Shown: positions 1 to 64,000 of the stretch, piece by piece
Layout of the letters: each line of letters begins with the position of its first letter
Numbering within the stretch: the first letter of the stretch is position 1
NCBI GenBank assembly: GCA_951406725.2
Contig: OX597822.1
Coordinates: forward strand, 49,600,001-49,664,000
Origin: Octopus vulgaris
Lineage: Eukaryota
Direction: 5' to 3'
DNA: 64,000 bases
Notes under the pieces: generated by a model
Seen by the model: the letters and a program-made list of their open reading frames with translations, nothing else
Database searches by the model: none
Told to the model about the DNA's origin: nothing
Translations under genes and position numbers: made by a program

Positions 1-1377
1 TTTTTACACGATAGAAAAATGAGTTAATTTTTCTACTGTATTATCAAAATATTACTAAAAGTTCACTCCTTGCAATAACAAACATTGATAAGAGACATAG
101 GCGGACAGATGTAAAAATATTGTCAACAGGAGAAATTTGCCGAATTATCTAGAAGAAAATCCAATTCCATCTATTCTCTGAAACTTACTTCATTAATACC
201 TAATCTATTTTCAGAAATATTTTGCAAACATGAGTGGGTATCAATTTATTGATGTTTCCGAAGTTAAATTTCATTTAAATTATCTTCTTTGATGCTCGAA
301 CATCTGGACGTGTGTTCAGTATTTGATATTCATTGTGAATACATCAACAACTCCTTCGCTAGTTTCTTGCAATTGTCACGGACATAATAATCTGTTTCTC
401 TCGCTGTCATATAACATTACTTGAATCTACCATCACTGCATGCTTCAGCATAAAATGAATAGAAAATTAAGATTACATTGCAGATATTCCGATAATTCCC
501 TATCTTTAACAGAAATTAGCATTTTAATTCTAGGGATCCGGAATCAAATGCAGTCTTGAATATATTTAGATCAACCAAATCAAAATTGTTAGTGATATCT
601 ATAAAATTAATTAATCTTCGTATTCATCGTTGGAATAATTAAAATTTGATTATTTGATATTTGAAACTTTTGGAATTATTTAACATCTGTAGACAATAAT
701 TGTCAGATTTCTCCGTTTAAATCGAGTGATAAATTGTGTCTTAGGATCTCCCTTACGTCAATAGTAATTAACACACGCACGAGTGCACGTATTTATTATT
801 ACTAGTGTAATGACCCTCCACCCCACCAAACACATCACACACGAATTCACATCAAGAATCCTGCAAACCAAATTCAAAACTAACTCAAATGATAAAATTT
901 TTAAATATGAGTCAAAAATTTATAATTTTCCAAACTTTGTTATTATATCTTATTTCAATGTTATCCCATATCAATATTTGCATTATTTCTAAAGTAAATG
1001 TAATATAAATATAGTAACTTTATCGTAATATTGTGTTATCTTAACGCTACATTGTTTGTAAGCTTTATTTTATTGCTCAAATAATAACAACATTAAAACA
1101 TCCGTTTTAATATGTAAGCATTAACTAAATATTTGAAAAGGAATGGGAAAATATTCCGTTGTAATATTAATTCATTTGCAAAATCCACAACGGTATCAAC
1201 GTTCTGCGCAGGAAACTTTTTGAACTTTTAGAAAGTATAAAGCTTGGAATAAACAAGATATGTTTGTAATTCCAGAGAAAAAGTACTGAAAAAGGCATTA
1301 TGAATACACATCATTATATGTCAATATATTTACATTTAAATGTAAATACATCATTCCATCTATATACCTATCTATCT

Positions 1378-1770
1378 GTGAGTCTTTTATTTCTGCGGAT
1401 ATCTCTTCTAACACTTGCCAACTTGCTTTCGTCCGAATATAATCTGCTGTCTTGATTTCGTGTTCTCCATGATAATAGTGTGCAGTGTGCTTCTCTTCAG
1501 ATGACCTGCCTAATGTATAGTAATAGGCGTATATTACTTCTGTATGCTCTTTTTTGGTCCATTTCATCCTTTTACATATTTCTTTCTGTGGTGGCTGTGG
1601 TGGTGGACTTGGACGGCTTGAGTTCGGGAAGTTCCCGTTCAAGTGACCATCCAGGTTCGCATTCAGAGAAGAGTTTGTGCTCGTAGATGACTTTTCGACC
1701 CCAGGTTGGATCTCCCCTGGGGGTCGACATTCCAGATTAACCATAGGACCTGCGATTTGGTGTACTGTGT
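1378..1770 (-). mobile_element. N-terminal (Myb-like) region of a Dong/R4-type ORF
   Basis: KRMKWTKKEHTEVIYAYYY, then after a frameshift WRTRNQDSRLYSDESKLASVRRDIRRNKRLTD. This matches the pattern of the N-terminus of the 22.9 kb copy (RRWNKQVNAVFMVCYY...QSRAIRKNRWFT). Confidence 0.7.
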
Positions 1771-3409
1771 TCTATTAGCAATACTTTATATTTACTAATC
1801 TTGTCAAATTCTTTCGCCGCTATATTGTGATCGCAAGAAATACTCATGTCAATTAATAAACCCATCTTTTTTGTCTGATCTTTTATAATAATATCCGGTT
1901 TATTAGCTTTTATAGTTTTGTCGGAAGTACCATAGAATCAATTCATTTTCTCCCTCAGTCAAATCTTTAGGATGGTGTTTATACCATTTGTTAGCGGTTT
2001 TGATTTTATAATGCCGACATATTGACCAGTGCAAATACTGGCCGCCTCTGTCATGTCTTGCTTTATATTCTACAGGTGCTAAGACTCTACAGCCTGATAT
2101 TAGGTGGTCTATAGTTTCAATTTCATTGTTACAGAAACGGCATTTTGTGTCAGCTCCATTTTGTATCACTTTAGCTGGGTAGTTCCGGGTTAATAAGAAT
2201 TGGTCTTGAGCAGCTGATATGAAACCTTCACTCTCTGCTTTTAGCCCTGAGCTTCGTAACCATTGGTGTGTGTGTTTCTGGTCGATATCAGCTTGTTCGC
2301 TACGGGCCACATACTTGCCATGCAGAGGTTTCTGTTCCCATCTGTTAGCTAATTTTTCATGTGCTTTTGTCTTTGCAATTAATTTTATTTTCTTTGCAGT
2401 AGCAGTTGGCGCATTTCCTTCAACCTGATCAATCTGGTAGGTATCTAAGAGATCAGTAGCGAATTTTTTGATGAGAATATAGTGAAGTTTTTTTGGTCTT
2501 TCATGTTTTTCAACAAGTTTTAACATCCAATCGTTGGTTGCTTCAAGGTATTTAGCCAGTCCGATTGTGGTGGTTTTGTACGTAAGTTCAAGCTGGATCA
2601 AGCCTCGATCTCCCTGAGCTCTGGGAAGATAAAGATGATCCACGTCTGCCTTTGGATGGTGCATCTTATTACAAGTCAGTAGCTTGCGGATTTTTCTGTC
2701 AATTTTCATTATTTCACTGGTATTCCAGTTAAGCACATGGATGCTATAAAGAACAACTAGGACTGCTAAGGAATTTATGACTAACACCTTATTATTTGCA
2801 TTCAGCTCAGACTTCAGGACTGCTCGAACTCCTCTATAACATTCCTTCCTAACCTTCTCTTTGATGCTTGCATGCTGGATACCAGAGCCTTCATTTATTC
2901 CTAGGTATTTGTAGGTTTGTTCCTGCTCAAGTTCCTTTATTACTGTTTCGACATCTAATTCGATTGAACTTGACTTTACCAATTTCCTTTTCTTAAAAGT
3001 TGCTTTGGCACACTTTTCAAGGCCAAACTCCATCCCGATATCATTACTGAATCCTTTCACAGTATGTAGTTGTCCTTCAAGCTCTTCATGATCTTTGCCA
3101 TATAATTTTAAATCATCCTTATAAAATAGACGGCTTATTTTCCTGTTGTCAATTTTGTAGCCTTTTCTATTCAGTTCACTTGAGAGTAGTATTAGTGCTA
3201 TGCAGAAAATTAGTGGTGAACGTGAGTCACCTTGGAAAATGCCACAGTTTATGCTGATATTTTTTGAGCGCAATACTCCATTAAAATGATATAATTGGAG
3301 CTTCGTGTTCCATAGTGACATTATACTTCAAAAAATCTGAAATCACAGGAGACATTTTGAAAATGTCCAGCGATTTCAGAATCCACGAATGTGGTATACT
3401 GTCAAAGGC

Positions 3410-3410
<1 letters not shown>
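1770..3410 (-). mobile_element. 5'-truncated, decayed Dong/R4-type non-LTR retrotransposon (RT + CCHC + restriction-like endonuclease)
   Basis: Minus strand reads KAFDSIPHSWI at the 5' end. ORF 1903-3321 has GIFQGDSxSP, LFYKDDLKLY, YKYLGI, HPKADVDHLYLPR, AAQDQ, CRFC..ETIDHLISGC and RHD. After a frameshift comes the RLE motif NKPDIIIKD..LLIDMSISCD..KEFDKISKYK (about 1915-1785). Confidence 0.9.
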
Positions 3411-3455
<45 letters not shown>

Positions 3456-3467
3456 ATTATTATTATT
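3411..3467. repeat. (TTA)n microsatellite abutting the 5' end of the Dong/R4 relic
   Basis: Direct reading of the repeat. Confidence 0.95.
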
Positions 3468-4398
3468 GAACTTGGTTGAGTTGTTGTGATCTATTATTTG
3501 AGATATTTAGCCTTTGTGGCTATTAAAAGAATAAATTATTAAAGACATTTCGCAAAATGCTTAGTGGAATCTTTTCGTCTTCAGGTTCTGAGATCAAATA
3601 CCACTTTGCTTTTCATCATATCAGGGTTGATAGAATATGTAACACTTGAGCACTTGTGTCGATGTAATCGACAGCACCAATATTCCCAAATTCCAGGCCT
3701 TGTGCCTATAGTAGAAAGGATTGTTAGAGACATTTCAGATATGACCATCCCGTTTTGTTATGGAATTACGTTGCCATTTGCGCAATTTTGTTTTTAAGAC
3801 AGCGATTCGTTATGTAGGCAAGTTTTTGCTGCTATTTCTTGCAGTTAGTGGGACTACTTAAATATTCCTAAAGACCATCCGAAGGAGATTTACAACTTGT
3901 TCATATATTCTCTATATATTCCATACACATATACCCTGACGCAGACAACACTCACTCTTACTACATACACTCGTACACATATTCTCATACTCATACATAT
4001 ATCTGCATATGCGTTAGACATATATCATGACAAAAGAGACACGACATAAGATTGAGAATAAAGAATTAGAATACAGAATTCTATCGTTAACTGAGATATC
4101 TTGCACTAAATATAGTACATATTGTATGTAAATTTAGTAACATTAGACATATTTTAGTCTACATTATTAAATGAATTACTAGAGCGTTAGCAGTAGAGGT
4201 AAATAATAAATCTTTCATTCTCCATCCTTCATATAATGTATTATCATAAATTCCTCTCTAAGTTTCCACGACAGATATATATTTCTATTTTCTCTAACAT
4301 AAGTAAAAACGCTGTCTGCTTTAAAAAAAAATAGCAGCCGAGTTTGCCATCGATATAACATCAGATCTTGCTCAACATTGTATGAGCATGTGAGAGAA

Positions 4399-4480
<82 letters not shown>

Positions 4481-4518
4481 TGTGTGTGTGTGTGGGTGGG
4501 TGTATGCATGTATGTATC

Positions 4519-4576
<58 letters not shown>

Positions 4577-4784
4577 AGTTAAATTGAAAATTAAAGTTTA
4601 GAAAATAGATATTAAAATACTGTATCCAAACCTTTTTTCGGTTAAGTCACAGGTTGCGTACCTGCAGAGCAGATTTAGCATTTATGGCTACCCAGCGTCA
4701 TCCGTGTTATTTCGCTTTCGTCACTGGATCCAACTCAGGAATTCCTAGGTTCACGTTTGTTATTTTTTAAATGAGTGTTACGGA

Positions 4785-5262
4785 GGATGGAGTGAAACTA
4801 GAAACTTTATTTAGCGCAACAATCGTTTCGGCTTCCTTCTGCTCTGCTCCCTAGTGGGTGTGGGACGATGTAATGACATCAGATGCCCTGCACAGTACAG
4901 GGAGCCTCATCAGGTGAGGTAGTATGTTTCAAAAGTTTTAAAATTTACATTTCATTTTCGCTCCGAGTTATATGCTGGTGGTGTGTTGCTTGTAGTTCAC
5001 ACACATGTTTTCTTATCAATAACTTCCTGACCACAACTTTCCTTACTCCACCAAAATGTGTGTGAACTCCTAGCATATAACTTAGAGCGAAAAAGAAATA
5101 TAAATCTTATTACTTTTGAAACATTTTACGTCACTTCACGAGGGTTCATGTACTGTACGTTGCATGTGATGTCATTACATTAATCCACACCCACTAGGGA
5201 GCAGTGCAGAAGGAAGCTAAAACAATTATTGTGCTAAATAAAGCTTCTAGTTACACTCCGAC
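4785..5262. mobile_element. Inverted-repeat PLE terminal-repeat (pLTR)-like element
   Basis: Arms at about 4785-4900 and 5148-5262 are diverged reverse complements. They contain an HHR-type GAAAC..., AATAAA, and end near (TA)n. Confidence 0.6.
4814..4916 (-). ncRNA. Type I hammerhead ribozyme motif with long helix II insert
   Basis: CAC-CUGAUGA-GGCU-(~70 nt)-AGCC-GAAA-CGAUUG-UU-GCG. Helix I is short; the other arm has GUG at the pairing position. Confidence 0.55.
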
Positions 5263-5300
5263 ATCAGTATCAATCATATATATATATATATATATACATA

Positions 5301-5338
<38 letters not shown>

Positions 5339-5541
5339 ACATATATATATATATTTAAAACTATAAATTAGGGTATCTAAGAGATACCACCATGCTGAAA
5401 TAGCAGTGAAAACCCTGACCTTAAAACCACCTTAAATGTTCATATGGCGCCATGAGAGTAGACAGAGATACAAAATATATTAGCAAAAAAGATTTTACTG
5501 GATAATTCAAGATCCTGGATTTCTGACTTTGCTTCAGAGAA

Positions 5542-5587
<46 letters not shown>

Positions 5588-5589
<2 letters not shown>

Positions 5590-5700
5590 GACGGGCTTCT
5601 TTCAGTTTTCGTCTACCAAATCTACTCACTAGGCTTTGGTCGGTCCGAGGCTATAGCAGAAGGCACTGAACCCGGAACCATGTGATTGGTAAGTAAGCTA
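5588..5700 (-). mobile_element. Fragment of the abundant tRNA-derived SINE (family 1)
   Basis: Shares acgacgggcttctttcagttt..gtctaccaaat..ctcac..ggctttggtcgg..gaggctatag..gaacc..gaaccatgtg with other copies. Confidence 0.8.
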
Positions 5701-6909
5701 TCGACTTAACTAACTTGCTTATACTTACATTTACTCCTCTATCGGCTCAGGTTTAAAGCTCTTCAGCACTTACTTTTGAAAAAGTCTTTGTTTTACAAAT
5801 ATAAATTTGAATTTTGCCGAGGTTAAATTTTTATTCATTTTCATGCATTTTTCATATTTAAATATAATATTATTGTTTCAAATTTATATATTTTTAAAAA
5901 TTTATATATTTATATTATATTTGATTATACTATATTATTTTCTTGTACAATTTTTTAATCTTAATATTCTACACATCAGACAGTTTTTAAATATATTTCT
6001 ATGCATATATCCGTTATGGTGTATATATGTATCTTGATCTGAATATATATATGTAGATTATATATCTATGTATATGTTCATTTGTATATTTGAATGTGTG
6101 TCTATAAGTCGGTTACTTTTGCACGTATGTATGTATTTATGTAGATATGTATGTCTTCTTATATGGGTTCATTTTATGTGTGCGTTTGTAAGCTTACAGA
6201 AGTATCTAACATTTGTTACATACTTTTAAGAACGCAAACTTCCATATCACTTTCTATCTCTTTCTATCTATTTTCACTTTCTCTTTCTTTTCTACTTTCT
6301 TTCATCACTTCTTTTTATTTCATTTTCTTTATCCTACCACTTATTATTCTCTGATTTTCATTTCGTTTTCTTTCTCTAGCTTGTATATTTGAAATACACA
6401 CGGAGAAGTATTATGTGCATGTATATATATGTATGTGGATACCTCCATATGCGTTTGTATATATATTTATGTTTTGCCTGCATTTGTTTGTATATGCATG
6501 TAGGCATGTATCAACGCTTGTAAGTTTAGTGTATATATATATGTATATATAGGTTTTGGGTATGTGTATGTTTTACTAATGTATACGTATGTTCATGATG
6601 TCAGTTCTTTGTAAATGTTTTTATTTGGAACGGACACATCGTTTTGCGTTATCTAGATTTAATATTTATTATCTTTACCATTAATTCATTTATCTTGGAG
6701 TACAGATTTTTTCCTTCTACTAAAGTTAATATTTGAGTTAAGGTTTTCTTCAATTTTTATATCATTTTAAATCGTAATTGTAATTTCATATAACCGGTTA
6801 TTGAAAAGACAGTTAGTTGGAAGAACCGATGAAACAAAACCGTTTTCAAATGAGTAACTAGGAAATTAATTGTACATTTATGCATATAATCGTATCTTGT
6901 TCCATTCTA

Positions 6910-6990
6910 AACAAAAACTGTCCCACGAATGGGAACTTGAAACTCTGAGTAACAGATTTTGTGATGCCTTTGCAACTTTATTAATAAAGT
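6910..6990 (+). ncRNA. Degenerate HHR/pLTR copy (CCGACGA family, cf. 49041)
   Basis: aaaaCTGT-cccacga...GAAA-CTCtGAG-TA-ACAG-atttt...aataaag. The core is mutated. Confidence 0.45.
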
Positions 6991-7032
6991 ATATATAAAT
7001 GTATATATGTATGTATATATATTTCTGAGTCC

Positions 7033-7155
7033 CTTTCTGTAGAAGAGCGTAGGCTCGAAACGTAAAATACTTTTTCTATTCCTGAGCGTTATACTAATAC
7101 ATCTGTTTGTTTTCTACACCACCTGCCTTCGTCTTTTGTTTTTTTCGTAAACTCT

Positions 7156-7160
<5 letters not shown>
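7033..7160 (+). mobile_element. PLE pLTR 3' end with atypical HHR-like motif (CUGUnGA-A-GAGC/GCUC-GAAACGU)
   Basis: ctttCTGTAGAaGAGCgtagGCTCGAAACGTAaaa plus tail cctgagcg..tactaatac..tgtttgt..cacctgccttcgtcttttg. The same unit occurs at 50322-50488 and 62697-62822, and ends at (TA)n. Confidence 0.65.
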
Positions 7161-7196
<36 letters not shown>

Positions 7197-7202
<6 letters not shown>

Positions 7203-7755
7203 ATACTAGCCATCTCAATATGGCTAACCACTAGGGGTGGGTGTTACTGTAGCTTTTTAGCCCCAGGAGATCATCGTCTCCAGCTGGCTTTAGACACAAT
7301 TTCTGTGCCCTTATGATATTTGCAAAGGGAGGTCATCCCCTCTCGTAAACCTAAGTGATACGCATGGACTGCAGTTTCGAGATTATTGTCTCTTGTCAAC
7401 ACACGGTAATCACGGGTTTTCGATGAGGAGAGACCTGTTTGCGAATATCTATTTAATGTTTTTCACAGTAACCACTGTCACTGATTTCGAAAAACGGTTT
7501 GAAAGCAGTAATAAATCTCTGAACGCGATGCAAACAGTAAGCGTATCACTTAGGTTTACGAGAGGGGATGACCTCCCTTTGCAAATATCATAAGGGCACA
7601 GAAATTGTGTCTAAAGCCAGCTGGAGACGATGATCTCCTGGGGCTAAAAAGCTACAGTAACACCCACCCCTAGTAGTTAGCCATACTGAGATGGCTAGTA
7701 TACTTTACGTTGTCGAGCGCTTACTGTTTACATCTCGTTCAGAGAATTATTATTG

Positions 7756-7760
<5 letters not shown>
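7197..7760. mobile_element. Retrozyme-like HHR element, family A, inverted configuration, flanked by (TA)n
   Basis: 167-bp inverted arms at 7197-7363 and 7541-7707 with 2 mismatches seen. 7718-7760 repeats the reverse complement of about 7503-7543, implying a permuted monomer of ~357 nt. Confidence 0.75.
7361..7405 (-). ncRNA. Type I hammerhead ribozyme, U3-A8 core variant
   Basis: CGUGUG-UUGACAA-GAGA caauaa UCUC-GAAA-CUGCAG-UC/CAUGCG. Helix I 6 bp, helix II 4 bp, palindromic ACUGCAGU helix III, GUC site. Confidence 0.8.
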
Positions 7761-7797
<37 letters not shown>

Positions 7798-7799
7798 TG

Positions 7800-7935
7800 T
7801 GTGTGTGTGTGTGTGATTCTTTGTGTCTGTGTTTGTCCCCAGCACCACTTGACAACCGGTGTTAGAGTAATCGGTAGAACAAGTAGCAGGTTTAAAAAAT
7901 AAATAATGGATTTGTTCGACGAAACTTCTTCAAGG
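7800..7935 (+). mobile_element. SINE family 1, 3' fragment
   Basis: gtgtttgtcccc..cacttgacaaccgg...gatttgttcgac shared with the 3' halves of other copies. Confidence 0.6.
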
Positions 7936-7939
7936 TGAA

Positions 7940-8470
7940 TATTTTTTGCCGCTTTAGTGAAATGTTTCCCAACATTAAATAGATGCCATACATGTTTTAA
8001 TAGGTACACTGTGAAGGTACCATATGGAAACTCCACTAACTTAGAACAACACCTACACCGCATTGAATAACCAACCCACTCGACCCCTAGCCTATGACAG
8101 GGGATATACTTCTGGCTCAACAAATTGGAAGGATAGCATATATATAGAACAAAATGTCAAGAAAAGCAATACTAACCAGAACGAAAAGCATCTGCTGAGG
8201 CCACATCGGTATCATAACAAAAATAGAGATATAGCCAACATGTTAACGGTGTCACAAAATGAACTCAACAGAGCCACATATGCAACTAAACCTAATAAAT
8301 GTTCATGCAGATAAAAAACAAGATTCCCATTGATAAAACTCAATATGAGTACCAATGATCTATATAAGTGCACCGTACACACAAGCGGGGGACCGTGCGT
8401 TTATATTGGTGCAACGGCTGATTCGTTCAAGAACTGATATCGAACCCATGTCGTTAATAACCACACTTGA
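7940..8470 (+). pseudogene. Decayed PLE linker and GIY-YIG endonuclease fragment
   Basis: FFAALVKCFPTLNRCHTCFNRYTVKVPYGNSTNLEQHL (7943-8060) and LYKCTVHTSGGPCVYIGATADSFKN*YRTH (about 8359-8449). Confidence 0.65.
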
Positions 8471-9799
8471 GCTAAGTGTATGGATGAATAGCTGCAACCT
8501 CCGTGTTTTTATAAATACAATGCCACACTAATTACTAACGTCACTGGGATAACCCTCGGCCATCGAGTACCACTTAAAGTGAGAAACATACCAAATTGGG
8601 TCTCTCAATAAATAGCCCTCACCATCGGATGAAAACACAAAAAGTCCCTACTCTTATTTACACTGGTGATCCTAACCCTGAAATTGATGCTTTCTACAGT
8701 CTATCGGTAGTTTCATTAACTGTTCATTCAAAGAACACATATCTACTATGTCAGTATTTATGTCTTTATTTATAACAGTGCAACTGCTATAAGTGTAACA
8801 ACCAGACCTCGTGTGGTATTGAAAATTACAAAATATGAGAACAAGGCTCCATTGCATAGGGCCAAAGATATCACAATTGCTTTCAAAATACAGGACCAGA
8901 TACTATAGTTTGGGATTCATGAACTCACGGCCAGTCAATATATTCTTCTGAAAAACTCAGGGTGGATATAAACGTCTTCAAAACTGAACTGGATCTCCTA
9001 CTGTCCTGGATAAGCTAACTTCACCGTAGGAAGCACACATCAGGGTAGCAACGTTAAACTCCCTAGTTCATAACTATAAAATGATGATTAGCGAAACTGT
9101 AGCACAACCAACAGTGGGGCAGCAGCATGGCCAAAACACTCGAGCTGAAACTGGAAAAATGATATATATATATATACATATGTGTGTGTCTGTGTGTGTG
9201 TAATCACTAACAATTTATTTTAATTGAATATAATCTCCATATTGTAGGTAGAAGAAAGAAATCGAAAGCCTAATTAACTTTGCATCATGCCCTCCAATCT
9301 ACACATAAAATTCTTATCGATTCCAACAACTATTGTAAATATCTCTTAACATTGAATTTACCTTTCCACTTCTCATTGAAACATTAGTAAACATACCGTG
9401 AGACGTTTTGTACATACATTTATCGACTAACACGTATATTTTTCTCGTACATTTTATCTTCTTTTAGATTTTAATATTCAAGTGCCTGAGGTAAACCCAG
9501 CAAACTCGCTTAATTAGTTTACATATACACACGCTCTCTGACTCTCTCTGTCTGTCTGCCTATCGCTCTCTCTCTCTCTCATACACACATACACAAAACA
9601 ACACACGTGCACACGATTAAATGGATACATTATCACTAGTGAGGTGGATATAACTGAGTAAGAACTTGAATGCAATGCGGAGGTAAAAGAGTAAAAGAAC
9701 TACAAATACGAACAGACACACACATGAACACACATAGGTATACATAGAAATATATCTAAACATGTATATGCGTGTGCATATATGTGCATGTGTGAGTGG

Positions 9800-9856
<57 letters not shown>

Positions 9857-10136
9857 AATACATACCTAGCTGTTTATGTGTCTATCTATCGCTGCCTAAA
9901 TCCCTCCTCCCCCTCTCTCTCTATATATATGTATATGGTAGTGTGTTTGTTCAAAGCAATATTCATTTGTTGGGACAAGTTAAACGGAAATCTCCACAGT
10001 CATACATTTATTGAAATCATAATGAACAGTAACTGATAACATAATTATTTTCTTGTTAATTACAATGTATTTTATCAAAGGATTGAGAATTATTTCACTC
10101 TCTTACTACATGTGTCTAATTTACAAACCACCAGGA

Positions 10137-10195
<59 letters not shown>

Positions 10196-10202
<7 letters not shown>

Positions 10203-11532
10203 TAAAATAATATGTTACTCAATAGTCAAGATAAAACTTCAGATGCTGAAGTGGAAATCCACAACACCATCTCTTCGGTTATCTGGCCATCTGAAAAAAC
10301 GCTATGAGAAAATACCGTTATATAAAGAGAAATTATTGTGTTATAATTATATAAAATAAGATTAAAATTTCATAGTAAACACGTAAAACATGGCTAGTCA
10401 TACGCTTACATGTGCGTTCGCGGATCCACGTGCGTACGTATACGTCACTATGAAACGTACACATCATCACTCGCATTTTTCGCCAAATATATACGCATAT
10501 ATATACAAACTCATACACACACACATGCGTACCGTCAAAGTTCATACATACGTCTATATACGCACAAGCACAATAAAAACCCTGGTTAAAGGTAACATAA
10601 AAAAAAACATACAGAATTTTACAAAGCATAAAAACCACGTTCATATACGAGCGTGCTCTTATGCACTCATACACACACACGCCCATATATGTACATACCC
10701 GAACATGTTTATATACGCATACACACACACGCATATACAAAAAATGAATATACATATGCACCCCCCCCCAATAAAAAACCTTAAAAAAATGGAAAAATGC
10801 TAAGTAAAAACGTCTATATATATATATATGCATTCTTATGCCCGCACACATGCACATATCTAAAACTGCCCACTCATACATATTCACACACGTATACAAA
10901 TAAATCTATATACGCGTCTATATAGGCACAAGAAAAAATGCAGGATAAAAAAGTACAGAAAAAATTATGTGTGAAAATATTAAAATATATGAAATAATAA
11001 AAGGTATAATGGGATAGAAAACTTTTTGGGACATAATATAGAAAGCAAGTTCTATCTGTTTTCTTTAGGGGACCCAAAACGTAACAAAAATTTTGTCACA
11101 TATGGGCATGACCCGAAAAGTTCTGTCCTTGAGTTTAGACATGTAGTAGGGTATAAGCTGCTTTTCCAGATAAGCCATCTCTCCATGTCGCGTAGACCGC
11201 ACTTTCCGCTGCCGTTGGTGTAGGGCTTACATTTGGCCAAAATCTTCCAATGGATGTTATAATCGACACTTTTATCTTTTAAAGACCAAATATGAAAATA
11301 TAAATATAACACAATATTTTCCCTTTATATAACGGTATTTTTTCATAGCGTTTTTTCAGATGGCCAGATAACCGAAGAGATGGTGTTGTGGATTTCCACT
11401 CCGGCATCTGAAACTGAGAGTTTCATCTTGACTATTGAGTAATTGTAACATATTATTTTATAGATAAATTTACTCTATTTACATAATATTGAGGTCTCTT
11501 TCTTTCTTTTGTTATCTTACCGTTTTTACCAA
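10196..11532. mobile_element. Truncated PLE: GIY-YIG C-terminus (-) with inverted pLTR copies
   Basis: ORF 11052-11312(-) HIWSLKDK..YNIHWKILAKCKPY..GKCGL..LNSRTELFGSCP. Inverted repeats at about 10196-10335 and 11314-11463 contain an HHR-like CCGAAGA-GAUG..CAUC-UGAAACUgagAGUU. Both ends lie in (TA)n. Confidence 0.75.
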
Positions 11533-12889
11533 TATATATATATATATATTAGACCATATTAGATAACAAATCCAAGGCTGTGTGGAGTTTTCAGGGCATT
11601 TATAATGAAATACTCTTATAGCTGTTCCTATATAGTCATTTGATAGTCTTATAGCAGTTCATATATAGTCATTCCAAAGCATGGAGCCGTAGAATCAATG
11701 TCGCTCGTTCAAAAGGATTTGTGTGGTCTGAATGTAAATTTGAGAATGTATTGGTAGTATTTATGGAGAGAGGAGAGATGTGTATGATTAGAAAGTGGAG
11801 AAAGGTCAAATCTAAAACAGGAAGAGGAAATGAAAGGATAGAAAAGTGAAAAAGAAAGAAAGAAAAAAGAGAGAAAGACAAAAGCTAAGAGTGAAAAAAA
11901 GGGACAGAGACAAAAGCAAAGAGTGAAAAAATGAAGAAATGGTGAAGGAAGTTAGAGGGTAAGTGCCAGTTAGTGGTCAAGCTAATGTGATGGGAGGATG
12001 AGAGAGGTGTTGGGAAAGGAGAGGAAGAAATGAGAAGGTAAGGAGTAAAAGAATGAGAGATATGTGAGTAGAGGTGATATGATAGAACTTCATTAAGGGA
12101 TGGGTAGAGAAAAAGTAGAGAAAAAGCAAGGATGGGGTGATACCGAAGTGAGTAGTAATTTTGGTAGTAAAATGTGAGGTGGAGGGAAGAATACAAGGAT
12201 GCCAAATTACTATAAATAGACGTGTGTGATAGGTTAGTGATAGGTAGAAAAGGGAAGAAAGAATATACATTTGCGAATATGTATACATATATACGCACAC
12301 ACATATATATATTGACATATACATACGCCTATACATACACATGCATGCTCACGCGCATTCATAGATGTATGCGTGTGCATAAATGTACACAACATACGTG
12401 CGCGCACTTGCACACACATTTTCAGTCACACGCATGATGGTATACAGGTACTTACGGATACATATATACACATATACACATTCATATATATTTGTCTATA
12501 TAAATACATGCACACATACATACATACGCGTGTTCGCACACATATATAAGTGTATACACATATATTTACGTATACCCTCACACAAATACATATATACATA
12601 AAATACCTGTACACACATATTTATACACACCCATATGTACCCGTTTGTTTTTTTATATATGCATTATTAAATAATTGCGATACTTAAAGTAATGTGTGGA
12701 GTTAGTTAAATATTAAAATTTAAAATGGAGATAGGTAGGGTTGTTGGGGATTACTTACGAGGTGTTGTAGACGGAAACCACGCGTCGAGCAAAAGGGCAA
12801 AAGCTTGCTCGATCTCGATTTTCAGTACGAATATGGACCGCGAAATCGTGGCCCATCGATCCTTTCCGTAGTTATTTAGGTTGCATTTA

Positions 12890-13730
12890 TGTTTGTGGTA
12901 TAATTTGAAGGTATGAAAAAAGCGTGTGTTGCACGTGCTTAGGGCCTCATTAGATTTGTTTAGTAGTGTTGAGGAGTTGTGTTTTAATATGTGGAATGCC
13001 TTTTAAGGCATAGCTTACAGGCTGAGCGTTGACCTTGATATGGAAGCCCTGAATCTATTATAGACCATGACAAAGTGTAGGGAATATTTCTATTTTTGAG
13101 ATGATGTATGTGACTGGCGAGTATTGTGGGTTTACTGTCTTTCTCATATCTAACAGAATTGAGATGGGCAGCGTATCGCTGTTTAAAATTTATAGTTGAC
13201 ACTATATACATGGTTGTAGAATTGTGTAACATGCTGAGGACGGTGAATTTATAAATTACATTAGATCATCTACAATGGGACCCAGGACGGCAGTTAAAAG
13301 TGGGTGTATTTTGGGGATTATGATCAGGACTGGAGAAGGTAATACTGTCAGTGTTGTTAATTATTCTATTTTTAAGGGTGGTGGGAGTTGTGGTAATATT
13401 CCGTGTGCTAGTAGTGCTAGTAGAATGGGTTGGGCTATGGTCGTGATCTAATGTATGGGTTCAATGCTGGAGCTGTGTACATTTTGGGCGCTCGTGTATT
13501 TAGAGTTGTTATGGTGTGAGTTTTGATAGTAAAGAGAATGATTTTGTTTATTAGAGGCTGCTAGATTCGAAGTTGGGTGGGGAATAGTATAGCTTCATGG
13601 TTTGATCTATTGAAGATAGAATAATATTTATTTTGTCGAGGGAAGTTGGAGTCCAGTATATTAAAAAAGGATTTAGCTAAGTTCTTAACATTAATTGAGA
13701 AGGAGGTTTATACCAGAGAAGAGAGCGTCC
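12890..13730 (-). pseudogene. Decayed PLE linker + GIY-YIG endonuclease
   Basis: TTMYIVSTINFKQRYAAHLNS..PTILASHIHHLK..YTLSWSII..PYQ..ACKLCLK. Upstream linker KNLAKSFFNILDSNFPRQNKYYSIFNR. Confidence 0.75.
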
Positions 13731-13765
13731 ACCACTTTTTTGCGTATTTAGTAGTTTAGGGGAAC

Positions 13766-13825
<60 letters not shown>

Positions 13826-14229
13826 GTGTGTGTGTGTGTGTCGAATAATCCACATTTAGTATTAAACGTTACAATGTCAAATAGAATATCCAAGCAGAAT
13901 ATTACAATGCAGCAGTAGCTAGTGCGGAATACAACAAAAAAGATAAAACATAGTCCTGACGATGGAGCAGTTAATATAAAAATGATAATAATAAAAATAT
14001 CCAAAACGTATAGAGGTTGGTATGTTAGTGAACGTAAAGTAAACGCGAATTACGGAAGGGAAAGGCATAAATTCGAAATCAGGTTCGAATAGTGGAATAA
14101 ATATGAATATAAATGGAAATAAAGATGGAAAGGAAGATGTTGGGAATAAGGATAAAAAAATTAACATATATTCCATCTACATAACTATACCAAAGACGGT
14201 AACAATTACACTAAACGTAACAATAAGCA

Positions 14230-14635
14230 TAATAAAGGTCGGATTTTATTGTATAATCTGTTGTTCGGATTACATGTTCTGTCTAAATTTGCTAAGGAGA
14301 TAAATAAACATTTCCCTAAATCCAGTAGATATTATAAACTTTTTACTAGGCATATGGTGAAACTGGCCTGTGTAACGTCAAATAACCTGGAATACCATAT
14401 TCATAAATTTAACAATAGTACGCTGAATCAAGCAATCGCAAATTATGAAAATATCATCCAAGATAGCGTGGATCCAGGAAATAAGGAGAACCATAACAGA
14501 GGAAAACATAGTCATAGTAAGTCAAATGATCCTCATATGTGTAGAAATATCAACTTTAACATAGGTAATATAAGTAACTATGGAAATGTTGTAAGGATTA
14601 GTAACAATATTATTTTGATAAAGTTATTTCTATAG
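14230..14635 (+). pseudogene. PLE RT-EN linker fragment
   Basis: SKFAKEINKHFPKSSRYYKLFTRHMVKLAC..SNNLEYHIHKFN followed by an Asn-rich stretch. Confidence 0.6.
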
Positions 14636-15037
14636 AAATTATAGCCAGCACTGATATTTTACTACAACGTTTCGTATCGAGGCGTCAGATTGAAATGTTG
14701 AAGCAATAAATCATTGCTGGCTGTAATTTCTGTAGACATAACCTTACCAAAATAATGTAATAAGCACTGCTAACGTAGTAGGACGTGTTGTTGACTTATA
14801 AAAACATTTAATATATTTTATAATATATTATGGTTGCATAACGAAATACCACGTACCTACAATACCACGTATCTACTCTCTTTTACTCATTTTACTCACT
14901 ACCTTATGAATGTGAGCCTGACTCCCTAATCACTGAAACTTGCTCCCTCCGGGTACGCCAGGTACCTGTCACGCACACACAGACACACAAACACACACAC
15001 ATATATAATATATATATATATATGACAGGTACCTGGA

Positions 15038-15460
15038 TTATGCTTTCAGCCTCAACAAATTAAGCAGCTTGCCGCTTGGTCTGGTGTGGCGGTAAACACA
15101 ACGAGTTGATGTCCCAAATGCATGTTTGATACCAAATATACCAAATAGGGTGAGGACAAGCATACAACCCTCTTTCATGCCGCTACGTATGTTGAATGCC
15201 TCCGAAAAAGAGCCATCAAATTGAACGACGGCTTTCATGTCTGTGTGAAAGGATTGAACATTCTTCCTGTATGCATGGGAAACTGCCCACCGGTACAAGA
15301 GCAAAGACGTCTGTAAGAGGAATATGAATTCACTTTAGCTGGATGCCTTGAGATGGGAGGAGGCTGTAAATGATCGCTCACACTGGAGGCAAATACTGCA
15401 AAAGGGAGTGAAGAGAGCGGAAGAAAAACAGAAATTTGCCATCCAGGGAAAGCACACTCG
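15038..15460. mobile_element. RTE-clade LINE fragment with internal inversion
   Basis: (-) 15038-15260 QSFHTDMKAVVQFDGSFSEAFNIRSGMKEGCML..HAFG..TRPSGKLLNLLRLKA (RT). (+) about 15260-15440 KDVCKRNM..WEEAVNDRSHWRQILQKG (C-terminus). Confidence 0.75.
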
Positions 15461-15474
15461 ACAGAAGGAAATAT

Positions 15475-15634
15475 CAATTAGTGAAACAAATCGACCCTAG
15501 GACTTTTTAAAGCCAACAACTGATTTATCGGTCTCTTTTGCCGAACCGTTAGGTTACAGGTGCATAAACTCACCAACATCTGTTGTCAAGCGTGGTGAGG
15601 GAAAATCACAGGCAAAAAGACACATAACGTAGAT

Positions 15635-15708
<74 letters not shown>

Positions 15709-15851
15709 GACGAGCTTCTTTTAGTTTCCGTATTCCAAATCCACTCACAAGTCTTTGGTCGGCCCTGAGGCATTGCAGAAGATACTTATCCAAGATACCA
15801 CGCAGTGTGACTGAACCTGGAATCATGTGGTTAGGAAGCAAGTTTCTTACC
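15475..15851 (-). mobile_element. tRNA-derived SINE family 1 with internal (TA)n
   Basis: Minus-strand head ggtaagaaacttgcttcctaaccacatgattccaggttcagtcacactgcgtgg with B-box-like GGTTCAGTC. Tail ...cggttcggcaaaagagaccgata..gggtcgatttg. Confidence 0.85.
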
Positions 15852-15928
15852 TCACATCCATAAATAAATATACAAAGAGATTACAAATACACTCACATGT
15901 ATATATACACACATACACCAATAATTTC

Positions 15929-15965
<37 letters not shown>

Positions 15966-16205
15966 GTGAACAATACACACGTGTACTATTTTGATGCTCG
16001 GGAAGAATGCAAAAGGTTTTGATGCTTCGAGCTCAAGCTCTTCTACAAAAAGTGTTGAGAGGAAAGAAATGGCGAGAGAAGGAACAAAACGGAGATAGAA
16101 AAGATGTGAAAGGATAAACGGTTCAAGACACACACACACGCACACACTGCACTGTTACATACCTTCAGTTACAACTACTTCTATTGATAATAATAATTTT
16201 TTTCT

Positions 16206-16590
16206 GTGTGGAAGCACTCCGTCGGTTACGACGACGAGGGTTCCGGTTGATCCGATCAACGGAACAGCCTGCTCGTGAAATTAACGTGTAAGTGGCTGAG
16301 CACTCCACAGACACGTGTACTCTTAACGTAGTTCTCGGGGATATTGAGCGTGACACAGAGAGTGACAAGGCCGGCCCTTTGAAATACAGGTACAACAGAA
16401 ACAGGAAGTAAGAGTGAGAGAAAGTTGTGGTGAAAGAGTACAGCAGGGATCACCACCATCCCCGCCGGAGCCTCGTGGAGCTTTAGGTGTTTTCGCTCAA
16501 TAAACACTCACAACGCGCGGTCTGGGAATCGAAACCGCGATCCTACGACCGCGAGTCCGCTGCCCTAACCACTGGGCAATTGCGCCTCCA
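16206..16590 (-). mobile_element. tRNA-derived SINE family 2 (apparently full length)
   Basis: Head ggaggcgcaattgcccagtggttagggcagcggactcgcggtcgtaggatcgcggtttcgattccc with pol III A and B boxes and a tRNA-like fold. Confidence 0.85.
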
Positions 16591-16596
16591 CTGATA

Positions 16597-16604
16597 TAAT
16601 AATA

Positions 16605-16681
<77 letters not shown>

Positions 16682-16700
16682 AAGAAGAAGAGGAAGAAAA
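16597..16700. repeat. Compound (TAA)n-(GAA)n microsatellite
   Basis: Direct reading. Confidence 0.95.
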
Positions 16701-19700
16701 GTTACAATGACAATGATAAAACATTATAATACCTTGGGTAATCAAATACGTGTTCGAACAAGGTGGATACGACTATAAAAATAACACTCGAATCTAACAG
16801 TTTCAGTCACCAACAAAACTCACAACACCAATAAAATAGAAATGTAGGGATAAATTAACCCTGAGTACCTAATGCTTTATCAATCTTAACTTGCATATTT
16901 CCAATATCCTGAGAGTTATATGTCGCCCCAGTCCGTTCATCGAACAAAACGGGGGCGCTCAGAATGAAAATACATTTAATGCTAAATTCTGAATAAATGA
17001 ATTTAATCATTATATTGACCACTTTTTCTCTCGCCTGTAAATCTTAACACGCCTACATATATAAAAAATATATGTATGTATGCATATGTGTATGTATACA
17101 CATACATACACACCCATGCGCACACAGGCGTACACACGCACACAAACATTGCGTATATATATATATACATATATATATGCGTGTGTGTGTATGTGTGTGT
17201 GTATGCATATGCATTATGTGTGCATAATGCTATTTATTGCACGCATATGAAATATTAGTAACTGGATTCCATAAATTTCATACAGTGTTTTCGCCTTTCG
17301 GGAACAAAGAATACATTGATTATCCTTTTGAAACTACATATAAAATTACGAAATTTATTATTAGAATGCACTTGAGGTAAAACGAGAGATGATACGATAT
17401 TTATAGTTTTTTTCCGCGCTACACTTTCCGACTATAGTAGGAATAATGTGCCCTTGGTGATATATACAGAAACACTCGTTCATGAGTCAGTGATTACGTT
17501 GCTTAGAATAGTGAATTGAATTCTATCTTCTCATAACAGCTATTTGTTTATAAGGAAACGATGCTGTAATGATGCAAGTGGTGGTTAAAACCATTGATTC
17601 TTCTGTCTGCTGTCCAGAACTCTATTGATTCGATTAGCTGTGTCTCTGGTAATCTGTTTAGTTCAAGTTACTTCTAAATAAAACCACTGAATGATAATTA
17701 CTCAGTTCACAATTCACGTTTGTTCTTTCACAATAGCAGAATATTTGAAATGCTTAAGTGATAAAGTTAAATTCTACCGAATAGTCTGTAATATTTAAAT
17801 GACCATTTTTCCAAAGATATAATATTAATGTTAGTTAGAGTTTACATTAAGTTCTTTGAAATGTCAATATCGAAAGGAAACTTTATAAACAAATATATTT
17901 AAACATTCGAAAAACATATCTTTCTAGGAGTTTTGGTAAATATAAAACAAACTTCGATGCTTTGAAGAAAGGATATTTATTTAAGAAATAAAAACGAATA
18001 ACAGATAATTATAATTTTATATGAAATAACACTGATTTTTTTTTTCCTTTAATAACTTTACGGAAAGTGATATTATTATTTCAACTTTTAATAAAATATT
18101 TTCGGCTTTCAACGAGACAGATTTTTGCAAGTAATCGGCCATTATTTGTTTATTATGGCTGTCGTAATAAACTATATTATAGTTCATGTAGCATGAATGA
18201 ACAGACACATATATTTTAATTTAAGTACGGCTTGGTAAAATGCGATGAAGAATCAAAGTTTATTTAAACAGTTCTTCCATCATCGATCTTCAATTGGCTC
18301 AGTTAAAAACAAAAAAAAGCACCACTATAAACAAAACTTAGAAGAAATTATATTTTCTGATCCTCCACACCTCCGTATATTACATATCTCAGCTCTTGTG
18401 GATATAATTCAGTTAGATTATCTTCTACATTAAGGATGAAAGCAAATAGAACAGCAGCAAGTGTACATATAAATATATAAATTGTCGGAAATATTTCTTT
18501 CTAATAAAACCAATAAATAAGGAAGTGGTATGCTTTGGTTTAAAGGAGATATTTAATAAATGGTTAAATATCTTCGTTGCAGCATACAGAATATAAATTG
18601 AATGTACACTATCAAGACGATTGACTGAGAACATAGGAAACAAGTCTATAATTTAACATTCTGCTTAACACTTTATGAATATCATATTTAAAACATCGAT
18701 TCTTCATTCTGAAACATGCTGTCTCATCAACAAATAATAAAATTCAGCTAAAAATTGATTAAAAAATTCTTAAATACTAAGCAGTCAGTAAATTTTATTT
18801 TGAGAATGGGGAAGTTATTAAACTGATATTTTCTTTCGAAGTGTCACAAGAGGATTTTTGTCTGCGAGGCTTGTGTTAAACTAATACAGCATACCGTATT
18901 GATTTCTAAATTTAGTAGAGGCACAAATTATTAAGGAAGGGGTATAATTGTAAAGATCAAACTGATCGAGTTAACGTTATTTATCGTTTCCACATCAGGA
19001 AGTGTGAATGGCAATGATGTCAACTGCAGGATAATTTGAATTCAGAACATAAATCTACGTAACCAAACAAGATATAATATCTCTCACGATTTCTATGGAA
19101 AATATGATAATTTATTCCAGGTTTGATTACGAGAAATTTTAATAAACTCGACGGTGATGATGAAGGATTCAATTAGAGATGATCACCGTTCTTTCAAAAT
19201 TTCTTGCGGGGAACAGAAGTAGCTGTGTATTGCCAACTCTAAAATTGTGGATAAAACTGAATTCTTTCAATTGGCAAATTAAGTTCATATCGTAACAATA
19301 TAGAGCTAGATGAACTGGGCATCAGTGGCAATAGTCTTTGACTTAGCCACTTAAAAATCTCTCTGCTGTTCTATATACACATCTCACGAAAGATTTTAAA
19401 GCGATAGGAAATAAAGAACAGCCATGTTCATATATTTCATAGGTGTATGGCACGGTTTTCCTACAACCGAATAAGAAAAAAGTACTACTTAGATAGTTGG
19501 CAAATACCCAACACTTAAAAGGCTTGAACCACTAACTCATGATCGAGATATTTCTTCTTTCTACTTATTCAGTTGCCTTTAAAATTGTCTCTGAGCTTCA
19601 AAATTAGATATCTGTATACCCCTGACACACAAGCTCACTCATGCCATCCGTATCGCCTCTCACATTAGCGTGAAACTAATTTCAAGTTACTGAAGTTCAG

Positions 19701-21455
19701 ATTTGAAATCAGTCCGCACTTCATGATGCCTGCCAAACTCCAAATTATTTGCCTTTTCATTAGGAAACGAGAATTGGCGCTTCTACTTGGTTGATAGCGA
19801 AACTGAAAGAAACATTTATTTTGTGATATTGATAAAATCGTATTCTTATGGGTGTAAGAGTCTGTACTCGGCCGCCTCTCAATCTACTAGAAATAGAAAC
19901 AAAATGTTCCTCAATTGAAAATATGTCATCATTTTTGAGAAAGCACTAATTGTTCGAGGCAGTTCTAAACATACAAAAGGACGGATCTGTCGCGGCTGCA
20001 ATACGTTTGATCAAAAACCTGCAGATTTAAGACCAACCAGCGGCTAAATCTAGATCAATATCAACGTATGAATATGTTCCAAGCTGCTAAAATTCTATGT
20101 TTCAGCCCATTATTTGAATACATATGTTTTACAATTAAACGTAGGAGAAATATTTTCTTTTTTTCAAGTGAACTCGTTAAAGACTTAGACAAGAAGAGAC
20201 AGCATCACCTGGTCCTTGGATGCCTTTAGCGTAAAACAATGTGGTACAAATATACGGGCCAAGTCTCCGATTTAGGATTACTTACCTCCATATTTCCCTA
20301 GCTTCCCCGGTCTCGGAGGCCCTATAATGAATCATAGACATTGCTTTCCGCCTAAGTATGCGACAAAAATACAACACTTATTATACAGTTAGAAAATCTG
20401 TAAACCTCGCGGTATCTAATTTTACTTTTAAAGATATTTATCAACAAACAAAATCAATTTTGATGCGTGATACATTCAGTGAAAAGAGAAACTGTTGTTG
20501 ATCTTATAATCTCTTATAACTGTGATAGCTTATCTTTAAAACCTATTTCGTGTTTACTTTGAAGAAAGCTTAATCTTGATCATATTTTCACAAGAACTCT
20601 CGCCGCTAAAAATTATGTAACAGACTATCATATTGTTCAGTGAGGGACATGACTATATAATTAATGCTATTTACATATGACATATTATTACAAAATAATT
20701 TTTAACATTCATTCCAGGTGAAGAATAGGCATAGTCGATGAAATTGCCTGATATTTAATTTTTTTAAACCTGAAGGTTTAAATAATACCAAGCAGGATCA
20801 GCTGAGAAAATACAAATAGTTGAAGAAATACAGTGACGCCTAAGCACATCTCTCTGTTGATTCTACCAACTCACCTCACGCTGTCATTTCACTAACTTAA
20901 ACTATTGCCATTTGATGTCAATATTTACAATCAACTCTTAAATTACGTCTTCTTTCTTGAATTCTGTTATAGAATTTATAAGACTTCAGATGATACAAGC
21001 TGATAAATTGAACACTGATACTATAATTAGAATAATTACTAATTTTACTTACTATATGAAGTGATGAAAAGGATGATATCTTCATTGGTTCGATTTTATT
21101 AACGATGAAATGTGTCTCAGCTGTCATTAAACATTTACATAATATCTCATCATTTTTCAGGGAGCTTGGTGATAGATTTCTATAGCATATGGAGGCAGTG
21201 TTAACACTAGAATATTAATGTCGTTTATGCAATGCATATATGCATAGATAGCAAAATCAAAGTGAATATGATTGCACAAGCACAAAGAGTAGCACAGACG
21301 GCTTAGAATAACATCAACCATATACATACACGCATATACATACATACATACATACATTCATGCATATATGCATGTTTATATGAATATATATATATAGGTA
21401 TATAAAATTTATGTAAATATATATATATATATAAACTTGTATATATAAATGCATG

Positions 21456-21512
<57 letters not shown>

Positions 21513-21887
21513 GTATAAATAAGCATGTACATAAGCTTAATAATGTATGCATACATACACATATATGTATGTTACGGTTTGTTTGTGCCATTAAAATATG
21601 CATCCATAAAATATATTAATAAAGTGTGGTATTAAGCGATCTGTTTTCGTAATTAATAAATTTCAGTTTCGCATAATACACATTTTTACTGAAACAATTT
21701 CAAATAATGAAAAATGAACTTATGATTCGTTGGGACATACTGCAGCAAAAATTGCATCGAGAGGAACTGTTGTTCAGTGCTCGAGCGAGCATCAGTCGTG
21801 AAACGGTCGCACCATGCTGATGAATTTGTCCAGAAACCAAGTTCCGTCACGACTGAGAATGCTAAAAGCCTTGGTTTAGACTATAAG

Positions 21888-22300
21888 TTTTGGTGAAACT
21901 TTTCGAAAATTTTTTTTTAAATTTCTGGGAAAAATTTTCAAGAATTTTTTCAATAATCTTCGGAAAAATTTTCGAAAAAATTTTCAAAAATTTTTGGAGA
22001 AAATTCAAAGAAATTTTTGAAAAAGTTTTGGAGAAAATTTTCGATAAATTTAAAAAAAATTTTTGTGGAAAATTTTCAAAAAGTTTTTGAAAAATTTTAG
22101 AAAATTTTCAAAAAATTTTTCAAAAATTTTGTGGAAAATTTTCAAAAAGTTTTCAAAAATTTCTGTGGAAAATTTTCGAAAAATTTTTCAAAAATTTCTG
22201 GGGAAAATTTTCAAAAAACTTTTGAAAAATTTCTGAGGAAATTTTCAAAAATTTTTCAAAAGTTTTTCGAATATTTTCCCCCAAAATCTTTGAAAAAAAT
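21888..22300. repeat. Degenerate A-tract/T-tract minisatellite built from GAAAATTTTC-like units
   Basis: Repeated ggaaaattttcaaaaa/tttt blocks with about 10-12 bp spacing. Confidence 0.85.
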
Positions 22301-22410
22301 ATATACACATTGCACAAATACAAAAACTGTAAACTAGAGGAAGGCTTATAAAAAGAATTTAAATATTAAAAAAAATTCAGAAATTCAAAAATTCAACGAT
22401 ATGAATATGA

Positions 22411-22483
<73 letters not shown>

Positions 22484-22879
22484 ATATCTGAATCGCTGTA
22501 TTTAAGTCTGCAGAAACCTTGCAGGGTCTAGGATTAAGGTAAAAGGTTTTTTTTTCCAATCACTTTCGGAATTACAACAATTGGTGGCTTGGAGTTTTAA
22601 CTGCTATTTCTAGCGAGTCAGATATCCTATTCTTTGTGTTTGAACGTACACTGTATTCTTCTTTGAATAATATATAGTCTATTGACTAATTTTTTCTTTC
22701 TCGCTAGACCACTGGTAACTAAGAATTTTTCGATGAATATTCTTGCTACCCTATGATTTTAATTAATGAGTGACAATAAAGAAAAACAAAATATTGAGAA
22801 TAATGGTGGTAATGAAACTGAAGCCCTTGATGGTGACAGTATTACAACCGGCAGGCTCTGAGATACTGGTCCGATTCCA

Positions 22880-25392
22880 GCCTGTCATTATCCAATAAGG
22901 GACCAGCATGCATGGCGTAGATGGAATAAACAAGTCAATGCTGTTTTCATGGTGTGTTACTACCTGAGCAACAGCGTAGACGAAAATACTGTTCATCTTA
23001 GGGGAGACCGACAACGTATGTATGTTCAATGGAGAGAAAGAAGATTGTTTCAACTCGCGGAACAAATATTATTTGATCAATCTAGAGCAATAAGGAAAAA
23101 TCGTTGGTTCACAGAAGTAGAGCTCGGAGCTATCAAAAGACGAGTATTGGAAAACAGCAGCAGAGGAGGCTATGAAAATAAGTCCCTATTGACAAAAGTA
23201 ATCTCATAGCAGAAAACAGAGATGAAATCTCTAATAAACCACAGAAAAGGATCAATGATAGCTTGCTAGATGAGAGATGGTTTGGACGAAAACAATAAAA
23301 CGAATGGTGACATGACAGAAGGGCAAAAGGCAAGCTACGACAGAATAGAGGCAATACTATAGGAGAGCGATAGGGACATTATTTTCAACCTTAAAAAGGT
23401 TAATCGTTGGAAATTGAACCAAGGAACGAAAAATGTGAATGTCATTCTGAAATACATCAGAACAAAAAACATCACAGAAACAAATAACTTGATCAATTCA
23501 GCAAGTATTCTTGTTGCAGAGAATGTGGGTGTTGATGTCAAGAAAAAGAAATATAATGGGAGTGACAAAAGAAAATATCCATAGTGGAAAATAAGAGTAC
23601 GAGTGGGGGTAGATATGCTCTCGAAAGACATTTCTGGGTAAGATCGAAAAGAGAAGAGCAGGGGCTTAAAAGCGAACAAAAATACAGGCCCCTGAACAGG
23701 AAATATGATATTGAAAGAAAGGGCCTGAATGAGGTAATGGGGGAACTGAAACAGTATTTCGTTGCAAAGAAAGCAAAGATGGTAAGATACAACCAAACAA
23801 TGCAGGGTGACCAGCAGAATAGGTTATTCAGGGCAGATCAGAAGAGATTCTACAAAGAAATAAATGCAGAGTGTACAGATGAAAAGCTGATACCTGAGAA
23901 CATTGCAACATTGGGAGTGACATCTGCAGCGAAACAAGGAACACAAGAAGGATGTTGAATGATTGCAAGAACTGAAACAAACAATAGTCTGTTCAAAACA
24001 GGCATAACTGGTCATTTCAGTTAAGAAAGTGAAAGAAATCAGCAGACAAATGGGCAACTGGAAGGCCCCGGGACCACATAGAATCCAAGGCTACTAGATC
24101 AAAAGTTCTGGGGAATGTCATGCACAAATAGCTGCGAAACTCAACACCAAGTAACACCAGAGTGGTTGACAATGGGATGGGCAGTACTGTGCGCTTCAAA
24201 AATATCGAAAAAGGCAATACGGTAAATAATTACAGGCCGATATCCTGCTTGCCACTTATGTGGAAATTATTCACTAGAATAGTCTCAGAGTCGATGTACG
24301 AACATCTGGTAAAAAATGGAGTCCTGCTACATGAGCAGAAGAGGTGCAAGCGTAAATGCAGGGGTACCAATGATCAACTCTTGGTAGACAAAACTGTACT
24401 TAGAAACTGCAAGAGCACGAAAACTATTTAGAAGTATCATGGATCGATTATCGTAAGGCGTACAATATGATCCCACGTTCTTGGATTATGGAACGTATGA
24501 ACCTATTTGGTATTGCATCGAATGTTGAGCGATTGCTTAGGAAAAGTATGGTCAAGTGGAGGATGGAACTGACAGCATACGAAAGAAGTATAGGGACGAC
24601 AGAAATCAGGAGAGGCATCTTCCAAGGGAACTGCCTGTCCCTACTGATCTTTGTACCACTAACTCTGATTCTGAGGAAAGCAAAGGATGGGTATATATTC
24701 GAAAGCCGCCCACAAAAAATCAACAACTTGTTATTAAGTTCCCTCGTTGATACGGTATACCTTCAGTGCTGATATAAGAATGGAGTTCAAACTGAAAACG
24801 TGTTGTGTGTTAGTTTTGAAGAGAGGTAAAATCAAATATTTGGACGGGCTAGCGATAAGGTCGGGGGAAGTTATAAAGCAGATAGAAGAGACGGGCTATA
24901 AGTACATGAGGATATTGGAAATGGATAAATTGATGGAGAAAGAAATGACAGAAAAATTTAAGGTGCAGTACTTATGCAAAATGAATATGTTTCTTAAGTC
25001 GAAATTAAACGGACAAAGGTTTTAGCTATCAACATCTGGTTGGTTTCACTACTTAAATATGGGGCATGGGTAATTACATGAACAGTAGACGAACTAAACA
25101 GCTTAGACAGAAAGAGAAGGAAGTTGCTGACTAAATATGGGATATTCCACCCAAAAAGTGACACTGACAGACTGTATGTACCAAGAAAAAGAGGGGTAAG
25201 AGCACGGATTGGATGCGAGAACACAGCATTAGAGCAGAAAAAACAGCATACCATGGTATGTAAAAAATGCCACAGAACCACTAGACAACACACCAGAAAG
25301 TGATAAGCGCAGAATCTGTGGACAAAATGGTGAAACCGTATGGCATATTACCAGCCAATGTACTCCACTAGCCCAGAAAGAATATAAGAGAA
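22880..25392 (+). mobile_element. Decayed near-full-length Dong/R4-type non-LTR retrotransposon (3' RLE missing)
   Basis: RRWNKQVNAVFMVCYY; QQNRLFRADQKRFY; WKAPGP; [16 protein letters not shown]; [11 protein letters not shown]; WIDYRKAYNMIPRSWI; RRGIFQG; FHPKSDTDRLYVPR; RICGQNGETVWHITSQC. Many stops and frameshifts. Confidence 0.9.
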
Positions 25393-26134
25393 CCGCTTGG
25401 AACCGCTCGAATACTCCGGATGGTGCTCGAAAAATAAGGGGTGTTACCTAAGTTCACTTGTAGTGAACCGCTAGTGCTCATTAACCTATTACTATAAATG
25501 AGAGGAAAGTAGTCGAAGGGACATGAAATATTAAAAACATAAGGTATCCAATGTTCACGGCATTCATGGATGCCAATTATTATCAGCGGAAAGGACACTT
25601 TGGTCATTGAGCCCGCTGGAAAAAGCGGCCACATGATCGCGTATGAAGCAAAATCTCGAAGCTTGAATATCCTTAAAGGATGTTAGCTAACGGCATCTTC
25701 AGCGTTCAAGGGCCTGACGTACTAACAATACCCACGAATAGAATCGTAATTCTGCCTTAACCAGAATTACGATTACCCCCTTAAGGATATTGACAATGCG
25801 AAAGCTACCAAGACCTAACTAGACAACTGACTGAGGGCAGTTCATAAAAGTCATTTGATTGGAAGGTTCAAAGGGGAAGTCAATGGGGTAGCTGGTTAGT
25901 AAATTCTGCGAAGGTAGCTGGGCGCTTCTCCAAATTTCAGCTCAGTCAATGTGTATAGCAAGTCCTCTAATCACCGCCTAACAATTTCATCAGTGGTGGA
26001 ATAATTCAATGCCATCAAATGAAGAGCAATCATCGCATTCTTCCTATTGAAGATGAAAGAATTAGACACGTTAACTAGAATGTAAAGAACAGCAAAATTT
26101 GGAAGCCTCAGAAAACTGTGACGGAAGTAGAAAC

Positions 26135-26520
26135 GTAGGCTCGGGCGCGGCTATGTGGTAAAAAGTTTCTTTCCCAACTACATGGTGCCGAGTTCAGTCC
26201 CACTGTGTGGCACCTTGAGCAAGAGCCCTTCTTATATAGCCTCGGAATTTGTGAGCGGATTTGGTAGACAGAAACTGAAAGAAGCTCGTCACATGTGTGT
26301 CTTTCTGACTGTGATTGCCACGCATCATGGCTTGACTGTGATTTCCACAAACCATGGGGCTGGTTTATTTAAGACCCTGTAACTTAGTTGTTCGGCATAA
26401 GAGACTGTTAGATTAAGTAACAGTTTTAAAAAGTACTGGAGTCGATTTTATTCGACTAAAAGCTCTTCAATGCGGCGCCCCAGTATAGCTGCCCTTTAAA
26501 GCCTGAAAAAAATTAAAGAT
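26135..26520 (+). mobile_element. tRNA-derived SINE family 1
   Basis: ggcgcggctatgtggtaaaaagtttctttcccaactacatggtgccgagttcagtcccactgtgtggcaccttg...gtcgattttattcgactaaa..ggcgccccagtat. Confidence 0.85.
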
Positions 26521-28641
26521 AAACGACACTAATTTCCAGGCGCTTGTAGTAATCTGTCAAAATACCGATTCCATGAGCAAGAGACAGTACATAGTCCAAA
26601 GTGTCTGTGACTCAACTGAGGAGGATCACCGTGTGAAGACAGCCGAGCTTAACCACAAAGGACAATGAACACGGTAGGACCATGCTCCGAATGTAGACTG
26701 TCCGGAAAAGAATTCAGGAACACTGACCAGTGAAAGTTGTTCTTACTCTCATATGCTGTCACTGGCCTCTTGCCAACCACAAATGAAATTAAAATATGAC
26801 GCAAAGAGGAAGACAGATTCTGAAAGTAGTATGGAAGAACTTTGTGTAACCTGAATCACATTTTGATTGGATACCTTGAGGCAATGAATGAAGGTCGATA
26901 CAAGTAGACGAACAAAATGGTTACATAAATCTTCAAATAATTGGACTTGCAAAGTGTTAAGCTAACAAGCAGCAGTTGTCACTACCCAGGAGTATCGGAT
27001 GCCTAAGGGAATCTAAGACGAAAGCAACAGCAGGTTGCACATTATCTATTTTGCATTCAGCCTCTGACTGAGATATTCAAGTAAACTCCAAAAGCATACG
27101 TTTTCTCAGAGTGGGTACCGGTAGCATCACTCAGACCAGACGTCTTGCAACAAGTGTTCTAGAAGGATAAAATCGACACTTCTCAATAGCTAAATCTAAG
27201 AGATGGCACTTGACCTCATTCTTAACTGAAGTCGGTTGCCGCCGCTTTCTGGTAGAATCCATGCACTATTTCATGAAGAAGATTGCTTTGGAATCCGAAC
27301 AACTGAAGAGGACCACCGAGGAGATAGGCACGGTAGCTGAGACCAGTTCAAGATAGCTGTGGTCAATAAGAAGTCGCAGGTTTAATCCTTCCGCAGACGA
27401 AGCGTAGAGGCTAAGGGGCAAAACACTTGTAATCCCGAGATATCTGTCGATGACACGGGAGATTAGACATTAATTCAGAAGAGCTTGCAGAACGTCTAAG
27501 TGGCATTGTCTACGTGAGGTAAAGCATCTCCGATATTTATTTCATTTACACACGTATGCATATATGTTTGTATGTGTATCTGTTAGAGCGAAATTATGAA
27601 ATGTGAAACCATGAAGTAAAAGTAAATTTTAAGATATGGTCTATGGAGCAATAGTTACATTAATCCTTAATTCAAAGAGTAGTTTTCCTAAAAATAAAAT
27701 ATACACAAAATTGAAAAAAAAAAACGTGAGGTATAACTCAATATAATTAACTTGAATTAAGGACTGAAGCAATTTTGAAATTTCGATTAAACATATTCTT
27801 GAGAATGAAGGCGTTGATGCTTTACAATCCAATTTGAGTAATTGTTAAGAAATATTATTGAATAAAAATATTGATATAATAATGCTCAATACAATGGTGA
27901 TGTTGGTGATGAATATGATGACGATTACGATGATGAGACTGATGATGATAATGATTATAACGATAGTTTCAATAAAAATTGCTAATAATTAAACCAAAAA
28001 TAATAATAAAAGATCTGATGTATTTTAGTTTTGAAATACTTTAATGTATAGCCATACAAAACAAATCTGATCTCGTATATTAACTTAATTGATATTTGAA
28101 AAATCATACTCGTTATTTTTTAAAATAGTTTCGTGATTTTTGATGGAAATATGAAGATATAAAAAATAAAATCCCAAAGCGTTCATTAAATCGATAATTC
28201 TGAAAATGGTATTCAAGGATTAAAGGCAAAACAAGTGGTATGAATATGAAGTAATCGTGCTGTAGTTAACTAGCTAGCTGTGTACTATCTTCTTTTCCCT
28301 TCATTTTATTGCCGGGAATTATAGCGAATAGAAAATGTTCCAGCTGCATTTATTAACAAACATGGGAATTTTCAATAAAAACCTAATGTAATAATACTTT
28401 TAGAAGTTTCTTTTCCACCCTATACCACCCTCTATCTACACATTAGTCAAATAATGTGTCTAAGTACACTTCTACAAGTTTACTGGTTTGTCACTAGCCT
28501 GTTGTTATTGGTACTTTCTTCACGAAATATTGAAAATTGGTACCTACTTTATCATAACCTTAGTGTAAATCAGTTACTTTCAGACATAAACTGAGACAAC
28601 ATTAGTCCTAGTGGAAATGCATTCACATGTAAATGTAAAAA

Positions 28642-28683
<42 letters not shown>

Positions 28684-28756
28684 GATTATTTGAGGGAATA
28701 TTAATCCTAACTTACAGGGAAAAATTCAATTTACTAATGCTAAATCAAATTTCACG

Positions 28757-28802
<46 letters not shown>

Positions 28803-28839
28803 ATTAGAAAAAAACACCTTTTATCAATTCAAAATGAAC

Positions 28840-29057
28840 AATTAAATTACACCATCTAGGAAATTACATATAATAGAAATATTAAAACTAAAATAACAAT
28901 AAAATACCAATGATTAAGTAAATTGCAAAAATAATAAAAACGTATATATATACGTTTGTATTATTTTTTTGCAATTTACTTAATCATTGGTATTTTATTG
29001 TTTTTTTAGTATTAATATTTCTATTATATGTAATTTTCTAGATGGTGTAATTTAATT
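28840..29057. repeat. Long near-perfect palindrome centred on a short (TA)n at about 28947
   Basis: aattaaattacaccatctag..ataccaatgattaagtaaattgcaaaa mirrored by ttttgcaatttacttaatcattggtat..ctagatggtgtaatttaatt. Confidence 0.9.
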
Positions 29058-29061
29058 CCAC

Positions 29062-30620
<1,559 letters not shown>

Positions 30621-30659
30621 ACAAAAATTTAACGTCCTCGTGAGAACATAACAGCCACT

Positions 30660-31920
30660 GTTAAGCAGCCTGAAGTAAAGGAAGTACCTGTAGACTTTGA
30701 AATATTAAAAAATATTAAAAATATTAAAAAGCAACAAGGAATTGATTCAAAGAGGGGAATCACGACTAAAATTGATCTCCGCTACCGGGAGATGCAAGAA
30801 GAAAGAAAAATGAAGAAATGGTGGTGATGTGGCTGCTTGCAGCAATCTTAATAAGAACAAACGAAGACCCAGAAGTGCAGCAGGTAAGTCGGACAAAGCA
30901 ATTGAACTTATAGGGATATGGCTGGAAGTTATAATCCAGGCAACGTCACTGGACTTACAAGAAATTGTTGAAGAAATGAAGAAGGGAAGCTGCGAGTGGT
31001 GGTGGAGGAAAAACCTCTCACCTGCTACCACTGCAGAAAGAGGGAGCACATAAAGGCGAGCTGCCCCCTTTTTAACAGCGAGACACCAAGAGAGGAAAAG
31101 CAAGAAGAAAACAACAACAGAGAAGAAATTACGGGAGAAGCAAATATGGAAAGCAGAAACGAGAGTTTTCAGGAAGTACAAAATAGGAAGCGGAAGGACT
31201 TTGAAAATTCCCCACCGAAAAAACAACCAAGAAGAAAAAGAAGTAGTATACAAGCACCCACACAGTCTACCACACGATCACAAACACCCAAGAAAACCAC
31301 AGACATCCCAGAATCTCCAGATAAGCGTACACAAGCAGACACACAAGCAGACACACAAGCATCATAGGCAAGTTATAAAAATAGGGCGTATCTGACGAAT
31401 TATTGGGCAGGCATGGCCATTTTAAAAAGAAACATGCAAAAATTAAGTCGATAATAAGAGTTAAAGAGGAGGAAGATTTGCGAGTACCGGACATGAGGTG
31501 TAAATTAATAGACTTAAATAATTACACAAAATTAAAAGCAGTCTTTGGCGATCACTCGGAACCGCCAGGGCTGGAGCTGAAATATGATATTTGAACAATT
31601 GAGACCGTATTTGAGGTATTAAGCTAATCTTAATTTGATAAACATTGGTTTAAAAAAAAGTAGTTAACTGGTACTTCACAAGAGTGGGGCTAGTGTGGCC
31701 ATTGCACCGTCATCTATTATATAAACCCATTTCATTCATTCATTTATGACATCCCAGAATTTCCAGATAAGCATATACTAATAGAAGCACAAAAAGACAC
31801 ACTAGCAGACACATAAACATCAGAAGCCAGTCATAAAAATAAGGCATATCTGACGAACAATGTGACGAGTACGGTCATTGAAATAAGAATTGCAAACATC
31901 AAATCGATAATAATTGAACT
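30660..31920 (+). mobile_element. Decayed gag-like/ORF1 zinc-knuckle region of a retroelement
   Basis: CYHCRKREHIKASC (CX2CX4HX4C) followed by a basic/low-complexity tail. Internal diverged direct repeat at about 31302-31460 and 31748-31915. Confidence 0.6.
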
Positions 31921-32084
31921 GCCTGCAGAACAGCCTACATAATATATATAAAACTGGGTTATCAGTGAGAGATACGTAATGACCGTTATTTATGGCTTAT
32001 TTAATGTGCGCACGCGTGCGCATGTGTGTGTATGTGTATACACATATTCACTTCAACCATACACCCTAAGTAATCTAAAGCCAG

Positions 32085-32270
32085 GTAATGGGAAATCTTT
32101 TGATTTGCACCACCCTTCTCTCTGCAAATGAAATCTCTACCTAAACTCTTCTTTTAAATTCTAAAATCTAATTTTCCACCACAATATAAATACTATCCTG
32201 CCTTTAAATCCCCTGTGAAAATCTCCTTCTACAACTAATTTAGGATATATAATTGTCTCCTCGCACTAAC
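32085..32270 (+). pseudogene. PLE linker fragment
   Basis: *FAPPFSLQMKSLPKLFF*ILKSNFPPQYKYYPAF, resembling the WFNPPFS..FP..HKY..F linker. Confidence 0.55.
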
Positions 32271-32531
32271 GCAAACTCCAACACCATTCCTCTGAACAAC
32301 AACTGCACCCCAAATTATCCCACATATCAGCAATAGCACAATCCGCAATAACCCACCTCAATTAAATAATGCAGTGAGATGGTACGGAAACATTTGTAAC
32401 TTATAATTAATGATGTGTTAAAGAATTTTCTTCGTCTTCTAGTTTGCATTGAATTATTTACTCTTCGCCAAACCTACACCAGAAGCATTCCAGCTTTGGC
32501 TTGGATCCCGATAGTGTTGATATCCCAGTAT

Positions 32532-32599
32532 TCGGGTCGAGTGCTTCTCTGGAAATACCCCAAATTCACACCCAATTGGCGTTAGCCATTTGCTCTATA

Positions 32600-32670
<71 letters not shown>

Positions 32671-32678
32671 AGTCTTAT

Positions 32679-32738
<60 letters not shown>

Positions 32739-33725
32739 CTCGATATAAGACTTAATTTATTAAACAAAGTTCAACAAATTGGGATGTTAAAATGGATTAT
32801 CCTTTTACTTCAAAGTATAACGAGGAAATAATAAAAAATATTTTTTTATTTAAAAAAAGACATTACGACAATCACGTAAGTGGTCCCCTTTAAATACATG
32901 TTTACACGAGTTTGTATTTCGTAAGTTTCATACTTTAAATATATCTAGCAGTTTTTAGATAATTAATGCAACATATAATACCTATATTGTCTATCGATTA
33001 TTAACTTCTCTGAAATGCTTAAATACAAAAAATAAAATCTATATAAACCCCCCCTTGGTATTTCTAACATCCAATTTACTTAAAAACATAGTAGGTATGA
33101 TAGATGACGGTGAAGAAATTTTTAAACACGAATTTGAAATAACATATAGCTCCTTATTTGGTACTTCTAAACGTACAAACACATATATCTTGACCAGTGC
33201 TTTTGCTAGGGAGCTTTTTAAATATATATTTATCGGGTTTCATAGTGAGAAAGTCAAGAATTAACTATTAGATTTAAATTATCCTGAGTGGGAAAATAAA
33301 TATACAAATACGTATATAATGATAACTAAGAAACTATTCAATGTATATTTTAAACATCTTTTCGTTTATGTTCATTTAAAGCTCACCTACTGAAGAGTAC
33401 AAATTCAACATTTGTGATGTTTTCTTTATAGAAATCTCGGTCCTTTTTTGTCAGAAACAGTTGTCTAGGATTATGAAATTAAAGAATAATCCATTTTAAA
33501 ATCCAATTTGCTTTATTTCATTTATTCGGTAAAATTTATTGAACTTTGTTTAATAAAGTCTTATATTGATTATTTGCTGACATACTTTCATACCTATACG
33601 ATTTAAAAACTCGTAAATAATGTACGATAAAAAGACATTAGAAATCTATGGAAAAGTTCGGGTTGAGTGCTTCTCTGGAAATACACCAAATTCGCACTCA
33701 ATTAACCTTAGCCATTTGCTCTCTC
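32532..33725. repeat. Pair of ~70-bp direct repeats (32532-32600, 33657-33725), each ending at (TA)n, around an AT-rich block with inverted ends
   Basis: ttcgggt[c/t]gagtgcttctctggaaatac.ccaaattc.cac.caatt...ttagccatttgctct. Inverted tttattaaacaaagttcaa at about 32756 and ttgaactttgtttaataaa at about 33539. Probably PLE terminal repeats. Confidence 0.6.
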
Positions 33726-35449
33726 TATATACATCTATATACATATATACATAAGACGAAGATATATTCATCCGCATAAATATAATATTACATATATATG
33801 TTTATATATAAATAAATAAATAAATAAATAAATATATATATATATATATATATGTGCATAAACATACATAAACACACTTGTGTATGTACAACTTGATGTG
33901 TATACGAAGGCGCAGTGTGGTTAAATGATGTCATTTTTCACACATGCAGACTCACACATAGACGTGCGCGCACACGTACACACGCGCATGTGCGCACAAC
34001 TACACCCACACCCATACACAATCACATACACAGATGCATAAACTAAGTGGAAGTCCATCTGATAGACATCTCCGGTTGAAAGGTTTGCCCCTTGTGAACT
34101 TGTATACTCTTTTGCTGGACTAAATCACAATTTCCTTGAGCCCAATATCGGCCCCACGTTATAGGTCACCTCTTTCTCTCATATTTATTAAGGCTTCAGC
34201 TCATGCGGGGCGAGATTTAGGCGTGCTTAGCGACTTGCTTAAAGCACATCTATACCTCCACGTTGTAATTCAGCCCTGCTTACCAAGTTCTAATACAAAA
34301 ATATATTATATATTGGAAATCTGTTACTTAATTTTTCTGTTATTACACCACATAATACTTTTTGTTTTATGCTTTCAGGGTTTATACTTGTTACATCATT
34401 GTTTGTTATTAATCAATTTGTTATTGATAAAACCAATTTTCGTACTAGAACTTGATATGTAATACCAACCAGCACTGTGCGAGCATAGAGGAATTGTTAA
34501 GTAGTTCACTCCTTACACGCGAGCAGCTAATTTCAAAACCATCTCGTAGAAAGAAGAGCCTTCGTTAAAGATAAGAGATGACCCAGCGTTTTGGATGATA
34601 ATGAGTTGACGGAAATTGGAGAAATCCGTGGGATATATTGCATCGGCTTATGAGTTGCAGATTTTATCGATCACCCAGGTTTGCACTATAACCTAGTCTT
34701 TTTTTTGCCTTCATCAGAATTTACGATGTTGGAGGCGTTCAAACCTGGTCTCCCTTCTGATGAAAAAAACAAGCAAACAAAATACAAAACAAAACTTGGT
34801 GTATTGAAGAGCATTAGTATTGCTTGTTTCCCATTACAAAGACCATAATGCAATCAATTCTCCTGTTGCGATTAAGCAATAAAAACACAAAGAATCTTCT
34901 TTGAAGACTTGTACAATGCATAAAGCACAATAGAAATTAATCGTCTGTTACTCTCATGATTTATCGTATTTACATCAATTTTTATTTTGATGATTTGATT
35001 GTACATTGTTTACAGTCACGTTAATACAATTTGGTACAAACAGTTATGGGCCCAAACTATAAAATCTTTCCTGTTTCCCTGCGGTATAGAAATGATTCAT
35101 GGATGCTACAGTAACGGTTACGTGGAGATTGTTAGGTAGTTTTTTTAAAAATTCTAATGAATGTGATATTCTATACTGAAGTATTACGCCAACACACACA
35201 TGCGCGCGTACACATACGCATGGGCAAGCACAAACACATGCATGTGCGCATATACATACCCATATACAATTTTATCTCTATCTACAGATACATTATTTCA
35301 TATATAATGCAGAGCATATAAGAAATGCTATATATTCATGATTCACTCCATGCTACTCAGCGTTTGACACACGTGCCATATTTATGATCTCTTACATATT
35401 GTCTTGTGAATGATTATGGCTAGCCGTCTCAGTGCTGTCCGTCGAACGG

Positions 35450-36450
35450 AAAATCTATGAAATTATATCATACGTGCAGGAATAGTTTGGTATCTGCAAA
35501 CTCTCCAGTCGATAGTTTTTCGGATCTCATGCTGAGAATATCGTTGTCTGCTTCAATATCTGGAACATCTCACTTAGGCAAGATGGGCAATTTCGTGACG
35601 TGTTGAAGCGCCCATCTTATTGAAAAATGTTTGGATAGTCAGACCCTGGGTTCCCACATGAAATATTTTCCCTGTTCTTTCATCCAAGAGATTGAAGACA
35701 CCGATTGTAGCAACCCTAGGAAATGTTAATAGTTATTCTTTTTAGTGTCATCTAGGGGTAAGTATGGATGGACGATAGATAACTCCTTTGGAAGGGCAGA
35801 AACATTTCAACAGACAAACGTTCCGACCATCAGATTTGGGGGCTAATATATTATTTGGTAGTGATGTGATATGTAAAGCATTGCTGCTCAGGCAAGTATA
35901 AATGATCTTATCATTGGGATTATTGAATAATTTGTTGTATTAATGAGTGGTCAGAAAGTGTTTCCATACAGACATAATCAGGAATCTCTGGTCATGCTTA
36001 TGGTTACGTTCGAGTAATGTGGAGTATTAAATAAAATCATACTTATATTCCTGAGTCTCCAGTGACGAAGCGTAGATTAGTTGCAATCCGTGTAAACAAA
36101 CTTCTCGCTGTATCAACGTGATTCTCGTTGTAGTAGGGAGCTCCATTGTTAAGAATATCCCTCTCCAAGGATAATTATTCAGGCTACAATGCTTTTAATT
36201 ATGGCTGAGGTTAAGTTTTTTGAAGTGATATAGCTTTCTTATTTTGCCTACGAGGAATCTCTGTCTGTTGAAGCAAGTTTTATATCTAGTAAATTGGGAG
36301 CCAGTAATTATGATTATGCCAAACTTCTTAAATATTCCTATCAAATCCTTTATAAATCTATCGCTGTTGTGGCCACAAATATTTTAAGAGTTTCTTTTAG
36401 TCATAATGCCTTAATAATTGTGACTTTGGACAGAAAATTTGCTTTCCCGG
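35450..36450 (-). mobile_element. Highly decayed RLE-type LINE relic (tentative)
   Basis: Scattered minus-strand similarity (YLPL-D-like and IVG-LG-like motifs). No long ORF. Confidence 0.3.
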
Positions 36451-37151
36451 AACGTAGGAAATAAAGAATCTCACAAGACCTACGACTCCGTTATCATCAT
36501 TACTCCTCAAGAGATTTTCGAGCAAGAGTCTACGACAAACTTGAACAACTGAAAAATAAGACGTCACCAGTATTTTAACGGATCAAAAATCAGATCCGTT
36601 CGCGGAAAAAAATTATAAATACACCGTATTCCAAAAAATACAGAAGCAAAAGTTCCTGCACAGGACGAAAGAGTATGAAAGAAACTGTAAACCAAATCCC
36701 CTTTTTTACTATCTTCATTTCTCCCTTGTTTTTCTCCTTAATTCAGTATGACTGAAACTGTTATGATATTCATTTCTTGTCCACCATTACTAACATTATT
36801 GAATTTTATACATATAAAGAAGTTGATCCATAGTTTTTGCATTTTTGACTGTAATGAACATTTAAACTTGTCAACATTGAAACTTTTAAACATGGTTTTC
36901 TAATTCATAATTATAAATTTGGCTGTTATGAACATTCAAACTTGTCAACATTGATGATTTTAAACATTAAAAAAAAATTCATAATTCTAAATTTTTACCA
37001 TTGATAAACAAAAGATATTTTGTTGAAACTAGTTTGGTATATATGTAAATAAAATTATTTAAAAACAATTAGGAGTTTTACATATTTAGGTGAATTTTCA
37101 ACAACAAATTATCTTATACTTTTCCTGCGTGGAAATACACCTCCTCTTTTG

Positions 37152-37203
<52 letters not shown>

Positions 37204-40200
37204 GTACAGAATGTAAAAGGAACTCTGTGCAATATGTAAACGTGCATATATGCCTCCATATGTACACGTATACATGGAGATATAATGATACAATTATATT
37301 ATATTATATTATATTATATTATATATATATATATATATATATGTATACAGTTAGATAGACAGATAGATATATAAATTCGTTTGTAAAACGTGTGTGAGAG
37401 AGAGAGAGTGTGTGTGTGTGGAAGAGAAGAAAGGCGACTAGGGATATATAAACTCGAATATTTTACTCATTTATCGACTTATAGATCTCCAGTTAAAGCA
37501 TGAGATTAGGTGACATTATCGATAGCAGAAAATGCCAATGTCTATTATATGATTAGACAGGTTGCAATCTTTTTACCACTTTCCGTAATGAAACATCTGT
37601 GTGCTTTATGCATGTATCTTCCAAGTCAGCGTAGAATTCCACTTACACAATGCATCAAGCGATTACGTATATATTTTCAGATTCCTATAAAGGAAATTCT
37701 CTCACTAATTTCTTATCTAACAGAATAGCAATTAGAAATTTTGCAATATAGAAGAAAAGCATATTTATCAACATTTATAGCAGTGTCAAGTCTACGTCAT
37801 CATCGACAACGCCACCAACAAATAAACCGCTATCATTACTAATACAGGAATTATCAACTCCACCTTAAAATAGGCAGCGAATTGGTAGCGTTGGGCGAGC
37901 GTCGGAAAGAATACCACCTGGCCTTTATTCTGATACTGTGTGATCCTAGTTCGAATGTTGCTGAAATCAACTTCACGCTCATCGATAAACTATGTGACTA
38001 TCAAGGGAGTTAGATTGGCAGATTTGTAACACTTTCGAACTGGATATCTTGCAGTATTTCTTTCTTCTTTCCTTCTGAGCTCGAATTCCGTTGTAGTATA
38101 TTTGATTGGAAGACTGGTTAAAATTACCATCTGTAGTGTTGGGTGCATTTAGCAGAATTCACTCTGTTAGTGGCATTTTCGATTTGAGGGTGCTTCCCTC
38201 CTTTCACTCTCAGAAGCTCTTCAGAACTGGCATAAAATCTCACCTTCCCGTTTGGCTGAAATATAACAATTCCAAGAACTCAAAACACCCCTTAGTGAGG
38301 AAGCTCCAGGTGTTAGTTTGCTCGACCTGCTTTAAATAACTACGATATATTCTACAAACTGCACTGAAAAACTTGATAAGACAAGGATAATACAGTGTTC
38401 GAAATAAATGTACGAGAAAAGGAAAAGATGCCTTTGATTAGAGACGTGCTAGGTCAGCATTAACATACGGCTAACTAACTAAAAGGAGAAGAAGAAGAGG
38501 AAGAAGAAGAAGAACAACAACAACAACAACGCTCCTAGGAAAAGTCACCACATTACCCCCAAAACATTTTCTACCATTTAAAAAAGGGCCTACAAAATAG
38601 GACATGAAAAGTATATAAAAAGTATTTTCTTTTAATTGAAAGGCGTCAAGCAACAAATAATAAAACAGGCCTCAATATTTTGGGGACTACGAAAGAAATG
38701 ACAATAACTATAGGAAGATGCTCTAACTATCATAAAACAATTGACGTAAGATTGACATGCATGTAAATGATAAGTAACAATTGTATCGAGAATGCTTTCT
38801 TCATAAGTTTATTCAATGAGGGTTAACTTGTGGCTAAGCAACAACAACAACAACAACAACAATAATAATACCAATAACAACCACCCTTATCCATTGCGCT
38901 AACAGACTAACTTCTCTATGAGACAAAACAACCACTGTCACTATTACCACCACCATCATCACCACCTGCCCCACCAACATCACTAATGTCTGCATCATAA
39001 CCACTACTACCACCACTACAACAACAATCATCACATTTTCAGAATATCAGCTGCAATGTCATCGACATTATAATAAGACCAACGTCAAAGTACGACCATA
39101 AGTATAAACACAACACTGCTGCTACTACAAGTAAAAAGCTGCCCATAAATATCTGCATCCCTAAACCCACCCATATAAGCATTCGCACAATCCACACAAT
39201 TACTATATATCACCACTATTATCAAAGCGATCTACGAATTAAAGCCAGTAACATCACCACCACCGCCGCCAATATCACCGCCACCAGCGCTGCCGTCGCT
39301 ACCACCACCACCACCACCACCACCACAATCATTGCCGTTATTTAATCGGGTGCAGATCGCCTACCGACATCAGAAATAAACTCCACTCTAGTCTGGTAAT
39401 ACTATTACCATCTCTACTTCAACAAAGATCGCCGTTATTACCATCAAGAGGTTAAACATATGAAAACTCGAATGAAGTCTGCATTTGGTAGTTTACCACG
39501 TTAGAAATAGTGGCCAAGTCCCGTGCAAGTTACACTTTACCGTGATAGATTAGTACATTGTGGATAATATAATATTTGCTTAACTGCACATAGGAAAAAT
39601 AACGGCAGGATGGTCACAGCCGGAAAGTACTTGATCAGGTAATGCTGCGGCAAAGCAACAACTGTGGTAGTGCTGGAACCAGTCTCTGCAATTCTGCGTG
39701 TCCAGTCGATATGCAGATAAATCACCCTCAAATCACGCAATATTGTCTTACATAAGAGCAGGACGTGTTACTTAAAACTGTCTCACATATTTGTATATCA
39801 GACTATAAGCTCGTGATAGTAAAGCCGATGCTTACTTCTGGGTCAACCCATGCTTGAGCTGGGAATAGCTAATAGCGAAATTACTCACAATCTACTTGTT
39901 ATCTATCAGGTAATTGAATTCTAACATAGGCGCAAATGCACACATTCTGTGTAAGAGAACTTAACAGGGATTTAGTTTGTCCAATCATCAAATATAAAAG
40001 GATATAATTAAATCAAAGTAGCTCCTTTTTGTCAAACGTTCAAGTGATTATCTTGATAATTATAATAACATTAATATTAATAATTATATTAAAAACTATA
40101 ATAGTTTTCTGTTGAGATGCTGAAGAGTCCCTACACTGGTGCTGTATTCGTGGTCAGTTTCCAGAAGAACATTAGCGGATTAGTGGCATAGTAATGTGAA

Positions 40201-40407
40201 ATCCATTAGCCGCTATATAGCTTTAGAGTATTCACAATAGTAAAATTGATTTGTTTGATCGACGACAGTTCTTATGTTTCAAAGGGCATTAATTGTTAAT
40301 GTGCAGTGAAACTGCATGAACAGCAACTCAAAGTTATGAATTACAAAAGTTATGGATACATTGTTAGATTACTCTTATCTCATGGCTATTTTGGAAGTTT
40401 ATTCAAA

Positions 40408-40439
<32 letters not shown>

Positions 40440-40450
<11 letters not shown>

Positions 40451-40640
40451 TAATCCAAACAAGAAAACAAAAAGACAACAACGCGAGGATGTGGAACAAA
40501 TAAAGTATTATTTGGCGCTCAGGAAAGAAGGAGGGTATGACGTTTCGAGCGGAGCTCTTCGTCGGAAACATAGGAGAAAGAAAGATCCCGAGGTGGGAGG
40601 ACAGAGGGAAAAAAATGCAAGTGGTCTTCACGAGGTCACA
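40440..40640 (-). mobile_element. PLE pLTR with HHR-like motif (about 40536-40573)
   Basis: tatgtttCCGACGA-a-GAGC tcc GCTC-GAAA-CG-TC-ata, then cctgagcg..aatact..tttgtt tail ending in (TA)n. Confidence 0.65.
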
Positions 40641-41151
40641 TATATATATATGTATGTATACGTTTTGTAATTTTAACCTTAACTGAGAAATGAAAGAATT
40701 GTTGGTTAATATGTTGATTAATAAATCAAGGGATAGAAGTATCCATTACACTACCGATATATTACGTATATCATATTTCTAACCATGTACGTACATATGC
40801 AAATATATAGGTTATAAGTTATCGGTTAAGACAAAGATAAATATAGGTTTATCGAGAATCAAAATTTAAAGAAAACTGAAAAAGATGAAATAGTGAATAA
40901 CAGAAATTTACTTACATAAATTATTATTTATTAATTCAATGCAAATAGATTGCATCCCATGTAAGATATGTTTCTGCTTCTAATCTTATATGGTATTGCC
41001 ATTGATTTTGAAAATATGTAAAAATATTAAACATATTTGATAATATAACCAATCTGAAACAAGGAGCTTCATCAGACTGAAGAATAATTTGCATTAAATG
41101 ATAATTGATGTAAGTCAAGTGCTGTTAATCATACTTCTCCATTTTCTATGT

Positions 41152-41897
<746 letters not shown>

Positions 41898-42053
41898 ATT
41901 TATTTATTTATCTAAATTATGCAAGACATTTCACCTAAACCTGGAGTTTCTACCTTAATAAATAGGCTGTTAACCCTTGTTACTTATGTGACTTTTTGCT
42001 ACACTGGTAAATTTTTTATTTATTTTTTCTGTGATATTTGTAAACACTGGCAA

Positions 42054-42127
<74 letters not shown>

Positions 42128-42130
<3 letters not shown>

Positions 42131-42385
42131 GGTTGTATACTGTCAATCTAACAAGAACGTGACAGTAGGGGGTACACCACCGTTATATAGCCCTAGGAGG
42201 CATCGAACGCCTCCTGACAGCTCGACACATTTTATCCTGTGTCCTTATATACACATACGAAGGGGAGACAAACACCACCAACTGCCGGAACTGCATCTAG
42301 GGACACCGTGTTTCAGGATCATTGTCCTTCATCGGCTTAGAGTAGCAGACACCGGTCAGCTGGCGATGTCTGTCTCGACTTCGTA
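42128..42385 (-). mobile_element. Retrozyme-like HHR element, family C (partial)
   Basis: HHR at 42296-42341, the shared structured motif at about 42180-42272, terminal hairpin UACUGUCA/UGACAGUA, then (TA)n. Confidence 0.7.
42296..42341 (-). ncRNA. Type I hammerhead ribozyme (CCGAUGA core)
   Basis: UCUAAG-CCGAUGA-AGGA caauga UCCU-GAAA-CAC g GUG-UC/CCUAGA. Confidence 0.75.
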
Positions 42386-42505
42386 TCTGTATATATCTAT
42401 AGTCTTATATATCTATATATATGTATCTATTACGTATCTATTATATATCTTATATATATGTATCTATATATCTATGTATACGAGAGATTTAGAAACTCAA
42501 TATTT

Positions 42506-42580
<75 letters not shown>

Positions 42581-42746
42581 GTGTATATGTATGTATGTAT
42601 ATATATGTATACTAGCAGGGGTTGCTCGGTATTAGATCCCAGGGGTTGCTCGGTATTAAAATTGCATAGCTTTGTCAAGCGATGGAGGGGATACACACAC
42701 AGTAACACGTATACATACACACACACATACATATAATATATATATA

Positions 42747-42843
<97 letters not shown>

Positions 42844-43061
42844 ACAAGACATATCACCGGAACCTGCTACGTCCATCAAGTTTTGGCACCCTGGTAAATT
42901 TTTGTTTTCTGTGATATTTGTAAACACTGGCAAACAAAGTTAATACTGAAAATATTAACTCACCTATGTACATGCGCGCACACACACACACATATATATA
43001 TATACAACTGTGTTTATACGTATATATACATATGCACATATATATGTATATATATATGTAT

Positions 43062-43180
43062 ATACCAGAGTAGTCACATAAATGCGAAACAAGGTGGGAA
43101 AATTAGTAGTCGAATACCAGAGGCAGAGTAATATGCTTTTTAAAATCCAGCAAAAATATCACAAGAACTGTTACTCAGAG

Positions 43181-43181
<1 letters not shown>
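43062..43181 (-). mobile_element. pLTR 3' tail (CCGACGA family), truncated at mariner junction
   Basis: Homologous to 48937-49052 (cataaatg.gaaacaa.gtgg..aataccag.gg.agagtaatatgcttt..ctgttactc.gagtt). Confidence 0.7.
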
Positions 43182-43907
<726 letters not shown>

Positions 43908-44577
43908 GTGTTTACGTCTGTGTGCATGTTAATCATAGTTTCTTCCGTTAGTTTCAATGATGATCATGTGGTTCATTCTGTCAGTGTGAAATACTTAGTT
44001 GACATGACCAAAATTGAACCTAAAGTCTAGAGAATCGCAAAAATTATGAGACTTGGAAGGGTCGATAGCATGGCAGGGTATAGGTGAAAAAGCATTACCA
44101 GCAAACAAAAACATAAAATAGAGTTAGGATATAAAATAGTGATATGAAAACAAATGAAATATGGAAAAGGAAAAAATATAGTTTTTCGACTAAGTGATAG
44201 GTTTAAGACAGCTTTCGAAAACTGAAAACAGAAAACGAAACAAACTAGATTATACACACAGATATACGGTATTCCAACACAACGAAAAGTACTGTTTTTT
44301 TTCATTTATCTCCTGTCAAAACCCTTCTTCTAACCGTTTCAGCCGCCAGACTGCAACCACGCCCCAAGTACGTATTATTATTATTTTTAGAGTGTGGCAA
44401 TCATTTTGTCGATATCTTTTTGCCGGACCGCAATGTTACAGGAACATAACCAAACCAATATTAATTTTTGAGCAATACAAAGGCACACGGAATTCCATCC
44501 ATCCATCCATCCATCCATCCATCCATCCGTACATACATACATATATACATCCGTACGTACATATATGCATAAATCAA

Positions 44578-44960
44578 CTGTAGGAATATTGGTGGAATAT
44601 TCCCATCAAAACTTCTGTCAAATGTAAACATAAATGGCTGGATATTGTTGTTTGGGACAAAGGAGCAAAGGTATGTACCATCCTAGAGGTCAGCTGTCCT
44701 GCAGATATATTCATATCTCTTTGAAAATTAAAGAAAACAGGATATCTATTAACAACTGCTTCGAAACCTCTACCATTTATATCCAGACTATAAATTCATA
44801 TTCATACCAATAAAAATTGGAGCACTAGGTTTTGTTAGTAAATGCTTAAAGGAGAATTTGAATAAACTGAGATTTTCAGAAAGAAAAATCGACCGGCTAA
44901 TTCATACAGTGCAATCTGTGAGTGGAACAGCAAAAATATGCAAAACTACATCCCAAAGGT
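44578..44960 (+). pseudogene. RLE endonuclease C-terminal fragment of a Dong/R4-like LINE
   Basis: EYWWNIPIKTSVKCKHKWLDIVVWDKGAKVCTILEVSCPAD..LYPDYKFIFIPIKIGALGFV. Confidence 0.75.
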
Positions 44961-45168
44961 GGAACCTTGTACCTTCGTTAGAAACCGGCTCCCTCCTCAG
45001 TGGAAGATTTATAATCAATAAAAAATAGAAGAGACACATACATAAATACATACATACATGTATACAATTATATACACACATACACGCACACGCACATACA
45101 CACGCATACTCACACACACATATATATATTTATGTGTATATATATACATATATGTATATATGTATATA

Positions 45169-45221
<53 letters not shown>

Positions 45222-45225
45222 TAGC

Positions 45226-45279
<54 letters not shown>

Positions 45280-45280
<1 letters not shown>

Positions 45281-45805
45281 CACGATGGGTTTCTTTCAGT
45301 TTCTATCTCCCAAATCCACCCCGAGGGCAATAGCAGATAACACTTGCACAAAGTACCACGCAGTGAGACTGAACAAAGAACCACGTAAAGGTAGGTAAAA
45401 TTTCGTTCACGTGTCATGCCTATACATAAGGGCCGGTTTCCCGGTTTACATGGCGTATAAATCCCAACTGGTCCGTTGCAGGATTATTCATTTTTCTCAG
45501 CTGAGTGGACTGGAGCAATGTGAATTGAAGTGCTTTGCTCAAGAACACAATGCATCACCAGGTCCAGAAATCGAAGTAACAATTTTACGATCATAAGTCC
45601 AACACCCTAATCACTAATTCACGCACCTCTACTTCAGAGCTCTGTGGCCATGGAGCAAACGTTTCACCATACACCCACGCCTCAGCTTCTTTTTAAAGCT
45701 ACAGTCTCCCTATCCACTCACAAAGCTTTAGTCCGCACCGGGCTATAGTAGAAGCCACTTGCCCAAGGTAGCTCGGAAGTAAACTTCTGAGCATACAGTC
45801 ACGCT
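45280..45805 (-). mobile_element. Cluster of decayed SINE fragments (family 1 pieces plus another tRNA-headed SINE at about 45430-45630)
   Basis: acgatgggtttctttcagttt.., ccactcacaaagcttt..ggctatagtagaag..cacttgcccaagg, and ctgagtggactggagcaa.gtgaa.tgaagtg.tttgctcaagaacacaa. Confidence 0.65.
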
Positions 45806-46380
45806 TGAAGATTTAAAAGAAATTTAAACTCGTTTTGATATTTTCTTTTGAATGTCATCTGAACGAAAAATGCGAGGATACATCTACACACACAGACACA
45901 CACATATACTCACACACACACGCACACACACACTCAACTCGCATACATTACACCTACATGTAGATATAGCTATCTTATTTTCGGCCCACTTACCTGTACC
46001 CTGTTTTCATAAATATCGATATTTCGATCCCCCCACTCAAAAAAACCCCCAAAAAACCCTTCAGAATAGAAGCATTTTATCCCATTCTATTTTATAGCCA
46101 ACGATTACGTTTTACATTTGTATCATATATTCTGCGGCATTAAATTAAAATATATGAAAACAACATGAATAACAGTATGTAACCTTATGCAGCTCCATGG
46201 CATAAGCAGTGAACGAGAAAATATCGGGGTACATTTTTGTTTTTATATATATAAACACATACATACGTACAAATACAGATAAATGTGTACATATACATAT
46301 ATTTGTTTGTATATACATATGTACATATCATAAATATATACATATCTTTACATAATACAAATATATACATATCTTTACAT

Positions 46381-46434
<54 letters not shown>

Positions 46435-46664
46435 TATAGTAATAAATAAGAGGTATAGAAATAGAGAGAAGTAAAACTACACTATTGATTAATCGATTTT
46501 TATCTATCAAACCAGCTATTGTAATATTTAACATTATTTATACATCCAATACATTATTCTGTCGAAATGTTTGTGCGTATAATACACGTTTATCTATGCA
46601 TATATAAGCATAACAGCATTCACACAAACGGATATGTATTATGTATGCGTACATCTTTTATATT

Positions 46665-47015
46665 TTATTTTTTACTTGTTTCGGTCAATAGACAGCGGAT
46701 GTACTGGGGCACCACCCTGAAGAATTTTAGTCGAATGAGCTGACCCCAGCACTTTATCAAGTCTTTCGCCGAACCACTAATTGGGAGGTGGGGTGTGCGT
46801 AAGCCCCACAGACCGTCTTGCGGTGGGAGTAGAGACAAACACAGGCACAAAGACACACGCCCCCTATATATATACATACATACGATGGGTTTCTTTCAAA
46901 TTCCATCATCCAGATCCACTCAAGTCTATAGTTGAAAACACTAGGTGAAGGCGCGACGCGGTGGTACCTAACCTGGAACCATGTGGTTGGGAAGCAAACT
47001 TCTTACCACACCACC
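46665..47015 (-). mobile_element. tRNA-derived SINE family 1 (decayed)
   Basis: ggaaccatgtggttgggaagcaaacttcttaccaca head (reverse) and ttagtcgaatgagctgaccccagcac tail. Confidence 0.75.
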
Positions 47016-47254
47016 ACTTCTAAGACTATATATGCTTATTGAAACCTGCAGACATATTGTCTATTGGAATGAACAATGGAAATCATTGGTTCATGAAAAT
47101 GTTCTTCATTAATTATAACAGTATGTAATATAAGACATTTTAAAAATCGAATCGGAAAAATATCTTTTTCTCTTTTATGGAAATTATTGAATAATATGGA
47201 AATACCTTAAGCGAAAAAAATCAATTTGGTTATCGTGATCATCGAGATCTATGT

Positions 47255-47303
<49 letters not shown>

Positions 47304-48099
47304 TGCGTGTGTGAGTGCGTATGTGTGTGTGCGCGTTTGCGTATAAATATACATATACATATATACACATACATACATACATACATACATACATACATAC
47401 ATCTGCATAACAGCCCATTAACTATTCTACCTGTATATTTATATACAGGTAGGATAGTTAGTGGGTAGAATAGTTAGTAGAATAATTAGTGGGTTGTTAT
47501 GTAGATGCATGTATATGTGTGTGTGTGTGTGTATATGTATATATATATGCACAGGTATTCAGGCAAATGGATATGAAAATAAACATGACTCCATATTAAG
47601 ATTGACACTGAACTCACAGCTGTAAACAAAATTGCGCAATTTGCTTCTAAAGTAAGCTAAACGTAACGGCTATCAAATGTCAAAAGGAAAAAATATCATT
47701 GACGTAATTCATAAGAAAAAAATTATAACTCTATTTGCGCAAAACGAAATTAATTTCTTGCCAGCCTAATATATACAGCGTGTTTAAAACTCTTCCTCCG
47801 AGAACATTTGGAAAGTAATAAAATCATTTCCGTAGTACAAGCAGCTGGGATGGAGGGTGTTTTGTGATGTGTTTCGGGCTCCAGAGAGCATAGTCAAAGC
47901 CATAACTGACCTGCTGTCATCGTAGGCCACCATCTTGAAGTTAAATACTGCTAAAATACAGTATAGCAAAGGTATATTCGAAGGTAACGGCTGCTCTGCG
48001 AAGCCTTTAATACTTTCATTAAACTCCTTGTCATTCATATAAAGTTTCAAGGATATCTTACTGATTCGCATAGAAAGGATTGCTTATGTGAAACTCTTC

Positions 48100-48680
48100 G
48101 CATGGAGAGCTGAGAAGTTTAATACATCCCACTTTGAACGCTACTACTATGCAATTCAAGGGCAAGAGATTTCCACTAAGTACCTACTGCATAAAGAAGC
48201 AGAAAATTTTGACAGACAACAAAAATAAGACGTGAAAAGACCAAAACCGAAGACTGTGAGAGAATATCTTTCAGATATTATCTTCCCATAATGGATGATG
48301 CAATAGTCAGAATGATCTGGAACAGGATGACAGAAAAGAAAACACCTAAGTCGAAGTTGAATATATTGAAACCAATGGGTCAAAAGAATGTTGGAACTTA
48401 ATTATTAAAACAACCACCAAGTTAGAAAAACAAGCGGCCAGCTATTGTTTTGTGGGTAGGAATTCAGCTACCCCTGGATACCAATGTGGTTTGAAAAATA
48501 CAAGAGAAAGACGATATTTACGAAGCATTAAAAAGAAGTTTGCAAATCTAGTAGCGACGATAAACTTTCAGCTTCGTTCCTATTCTTGTTGGAGCAACAT
48601 GATGCATACCAACCCGTTTTAAGAAAATTATGGCTATATTTGGGTTCTTGGGGAGACAACGCAAATTCTTACTTCATACA
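48100..48680 (+). mobile_element. Decayed RLE-type LINE 3' fragment
   Basis: EFSYPLDTNVV*KIQEKDDIYEALKRSLQI..FSFVPILVGA, similar to the 44578 fragment. Confidence 0.5.
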
Positions 48681-48902
48681 CCAGAATTGATCGTGATACC
48701 TGGGACTATAGAAATCTGCATGGCCGTATTAATATATTAAGGATGATGAGCAAAACAGGATACTTGTATTCTCAACCTTGCATCCAAATATGTAACCGTT
48801 CAAAATGTACTCTAAATTAAAAAGACAAAAGGAACTTACATATATAATATACATACGTACATACATACATAATACATACATACATACATACATAAATACA
48901 TG

Positions 48903-48936
<34 letters not shown>

Positions 48937-48938
<2 letters not shown>

Positions 48939-49090
48939 GGAGTAAACTCATAAATGTGAAACAATGTGGAAAAAAGAGTACTCAAATACCAGTGGTAGAG
49001 TAATATGCTTTATTTAAAGCAGCAGAAAATTCAACAAAACCTGTTACTCTGAGTTTCCCGTTGCCGTTCGTCGGACAGTTTTTGCTAGAA
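48937..49090 (-). mobile_element. pLTR with minimal HHR (49041-49078)
   Basis: aaaaCUGU-CCGACGA-ACG gcaa CGG-GAAA-CUC a GAG-UA/ACAG, followed by AAUAAA and a tail into (TA)n. Confidence 0.7.
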
Positions 49091-49175
49091 TGGAACCGAT
49101 ATGTCAATTCTATCCAGACTATTACAAACACTACACCTTAGTGTAGCTTTAAATAAAGTATATATATATATATAT

Positions 49176-50487
49176 CATAGCTCCTTCCCTGACCCTACCT
49201 CTCAACCTGGCTCGTTCCTCTGCTCCCGCCCACGTTGCCGCACTTGCCCTTACTTCTCCAACACCACCCTCCTCACTGGCACCCATCATCGACCCTTTCG
49301 CATCATCAACTCCTTCACCTGCACCTCCAGCAATATTATCTATTGCGTCTCTTGCTCTCTCTGCCATTCCCTGTACATCGGACAAACGGGACGCCGCTTG
49401 GCTGACCGGTTCGCGGAACACCTTCGTGACATCCACCTTGTCTCCGGTCACCGGTCTCACGCCATTTCCGCTCACCGGTCACTCCTTGCAACACCTGTCT
49501 GTGTTCGGTTTCTCCTTAAACAGAGGCCATCCGGATTCCCGTTTGTGCCGTGAACAGGAATTAATCTTCTCTCTTCGCTCTTATGCGCCATTTGGTCTCA
49601 ACTCTCCCCCATCCTCATCTACCCCCTCTCCCCCTCCTCATCTAACCTCCCCCGACCCCTACTTCTCTTCAGTCCTTCATCCTTTCACCCCTACTCCTCT
49701 TCCCTTCTTCCCTCTTTCTCCCTCCTTCTTCCCTCTTCCCCTCCTCTGCTCCCTCACTCCCCTTCTCTCCCTCCCCCTCTCCCTCTATCCTCCCACCTCC
49801 TCTCCCCTCCTCTTCTCCTCTCCTTCCTTCTCCCCCTTCTCTTCTCCTCTCCTTCCTTCTTGCCCCACCCCTTCCCCCTCCTCTTCTCCCCTTTCCTTCT
49901 CCCCTCTTCTCCCCTTTCCTTCCCCCCTCGTCTCCCCTTTCCTTCTCCCCTCTTCTCCCCTTTCCTTCTCCCCCCTCCCCTCCCCCTCCCCTCTCCCCCT
50001 CCCCTCCCCATCTTTTCCTCTCTCTACACTACACCATACGACTTTACACATCACATCATATATACATACACACGTCTAGACCTCTCATACGCACTAATAC
50101 TCTCTCATACACACACACACACACTCTTCTCATACACACACACACACACACACTCTTATGTTTGAGCGGGGTCATTCAACCCTATTATCTCCCCTAATTT
50201 CGCTCTTGCGTCTCATGTTTGATCTTTGACTTCTGGCCGAAATCAGATCGCCATGTTGATTCGCTAGCTTTTGCACGCATATTTTTTTCTCTCCTTCTTT
50301 CTGTGATTTTTTCTCTGTGTATCTTTCTGTTGAAGAGCGTAGGCTCGAAACGTTAAAGACTTGTTTCATTTATATTTCCTGAACGCCATACTAATACAAT
50401 TGTTTGTTTGTATTCCACCTGCCTTCGTCTTTTGTTTACTTCTGTAAACCTGCCTTCGTCTTTTGTCTATTTTCATAAAGCTTCCCG

Positions 50488-50488
<1 letters not shown>
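49176..50488 (+). mobile_element. PLE 3' end: Zn-binding linker + GIY-YIG endonuclease, polypyrimidine tract and HHR-like pLTR
   Basis: PGSFLCSRPRCRTCP..FTCTSSNIIYCVSCSLCHSLYIGQTGRRLADRFAEHLRDI..RLCREQELIFSLRSYAPFGLN. C/T tract at 49600-50030. HHR-like UCUUU-CUGUUGA-a-GAGC guag GCUC-GAAACGUU-AAAGA at 50322-50359. Confidence 0.85.
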
Positions 50489-50533
<45 letters not shown>

Positions 50534-50690
50534 CGCCATAATAATATGGCAGTCTATAAATAAGACTAAAGCTGTCGCTGATTAGCTCCAAGAGGCCATC
50601 GCCTCTAGCTAGCTATTTGACACACGAACCTGCGTCCATTACAACCTTCGAACAGGGGAGGTCAGCCGCTTCACCTTGCTAGTCAGACAT

Positions 50691-50731
50691 CTGCAGACAT
50701 GTTTCACGGTTGTTGCCCTTTATCAATGCAG
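50691..50731 (-). ncRNA. Type I hammerhead ribozyme, U3-A8 variant (downstream copy)
   Basis: CUGCA-UUGAUAA-AGGG caacaa CCGU-GAAA-CAUG-UC/UGCAG. One helix II mismatch. Confidence 0.75.
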
Positions 50732-51050
50732 TGTAGCCAGAACCAGCAGGTGTCGTTACTGACCGTCTGTTCGAAGATTTTATTTACCTAGTTACAGTGG
50801 AATACATTCACTTGTTTTCAATAATAGAAATATTAAAATTACTAAGTCTCTCTAAAGGAGATTACGGCAGCGTTACTGGGTATTAATATTTATCGCCATA
50901 CTAATATGGCAGTCTATAAATAAGACTAAAGCTGTCGCTGAATAGCTCCAAGAGGCCATCGCCTCTAGCTAGCTATTTGACACACGAACCTGCGTCCATT
51001 ACAACCTTCGAACAGGGGAGGTCAGTCGCTTCACCTTGCTAGTCAGACAT

Positions 51051-51091
51051 CTGCAGACATGTTTCAGGGTTGTTACCCTTTATCAATGCAG
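51051..51091 (-). ncRNA. Type I hammerhead ribozyme, U3-A8 variant (upstream copy)
   Basis: CUGCA-UUGAUAA-AGGGU aaca ACCCU-GAAA-CAUG-UC/UGCAG. Helices I and II are perfect; helix III is the palindrome ACAUGU. Confidence 0.85.
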
Positions 51092-51319
51092 CGTAGCCAG
51101 AACCAGCAGGTGTCGCTACTTACTAAACTTAATTCACTTGTTATTTCTTAGCTCAAACTTTTATTGCTATTTCTATTTCTAAATTTCCTAGCTATTTTTT
51201 AAATAATTACATTACTTTAGTTATATCTCGTTTACCACTCACTATACTTACTAAATTAACTCAATTGTTATTGCTTGGCTCTAACTTATATTGCTATTTC
51301 TATTTCTAAATTGCCTACG

Positions 51320-51735
51320 AAAAGTCGAGTGGATCTTATGCGTACACGCCCGTATTGCATCAGTGAACTTATTTAACACAGCGTTGTTGTAATTTTTCAA
51401 TATAGTATATGCCTACTTTATGCATAAAACGCATCTAGTAGACCCAATTCTATAACGGGAAGCATGCGCAAGGATAGCCCATGATATTCTGAATTCAACA
51501 TTCCTTTCCTTAAGGTCATTAACATGTAATGCCAATGTTGTAGAGGTCCTATATTTAGGATTGTTGAAAGAGCTCAGGTGGGATCGATACCTCTGCTTAA
51601 AGCCTACTGTGCTTCCATTATATATTGGAAAATTGTCGCCAGGAAAATGTAGTTTATAAATGTAGAGTTGAGGCTCAAGGAGGTAAGAGAATAATATATA
51701 TTGGAAGCACAGTAAACTTTAAGCATAAGGGAGGC
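51320..51735. pseudogene. PLE GIY-YIG endonuclease split by an inversion
   Basis: (-) 51603-51320 FKQRYRSHLSSFNNPKYRTSTTLALHVNDLKERNVEFRISWAILAHASRYRIGSTRCVLCIK*..LNK..ACTHK. (+) 51625-51730 ENCRQENVVYKCRVEAQGGKRIIYIGSTVNFKH. Confidence 0.85.
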
Positions 51736-51738
51736 ATA

Positions 51739-51773
<35 letters not shown>

Positions 51774-51787
51774 TATATATATATACG

Positions 51788-52082
51788 TGGAGGCGCAATT
51801 GCCCAGTGGTTAGGGCAGCGGACTCGCAGTTGTAGGACCGGGCGTTGTGAGTGTTTATTGAGCGAAAATACCTAAAGCTCCATGAGCTCCGGCAGGGGGG
51901 CGTGGCGATCCCTCCTGTACTCTTTCGCCACGACTTTCTCTCACTCTTTCTTCTGTTGGCCTGCTCGCTTAGCCAGCGGGGTGGCGTCATTTGAAGGCTA
52001 AGACAATGCGCAGCGCATTGTGACCAGCAATGTGTAGCAACATCTGATAGCCTGGTCGGACACGGTGATCACGGTGATCACG

Positions 52083-52088
<6 letters not shown>
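51788..52088 (+). mobile_element. tRNA-derived SINE sharing the family 2 head/core with a different tail
   Basis: Same ggaggcgcaattgcccagtggttagggcagcggactcgc head as 16590 (B-box segment deleted) and the same core. Distinct tail ending (cacggtgat)x3. Confidence 0.85.
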
Positions 52089-52153
<65 letters not shown>

Positions 52154-52314
52154 TTATATATAAACTTATACAGTAGTTAAGCTGCCGGGCTGTGCGTTTT
52201 AATTTTTGAGAAAAACATTTCACTTCACGTTGAAAGTAAGGCAAAGTGCATTGTTTCAAACGATGTGTAACAACCATCTGATAGTCTGTCTATCTGTCTT
52301 TCTAACAATCGTTC

Positions 52315-52381
<67 letters not shown>

Positions 52382-53099
52382 ATGTGTGTATTAGGACAAT
52401 GTAGTTATTAAAATTTATCATTTAATCACATCTTCGGTAACTTAATATGCTGTTGCAAATACTAAAAAAGCAAAAAAACAAAAAAAAAACAAAATTTTAC
52501 CCACTGTTTTGCATTTAAAACTAATTATATTCACAACACACATAAATATTTAATAAATTGCTCAATTCTATCGCTGAAGTGATGTTTTTATTCCCTCACA
52601 TTTCTTCCATATTCAATATATATTTACTACAAGTGACACTTGATTGCCATTTATTTGAAATAGTTGTTTTTTATGCATAAAATTGGGGATAATTTTAATT
52701 TAAACGTTACTATTCTCTGCTCAGTGAGACAATTCCGAAAACTTGCTTTCATTTAATACTGCAATTTTCTGTCAATAACTTAATGTTTCATTTTTTTTAG
52801 TTAAATGTGAATATTATGAAAACATTTTTGTTTTCATTCATTTTTAGCTTCTATTTAAAACATAACTTATATTTGTATCATTTCCTCACTCTTCTGTTTC
52901 AAACATTTGGTAATATTTTAGGCATTAAAAAAAGTGAGAACTTTTTTAATGGAAAAGTTCCATTTCATTTCAGTTGAAACTTAATAAAACCTGCCTTTCA
53001 CTTCCTGTTAGAAATTCTATCCTTAACATTAATACAAAGAAAAAATATTTCTTTCCGTCTTCTCATTGATTGTTAGTATTTAGAAGATAATTGTTTGCA

Positions 53100-54900
53100 A
53101 CATTTACCATTACAATATGTATGTAGTTCTAGGTGTGTCACTCGGAGAGTCAATTGAGCGACAAATAAGATCAATATTCAAGATGGGATACAAACGAGAG
53201 GTAATATTAGAAGAAACTCTCTCCACGATAAGGGAGTCAGTAAGTAGAAAGTAGGGCGCACTTATGAACATTTATCCCGGCTTCAGTTGTGATGCTCCCA
53301 GATACTTATATGTGAGAAAAGATGATAGGGGAGCTAGAGAAACAGCGGGGCAATATCACACTCGATATATCATACTGGTTTGTACAGAAACGAAGAACAG
53401 GCAGAACGAAAGTTAAAGATAACATCAAGGACGCCACAGTTCACCACAGTTCTAAAGTTATGAAATATTCCATTATCAGGAGGCAAGAATCTGTTGTTTA
53501 ACAACAAACCACATTCCAAACTAAAGCTGTGGCAATTAGGCTACATGTCAGAAGTATGCTAATCCTGGGAAATAGAAAGAAAAACACCAGGATGTGTTGT
53601 GCCAAAACTTTATTAACTAACCCACGTTAAATTCCAAATGTTTTCTGAAGCTGTTGAGATCCTATAATTCATTATTTCAGATGACATCTTACGGTACAAA
53701 CATAACAAATTTTGGATTCGTTCTTACATTCAAAGTGAACATCTACCATGATCTACCATGAAAATGGATCACTGGAACCCTAAGTAAATGATCTGCCATG
53801 GATTTTGCCCATTTTCTGCATAGGAATGTGCAGGAAGAATGCCGTTGTAATTTTACGGATTCTAAGAAGGTCTCTTGGCATATCAGCTGTATATTTGCTG
53901 AATATATGTTGATATTGTTCAAACTGGGAGAAATAGTTTATACAAGCCATGAATTAGTATGCGTAAAAACCTGCGTAGCATACTTTGTTGTCTGTAAATG
54001 TAAAATTCCGAGCCGGTATCGAAATTTTCTATGTAAATAGATGAGCGAATCTGAAGAACGTCTTAATTACGACAAAAGCTCATGATGTGTTCCATAAGTT
54101 ATATAACATCTTCAGAATTGAAAGATGTGGCATATGCACAATAGTGGTAGAAAAGGGGCCTTCATCGTACATACACTCTCATGTATTCTCATGTAATAGA
54201 TTAAATCATACCTATAAAAGATAAAACTCTTTAAATTTCATCAAAACAACAATAGCTCATATATTCATTTCAACCATTTCTCATTCTATTACCTGATGAA
54301 AACTCAGCACGCTGTTGTTGCCTTATCTATGCTTCTTGTAGGCTGATCTGCTTCCGTTGGAAAACTTAAGTTTGGACAGGATTTTAAGAATGCCGGATGT
54401 AGTTCTTGCAGAGGTAGATGCGACTCTAAACGCAAGTAGTCCTTGCATGAAAAACTGTAAATCATAGTATAATAAAAATAATTTCTTATATTATGATGAT
54501 GTGTATTCTTTATACTGGAGAAGAAAAAATTTAAAAATAGTAATAATGTTAAGACATATTGGATAGTCTTAGTTAAGACAATATTGGATAGTAACCTACT
54601 GACCATGCTTTTCAAACGTCATTGACTCATATATTCAAGTCAAATGTCTCCAGGCTATTCATGTGAGCACAAGACCTAGGATGTTTATGGAATAATTAGC
54701 CAATTTCAACAATTGCTGTTCAATTTTGGGGGTGACTATGCAGACTATTTACACATGGCTGAAGAAAAAGCTCTATACGTTGGAAACAGCCCTACATTAA
54801 AAGCCTTAAAAGGGACAAAGAAACCGCCAACGCATTGATTTTATTGGCAGAAACACTTACGAAATTGAAGACCTACCAAAGAAAATGCCTGAGAGAGATT
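53100..54900 (+). mobile_element. Highly decayed LINE relic (tentative, Dong/R4-like)
   Basis: Remnant RYLYVRKDDRGA resembling the DRLY..R..GGRG motif. No intact ORF. Confidence 0.3.
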
Positions 54901-55649
54901 CCCGGAGGAGCATGATAAAACACATCTAAGTTGTGACGGATTGAAGCAAATATCTTTGATGGCAATTGACACCAAATCACAAGATAATGCTGTTGAAATT
55001 GGTATGAGATCTCAACGATATGTACGATGAATCTTAATAACTTACGGAAATAATAACTAGTTCTTTCATCTCCTACATATGATGGCTAGTTACATAACAA
55101 ATCACAATATTCTTACAAACAATATTTTGACAAGAAGATATCAGTGAATATAGGTGAAAAGAATATGTGCGTATAAAACTATAAATACCAGCTGTAAATG
55201 ACAAAAACACAATAGCACGGTATATAATTAGCTAAATACTTGGAGTATAAAAAGAAATCAAGAGAAGGGAACAATGAAAAATTGATTGATATTGAGAAGA
55301 AAATAACTAGTAAAAATAAATGATAACACAGAAGATATTTTAAACTAATAGAACTTAAGTGACTAGAATTATCACATTAGCAGTAGTAGCAGCAGCTATG
55401 TCAGAAAAACTGACAGATAAACGAATTAGTGAGACAAGACAATACAAAAAAATGGTTGTCATGATTTAAAATGTATTAACCAAAACGGAAAATTGACACG
55501 CTATATTTATTTTACGATAAACAGAAAAAAATTTACCATTTAGAAAGCTCTTAAAACTTACAACTTCTATATCAATCTCACAGGAACTTGGGATGATGGA
55601 AGATACAGCAAAATCATTTGCAGAAAGGGGTACGTGACTGCACGTGCGC

Positions 55650-55692
<43 letters not shown>

Positions 55693-55769
55693 CATACAAA
55701 TATATATTCATACATACAAATATATATATATATGTACATATATATATTTGTATATACATGAATATATGG

Positions 55770-56400
55770 ATACAGGACACCGCGGAACGTAAACAACATA
55801 AGATAGAGAAACAGCAAATACAACATGGAATACAAACATTTTTTGGCGAACAACGAAAGAGACAAACGGAAAACAAGACAAGCAATACGAAAAAATGACC
55901 TTTCATCAGTTGTTAGCTGTTCTACTTCGTATTTCGAGCATTTAACTGCAATTTACGCTTTCGACATAACAGTTGCTCCCGCAAAGCAAATTAAATAAAA
56001 TTTGAAATTTTGCGGAGTGCCAAAGTTGGTAACAAAAACAAGACAGTTGAAACAGACAGAAAGGACTGATAAACCTCGACGAGTTGAGTTGGTGAACGTG
56101 GAGAAACAAGCTCTGACAGGAGACAGATAAGAATGCATCCAATCCCTGCGACTGATCAGAGAGAAAGCAGAAAATTCTACTTACGAGAAGAAAGATGGCC
56201 GACGGTCACGTGTGAGCAACGAGAGAGCAAAGACGGAAGAGTAAGGAAAGAGAAGGACAAACAGAGAACGGCGAAAGGGAGAAGAAAAGAAAAGATGAGA
56301 GTGGAAATCATAAAGGAGAGAAGAGTAGATAAAGAGAATAGAGAAAGGAAGAGAGAGGAAACGAAAGAGGGGAAGAAAGAGGATAGAAAGAGTATCGAAT
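55770..56400 (-). mobile_element. pLTR-like element with degenerate HHR motifs
   Basis: Minus strand CUGUU..GUCGAA-AGCGU..AUGCU-CGAAA-UAC gaa GUA-gAACAG, then CUGAUGAAAGG. Preceded by a polypyrimidine tract as in the 49-50 kb PLE. Confidence 0.45.
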
Positions 56401-56524
56401 CGATATTATTAAGATAAAACTTACTTAGAAATGGATGCGTTCAATCATATAATGATATAAATTATATATAAATATATTTGCATACATACACATATATATG
56501 ATCATACATATATTTGTATATACA

Positions 56525-56579
<55 letters not shown>

Positions 56580-56602
56580 TATATATATTATATATATAAA
56601 TA

Positions 56603-56634
<32 letters not shown>

Positions 56635-56644
56635 ATTATAGAAA

Positions 56645-56740
56645 TGGCTGTGTGGTAAGTAGCTTGCTTAACGACTACATGGTTCCGGGTTCAATCCCAC
56701 TGCGAGGCCCCTTGCGCAAATATCTTCTACTATAGTCTCC
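56645..56740 (+). mobile_element. SINE family 1 head
   Basis: tggctgtgtggtaagtagcttgct..acatggttccgggttcaatcccactgcg (A and B boxes). Confidence 0.8.
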
Positions 56741-56928
56741 TTAATTTTGTTAATTAATTAATAATGAAGTGTACTACATGTAACACCATCATGCTAGAAA
56801 TAACATTCAAAACGACTGGAAAACACAGTTTTCACTTGTACACAAGTGAGAAATCGAGGGAATAAGAAGTAAAATTTTAAGACCCTGTACCATAGACGAA
56901 AAGGATCGAAAAGAATGAAGATCAGACA

Positions 56929-56986
56929 TACCCATATCGGTGATTTCGAACTTGGTAAATGATCACTTTGTTCTCGTCAGTGAGTA
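56929..56986 (-). ncRNA. Canonical-core type I hammerhead ribozyme
   Basis: UACUCA-CUGACGA-GAAC (18-nt loop) GUUC-GAAA-UC acc GA-UA/UGGGUA. Partial inverted copy at about 57208-57255. Confidence 0.8.
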
Positions 56987-57254
56987 ATAATGACCTAGGG
57001 TTACAAGTATTACCTTTCATTATTATTTAATAATTTTACCTTTATGGCTCTTTTACACAATACTAGCCACCGATATTATTGTAAATCATTAAGAATGATA
57101 TCCTTATATATTAAAAAAAAATTATTCACTTTGGCATCTTTGAAAATTTGCTGCGGCATTAAAAATGATTATCGCACAAAGCGGGTCGTAGCGGGCATGG
57201 TTTTGGTCCTGGGTCAGTACTACTCACTGACGAAACCAAAGTGACCATTCACAA

Positions 57255-57307
<53 letters not shown>

Positions 57308-57371
57308 CATATACATAAATACATAAATGCATAAAAACATAAATACATGAATACATACATACATACATACG

Positions 57372-57427
<56 letters not shown>

Positions 57428-57689
57428 AACATACATACATAATACACATATATACAAGCATACTCACACACACATCACATGCAACAGTATTTCTATGGAG
57501 TGCTTTCCAAAGCTTTTGTAAATCAATTAAATTTACTTGATAAAAGGAGAAGTGGTGAATGCGTTCCGGTTTTGGTATATTATAACTACATCATTAAACG
57601 AATACCCCATAATTCAAACCGCTGCGAATTGTACGAAAAACTAGTGATCTTAGTCATAGAGATATTTTATCCTTTACTTGATTCTGTCA

Positions 57690-57885
57690 TTAGACTGAGG
57701 CCATTCTGTGGAGACCCCTTGAAGGTTTTAGTCGAACAAAGTGACCCCACTATTTATTTTTGTGAAGCCTGGTACTTATTCTATCACTTTGTTTTTGTCA
57801 ACCATACTTTATGGGGACGTAAAAAAACAAAAGTTTCCGTCTACCAAACTTATTGATTAGGCTTTGTCGGGTCGTGGCTATAGTA
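57690..57885 (-). mobile_element. SINE family 1 (decayed)
   Basis: ttagtcgaacaaagtgacccc..gcctggtacttattctatc..gtttccgtctaccaaa..ggctatagta. Confidence 0.65.
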
Positions 57886-58399
57886 TTTGTACGTGTGCGT
57901 CTATGTGTGAGTGTGTTTGTATCTGTGTTCATGTGTGTGTGTGTGTGTGTTTTTTTTTCATCAAATATAAAATTTTTGTTTAAGCGAACGCCAATTGCAA
58001 ATATACTTCTAAAAAGAGTACAAATAAAATGATTGTTCAGCCATATGGTATTAAGATTATATTTATTGTAACAATGAAAACTTGAAGAAGTTTCTAAAAA
58101 GCAAAACAAAAGAAACGAAAAAGAAAATCATAGATTTCAGACTGAATGAATCTTTGATTTAATCTCGATCTATAATTGTTGTAAAAAGGATCTAAAATAA
58201 ATAAACAAAACAAATATTAAAAAGAAACAGAAGAAAAAAGAAGGAAAAACGACCATTACTCTATATTTTCAGACTTAAAATTGAAATTCGCTTCTGATAT
58301 TCGAAGCAACTGATTTACAGCAGACAATTTGCTGTCCAAAGTGAAAACAGAAATCAGCCCGAAACGAAAAAATCAATACATTTCTTTTAGCTTTCATCA

Positions 58400-58695
58400 T
58401 TTACTTGTTTCAGACACCAGACTGCGGCCATACAGAGGCACAGTCTTATTTTTTTAAAGCCTGGTAGTTATTTTATTGGTCCCTTTTGCTGAAGCACTAC
58501 GGTATGGTGACATAAACCGACACTGATTACCAAAAGGTGGTGAAGGCGAGCAAAAAAGGTACACAGACACACATGCGCGCGCACACAGACGCATGCACAC
58601 ACATATACGACAGGCTTCTTTCAGTTTCGTATAACAAATCCACACACACATAGTGCGGGGCTATAGTAGAAGGTACTCGCCTAACTTTCCACACT
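58400..58695 (-). mobile_element. SINE family 1 (decayed)
   Basis: gactgcggccat..aaagcctggta..cttttgctgaa..atacgacaggcttctttcagtttcgt..ggctatagtagaag. Confidence 0.7.
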
Positions 58696-58774
58696 GCTAC
58701 ACCAGTATCTAACCTTTTACTTCTCCTCCAGCATATTATTATGGATTCTCTCTCTCTCTCTCACCCTCTCTTTC

Positions 58775-58902
58775 TATATATATATATGTATGTTTGTATG
58801 TATGTATGTGTGTGTATATATGTATGTATGTATATGTATGTATGTGTATGTATGTATGTATGTATGTATATATGTATGTATATATATATATCTATGTATG
58901 TA

Positions 58903-58947
<45 letters not shown>

Positions 58948-59139
58948 ATATATATGTATGAATGTATATATATATATGTATGTATGTATGTGTATATATA
59001 TATATATGTATGTATGTATACATATATATATATGTATGTGTATATATATATATGTGTTGTATATATATGTATGTATATATATATGTATGTATATATATGT
59101 ATATATATATATACGTATGTATGTATATATATATGTATG

Positions 59140-59170
<31 letters not shown>

Positions 59171-59292
59171 GTATGAATATATATACATGTATATATATAT
59201 ACATGTATATTATATATGTATGAATGTATATATATGCATATATATATGTATATGTATATATATATGTATGTATATATATGTATATATATATG

Positions 59293-59363
<71 letters not shown>

Positions 59364-59532
59364 GTGTATATGTATGTGTATATATATATTTGTATGTATA
59401 TATATGTATGTATATATATATATATGTATGTATATATATATGTATGTATATGTATATATATATATGTATGTATATGTTTGTATATATATATATGTATGTA
59501 TATGTATGTATATATATACATGTATGTATATG

Positions 59533-59626
<94 letters not shown>

Positions 59627-59662
59627 GTATGTATATATATATATATATATACGTACGTATAT
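58775..59662. repeat. ~0.9 kb complex (TA)n/(TATG)n microsatellite
   Basis: Direct reading. Confidence 0.95.
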
Positions 59663-60420
59663 AAAAATATAATTAAGATTCAGTTGAATTAGGTACTTAA
59701 ATTGAGGCACCTTGCCAGTTCGGTATACTCCGTAAAGCTACAAATTAGTTGAATACAATGTAAATAAGTAAAAATTAGGTACAGTTGTCAATACATTACG
59801 GCTGCATTTAATTGATCAATCAACATATTGCATCAGTTTGAAAGAAACCGCTCTCTTCAGAACAGATGACCGTAAAGATTTCAAACGCAAAGTATGAAAC
59901 GTTTTCAACAAATTTGCATCAATAATAGCAACCAAAATAATTACATTGTTTCCTTGTGCTATATCTGGAGATTGTTATATTAAATGGAGAAAATTAAAAT
60001 CAATATATAGAATAAAAGGAAAGAAATTAAACTTAAAATCTAAACATGGGATACTTTAATATCTAAGAAAAACTCTTAAGGTATTTCCTAAGCATACTGT
60101 TAAGGTGCTATGACAAAACTATTCTACAATGAATGTATAACTGAAATAGATCACCCTGAGGAGTACATAGTATATATTAGAACATATTTTCCTCATTACG
60201 GGTGGATAAATATAAGATACCGAAAATATGGAATCGAATATAGGAAGTAATTAAATTAGAAGTATACTAAATGTATAAGGGAGTACATTCAGAATCAATA
60301 GCTAAATCGATTTGGACATCTAAAAATTTAATCAGTATTGCATGTTTCAAAAATCTAGTAAAATTAAATAAAATAAGGATTTCCATATCTAGTGACTTTT
60401 AGAAAAGAACCTTGTAAAAA

Positions 60421-60815
60421 TCTTTATATATAAAAGTGAAGTTGTGTGTCTGTCTCCTCCGATTTAGATTCCTAACTACTCCCACATTTTGCGGTGCAGT
60501 TTAACCAAAACCGGGTATCTTATAGTCGTGATTCATATCGAGCACTTCTGGGTATTAGCGCGCGTCTACGATGAGTCTACGATTTAAAAAAAATACCATC
60601 ATTTTTTTCCATTTTAATGCATTTCTTCGCTATTATATAAGGGAAGTAACTCTCTTAAAATGTCTACGATGAGTCAACGAATTAAAAAAAAAATTACCAT
60701 ATTTTTTTTTCCATTTTTAATGCATTTTTTTGCTATTTTTTGTCTATAACTCTCTAAAAATGCTTATATAGTTATTTCCCTTACAAACCCGAGCAACACC
60801 GGGCGATACTGCTAG
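60421..60815 (+). mobile_element. Non-autonomous Helitron-like element
   Basis: Inserted between A and T. 5' TC, 3' CTAG, subterminal hairpin cccg-agcaacac-cggg (60788-60803), internal tandem gtctacgatgagtc..cga.ttaaaa duplication, no TSD. Confidence 0.8.
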
Positions 60816-61699
60816 TTATTTATAAATTACAAACACCAGGAAAAATTATGAAAGGCTATATGAAAGTATAAAAAATATCACATATAGATGTAAACTTTAT
60901 AAAACATAATGTGTAATTATGAATATAAAATATAGTATTGTATTACACAGTGAGTTTTATGAAAAGAAATTATAAACCCCTTAATACTTTATAGGAGCTA
61001 CATAAATGCATAGCAGGCTCTAAAGATATATAAACATTTAATAATATACAATTTAAAAATATAAAAAATAAAAGTTTTATAAAATATTTCTTTGTGAATG
61101 ATATAAATGATATCAAAGGTATAACGGAAATAAAAAATAAGGTTAAGTCAAGATAAAACACAGTGAAATAAGGATTAATTTATAGATTATGATATAAATT
61201 ATAAATTATATTGGTATATTGAAAATCATTCTTAGGTATGTTATTATTATAATACTCACCAAAAAATAAAGCTATGTATACTAATTGAAATACTAATTGA
61301 AAAAAATATTAAGTGAAAAAATAAATTAAGATAAAGTTACCATGGGAAATGGGTTCATGAAATATTTCTAAAATATAACAAAGACACTGATCTATGTAGA
61401 ATAATATTTGTTCCTGGGGGGGGGGGTATACTTAGTGGAGGGGCAACGGTTAGTAATCCATTGCGATTCTATGTATTATACTAGCTATAAGGGAAGATAA
61501 TCCCAATACCAACGAGGCGCATATGTAATATAATCATTGAAAGATTGCAAATTAAATTAGTTAACATTTATTAGAAAGCAATACTACTTATATTTCGAAA
61601 GAATAGAATGGTGGGTACCCCAGATACCTTGCGCTACCAATTCATAGCATGATATTTTTATTATTACTTTCTTCTGAAGTATTTGAAGGTACGGGTAAT

Positions 61700-62300
61700 C
61701 CTATAAACGCAGGATACTCTAAGATCTAGTTTATTATTAACTAGGTTTTGTTTATCTCTACATTTGAATATTTCATAAACCTCCATACAAAATTGTTCAC
61801 ATCCATATCGGTTATTTGTGTATAGCTGAGCTCAACTGTTTTTTTTCGCATTTTAGGTTTAATTAACTATTACTATGGTTGAGTTGCCAGATTTTCGTAG
61901 ATATTGACGTATTGTTGGCTTTATACCTAAGTCTAAAAGATGAAAACTGGTTGGTTATTCAAACGTTTTTTCATGCTTAAATGAAGTTATTAGTTTCCCT
62001 CATTACTGTACATTTAAACATGACATTTCCAGCCAAACACTGGCCCAATAACGGACATTGTGATCCTGCTCTACAATTGCAACTGCGGATATTATTATTA
62101 GCATTACTTACTCTCTCATTAACATATATAGTGTTGCCATTCACGGTATCGCTCAAATTCGTAGAAATATTATCAAGTGTTATGTCACTGTTATTCGAGT
62201 TATTATAATAGGTATTATTATATCTATTTATATTGGCCCTACTGTTTTGGATTATATCATTAAATGCCATACCCCGAACCAGTAATCGTTGCATTTGGGA
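61700..62300 (-). pseudogene. Decayed PLE GIY-YIG fragment with Asn-rich linker
   Basis: RSCNCRAGSQCPLLGQCLAGNVMFKCTV..., then SSFRLRYKANNTSISTKIWQL. Confidence 0.75.
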
Positions 62301-62696
62301 TACTTAGTATTTCATCTGCGGTTTATTGGCTCTGTTATCTATGCTGACTGCATTGTTACTAGTTGAAAGTGGGTTCTCAGTATTATCCGTGATATTATTG
62401 CACCGACACCACACACCATCATCCTCACACCCACACATGATCATCCGCACACCCACACACCATCATCCACATACCCACACATTACAGATGCACAAACACA
62501 CGCACACATCCACACAGTCAGTAGCCCCTAGCCACACACAAGTACACATTCTTATATATACATACACGCACGTGCACCTTCGTTTTGGGATCACTAATGC
62601 TATATTATCCCCCCTTATGTCTAACCCTCCTGTAAAAGCTTTTTTCCAGCCAGGCGCCATGCTTTTTATTCTCTCTCTGTTTATTTTCTCTTATTC

Positions 62697-62822
62697 CTTT
62701 CTGTTGAAGAGCGAAGGCTCTAAATGTAAAAGAATTTCTCTTTCCTGAGCGTCAAACAAATAAATCTGCTTGTTGTTCATACACCTGGCTTCGTCTTTTG
62801 TTTTTCTGTAAGTTTCAACTAT
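62697..62822 (+). mobile_element. pLTR 3' end with decayed HHR-like motif
   Basis: ctttCTGTTGAaGAGCgaagGCTCtaaatgtaaaag with the tail as at 7033 and 50322. Confidence 0.6.
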
Positions 62823-62946
62823 ATTATTGATTCTTGTATATCTACTATTATTAGAATTCAAGAATTAATGTTGTGTGGTATTTGAAATACGTATATTTAT
62901 TTCTATATATGCACGTGCATCAGCTTCACCATGTTACTTCAAGCAA

Positions 62947-63200
62947 CCACAGACTAGTTTCGGAGTGTTTGCCCCTTAAAAATGTGGAGTAGCCGAACGC
63001 AGTAGGCGTCGCTGTTGACTGTGTTCGAAGGTGTATATATATTCAGTGGAAGCAGCCACTGATTTTCAAAAATAGAAATATAATTTCTAAATCCCCCTAA
63101 AGGAGAATACTGCAGAATAATGCTGGGCATCGCCAAGCTAACATAGCAGTCTAGAAATATAGGACGAATGCTGCCGTTGATTAGCTCCAAGAAGTCGTCG

Positions 63201-63205
<5 letters not shown>
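62947..63205 (-). mobile_element. Retrozyme-like element family B/D, diverged partial monomer with dead HHR core
   Basis: Colinear with 50691-50965. HHR at 62947-62987: CCACA-UUUUUAA-GGGG caaaca CUCC-GAAA-CUAG-UC/UGUGG. Confidence 0.7.
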
Positions 63206-63280
<75 letters not shown>

Positions 63281-64000
63281 GGTGTTTGTGTGTGTATAAG
63301 CATGTGTTCTTATACATGTATTACAGCAATAATAAAGGGACTGGATGCATGTTTGCTGAGTACAATATTCTTTGCTAAGTAATGCATGACTATTACACAT
63401 TGACAAGTAACATTTTAGATTTGTATTCACAGATTTTCTTTACTGAATTTGTTATGAAATACTGTGGTTTGTGAAGGCTATATGCATATAAAACCGTTTA
63501 TTATAATTGTTTCAAATGAAACTTACTCAAACATTATCTTTTCCATATTAACCAAATTCACTAACATTCAATAATAATAGAAAATTATGAGCATTTTGAA
63601 TCATCAGAAACCAAGAAATTGCTTCCGCCGAAAATGTATTCACTCTACATTAAAAGTACGTGCGGTGATTAGAAATTATGCCGAAAATTCAGTTATCTCT
63701 TTAGCCACTGTCTATTGTAACATGATGCGAACAGCTTAAATTCCATTGGATTCACTGCTATTACATTTATACTCAAAATATCAGATTAATCAAATTTTCA
63801 GATTACAGAGACGATTCAGAACTAATCTCGTGATTTATATTTAGCCGCTGGTAAATAAGCTATAATGTTACATGGCAGTTATTACATTGAGTTAACTCTT
63901 AACATTTATTGAAGATCATTCTCTAATGTATGGATTTTGAGAATCTTTACTTATCAAAACACCTTATTAAGACTGTGAGCGAGCAAACCGAATTGATTTC

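Follow-up and report, generated by a model that had tools for sequence, protein, structure and literature searches.

Non-LTR retrozymes of metazoans have been described as tandem repeats of 150–450 bp, with a type I hammerhead motif and a GC content below 50%, whose expression yields linear and circular RNA (PMC7229834). The units measure ~350–390 bp in mussel and 330/350 bp in axolotl (Cervera and de la Pena 2020, PMC7229834); PLEs are proposed as mobilisers in the same work, and circularisation by host ligase has been shown for the retrozymes of both animals. Li, Clavereau and Pollet (10.64898/2026.07.22.740005) have argued that non-LTR retrozymes derive from PLE terminal repeats, with cleavage in one of the nine elements assayed. 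Insertions of PLEs themselves are known to take the form of partial tandems with a tail of 30–40 bp on one end and, frequently, a 5'-truncated copy in inverted orientation at the 5' end, and a bias towards (TA)n is reported for the clades with a Cys-rich linker (bioRxiv 10.1101/2021.04.23.441226). The PLE protein of the anole cleaves AT-rich DNA on both strands, extends both and uses two internal starts in a stem-loop, the tail being the sequence between these two sites; uncut RNA is its main template and ribozyme cleavage is unnecessary for insertion (PMC11167929). For the giant squid genome, 235 hammerhead loci have been counted, the part of that account consulted giving no description of a unit (PMC6962438). 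Literature searches on octopus retrozymes, cephalopod hammerhead ribozymes and hammerheads of Octopus Penelope elements turned up no account of the family reported here; Repbase/Dfam, subscription papers and the supplement to PMC7229834 may hold it.

The window analysed, 64,000 nucleotides of Octopus vulgaris contig OX597822.1, is AT-rich DNA full of microsatellites and retroelement remnants. The repeats around the locus resemble those of octopus, and, as a weak hint, Mollusca is the most frequent phylum in a look-alike cluster for one protein of the window. At 7197–7758 it contains two arms of one 357-nt non-coding unit that point apart, head-to-head, one read on the minus strand from 7543 to 7197 and the other on the plus strand from 7541 to 7758. 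We hold with good confidence that these two pieces of a hammerhead-motif repeat, set in (TA)n, are a non-LTR retrozyme inserted in trans by a PLE reverse transcriptase/endonuclease. The parts of the locus are as follows.

7160–7198, no strand: (TA)n left flank, target
7197–7543, minus strand: left arm, 347 of the 357 nt, from phase 181 to phase 170 counted from the predicted cut; it crosses the ribozyme site and its 3' end runs into (TA)n
7543–7406, minus strand: spacer, the first part of the left arm
7465–7478, minus strand: spacer landmark hairpin, a local hairpin followed by an arm of a long-range helix
7361–7405, minus strand: type I hammerhead motif with stem I of 6 bp, U3/A8 core, stem II of 4 bp and stem III of 2 bp with a palindromic loop
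7405–7400, 7399–7393, 7392–7379 and 7378–7367, minus strand: stem I, core, stem II, and GAAA with stem III of that motif
7224–7209, minus strand, and 7680–7695, plus strand: conserved hairpin, just before the commonest 3' end
7541–7758, plus strand: right (inverted) arm, from phase 4 to phase 221, beginning 3 nt past the predicted cut
7708–7717, plus strand: linker cgttgtcgag, 10 nt, between the hairpin part of the right arm and a 41-nt spacer start
7708–7758, plus strand: 51-nt extension made of the linker and the spacer start, on one end only
7758–7794, no strand: (TA)n right flank, target

On the minus strand the left arm runs through spacer, hammerhead motif, a downstream motif and the hairpin at 7224–7209 before it enters (TA)n. 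The right arm, from 7541 to 7707, is identical to the post-ribozyme part of the left arm at 165 of 167 positions, and the 41 nt after the linker match the start of the left arm at 37 of 41 (BLAST E 2e-10) before (TA)n follows. The two arms overlap by 3 nt (7541–7543). An earlier note on this DNA had read minus 7543 to 7197 as spacer, hammerhead, motif and terminal hairpin, and plus 7541 to 7760 as motif, hairpin, cgttgtcgag and the start of the spacer; every one of these parts could be located. Its unit of ~357 nt was equally borne out, once round the unit being 357 nt here and 360 nt, as a period, at 50529–51123, the second measurable unit. The GC content is 0.43 for the 357-nt unit and 0.42 for the 360-nt unit. 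The looped 357-nt unit has no coding capacity, its longest Met-ORF being 47 aa, and the locus has no direct terminal repeats, that is, no LTR pair. Because (TA)n lies on both flanks, a target-site duplication, which in non-LTR retrozymes exceeds 4 bp where there is one, is unreadable. An inverted 5'-truncated copy adjoining the 5' end, a (TA)n target and a one-sided extension are all traits of PLE insertions, and by this analogy the extension at 7708–7758 is likely a PLE-type tail, seen at one locus and 51 nt long against the published 30–40.

Cleavage of the hammerhead motif is predicted on the minus strand between 7367 and 7366. A descriptor scan of the window that tolerated core variants returned complete motifs at 7399 and 51086 and one unrelated match at 56980. 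The latter is a lone CUGACGA...GAAA match on the minus strand with a 6-bp stem I, unrelated to the unit, and may be a chance occurrence.

A profile built on the two units and run over the window gave four loci, of which three lie outside the 7.2-kb locus.

50529–51123, minus strand: homologous locus with 1.66 units in tandem (598 nt), period 360 nt; a hammerhead motif with U3/A8 core is present twice; 3' end at the hairpin, followed by (TA)n
62915–63205, minus strand: partial copy of ~299 nt with a decayed U3/A8 core, spanning the hairpin–spacer boundary and the ribozyme
42128–42380, minus strand: fourth, more distant copy, profile E 3.5e-7; C3/G8 core with U4 changed; 3' end beyond the hairpin and followed by (TA)n

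The sequence-only model gave no fifth locus in the window, a match at 63534–63585 with E 0.91 being disregarded. Aligned end to end, the 357- and 360-nt units are identical at 218 of 339 positions (64%), and their global score of 204 compares with a mean of 96 and a maximum of 126 in 300 shuffles. The 62.9-kb copy is nearer to the 50.5-kb unit (215/277, 78%) than to the 7.2-kb unit (159/248, 64%). On sequence comparison, then, the diverged 'families' are one superfamily, homologous over the whole length, and not independent designs. The earlier note had stressed one monomer length kept despite divergence. The length is indeed conserved (357/360); equal length is in part a consequence of common descent, the units being 64% identical. 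The spacer landmark that the note had proposed as shared withstood a regular-expression search, with exactly three matches in the window (7488, 50819 and 63067), all on the minus strand; it is present once in each spacer-bearing locus.

Within the 50.5-kb tandem the repeats differ at 8 of 235 positions, a difference that age alone could explain. Tandem Repeats Finder missed this 1.66-unit repeat, and the window contains no longer tandem array of the unit. An AT-rich duplicated sequence (51123–51330) abuts the 5' end of the tandem and holds an 11-nt echo of the spacer landmark; it has no significant homology to the retrozyme unit.

All four loci carry the type I hammerhead motif. Stem I is 5–6 bp, stem II 4 bp and stem III 1–2 bp, with a palindromic stem III loop in three loci, and the 3–8 core pair is U-A in three copies and C-G in one. 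Across the four loci the positions of stems I–III and the 3–8 pair are paired in 42 of 44 cells, with change on both sides in 9 of the 11 pairs. None of 500 shuffles reached this value and slid controls were 27–50% paired, a comparison that is favourable and inflated because the structure was drawn by hand from the same four related sequences. The TTGACAA core is not to be read as a decayed CUGANGA, since three families have it and its change is compensatory. Among natural hammerheads U3-A8 is a known, active covariant (PMC3088659), and such cores are present in the PLE ribozymes of Schistosoma (PMC4209133). The stem sizes agree with those of the canonical metazoan type I motif, which cuts as a dimer, and are unlike the stems of the minimal PLE ribozymes (PMC4209133). 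Rfam gave no match over the window at gathering score, no hammerhead family among the 150 of 175 window matches listed at E ≤ 1, and on the locus at E ≤ 10 three matches, none of them a hammerhead; that standard ribozyme models can overlook such copies is accounted for by the U3-A8 core. No match was obtained when metagenome and viral contigs were scanned for the exact motif. Taken in isolation, the hammerhead motifs are no more stably folded than shuffled sequences (z +0.4 to −1.7).

The unit as a whole is strongly self-paired. Folded as a circle, the ribozyme strand of the two units gives z −5.0 and −5.3, against −3.1 and −4.0 for the other strand (60 shuffles), and for the natural stretches z is −5.9 and −6.2, none of 100 shuffles being as stable. 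The segment 7449–7438 pairs over a long range with 7326–7315, the second arm lying ~45 nt past the ribozyme; in the two full units compared, both sides have changed in 3 of the 9 pairs of this helix and the pair probability is 0.84–1.0 in both. The fold closes across the ribozyme; closure across the hairpin–spacer boundary is weaker, with a probability of 0.04 for one unit and 0.55 for the second and with 3 of 4 pairs invariant.

In public assemblies the family is highly repeated under several organism labels. Part of the stretch is found in 20 of the 24 runs listed (10 studies, four organism labels), with a share of at least 0.2 in 15. Comparison of 7345–7758 with four runs under three organism labels gave 2675, 106, 2469 and 1022 contigs, mostly 90–99% alike; the runs are assembled contigs, which as expected gave no molecule ends, and contig depth is not a copy number. 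In three of the four runs the stem II partner positions 7382 and 7389, each counted by itself, show variants at matched depth, and among the 40 of 45 variants listed there is none at 7399 or 7394. Loose ends at 7378 in two runs carry a CUGAUGA core, the reverse complements having been read by eye. The hairpin–spacer boundary is bridged by at least 31 nt on each side in 4 of the 32 pieces listed. Because contig cover runs continuously across it, this boundary is normal family sequence and not a one-off rearrangement.

The ends of the copies can be placed on the unit by counting phases from the predicted cut. The five arms in the window run 181 to 170, 4 to 221, 293 to 170 (598 nt), 90 to 28 and ~316 to 166. 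The 5' ends are scattered. Three of the five 3' ends lie just past one hairpin (the chance of three of five falling within 10 nt is ~0.024, calculated post hoc) and a further one lies 51 nt beyond this site; four run into (TA)n, and the 62915 arm ends at phase 28 without clean (TA)n. Free permutation of the 3' ends round the looped unit is not supported, three of the five lying at one hairpin. Nor does the joining of end to start indicate circular permutation as had been thought. Ligation of ribozyme-cut RNA would fall at phase 357/1; the predicted cut at 7367/7366 is ~170 nt upstream of the hairpin-to-spacer join, which is ordinary internal sequence. The supposed 'end' is probably a preferred mid-unit start of reverse transcription and not an RNA end, the conserved hairpin likely marking the main such start, and the permuted look likely results from reverse transcription that starts inside the unit. 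The same join, noted earlier at 62947–63205, does cross the hairpin-to-spacer boundary, but that copy is ~299 nt and yields no unit length.

Four of the five arms extend across the site of predicted cleavage, and a single locus contains 1.66 units; the template was therefore a multimer or a circle. Both an uncut multimer and a circle give the products seen here, and the data fit either. What had been put forward as a circular or concatemeric template under selection thus stands in so far as the template exceeded one cut-to-cut unit and compensatory change keeps the structure; a circle is not required, since priming within the unit by a PLE reverse transcriptase is enough to account for its permuted appearance.

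By analogy with the PLEs, and with PLE-like GIY-YIG and reverse transcriptase remnants present in the window, we infer mobilisation of the unit in trans by a PLE-type protein, and the following course of events may be envisaged. Tandem copies would be transcribed as multimers, and in these the palindromic stem III would allow dimeric cleavage by two ribozymes, freeing units of ~357 nt for possible circularisation by a host ligase. At a (TA)n tract both strands would be cleaved by a GIY-YIG PLE protein, and reverse transcription would be primed at two fixed internal sites ~50 nt apart, the hairpin and the end of the tail, the two cDNAs meeting head to head and joining over 3 nt. Arms that span the cut site would need an uncut multimer or a circle as template; the right arm, a single case that stops 3 nt from the cut, could be a run-off from a cleaved linear unit.

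Within this PLE-driven insertion, a circular RNA as the template, with the permuted ends as arbitrary points of entry, is possible though tentative. The crossing of the cut site by four arms and a left arm of 347 nt, just under one unit, are consistent with it, as are the helices that close the fold across the ribozyme and, less firmly, the hairpin–spacer boundary, and related retrozymes are abundant circles (PMC7229834). Against it, one site takes three of five 3' ends, the cross-boundary helix is weak, and an uncut linear multimer, the dominant template for the anole PLE (PMC11167929), gives the same products. It is quite unlikely that an autonomous PLE outside the window left the copies as truncated pseudo-LTR remnants, the 357-nt period then being that of the pLTR repeat and not of an independent replicon. 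Such remnants would account for the PLE anatomy and for U3-A8 cores like those of PLE ribozymes (PMC4209133), and in Xenopus, among 57 retrozyme families, 24 are similar at their termini to elements already known, of which PLEs make up 21 of the 22 (10.64898/2026.07.22.740005). The unit nevertheless closes on itself, 50529–51123 repeats at 360 nt with no ORF between its two ribozymes, the 7.2-kb locus has (TA)n at either end, and the stems are canonical in size and not those of the minimal PLE motif. The local PLE-like end is also dissimilar: comparison of the unit with four regions of the window, including the PLE-like terminal region and a GIY-YIG remnant, gave no similarity above shuffles.

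Two further origins are highly improbable. A satellite DNA that spread through recombination or unequal crossing-over, without passing through RNA, would fit the tandem arrangement at 50.5 kb and the many related contigs, but not copies that are dispersed, variably 5'-truncated and joined to (TA)n at a preferred 3' site, nor an RNA fold kept by compensatory change. We give as little credence to a LINE-mobilised SINE inverted by L1-style twin priming. The inversion with its 3-nt overlap and the LINE-type reverse transcriptase remnant at 1903–3327 are in its favour; no tRNA gene, Rfam RNA head or poly(A) was found, and the inverted arm is a second copy of the same sequence and runs 51 nt past the end of the other arm. 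Twin priming is not known to give a duplicated inverted arm with such an extension.

The PLE-driven insertion of a retrozyme may be compared with the described systems. The family is likely a member of the non-LTR retrozymes, a class already published (PMC7229834), as judged from its type I hammerhead in each unit, 357/360-nt length, GC below 50%, tandem repetition, lack of coding sequence and strong self-pairing, features found at the level of the family. With the metazoan members described there it has in common the unit size, one type I motif per unit, a short palindromic stem III, a GC content of 42–43%, tandem or partial tandem copies and PLE remnants in the same genome; it differs in its mostly dispersed partial copies, its U3-A8 core in three of four loci and its clear PLE-type insertion anatomy. 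Monomers, dimers, dispersed copies, co-occurrence with PLEs and proposed trans-mobilisation are shared with the retrozymes of Li, Clavereau and Pollet (10.64898/2026.07.22.740005). Their link to PLEs is pLTR similarity in vertebrates, whereas here it is insertion anatomy, with a dissimilar PLE-like end nearby. The 7.2-kb locus, with one motif, and the 50.5-kb locus, with 1.66 units and a stem II mismatch in its second motif, fall outside the definition of an 'active' retrozyme given in that source. The EN+ PLEs (Neptune/Nematis/Naiad, Craig et al. 2021; anole PAc, Frangieh et al. 2024, PMC11167929) likewise show partial tandems, an inverted 5'-truncated copy, a one-sided tail, (TA)n, internal starts in a stem-loop and a hammerhead motif. 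In contrast to these, the octopus unit has a tail of 51 and not 30–40 nt and no ORF; the reverse transcriptase and GIY-YIG endonuclease that define an autonomous PLE are absent from it.

The mover of animal retrozymes has so far been argued from co-occurrence and terminal-repeat similarity, to which the locus adds a PLE-type footprint on a unit that lacks an ORF. With its high copy number and with ends that can be mapped, the family also makes the choice between circle and multimer testable from genome data. A wider scheme, which we think rather doubtful, is that of a large superfamily, probably octopod, with U3-A8 and C3-G8 cores, copied from circular RNA by a sequence-unrelated PLE enzyme that recognises only a conserved RNA shape (hairpin and tail domain) fixing the two internal starts. 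Were it true, the genomic ends would be direct footprints of the PLE-driven mobilisation of retrozymes, so far only proposed, and would delimit a structural signal of 360 nt that is enough for insertion in trans at (TA)n.

Remnants of retroelements in the window include the following.

49089–49650, plus strand: GIY-YIG endonuclease remnant with an upstream Cys cluster; Pfam E 0.015 on 49089–49553, below the cut-off
29056–29988, plus strand: PLE-like reverse transcriptase remnant, from a look-alike search
1903–3327, minus strand: LINE-type reverse transcriptase remnant, Pfam RVT_1, E 2.9e-9

Among look-alikes of the GIY-YIG remnant, GIY-YIG is found on 18–27% of members, and a protein search with it gave 26 relatives among 53 candidates; by published description it appears Neptune/Nematis-like. 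A frame at 14165–14635 on the plus strand looks related, by eye only, to the remnant at 29056–29988, with no match in Pfam, and frames at 22862–24772 resemble by eye the LINE-type remnant.

Three of the four retrozyme loci have a plus-strand copy of a separate repeat family no more than 200 nt away, at 7024–7152, 50314–50449 and 62696–62805; this family is ~82% alike and has a hammerhead-like motif of its own. At 7.1 kb and 50.5 kb its copy and the retrozyme lie tail to tail with a single (TA)n between them; shared targeting of (TA)n would explain the pairing. The 50.3-kb copy, which follows the GIY-YIG remnant, is probably a PLE terminal repeat.

Other repeats in the window are a decayed, MITE-like inverted repeat of ~470 nt at 4789–5259 with a 62% self-match, and an inverted pair of ~100 nt at 10218–10316 and 11334–11439, 90% alike and 1.1 kb apart, which are possible DNA-transposon ends. 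A tandem array at 21885–22297 is made of units of ~11–12 nt with internal inverted symmetry.

Follow-up and report, generated by a model that had tools for sequence, protein, structure and literature searches.

A covarying hairpin pair in a non-coding hammerhead repeat superfamily with copy ends resembling those of PLEs

Introduction

The closest described counterparts of the repeat studied here are the non-LTR retrozymes of metazoans. The accessible part of Cervera and de la Pena 2020 (PMC7229834) provides a sequence-level definition of the non-LTR retrozyme, reports mussel units of 350-390 bp, and names PLEs as no more than candidates for retrozyme copying. According to the available text of a recent preprint (bioRxiv 10.64898/2026.07.22.740005), the copying mechanism of retrozymes is still to be elucidated. 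For autonomous PLEs, the accessible sections of PMC11167929 describe the role of the C3-G8 pair of the hammerhead (HHR) and report that the PLE RT requires RNA downstream of the HHR. In vitro, it initiates at two internal sites in that region, which gives an optional genomic tail.

Here we analyze a pair of hairpins, H1 and H2, found downstream of an HHR in a repeat family. Like the metazoan retrozymes of PMC7229834, as far as its available text goes, the carriers are non-coding 354-370-bp units with one type I HHR; they range from monomers to long arrays, co-occur with PLEs, and form a highly self-paired predicted circle in which the HHR is free to fold. That text mentions neither a conserved, covarying part beyond the HHR nor mapped RT start sites; the present units have such a domain, their 3' ends fall at two fixed sites, and they are known from genome sequence alone. 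Like the pLTR and "tail" of EN+ PLEs (Poseidon PAc, in the accessible part of PMC11167929, and the Neptune type), they have two internal sites of 3' ends past the HHR, AT-rich or (TA)n targets, and tandem and inverted 5'-truncated copies. In contrast to those pLTRs as described in that source, the retrozyme has no ORF, has a long extended stem I, and has a tail of 50-60 nt rather than 30-40 nt; in addition, H1/H2 are missing from the pLTRs that we checked. Vertebrate retrozymes are likewise proposed to be non-autonomous users of the PLE machinery (bioRxiv 10.64898/2026.07.22.740005, available text). However, those match pLTRs by sequence, whereas here no matching autonomous pLTR is found and the link consists of insertion signatures.

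Results

Hairpins H1 and H2 are real and occur far above chance

The window analyzed is a 64,000-nt stretch (49600001-49664000) of a 2.8-Gb, microsatellite-rich animal assembly. The hairpin 1 and bulged hairpin 2 described in the first-pass annotation are present at 7595-7645(+), 7259-7309(-), 50584-50637(-), 50944-50997(-), and 42189-42243(-). A partial copy had also been noted near 63170; the 3' half of the structure occurs there, at 63129-63203(-). A profile search returns exactly these six places in the window. Genome-wide, the exact hairpin-2 pattern has 11,069 matches versus 5 for the reversed pattern, and a second loop variant of hairpin 2 has 1,238 matches versus 0 for the control. An arbitrarily drawn sample of 400 kb yields 13 matches at E<=1e-3, concentrated in a small number of stretches, and reversed sequence gives 0. 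A pattern scan for the hairpins in metagenomes gives 0 matches. B-like sequence is present in contigs from four runs of four organisms, although these contigs are uninformative on expression, ends, and circles.

The focal copy, 7541-7759(+), belongs to family A and is a 5'-truncated inverted partner without HHR. It begins 3-4 nt past the HHR cut site, where it is joined to the inverted copy 7197-7543(-), and it ends at 3'-end site 2, followed by (TA)n. The copy opens with the 3' strand of the HHR's long stem I extension (7541-7593(+)); the partner strand is absent here, and the pairing is seen in complete copies. H1 (7595-7611(+)) and H2 (7615-7645(+)) follow, the latter consisting of an outer stem, a 2-nt 5' bulge, a C-G pair, a purine bulge, an inner stem, and a GAUG-containing loop. 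A predicted three-way branch (7654-7727(+)) is closed by pairing of 7654-7660 with 7721-7727; it contains H2b (about 7665-7678(+)) and H3 (7678-7697(+)), and 3'-end site 1 lies within its region (near 7706-7712(+)). Hairpin 4 (H4; 7733-7745(+)) is immediately 5' of site 2.

The inverted copy 7197-7543(-), also of family A, is an almost whole, circularly permuted monomer that stops at site 1 and is followed by (TA)n. It contains H1 (7293-7309(-)), H2 (7259-7289(-)), and a type I HHR core of the U3-A8 variant (7367-7399(-)), with a predicted cut between 7367 and 7366 and an upstream stem-I strand at 7400-7450(-). Family B is represented by a partial tandem with a period of 360 nt (50529-51123(-)), which has HHR cores at 51056-51086(-) and 50696-50726(-) and H1+H2 at 50944-50997(-) and 50584-50637(-), and which ends at site 1 before (TA)n. 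The family C copy (42128-42404(-); HHR core 42302-42335(-), H1 42224-42243(-), H2 42189-42222(-)) is without H2b and likewise stops at site 1, then (TA)n. A degenerate B-like copy (62923-63203(-)) has its start within H2 and extends across H3 and a decayed HHR.

The hairpins belong to a non-LTR retrozyme superfamily

All carriers are homologous along the whole 354-370-nt unit. Therefore, the hairpin structure is shared by descent in one superfamily: it is not a stand-alone motif but two helices of a larger conserved fold in a non-coding HHR repeat. The 20 tandem monomers, in 9 clusters, are each 354-370 nt long. The label "retrozyme-like" given to the HHR at first sight agrees with one type I HHR per non-coding unit and with the range from monomers to tandem arrays, and the unit falls within the sequence-level definition of a non-LTR retrozyme. 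The type I HHR core is parsed in 8 of 9 monomer representatives, with a C3-G8 or a compensated U3-A8 pair. Continuation into a PLE ORF is found in 0 of 150 domain-bearing loci, the near neighbors inspected being separate insertions; judged by PLE-ORF continuity in these 150 loci, an ORF or LTR body of its own is absent.

When folded as circles, the 9 monomer representatives are all predicted to be more stable than their shuffles (25 each), with z between -2.8 and -11.6, and z is lower on the HHR strand in 8 of the 9. The predicted fold is an HHR-tipped rod plus a multiloop with H1, H2, the three-way branch (H2b and H3), H4, and two further hairpins. This branched fold is shared by at least six lineages; H2b is absent from family C, which amplified nonetheless. 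Among the matches listed, a 10-unit array lies at C4:13621000-13624284(-) of the assembly (G000) and 6 units lie at C1:8133878-8135715(-), and these arrays are candidate source loci for multimeric transcripts. Another repeat family has captured part of the three-way branch of family A (H2b/H3), as seen at L132 1669-1731(-) and L149 3084-3134(-).

The HHR is flanked by a maintained ~60-bp stem

The structure had been placed downstream of every HHR. This is contradicted by three other minimal HHRs of the window that lack it (cores near 7037(+), 50327(+), and 62700(+)) and by the focal copy, which has no HHR upstream. All three minimal HHRs come from the 3' repeat of an autonomous C-rich PLE that is very abundant (14,519 first-look candidates), and the H1/H2 model finds no match on that repeat.

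A UG.CUCCCYU...UAA string had been proposed as a separate 5' motif of the structure; it is instead the 3' strand of an extension of HHR stem I, with its partner upstream of the HHR. The extension spans ~60 bp, and the CUCCC run coincides with one of the internal loops of the rod. Pairing between the upstream and downstream flanks of the HHR is maintained in lineages that differ in sequence there. In a duplex test of cognate against non-cognate strands, the cognate is best in 4 of 4 among lineages A-D and in 5 of 9 over all rows, which include a mis-parsed B2, offset windows, and the related lineages A and I. In the same test the closing stem of the three-way branch clearly favors the cognate for C and B2 only.

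H1 and H2 are maintained by compensatory change

Pairing and covariation are counted in an alignment of 28 representatives of subfamilies. H1 and H2 are kept in all 28, with 95.7% and 91.7% of pairs formed, respectively, versus 33-48% in slid controls. Two-sided changes occur in 13 of the 27 base pairs of the four helices, and the covariation score of the four-helix structure is reached by 0 of 500 shuffles. Because relatives inflate covariation counts, 13 disjoint tip pairs are compared; D is excluded as misaligned, the tree is made from the same columns, and independent compensatory events are counted from the tip pairs alone. For H1+H2, 3 of 4 double changes keep pairing versus 0.42 expected (P=0.0035, on only 4 events), and for H2b and H3 none of 4 does. 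The claim that the substitutions are compensatory is thus borne out for H1 and H2. H2 shows almost no variation in its bulge layout or in the AU of its loop.

G-U wobbles had been said to work on the HHR-sense strand only. A modest G-U strand bias is observed: there are 21 G-U versus 9 A-C cells over 27 representatives, but 4 versus 4 in the 9 young multi-copy ones. In 9 of 9 cases the HHR strand gives the more stable H1+H2 fold, the difference being 0.3-7.2 kcal/mol.

Lineages A-D share an identity of 0.65 in the HHR core, 0.56 in H1+H2, and 0.29-0.54 in other segments. H1+H2 are therefore the best-conserved part outside the HHR, by a small margin (0.56 versus 0.54 and 0.50 for two other segments). 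Deletions across H1/H2 are found in 0 of 577 cases versus 2 of 137 in a control stretch, a comparison without weight because both control cases are singletons. Helix probability is low in the single monomers B and B1 (for H2) and D (for H1); the B and B1 copies bear stem mutations, and the intact family B monomer of the window is predicted to fold both hairpins. Three candidate arrangements were rejected because both arms pair elsewhere in whole monomers: an HDV-like P3/L3, a GGGAG/CUCCC hairpin that includes a loop pseudoknot, and a stem closing off H1/H2. Tertiary contacts may nonetheless exist.

The structure matches none of the known RNA classes compared

The first-pass annotation found no fit to several RNA classes by eye, and the computed comparisons yield no match either. 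The nested double pseudoknot of HDV-like ribozymes (P1, P2, P3, P1.1 with catalytic C) is found in 0 of 8 monomers on either strand, by a descriptor of our own used without a positive control. ARAGORN returns 0 tRNAs, and the SECIS core RUGA-N11/12-AA-N18/27-GA is found in 0 of 8 monomers on the sense strand. Twister, pistol, hatchet, hairpin, and twister-sister ribozymes give no Rfam match at E<=10, in a search that also overlooked the HHR. For 11 loci and the family B tandem, Rfam gives no ribozyme or relevant family at that threshold, and the HHR in the same input was missed as well. On the window, Rfam returns microsatellite and miRNA noise and nothing on the element among the 150 of 175 matches listed. 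Features of a tRNA-derived SINE or a Pol III type 2 promoter are lacking: besides the ARAGORN result, a B-box is present in just 1 of 8 monomers, and all 8 contain T4+ runs.

Copies end at two fixed sites downstream of H2

Positions are numbered from the base following the HHR cut (+1), with site 1 at +160-182 and site 2 at +210-245. The 3' ends of 133 of 152 copies fall in these two sites, whose windows make up about 16% of the monomer, as do 22 of 24 at loci chosen without a DNA query; 5' ends fall in the same two windows in 26 of 152. The sites lie ~65 and ~115 nt past H2 (62-75 and 113-120 nt across lineages), and site 1 is nearer to H3 (11-17 nt) than to H2. (TA)n follows the 3' end in 17 of 42 (A), 32 of 47 (B), and 37 of 45 (C) copies, and precedes the 5' end in 2 of 41, 2 of 46, and 7 of 45, respectively. 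Both orientations are present at 60 of 107 loci, with overlapping loci counted separately.

Most copies cross the HHR cut site: 32 of 42 in A, 33 of 47 in B, and 37 of 45 in C. The loci of families B and C were picked by queries containing the HHR, which favors such copies; the family A query does not contain it. The template was therefore either a circle closed by ligation or a multimer left uncleaved, and not a linear monomer. Uncleaved multimers account for junction-spanning copies as well as circles do, and unprocessed RNA is predominant in vitro according to the accessible part of PMC11167929. In an intact Neptune-type PLE of the genome (L111), copies end at +73 after its HHR in 12 of 19 cases and at +113 in 5 of 19. 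The ends of the retrozyme thus carry the signature of PLE copying, with a PLE protein as the probable enzyme.

The autonomous PLEs examined lack H1 and H2

PLE candidates were scored for the best 150 of 6,136 and the best 150 of 14,519. Among these top-scoring PLE families, H1/H2 are found in none of 40 GIY-YIG loci and in none of 4 stretches taken from pLTRs of the most abundant PLE, and no unit stands directly after an RT/GIY-YIG ORF, as a pLTR would. H1/H2 are also absent from the intact PLE at L111 945-4590(+). This element has a 765-aa RT/GIY-YIG ORF, preceded by a 346-aa ORF with no Pfam match; its pLTR contains repeated CCAAT- and CRE-like boxes and one TATA-like box, and a 781-aa open frame is kept in about 15 of the listed copies of the type.

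In the window, the C-rich PLE is represented by a 5'-truncated copy at 49197-50490(+), with a GIY-YIG remnant, a pyrimidine-rich 3' region, and a pLTR with a minimal HHR near 50327. This copy and the family B retrozyme lie back-to-back and share a single (TA)n tract. C-rich PLE copies elsewhere in the genome have open frames of up to 853 aa.

Discussion

The conservation of H1/H2 across families suggests selection on amplification, since the unit has no coding role. If a non-coding selfish unit is selected on amplification alone, the hairpins should affect how the unit is transcribed, how its RNA survives, or how it is reverse transcribed. We place docking of the RT or RNP first because the hairpins are positioned in the region that the PLE protein needs, because the lineages preserve their distance from each of the two start sites, and because H2 retains a specific bulge and loop. 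RT recognition was one of the functions suggested at the outset, and the two fixed 3'-end sites downstream lend it indirect support. We give an even chance to the proposal that H1/H2 are part of a platform, on the predicted circular RNA, to which a borrowed PLE RT binds for internally primed copying.

The cycle would begin with transcription of the tandem arrays. The HHR, as predicted from its intact core with C3-G8 or U3-A8, would cut out monomers, and the ~60-bp extended stem I, its pairing kept by compensation, would hold the ends for ligation, as suggested by other retrozymes. On the resulting circle H1, H2, the three-way branch, and H4, all predicted and covarying, would be presented on the multiloop opposite the HHR. 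A PLE protein would then nick (TA)n and start cDNA ~65 or ~115 nt past H2, where copy ends are observed. Running across the cut site, the RT would yield the permuted monomers, multimers, and inverted truncated partners that are found in the genome.

Structured RNA near the RT start also recruits the enzyme in the 3' stem-loops of SINEs and LINEs and in the R2 3' UTR, in trans for non-autonomous elements. Unlike in these systems, initiation here is internal and the template is likely circular or multimeric. A stronger version of the docking proposal is that H1/H2 and the three-way branch form a dedicated RT-docking domain of a non-coding circle, one that captures a PLE enzyme whose own RNA lacks the domain and sets rolling-circle TPRT at two fixed sites, comparable to the protein-binding arms of telomerase RNA. 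We regard this version as speculative and would expect it to fail sooner than hold.

Several observations count against docking. No autonomous PLE examined carries H1/H2, so the RT of an autonomous PLE works without them. Site 1 is nearer to H3 than to H2, which weakens the reading, and the two sites are 50-60 nt apart in the retrozyme versus 40 nt in the intact PLE. H3 and H4 alone might position the RT, with H1/H2 serving the RNA phase by organizing the multiloop for compact folding, ligation, decay resistance, or the binding of a host protein able to silence the circle's HHR. Such a role is the leading alternative, though a doubtful one. It agrees with the folding of whole monomers as circles far beyond shuffles in 9 of 9 and with autonomous PLE ends that do without H1/H2, and the accessible part of PMC7229834 argues that the HHRs of animal circles need blocking other than self-pairing. 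However, a purely stabilizing stem should drift, yet the bulge layout and loop AU of H2 are nearly invariant.

That the units are 3' pLTR pieces of an unseen autonomous PLE, each left by a truncated insertion, is improbable. Their end signatures are indeed those of pLTR pieces, the GIY-YIG search covered the best 150 of each candidate set (6,136 and 14,519), and the available text of bioRxiv 10.64898/2026.07.22.740005 derives retrozymes from pLTRs. But what lies upstream of the HHR in the 20 tandem monomers and in the 10-unit C4 array is the previous monomer, not an ORF, and 0 of 150 domain loci are continuous with a PLE ORF.

We consider it equally improbable that the H1/H2 segment is conserved as DNA because an internal Pol II or degenerate Pol III promoter overlaps it, with the hairpins secondary. 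A non-autonomous unit needs some promoter, and the 5' arm of H2 in the A, I, and F types may resemble a tRNA A-box minus one base, which would favor this idea. The likeness is missing in C and D, and the compensatory changes indicate RNA pairing. The Pol III form of the internal promoter suggested initially is disfavored by 1-5 T4+ runs in each of 8 monomers, by the B-box in only 1 of 8, and by the lack of a tRNA. The other early suggestion, that H1/H2 and their neighbors are a second, hitherto undescribed ribozyme for cleavage or ligation, gains no support and is very improbable. Unpaired bases that are conserved in the bulge and loop of H2 would fit it, as would the lack of an Rfam match. 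But no ribozyme model matches at E<=10, in a search that also missed the HHR; the HDV-like descriptor finds nothing on either strand of the 8 monomers; invariant single-stranded bases do not cluster as in the HHR core; and 5' ends do not pile up at the hairpins.

Retrozymes as a class are known. For this family, its covarying branched fold, and its two-site end signature we found no published description that would correspond: the accessible parts of PMC7229834, PMC11167929, PMC8557442, PMC4209133, and the 2026 preprint do not describe the family or the domain, although the supplement of PMC7229834 may show similar folds, and Repbase and Dfam lay outside the comparison. A high-copy family with the two-site initiation signature of PLEs in its genomic ends bears on how animal retrozymes copy. 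Because the end signature, a mutable covarying fold, and intact PLE proteins occur in the same genome, the in vitro assay already published allows a direct test of trans-mobilization. Were the domain to dock the RT, PLE-based insertion that starts from circular RNA would gain a compact handle.

The window contains further repeats. Solo pLTR pieces related to the C-rich PLE, with minimal HHR cores, lie at 7037-7155(+) and 62700-62820(+), and the former adjoins the family A copy across (TA)n. Short repeats at 6890-6995, 43065-43182, and 48937-49096 are mutually alike and flanked by (TA)n; they match an HHR-bearing 3' region in two further loci (L130 and L219) and are a further PLE-type end. A short duplicated GC-rich motif at 42615-42660(-) has a final CTAGT, which we take to resemble a Helitron 3' end.
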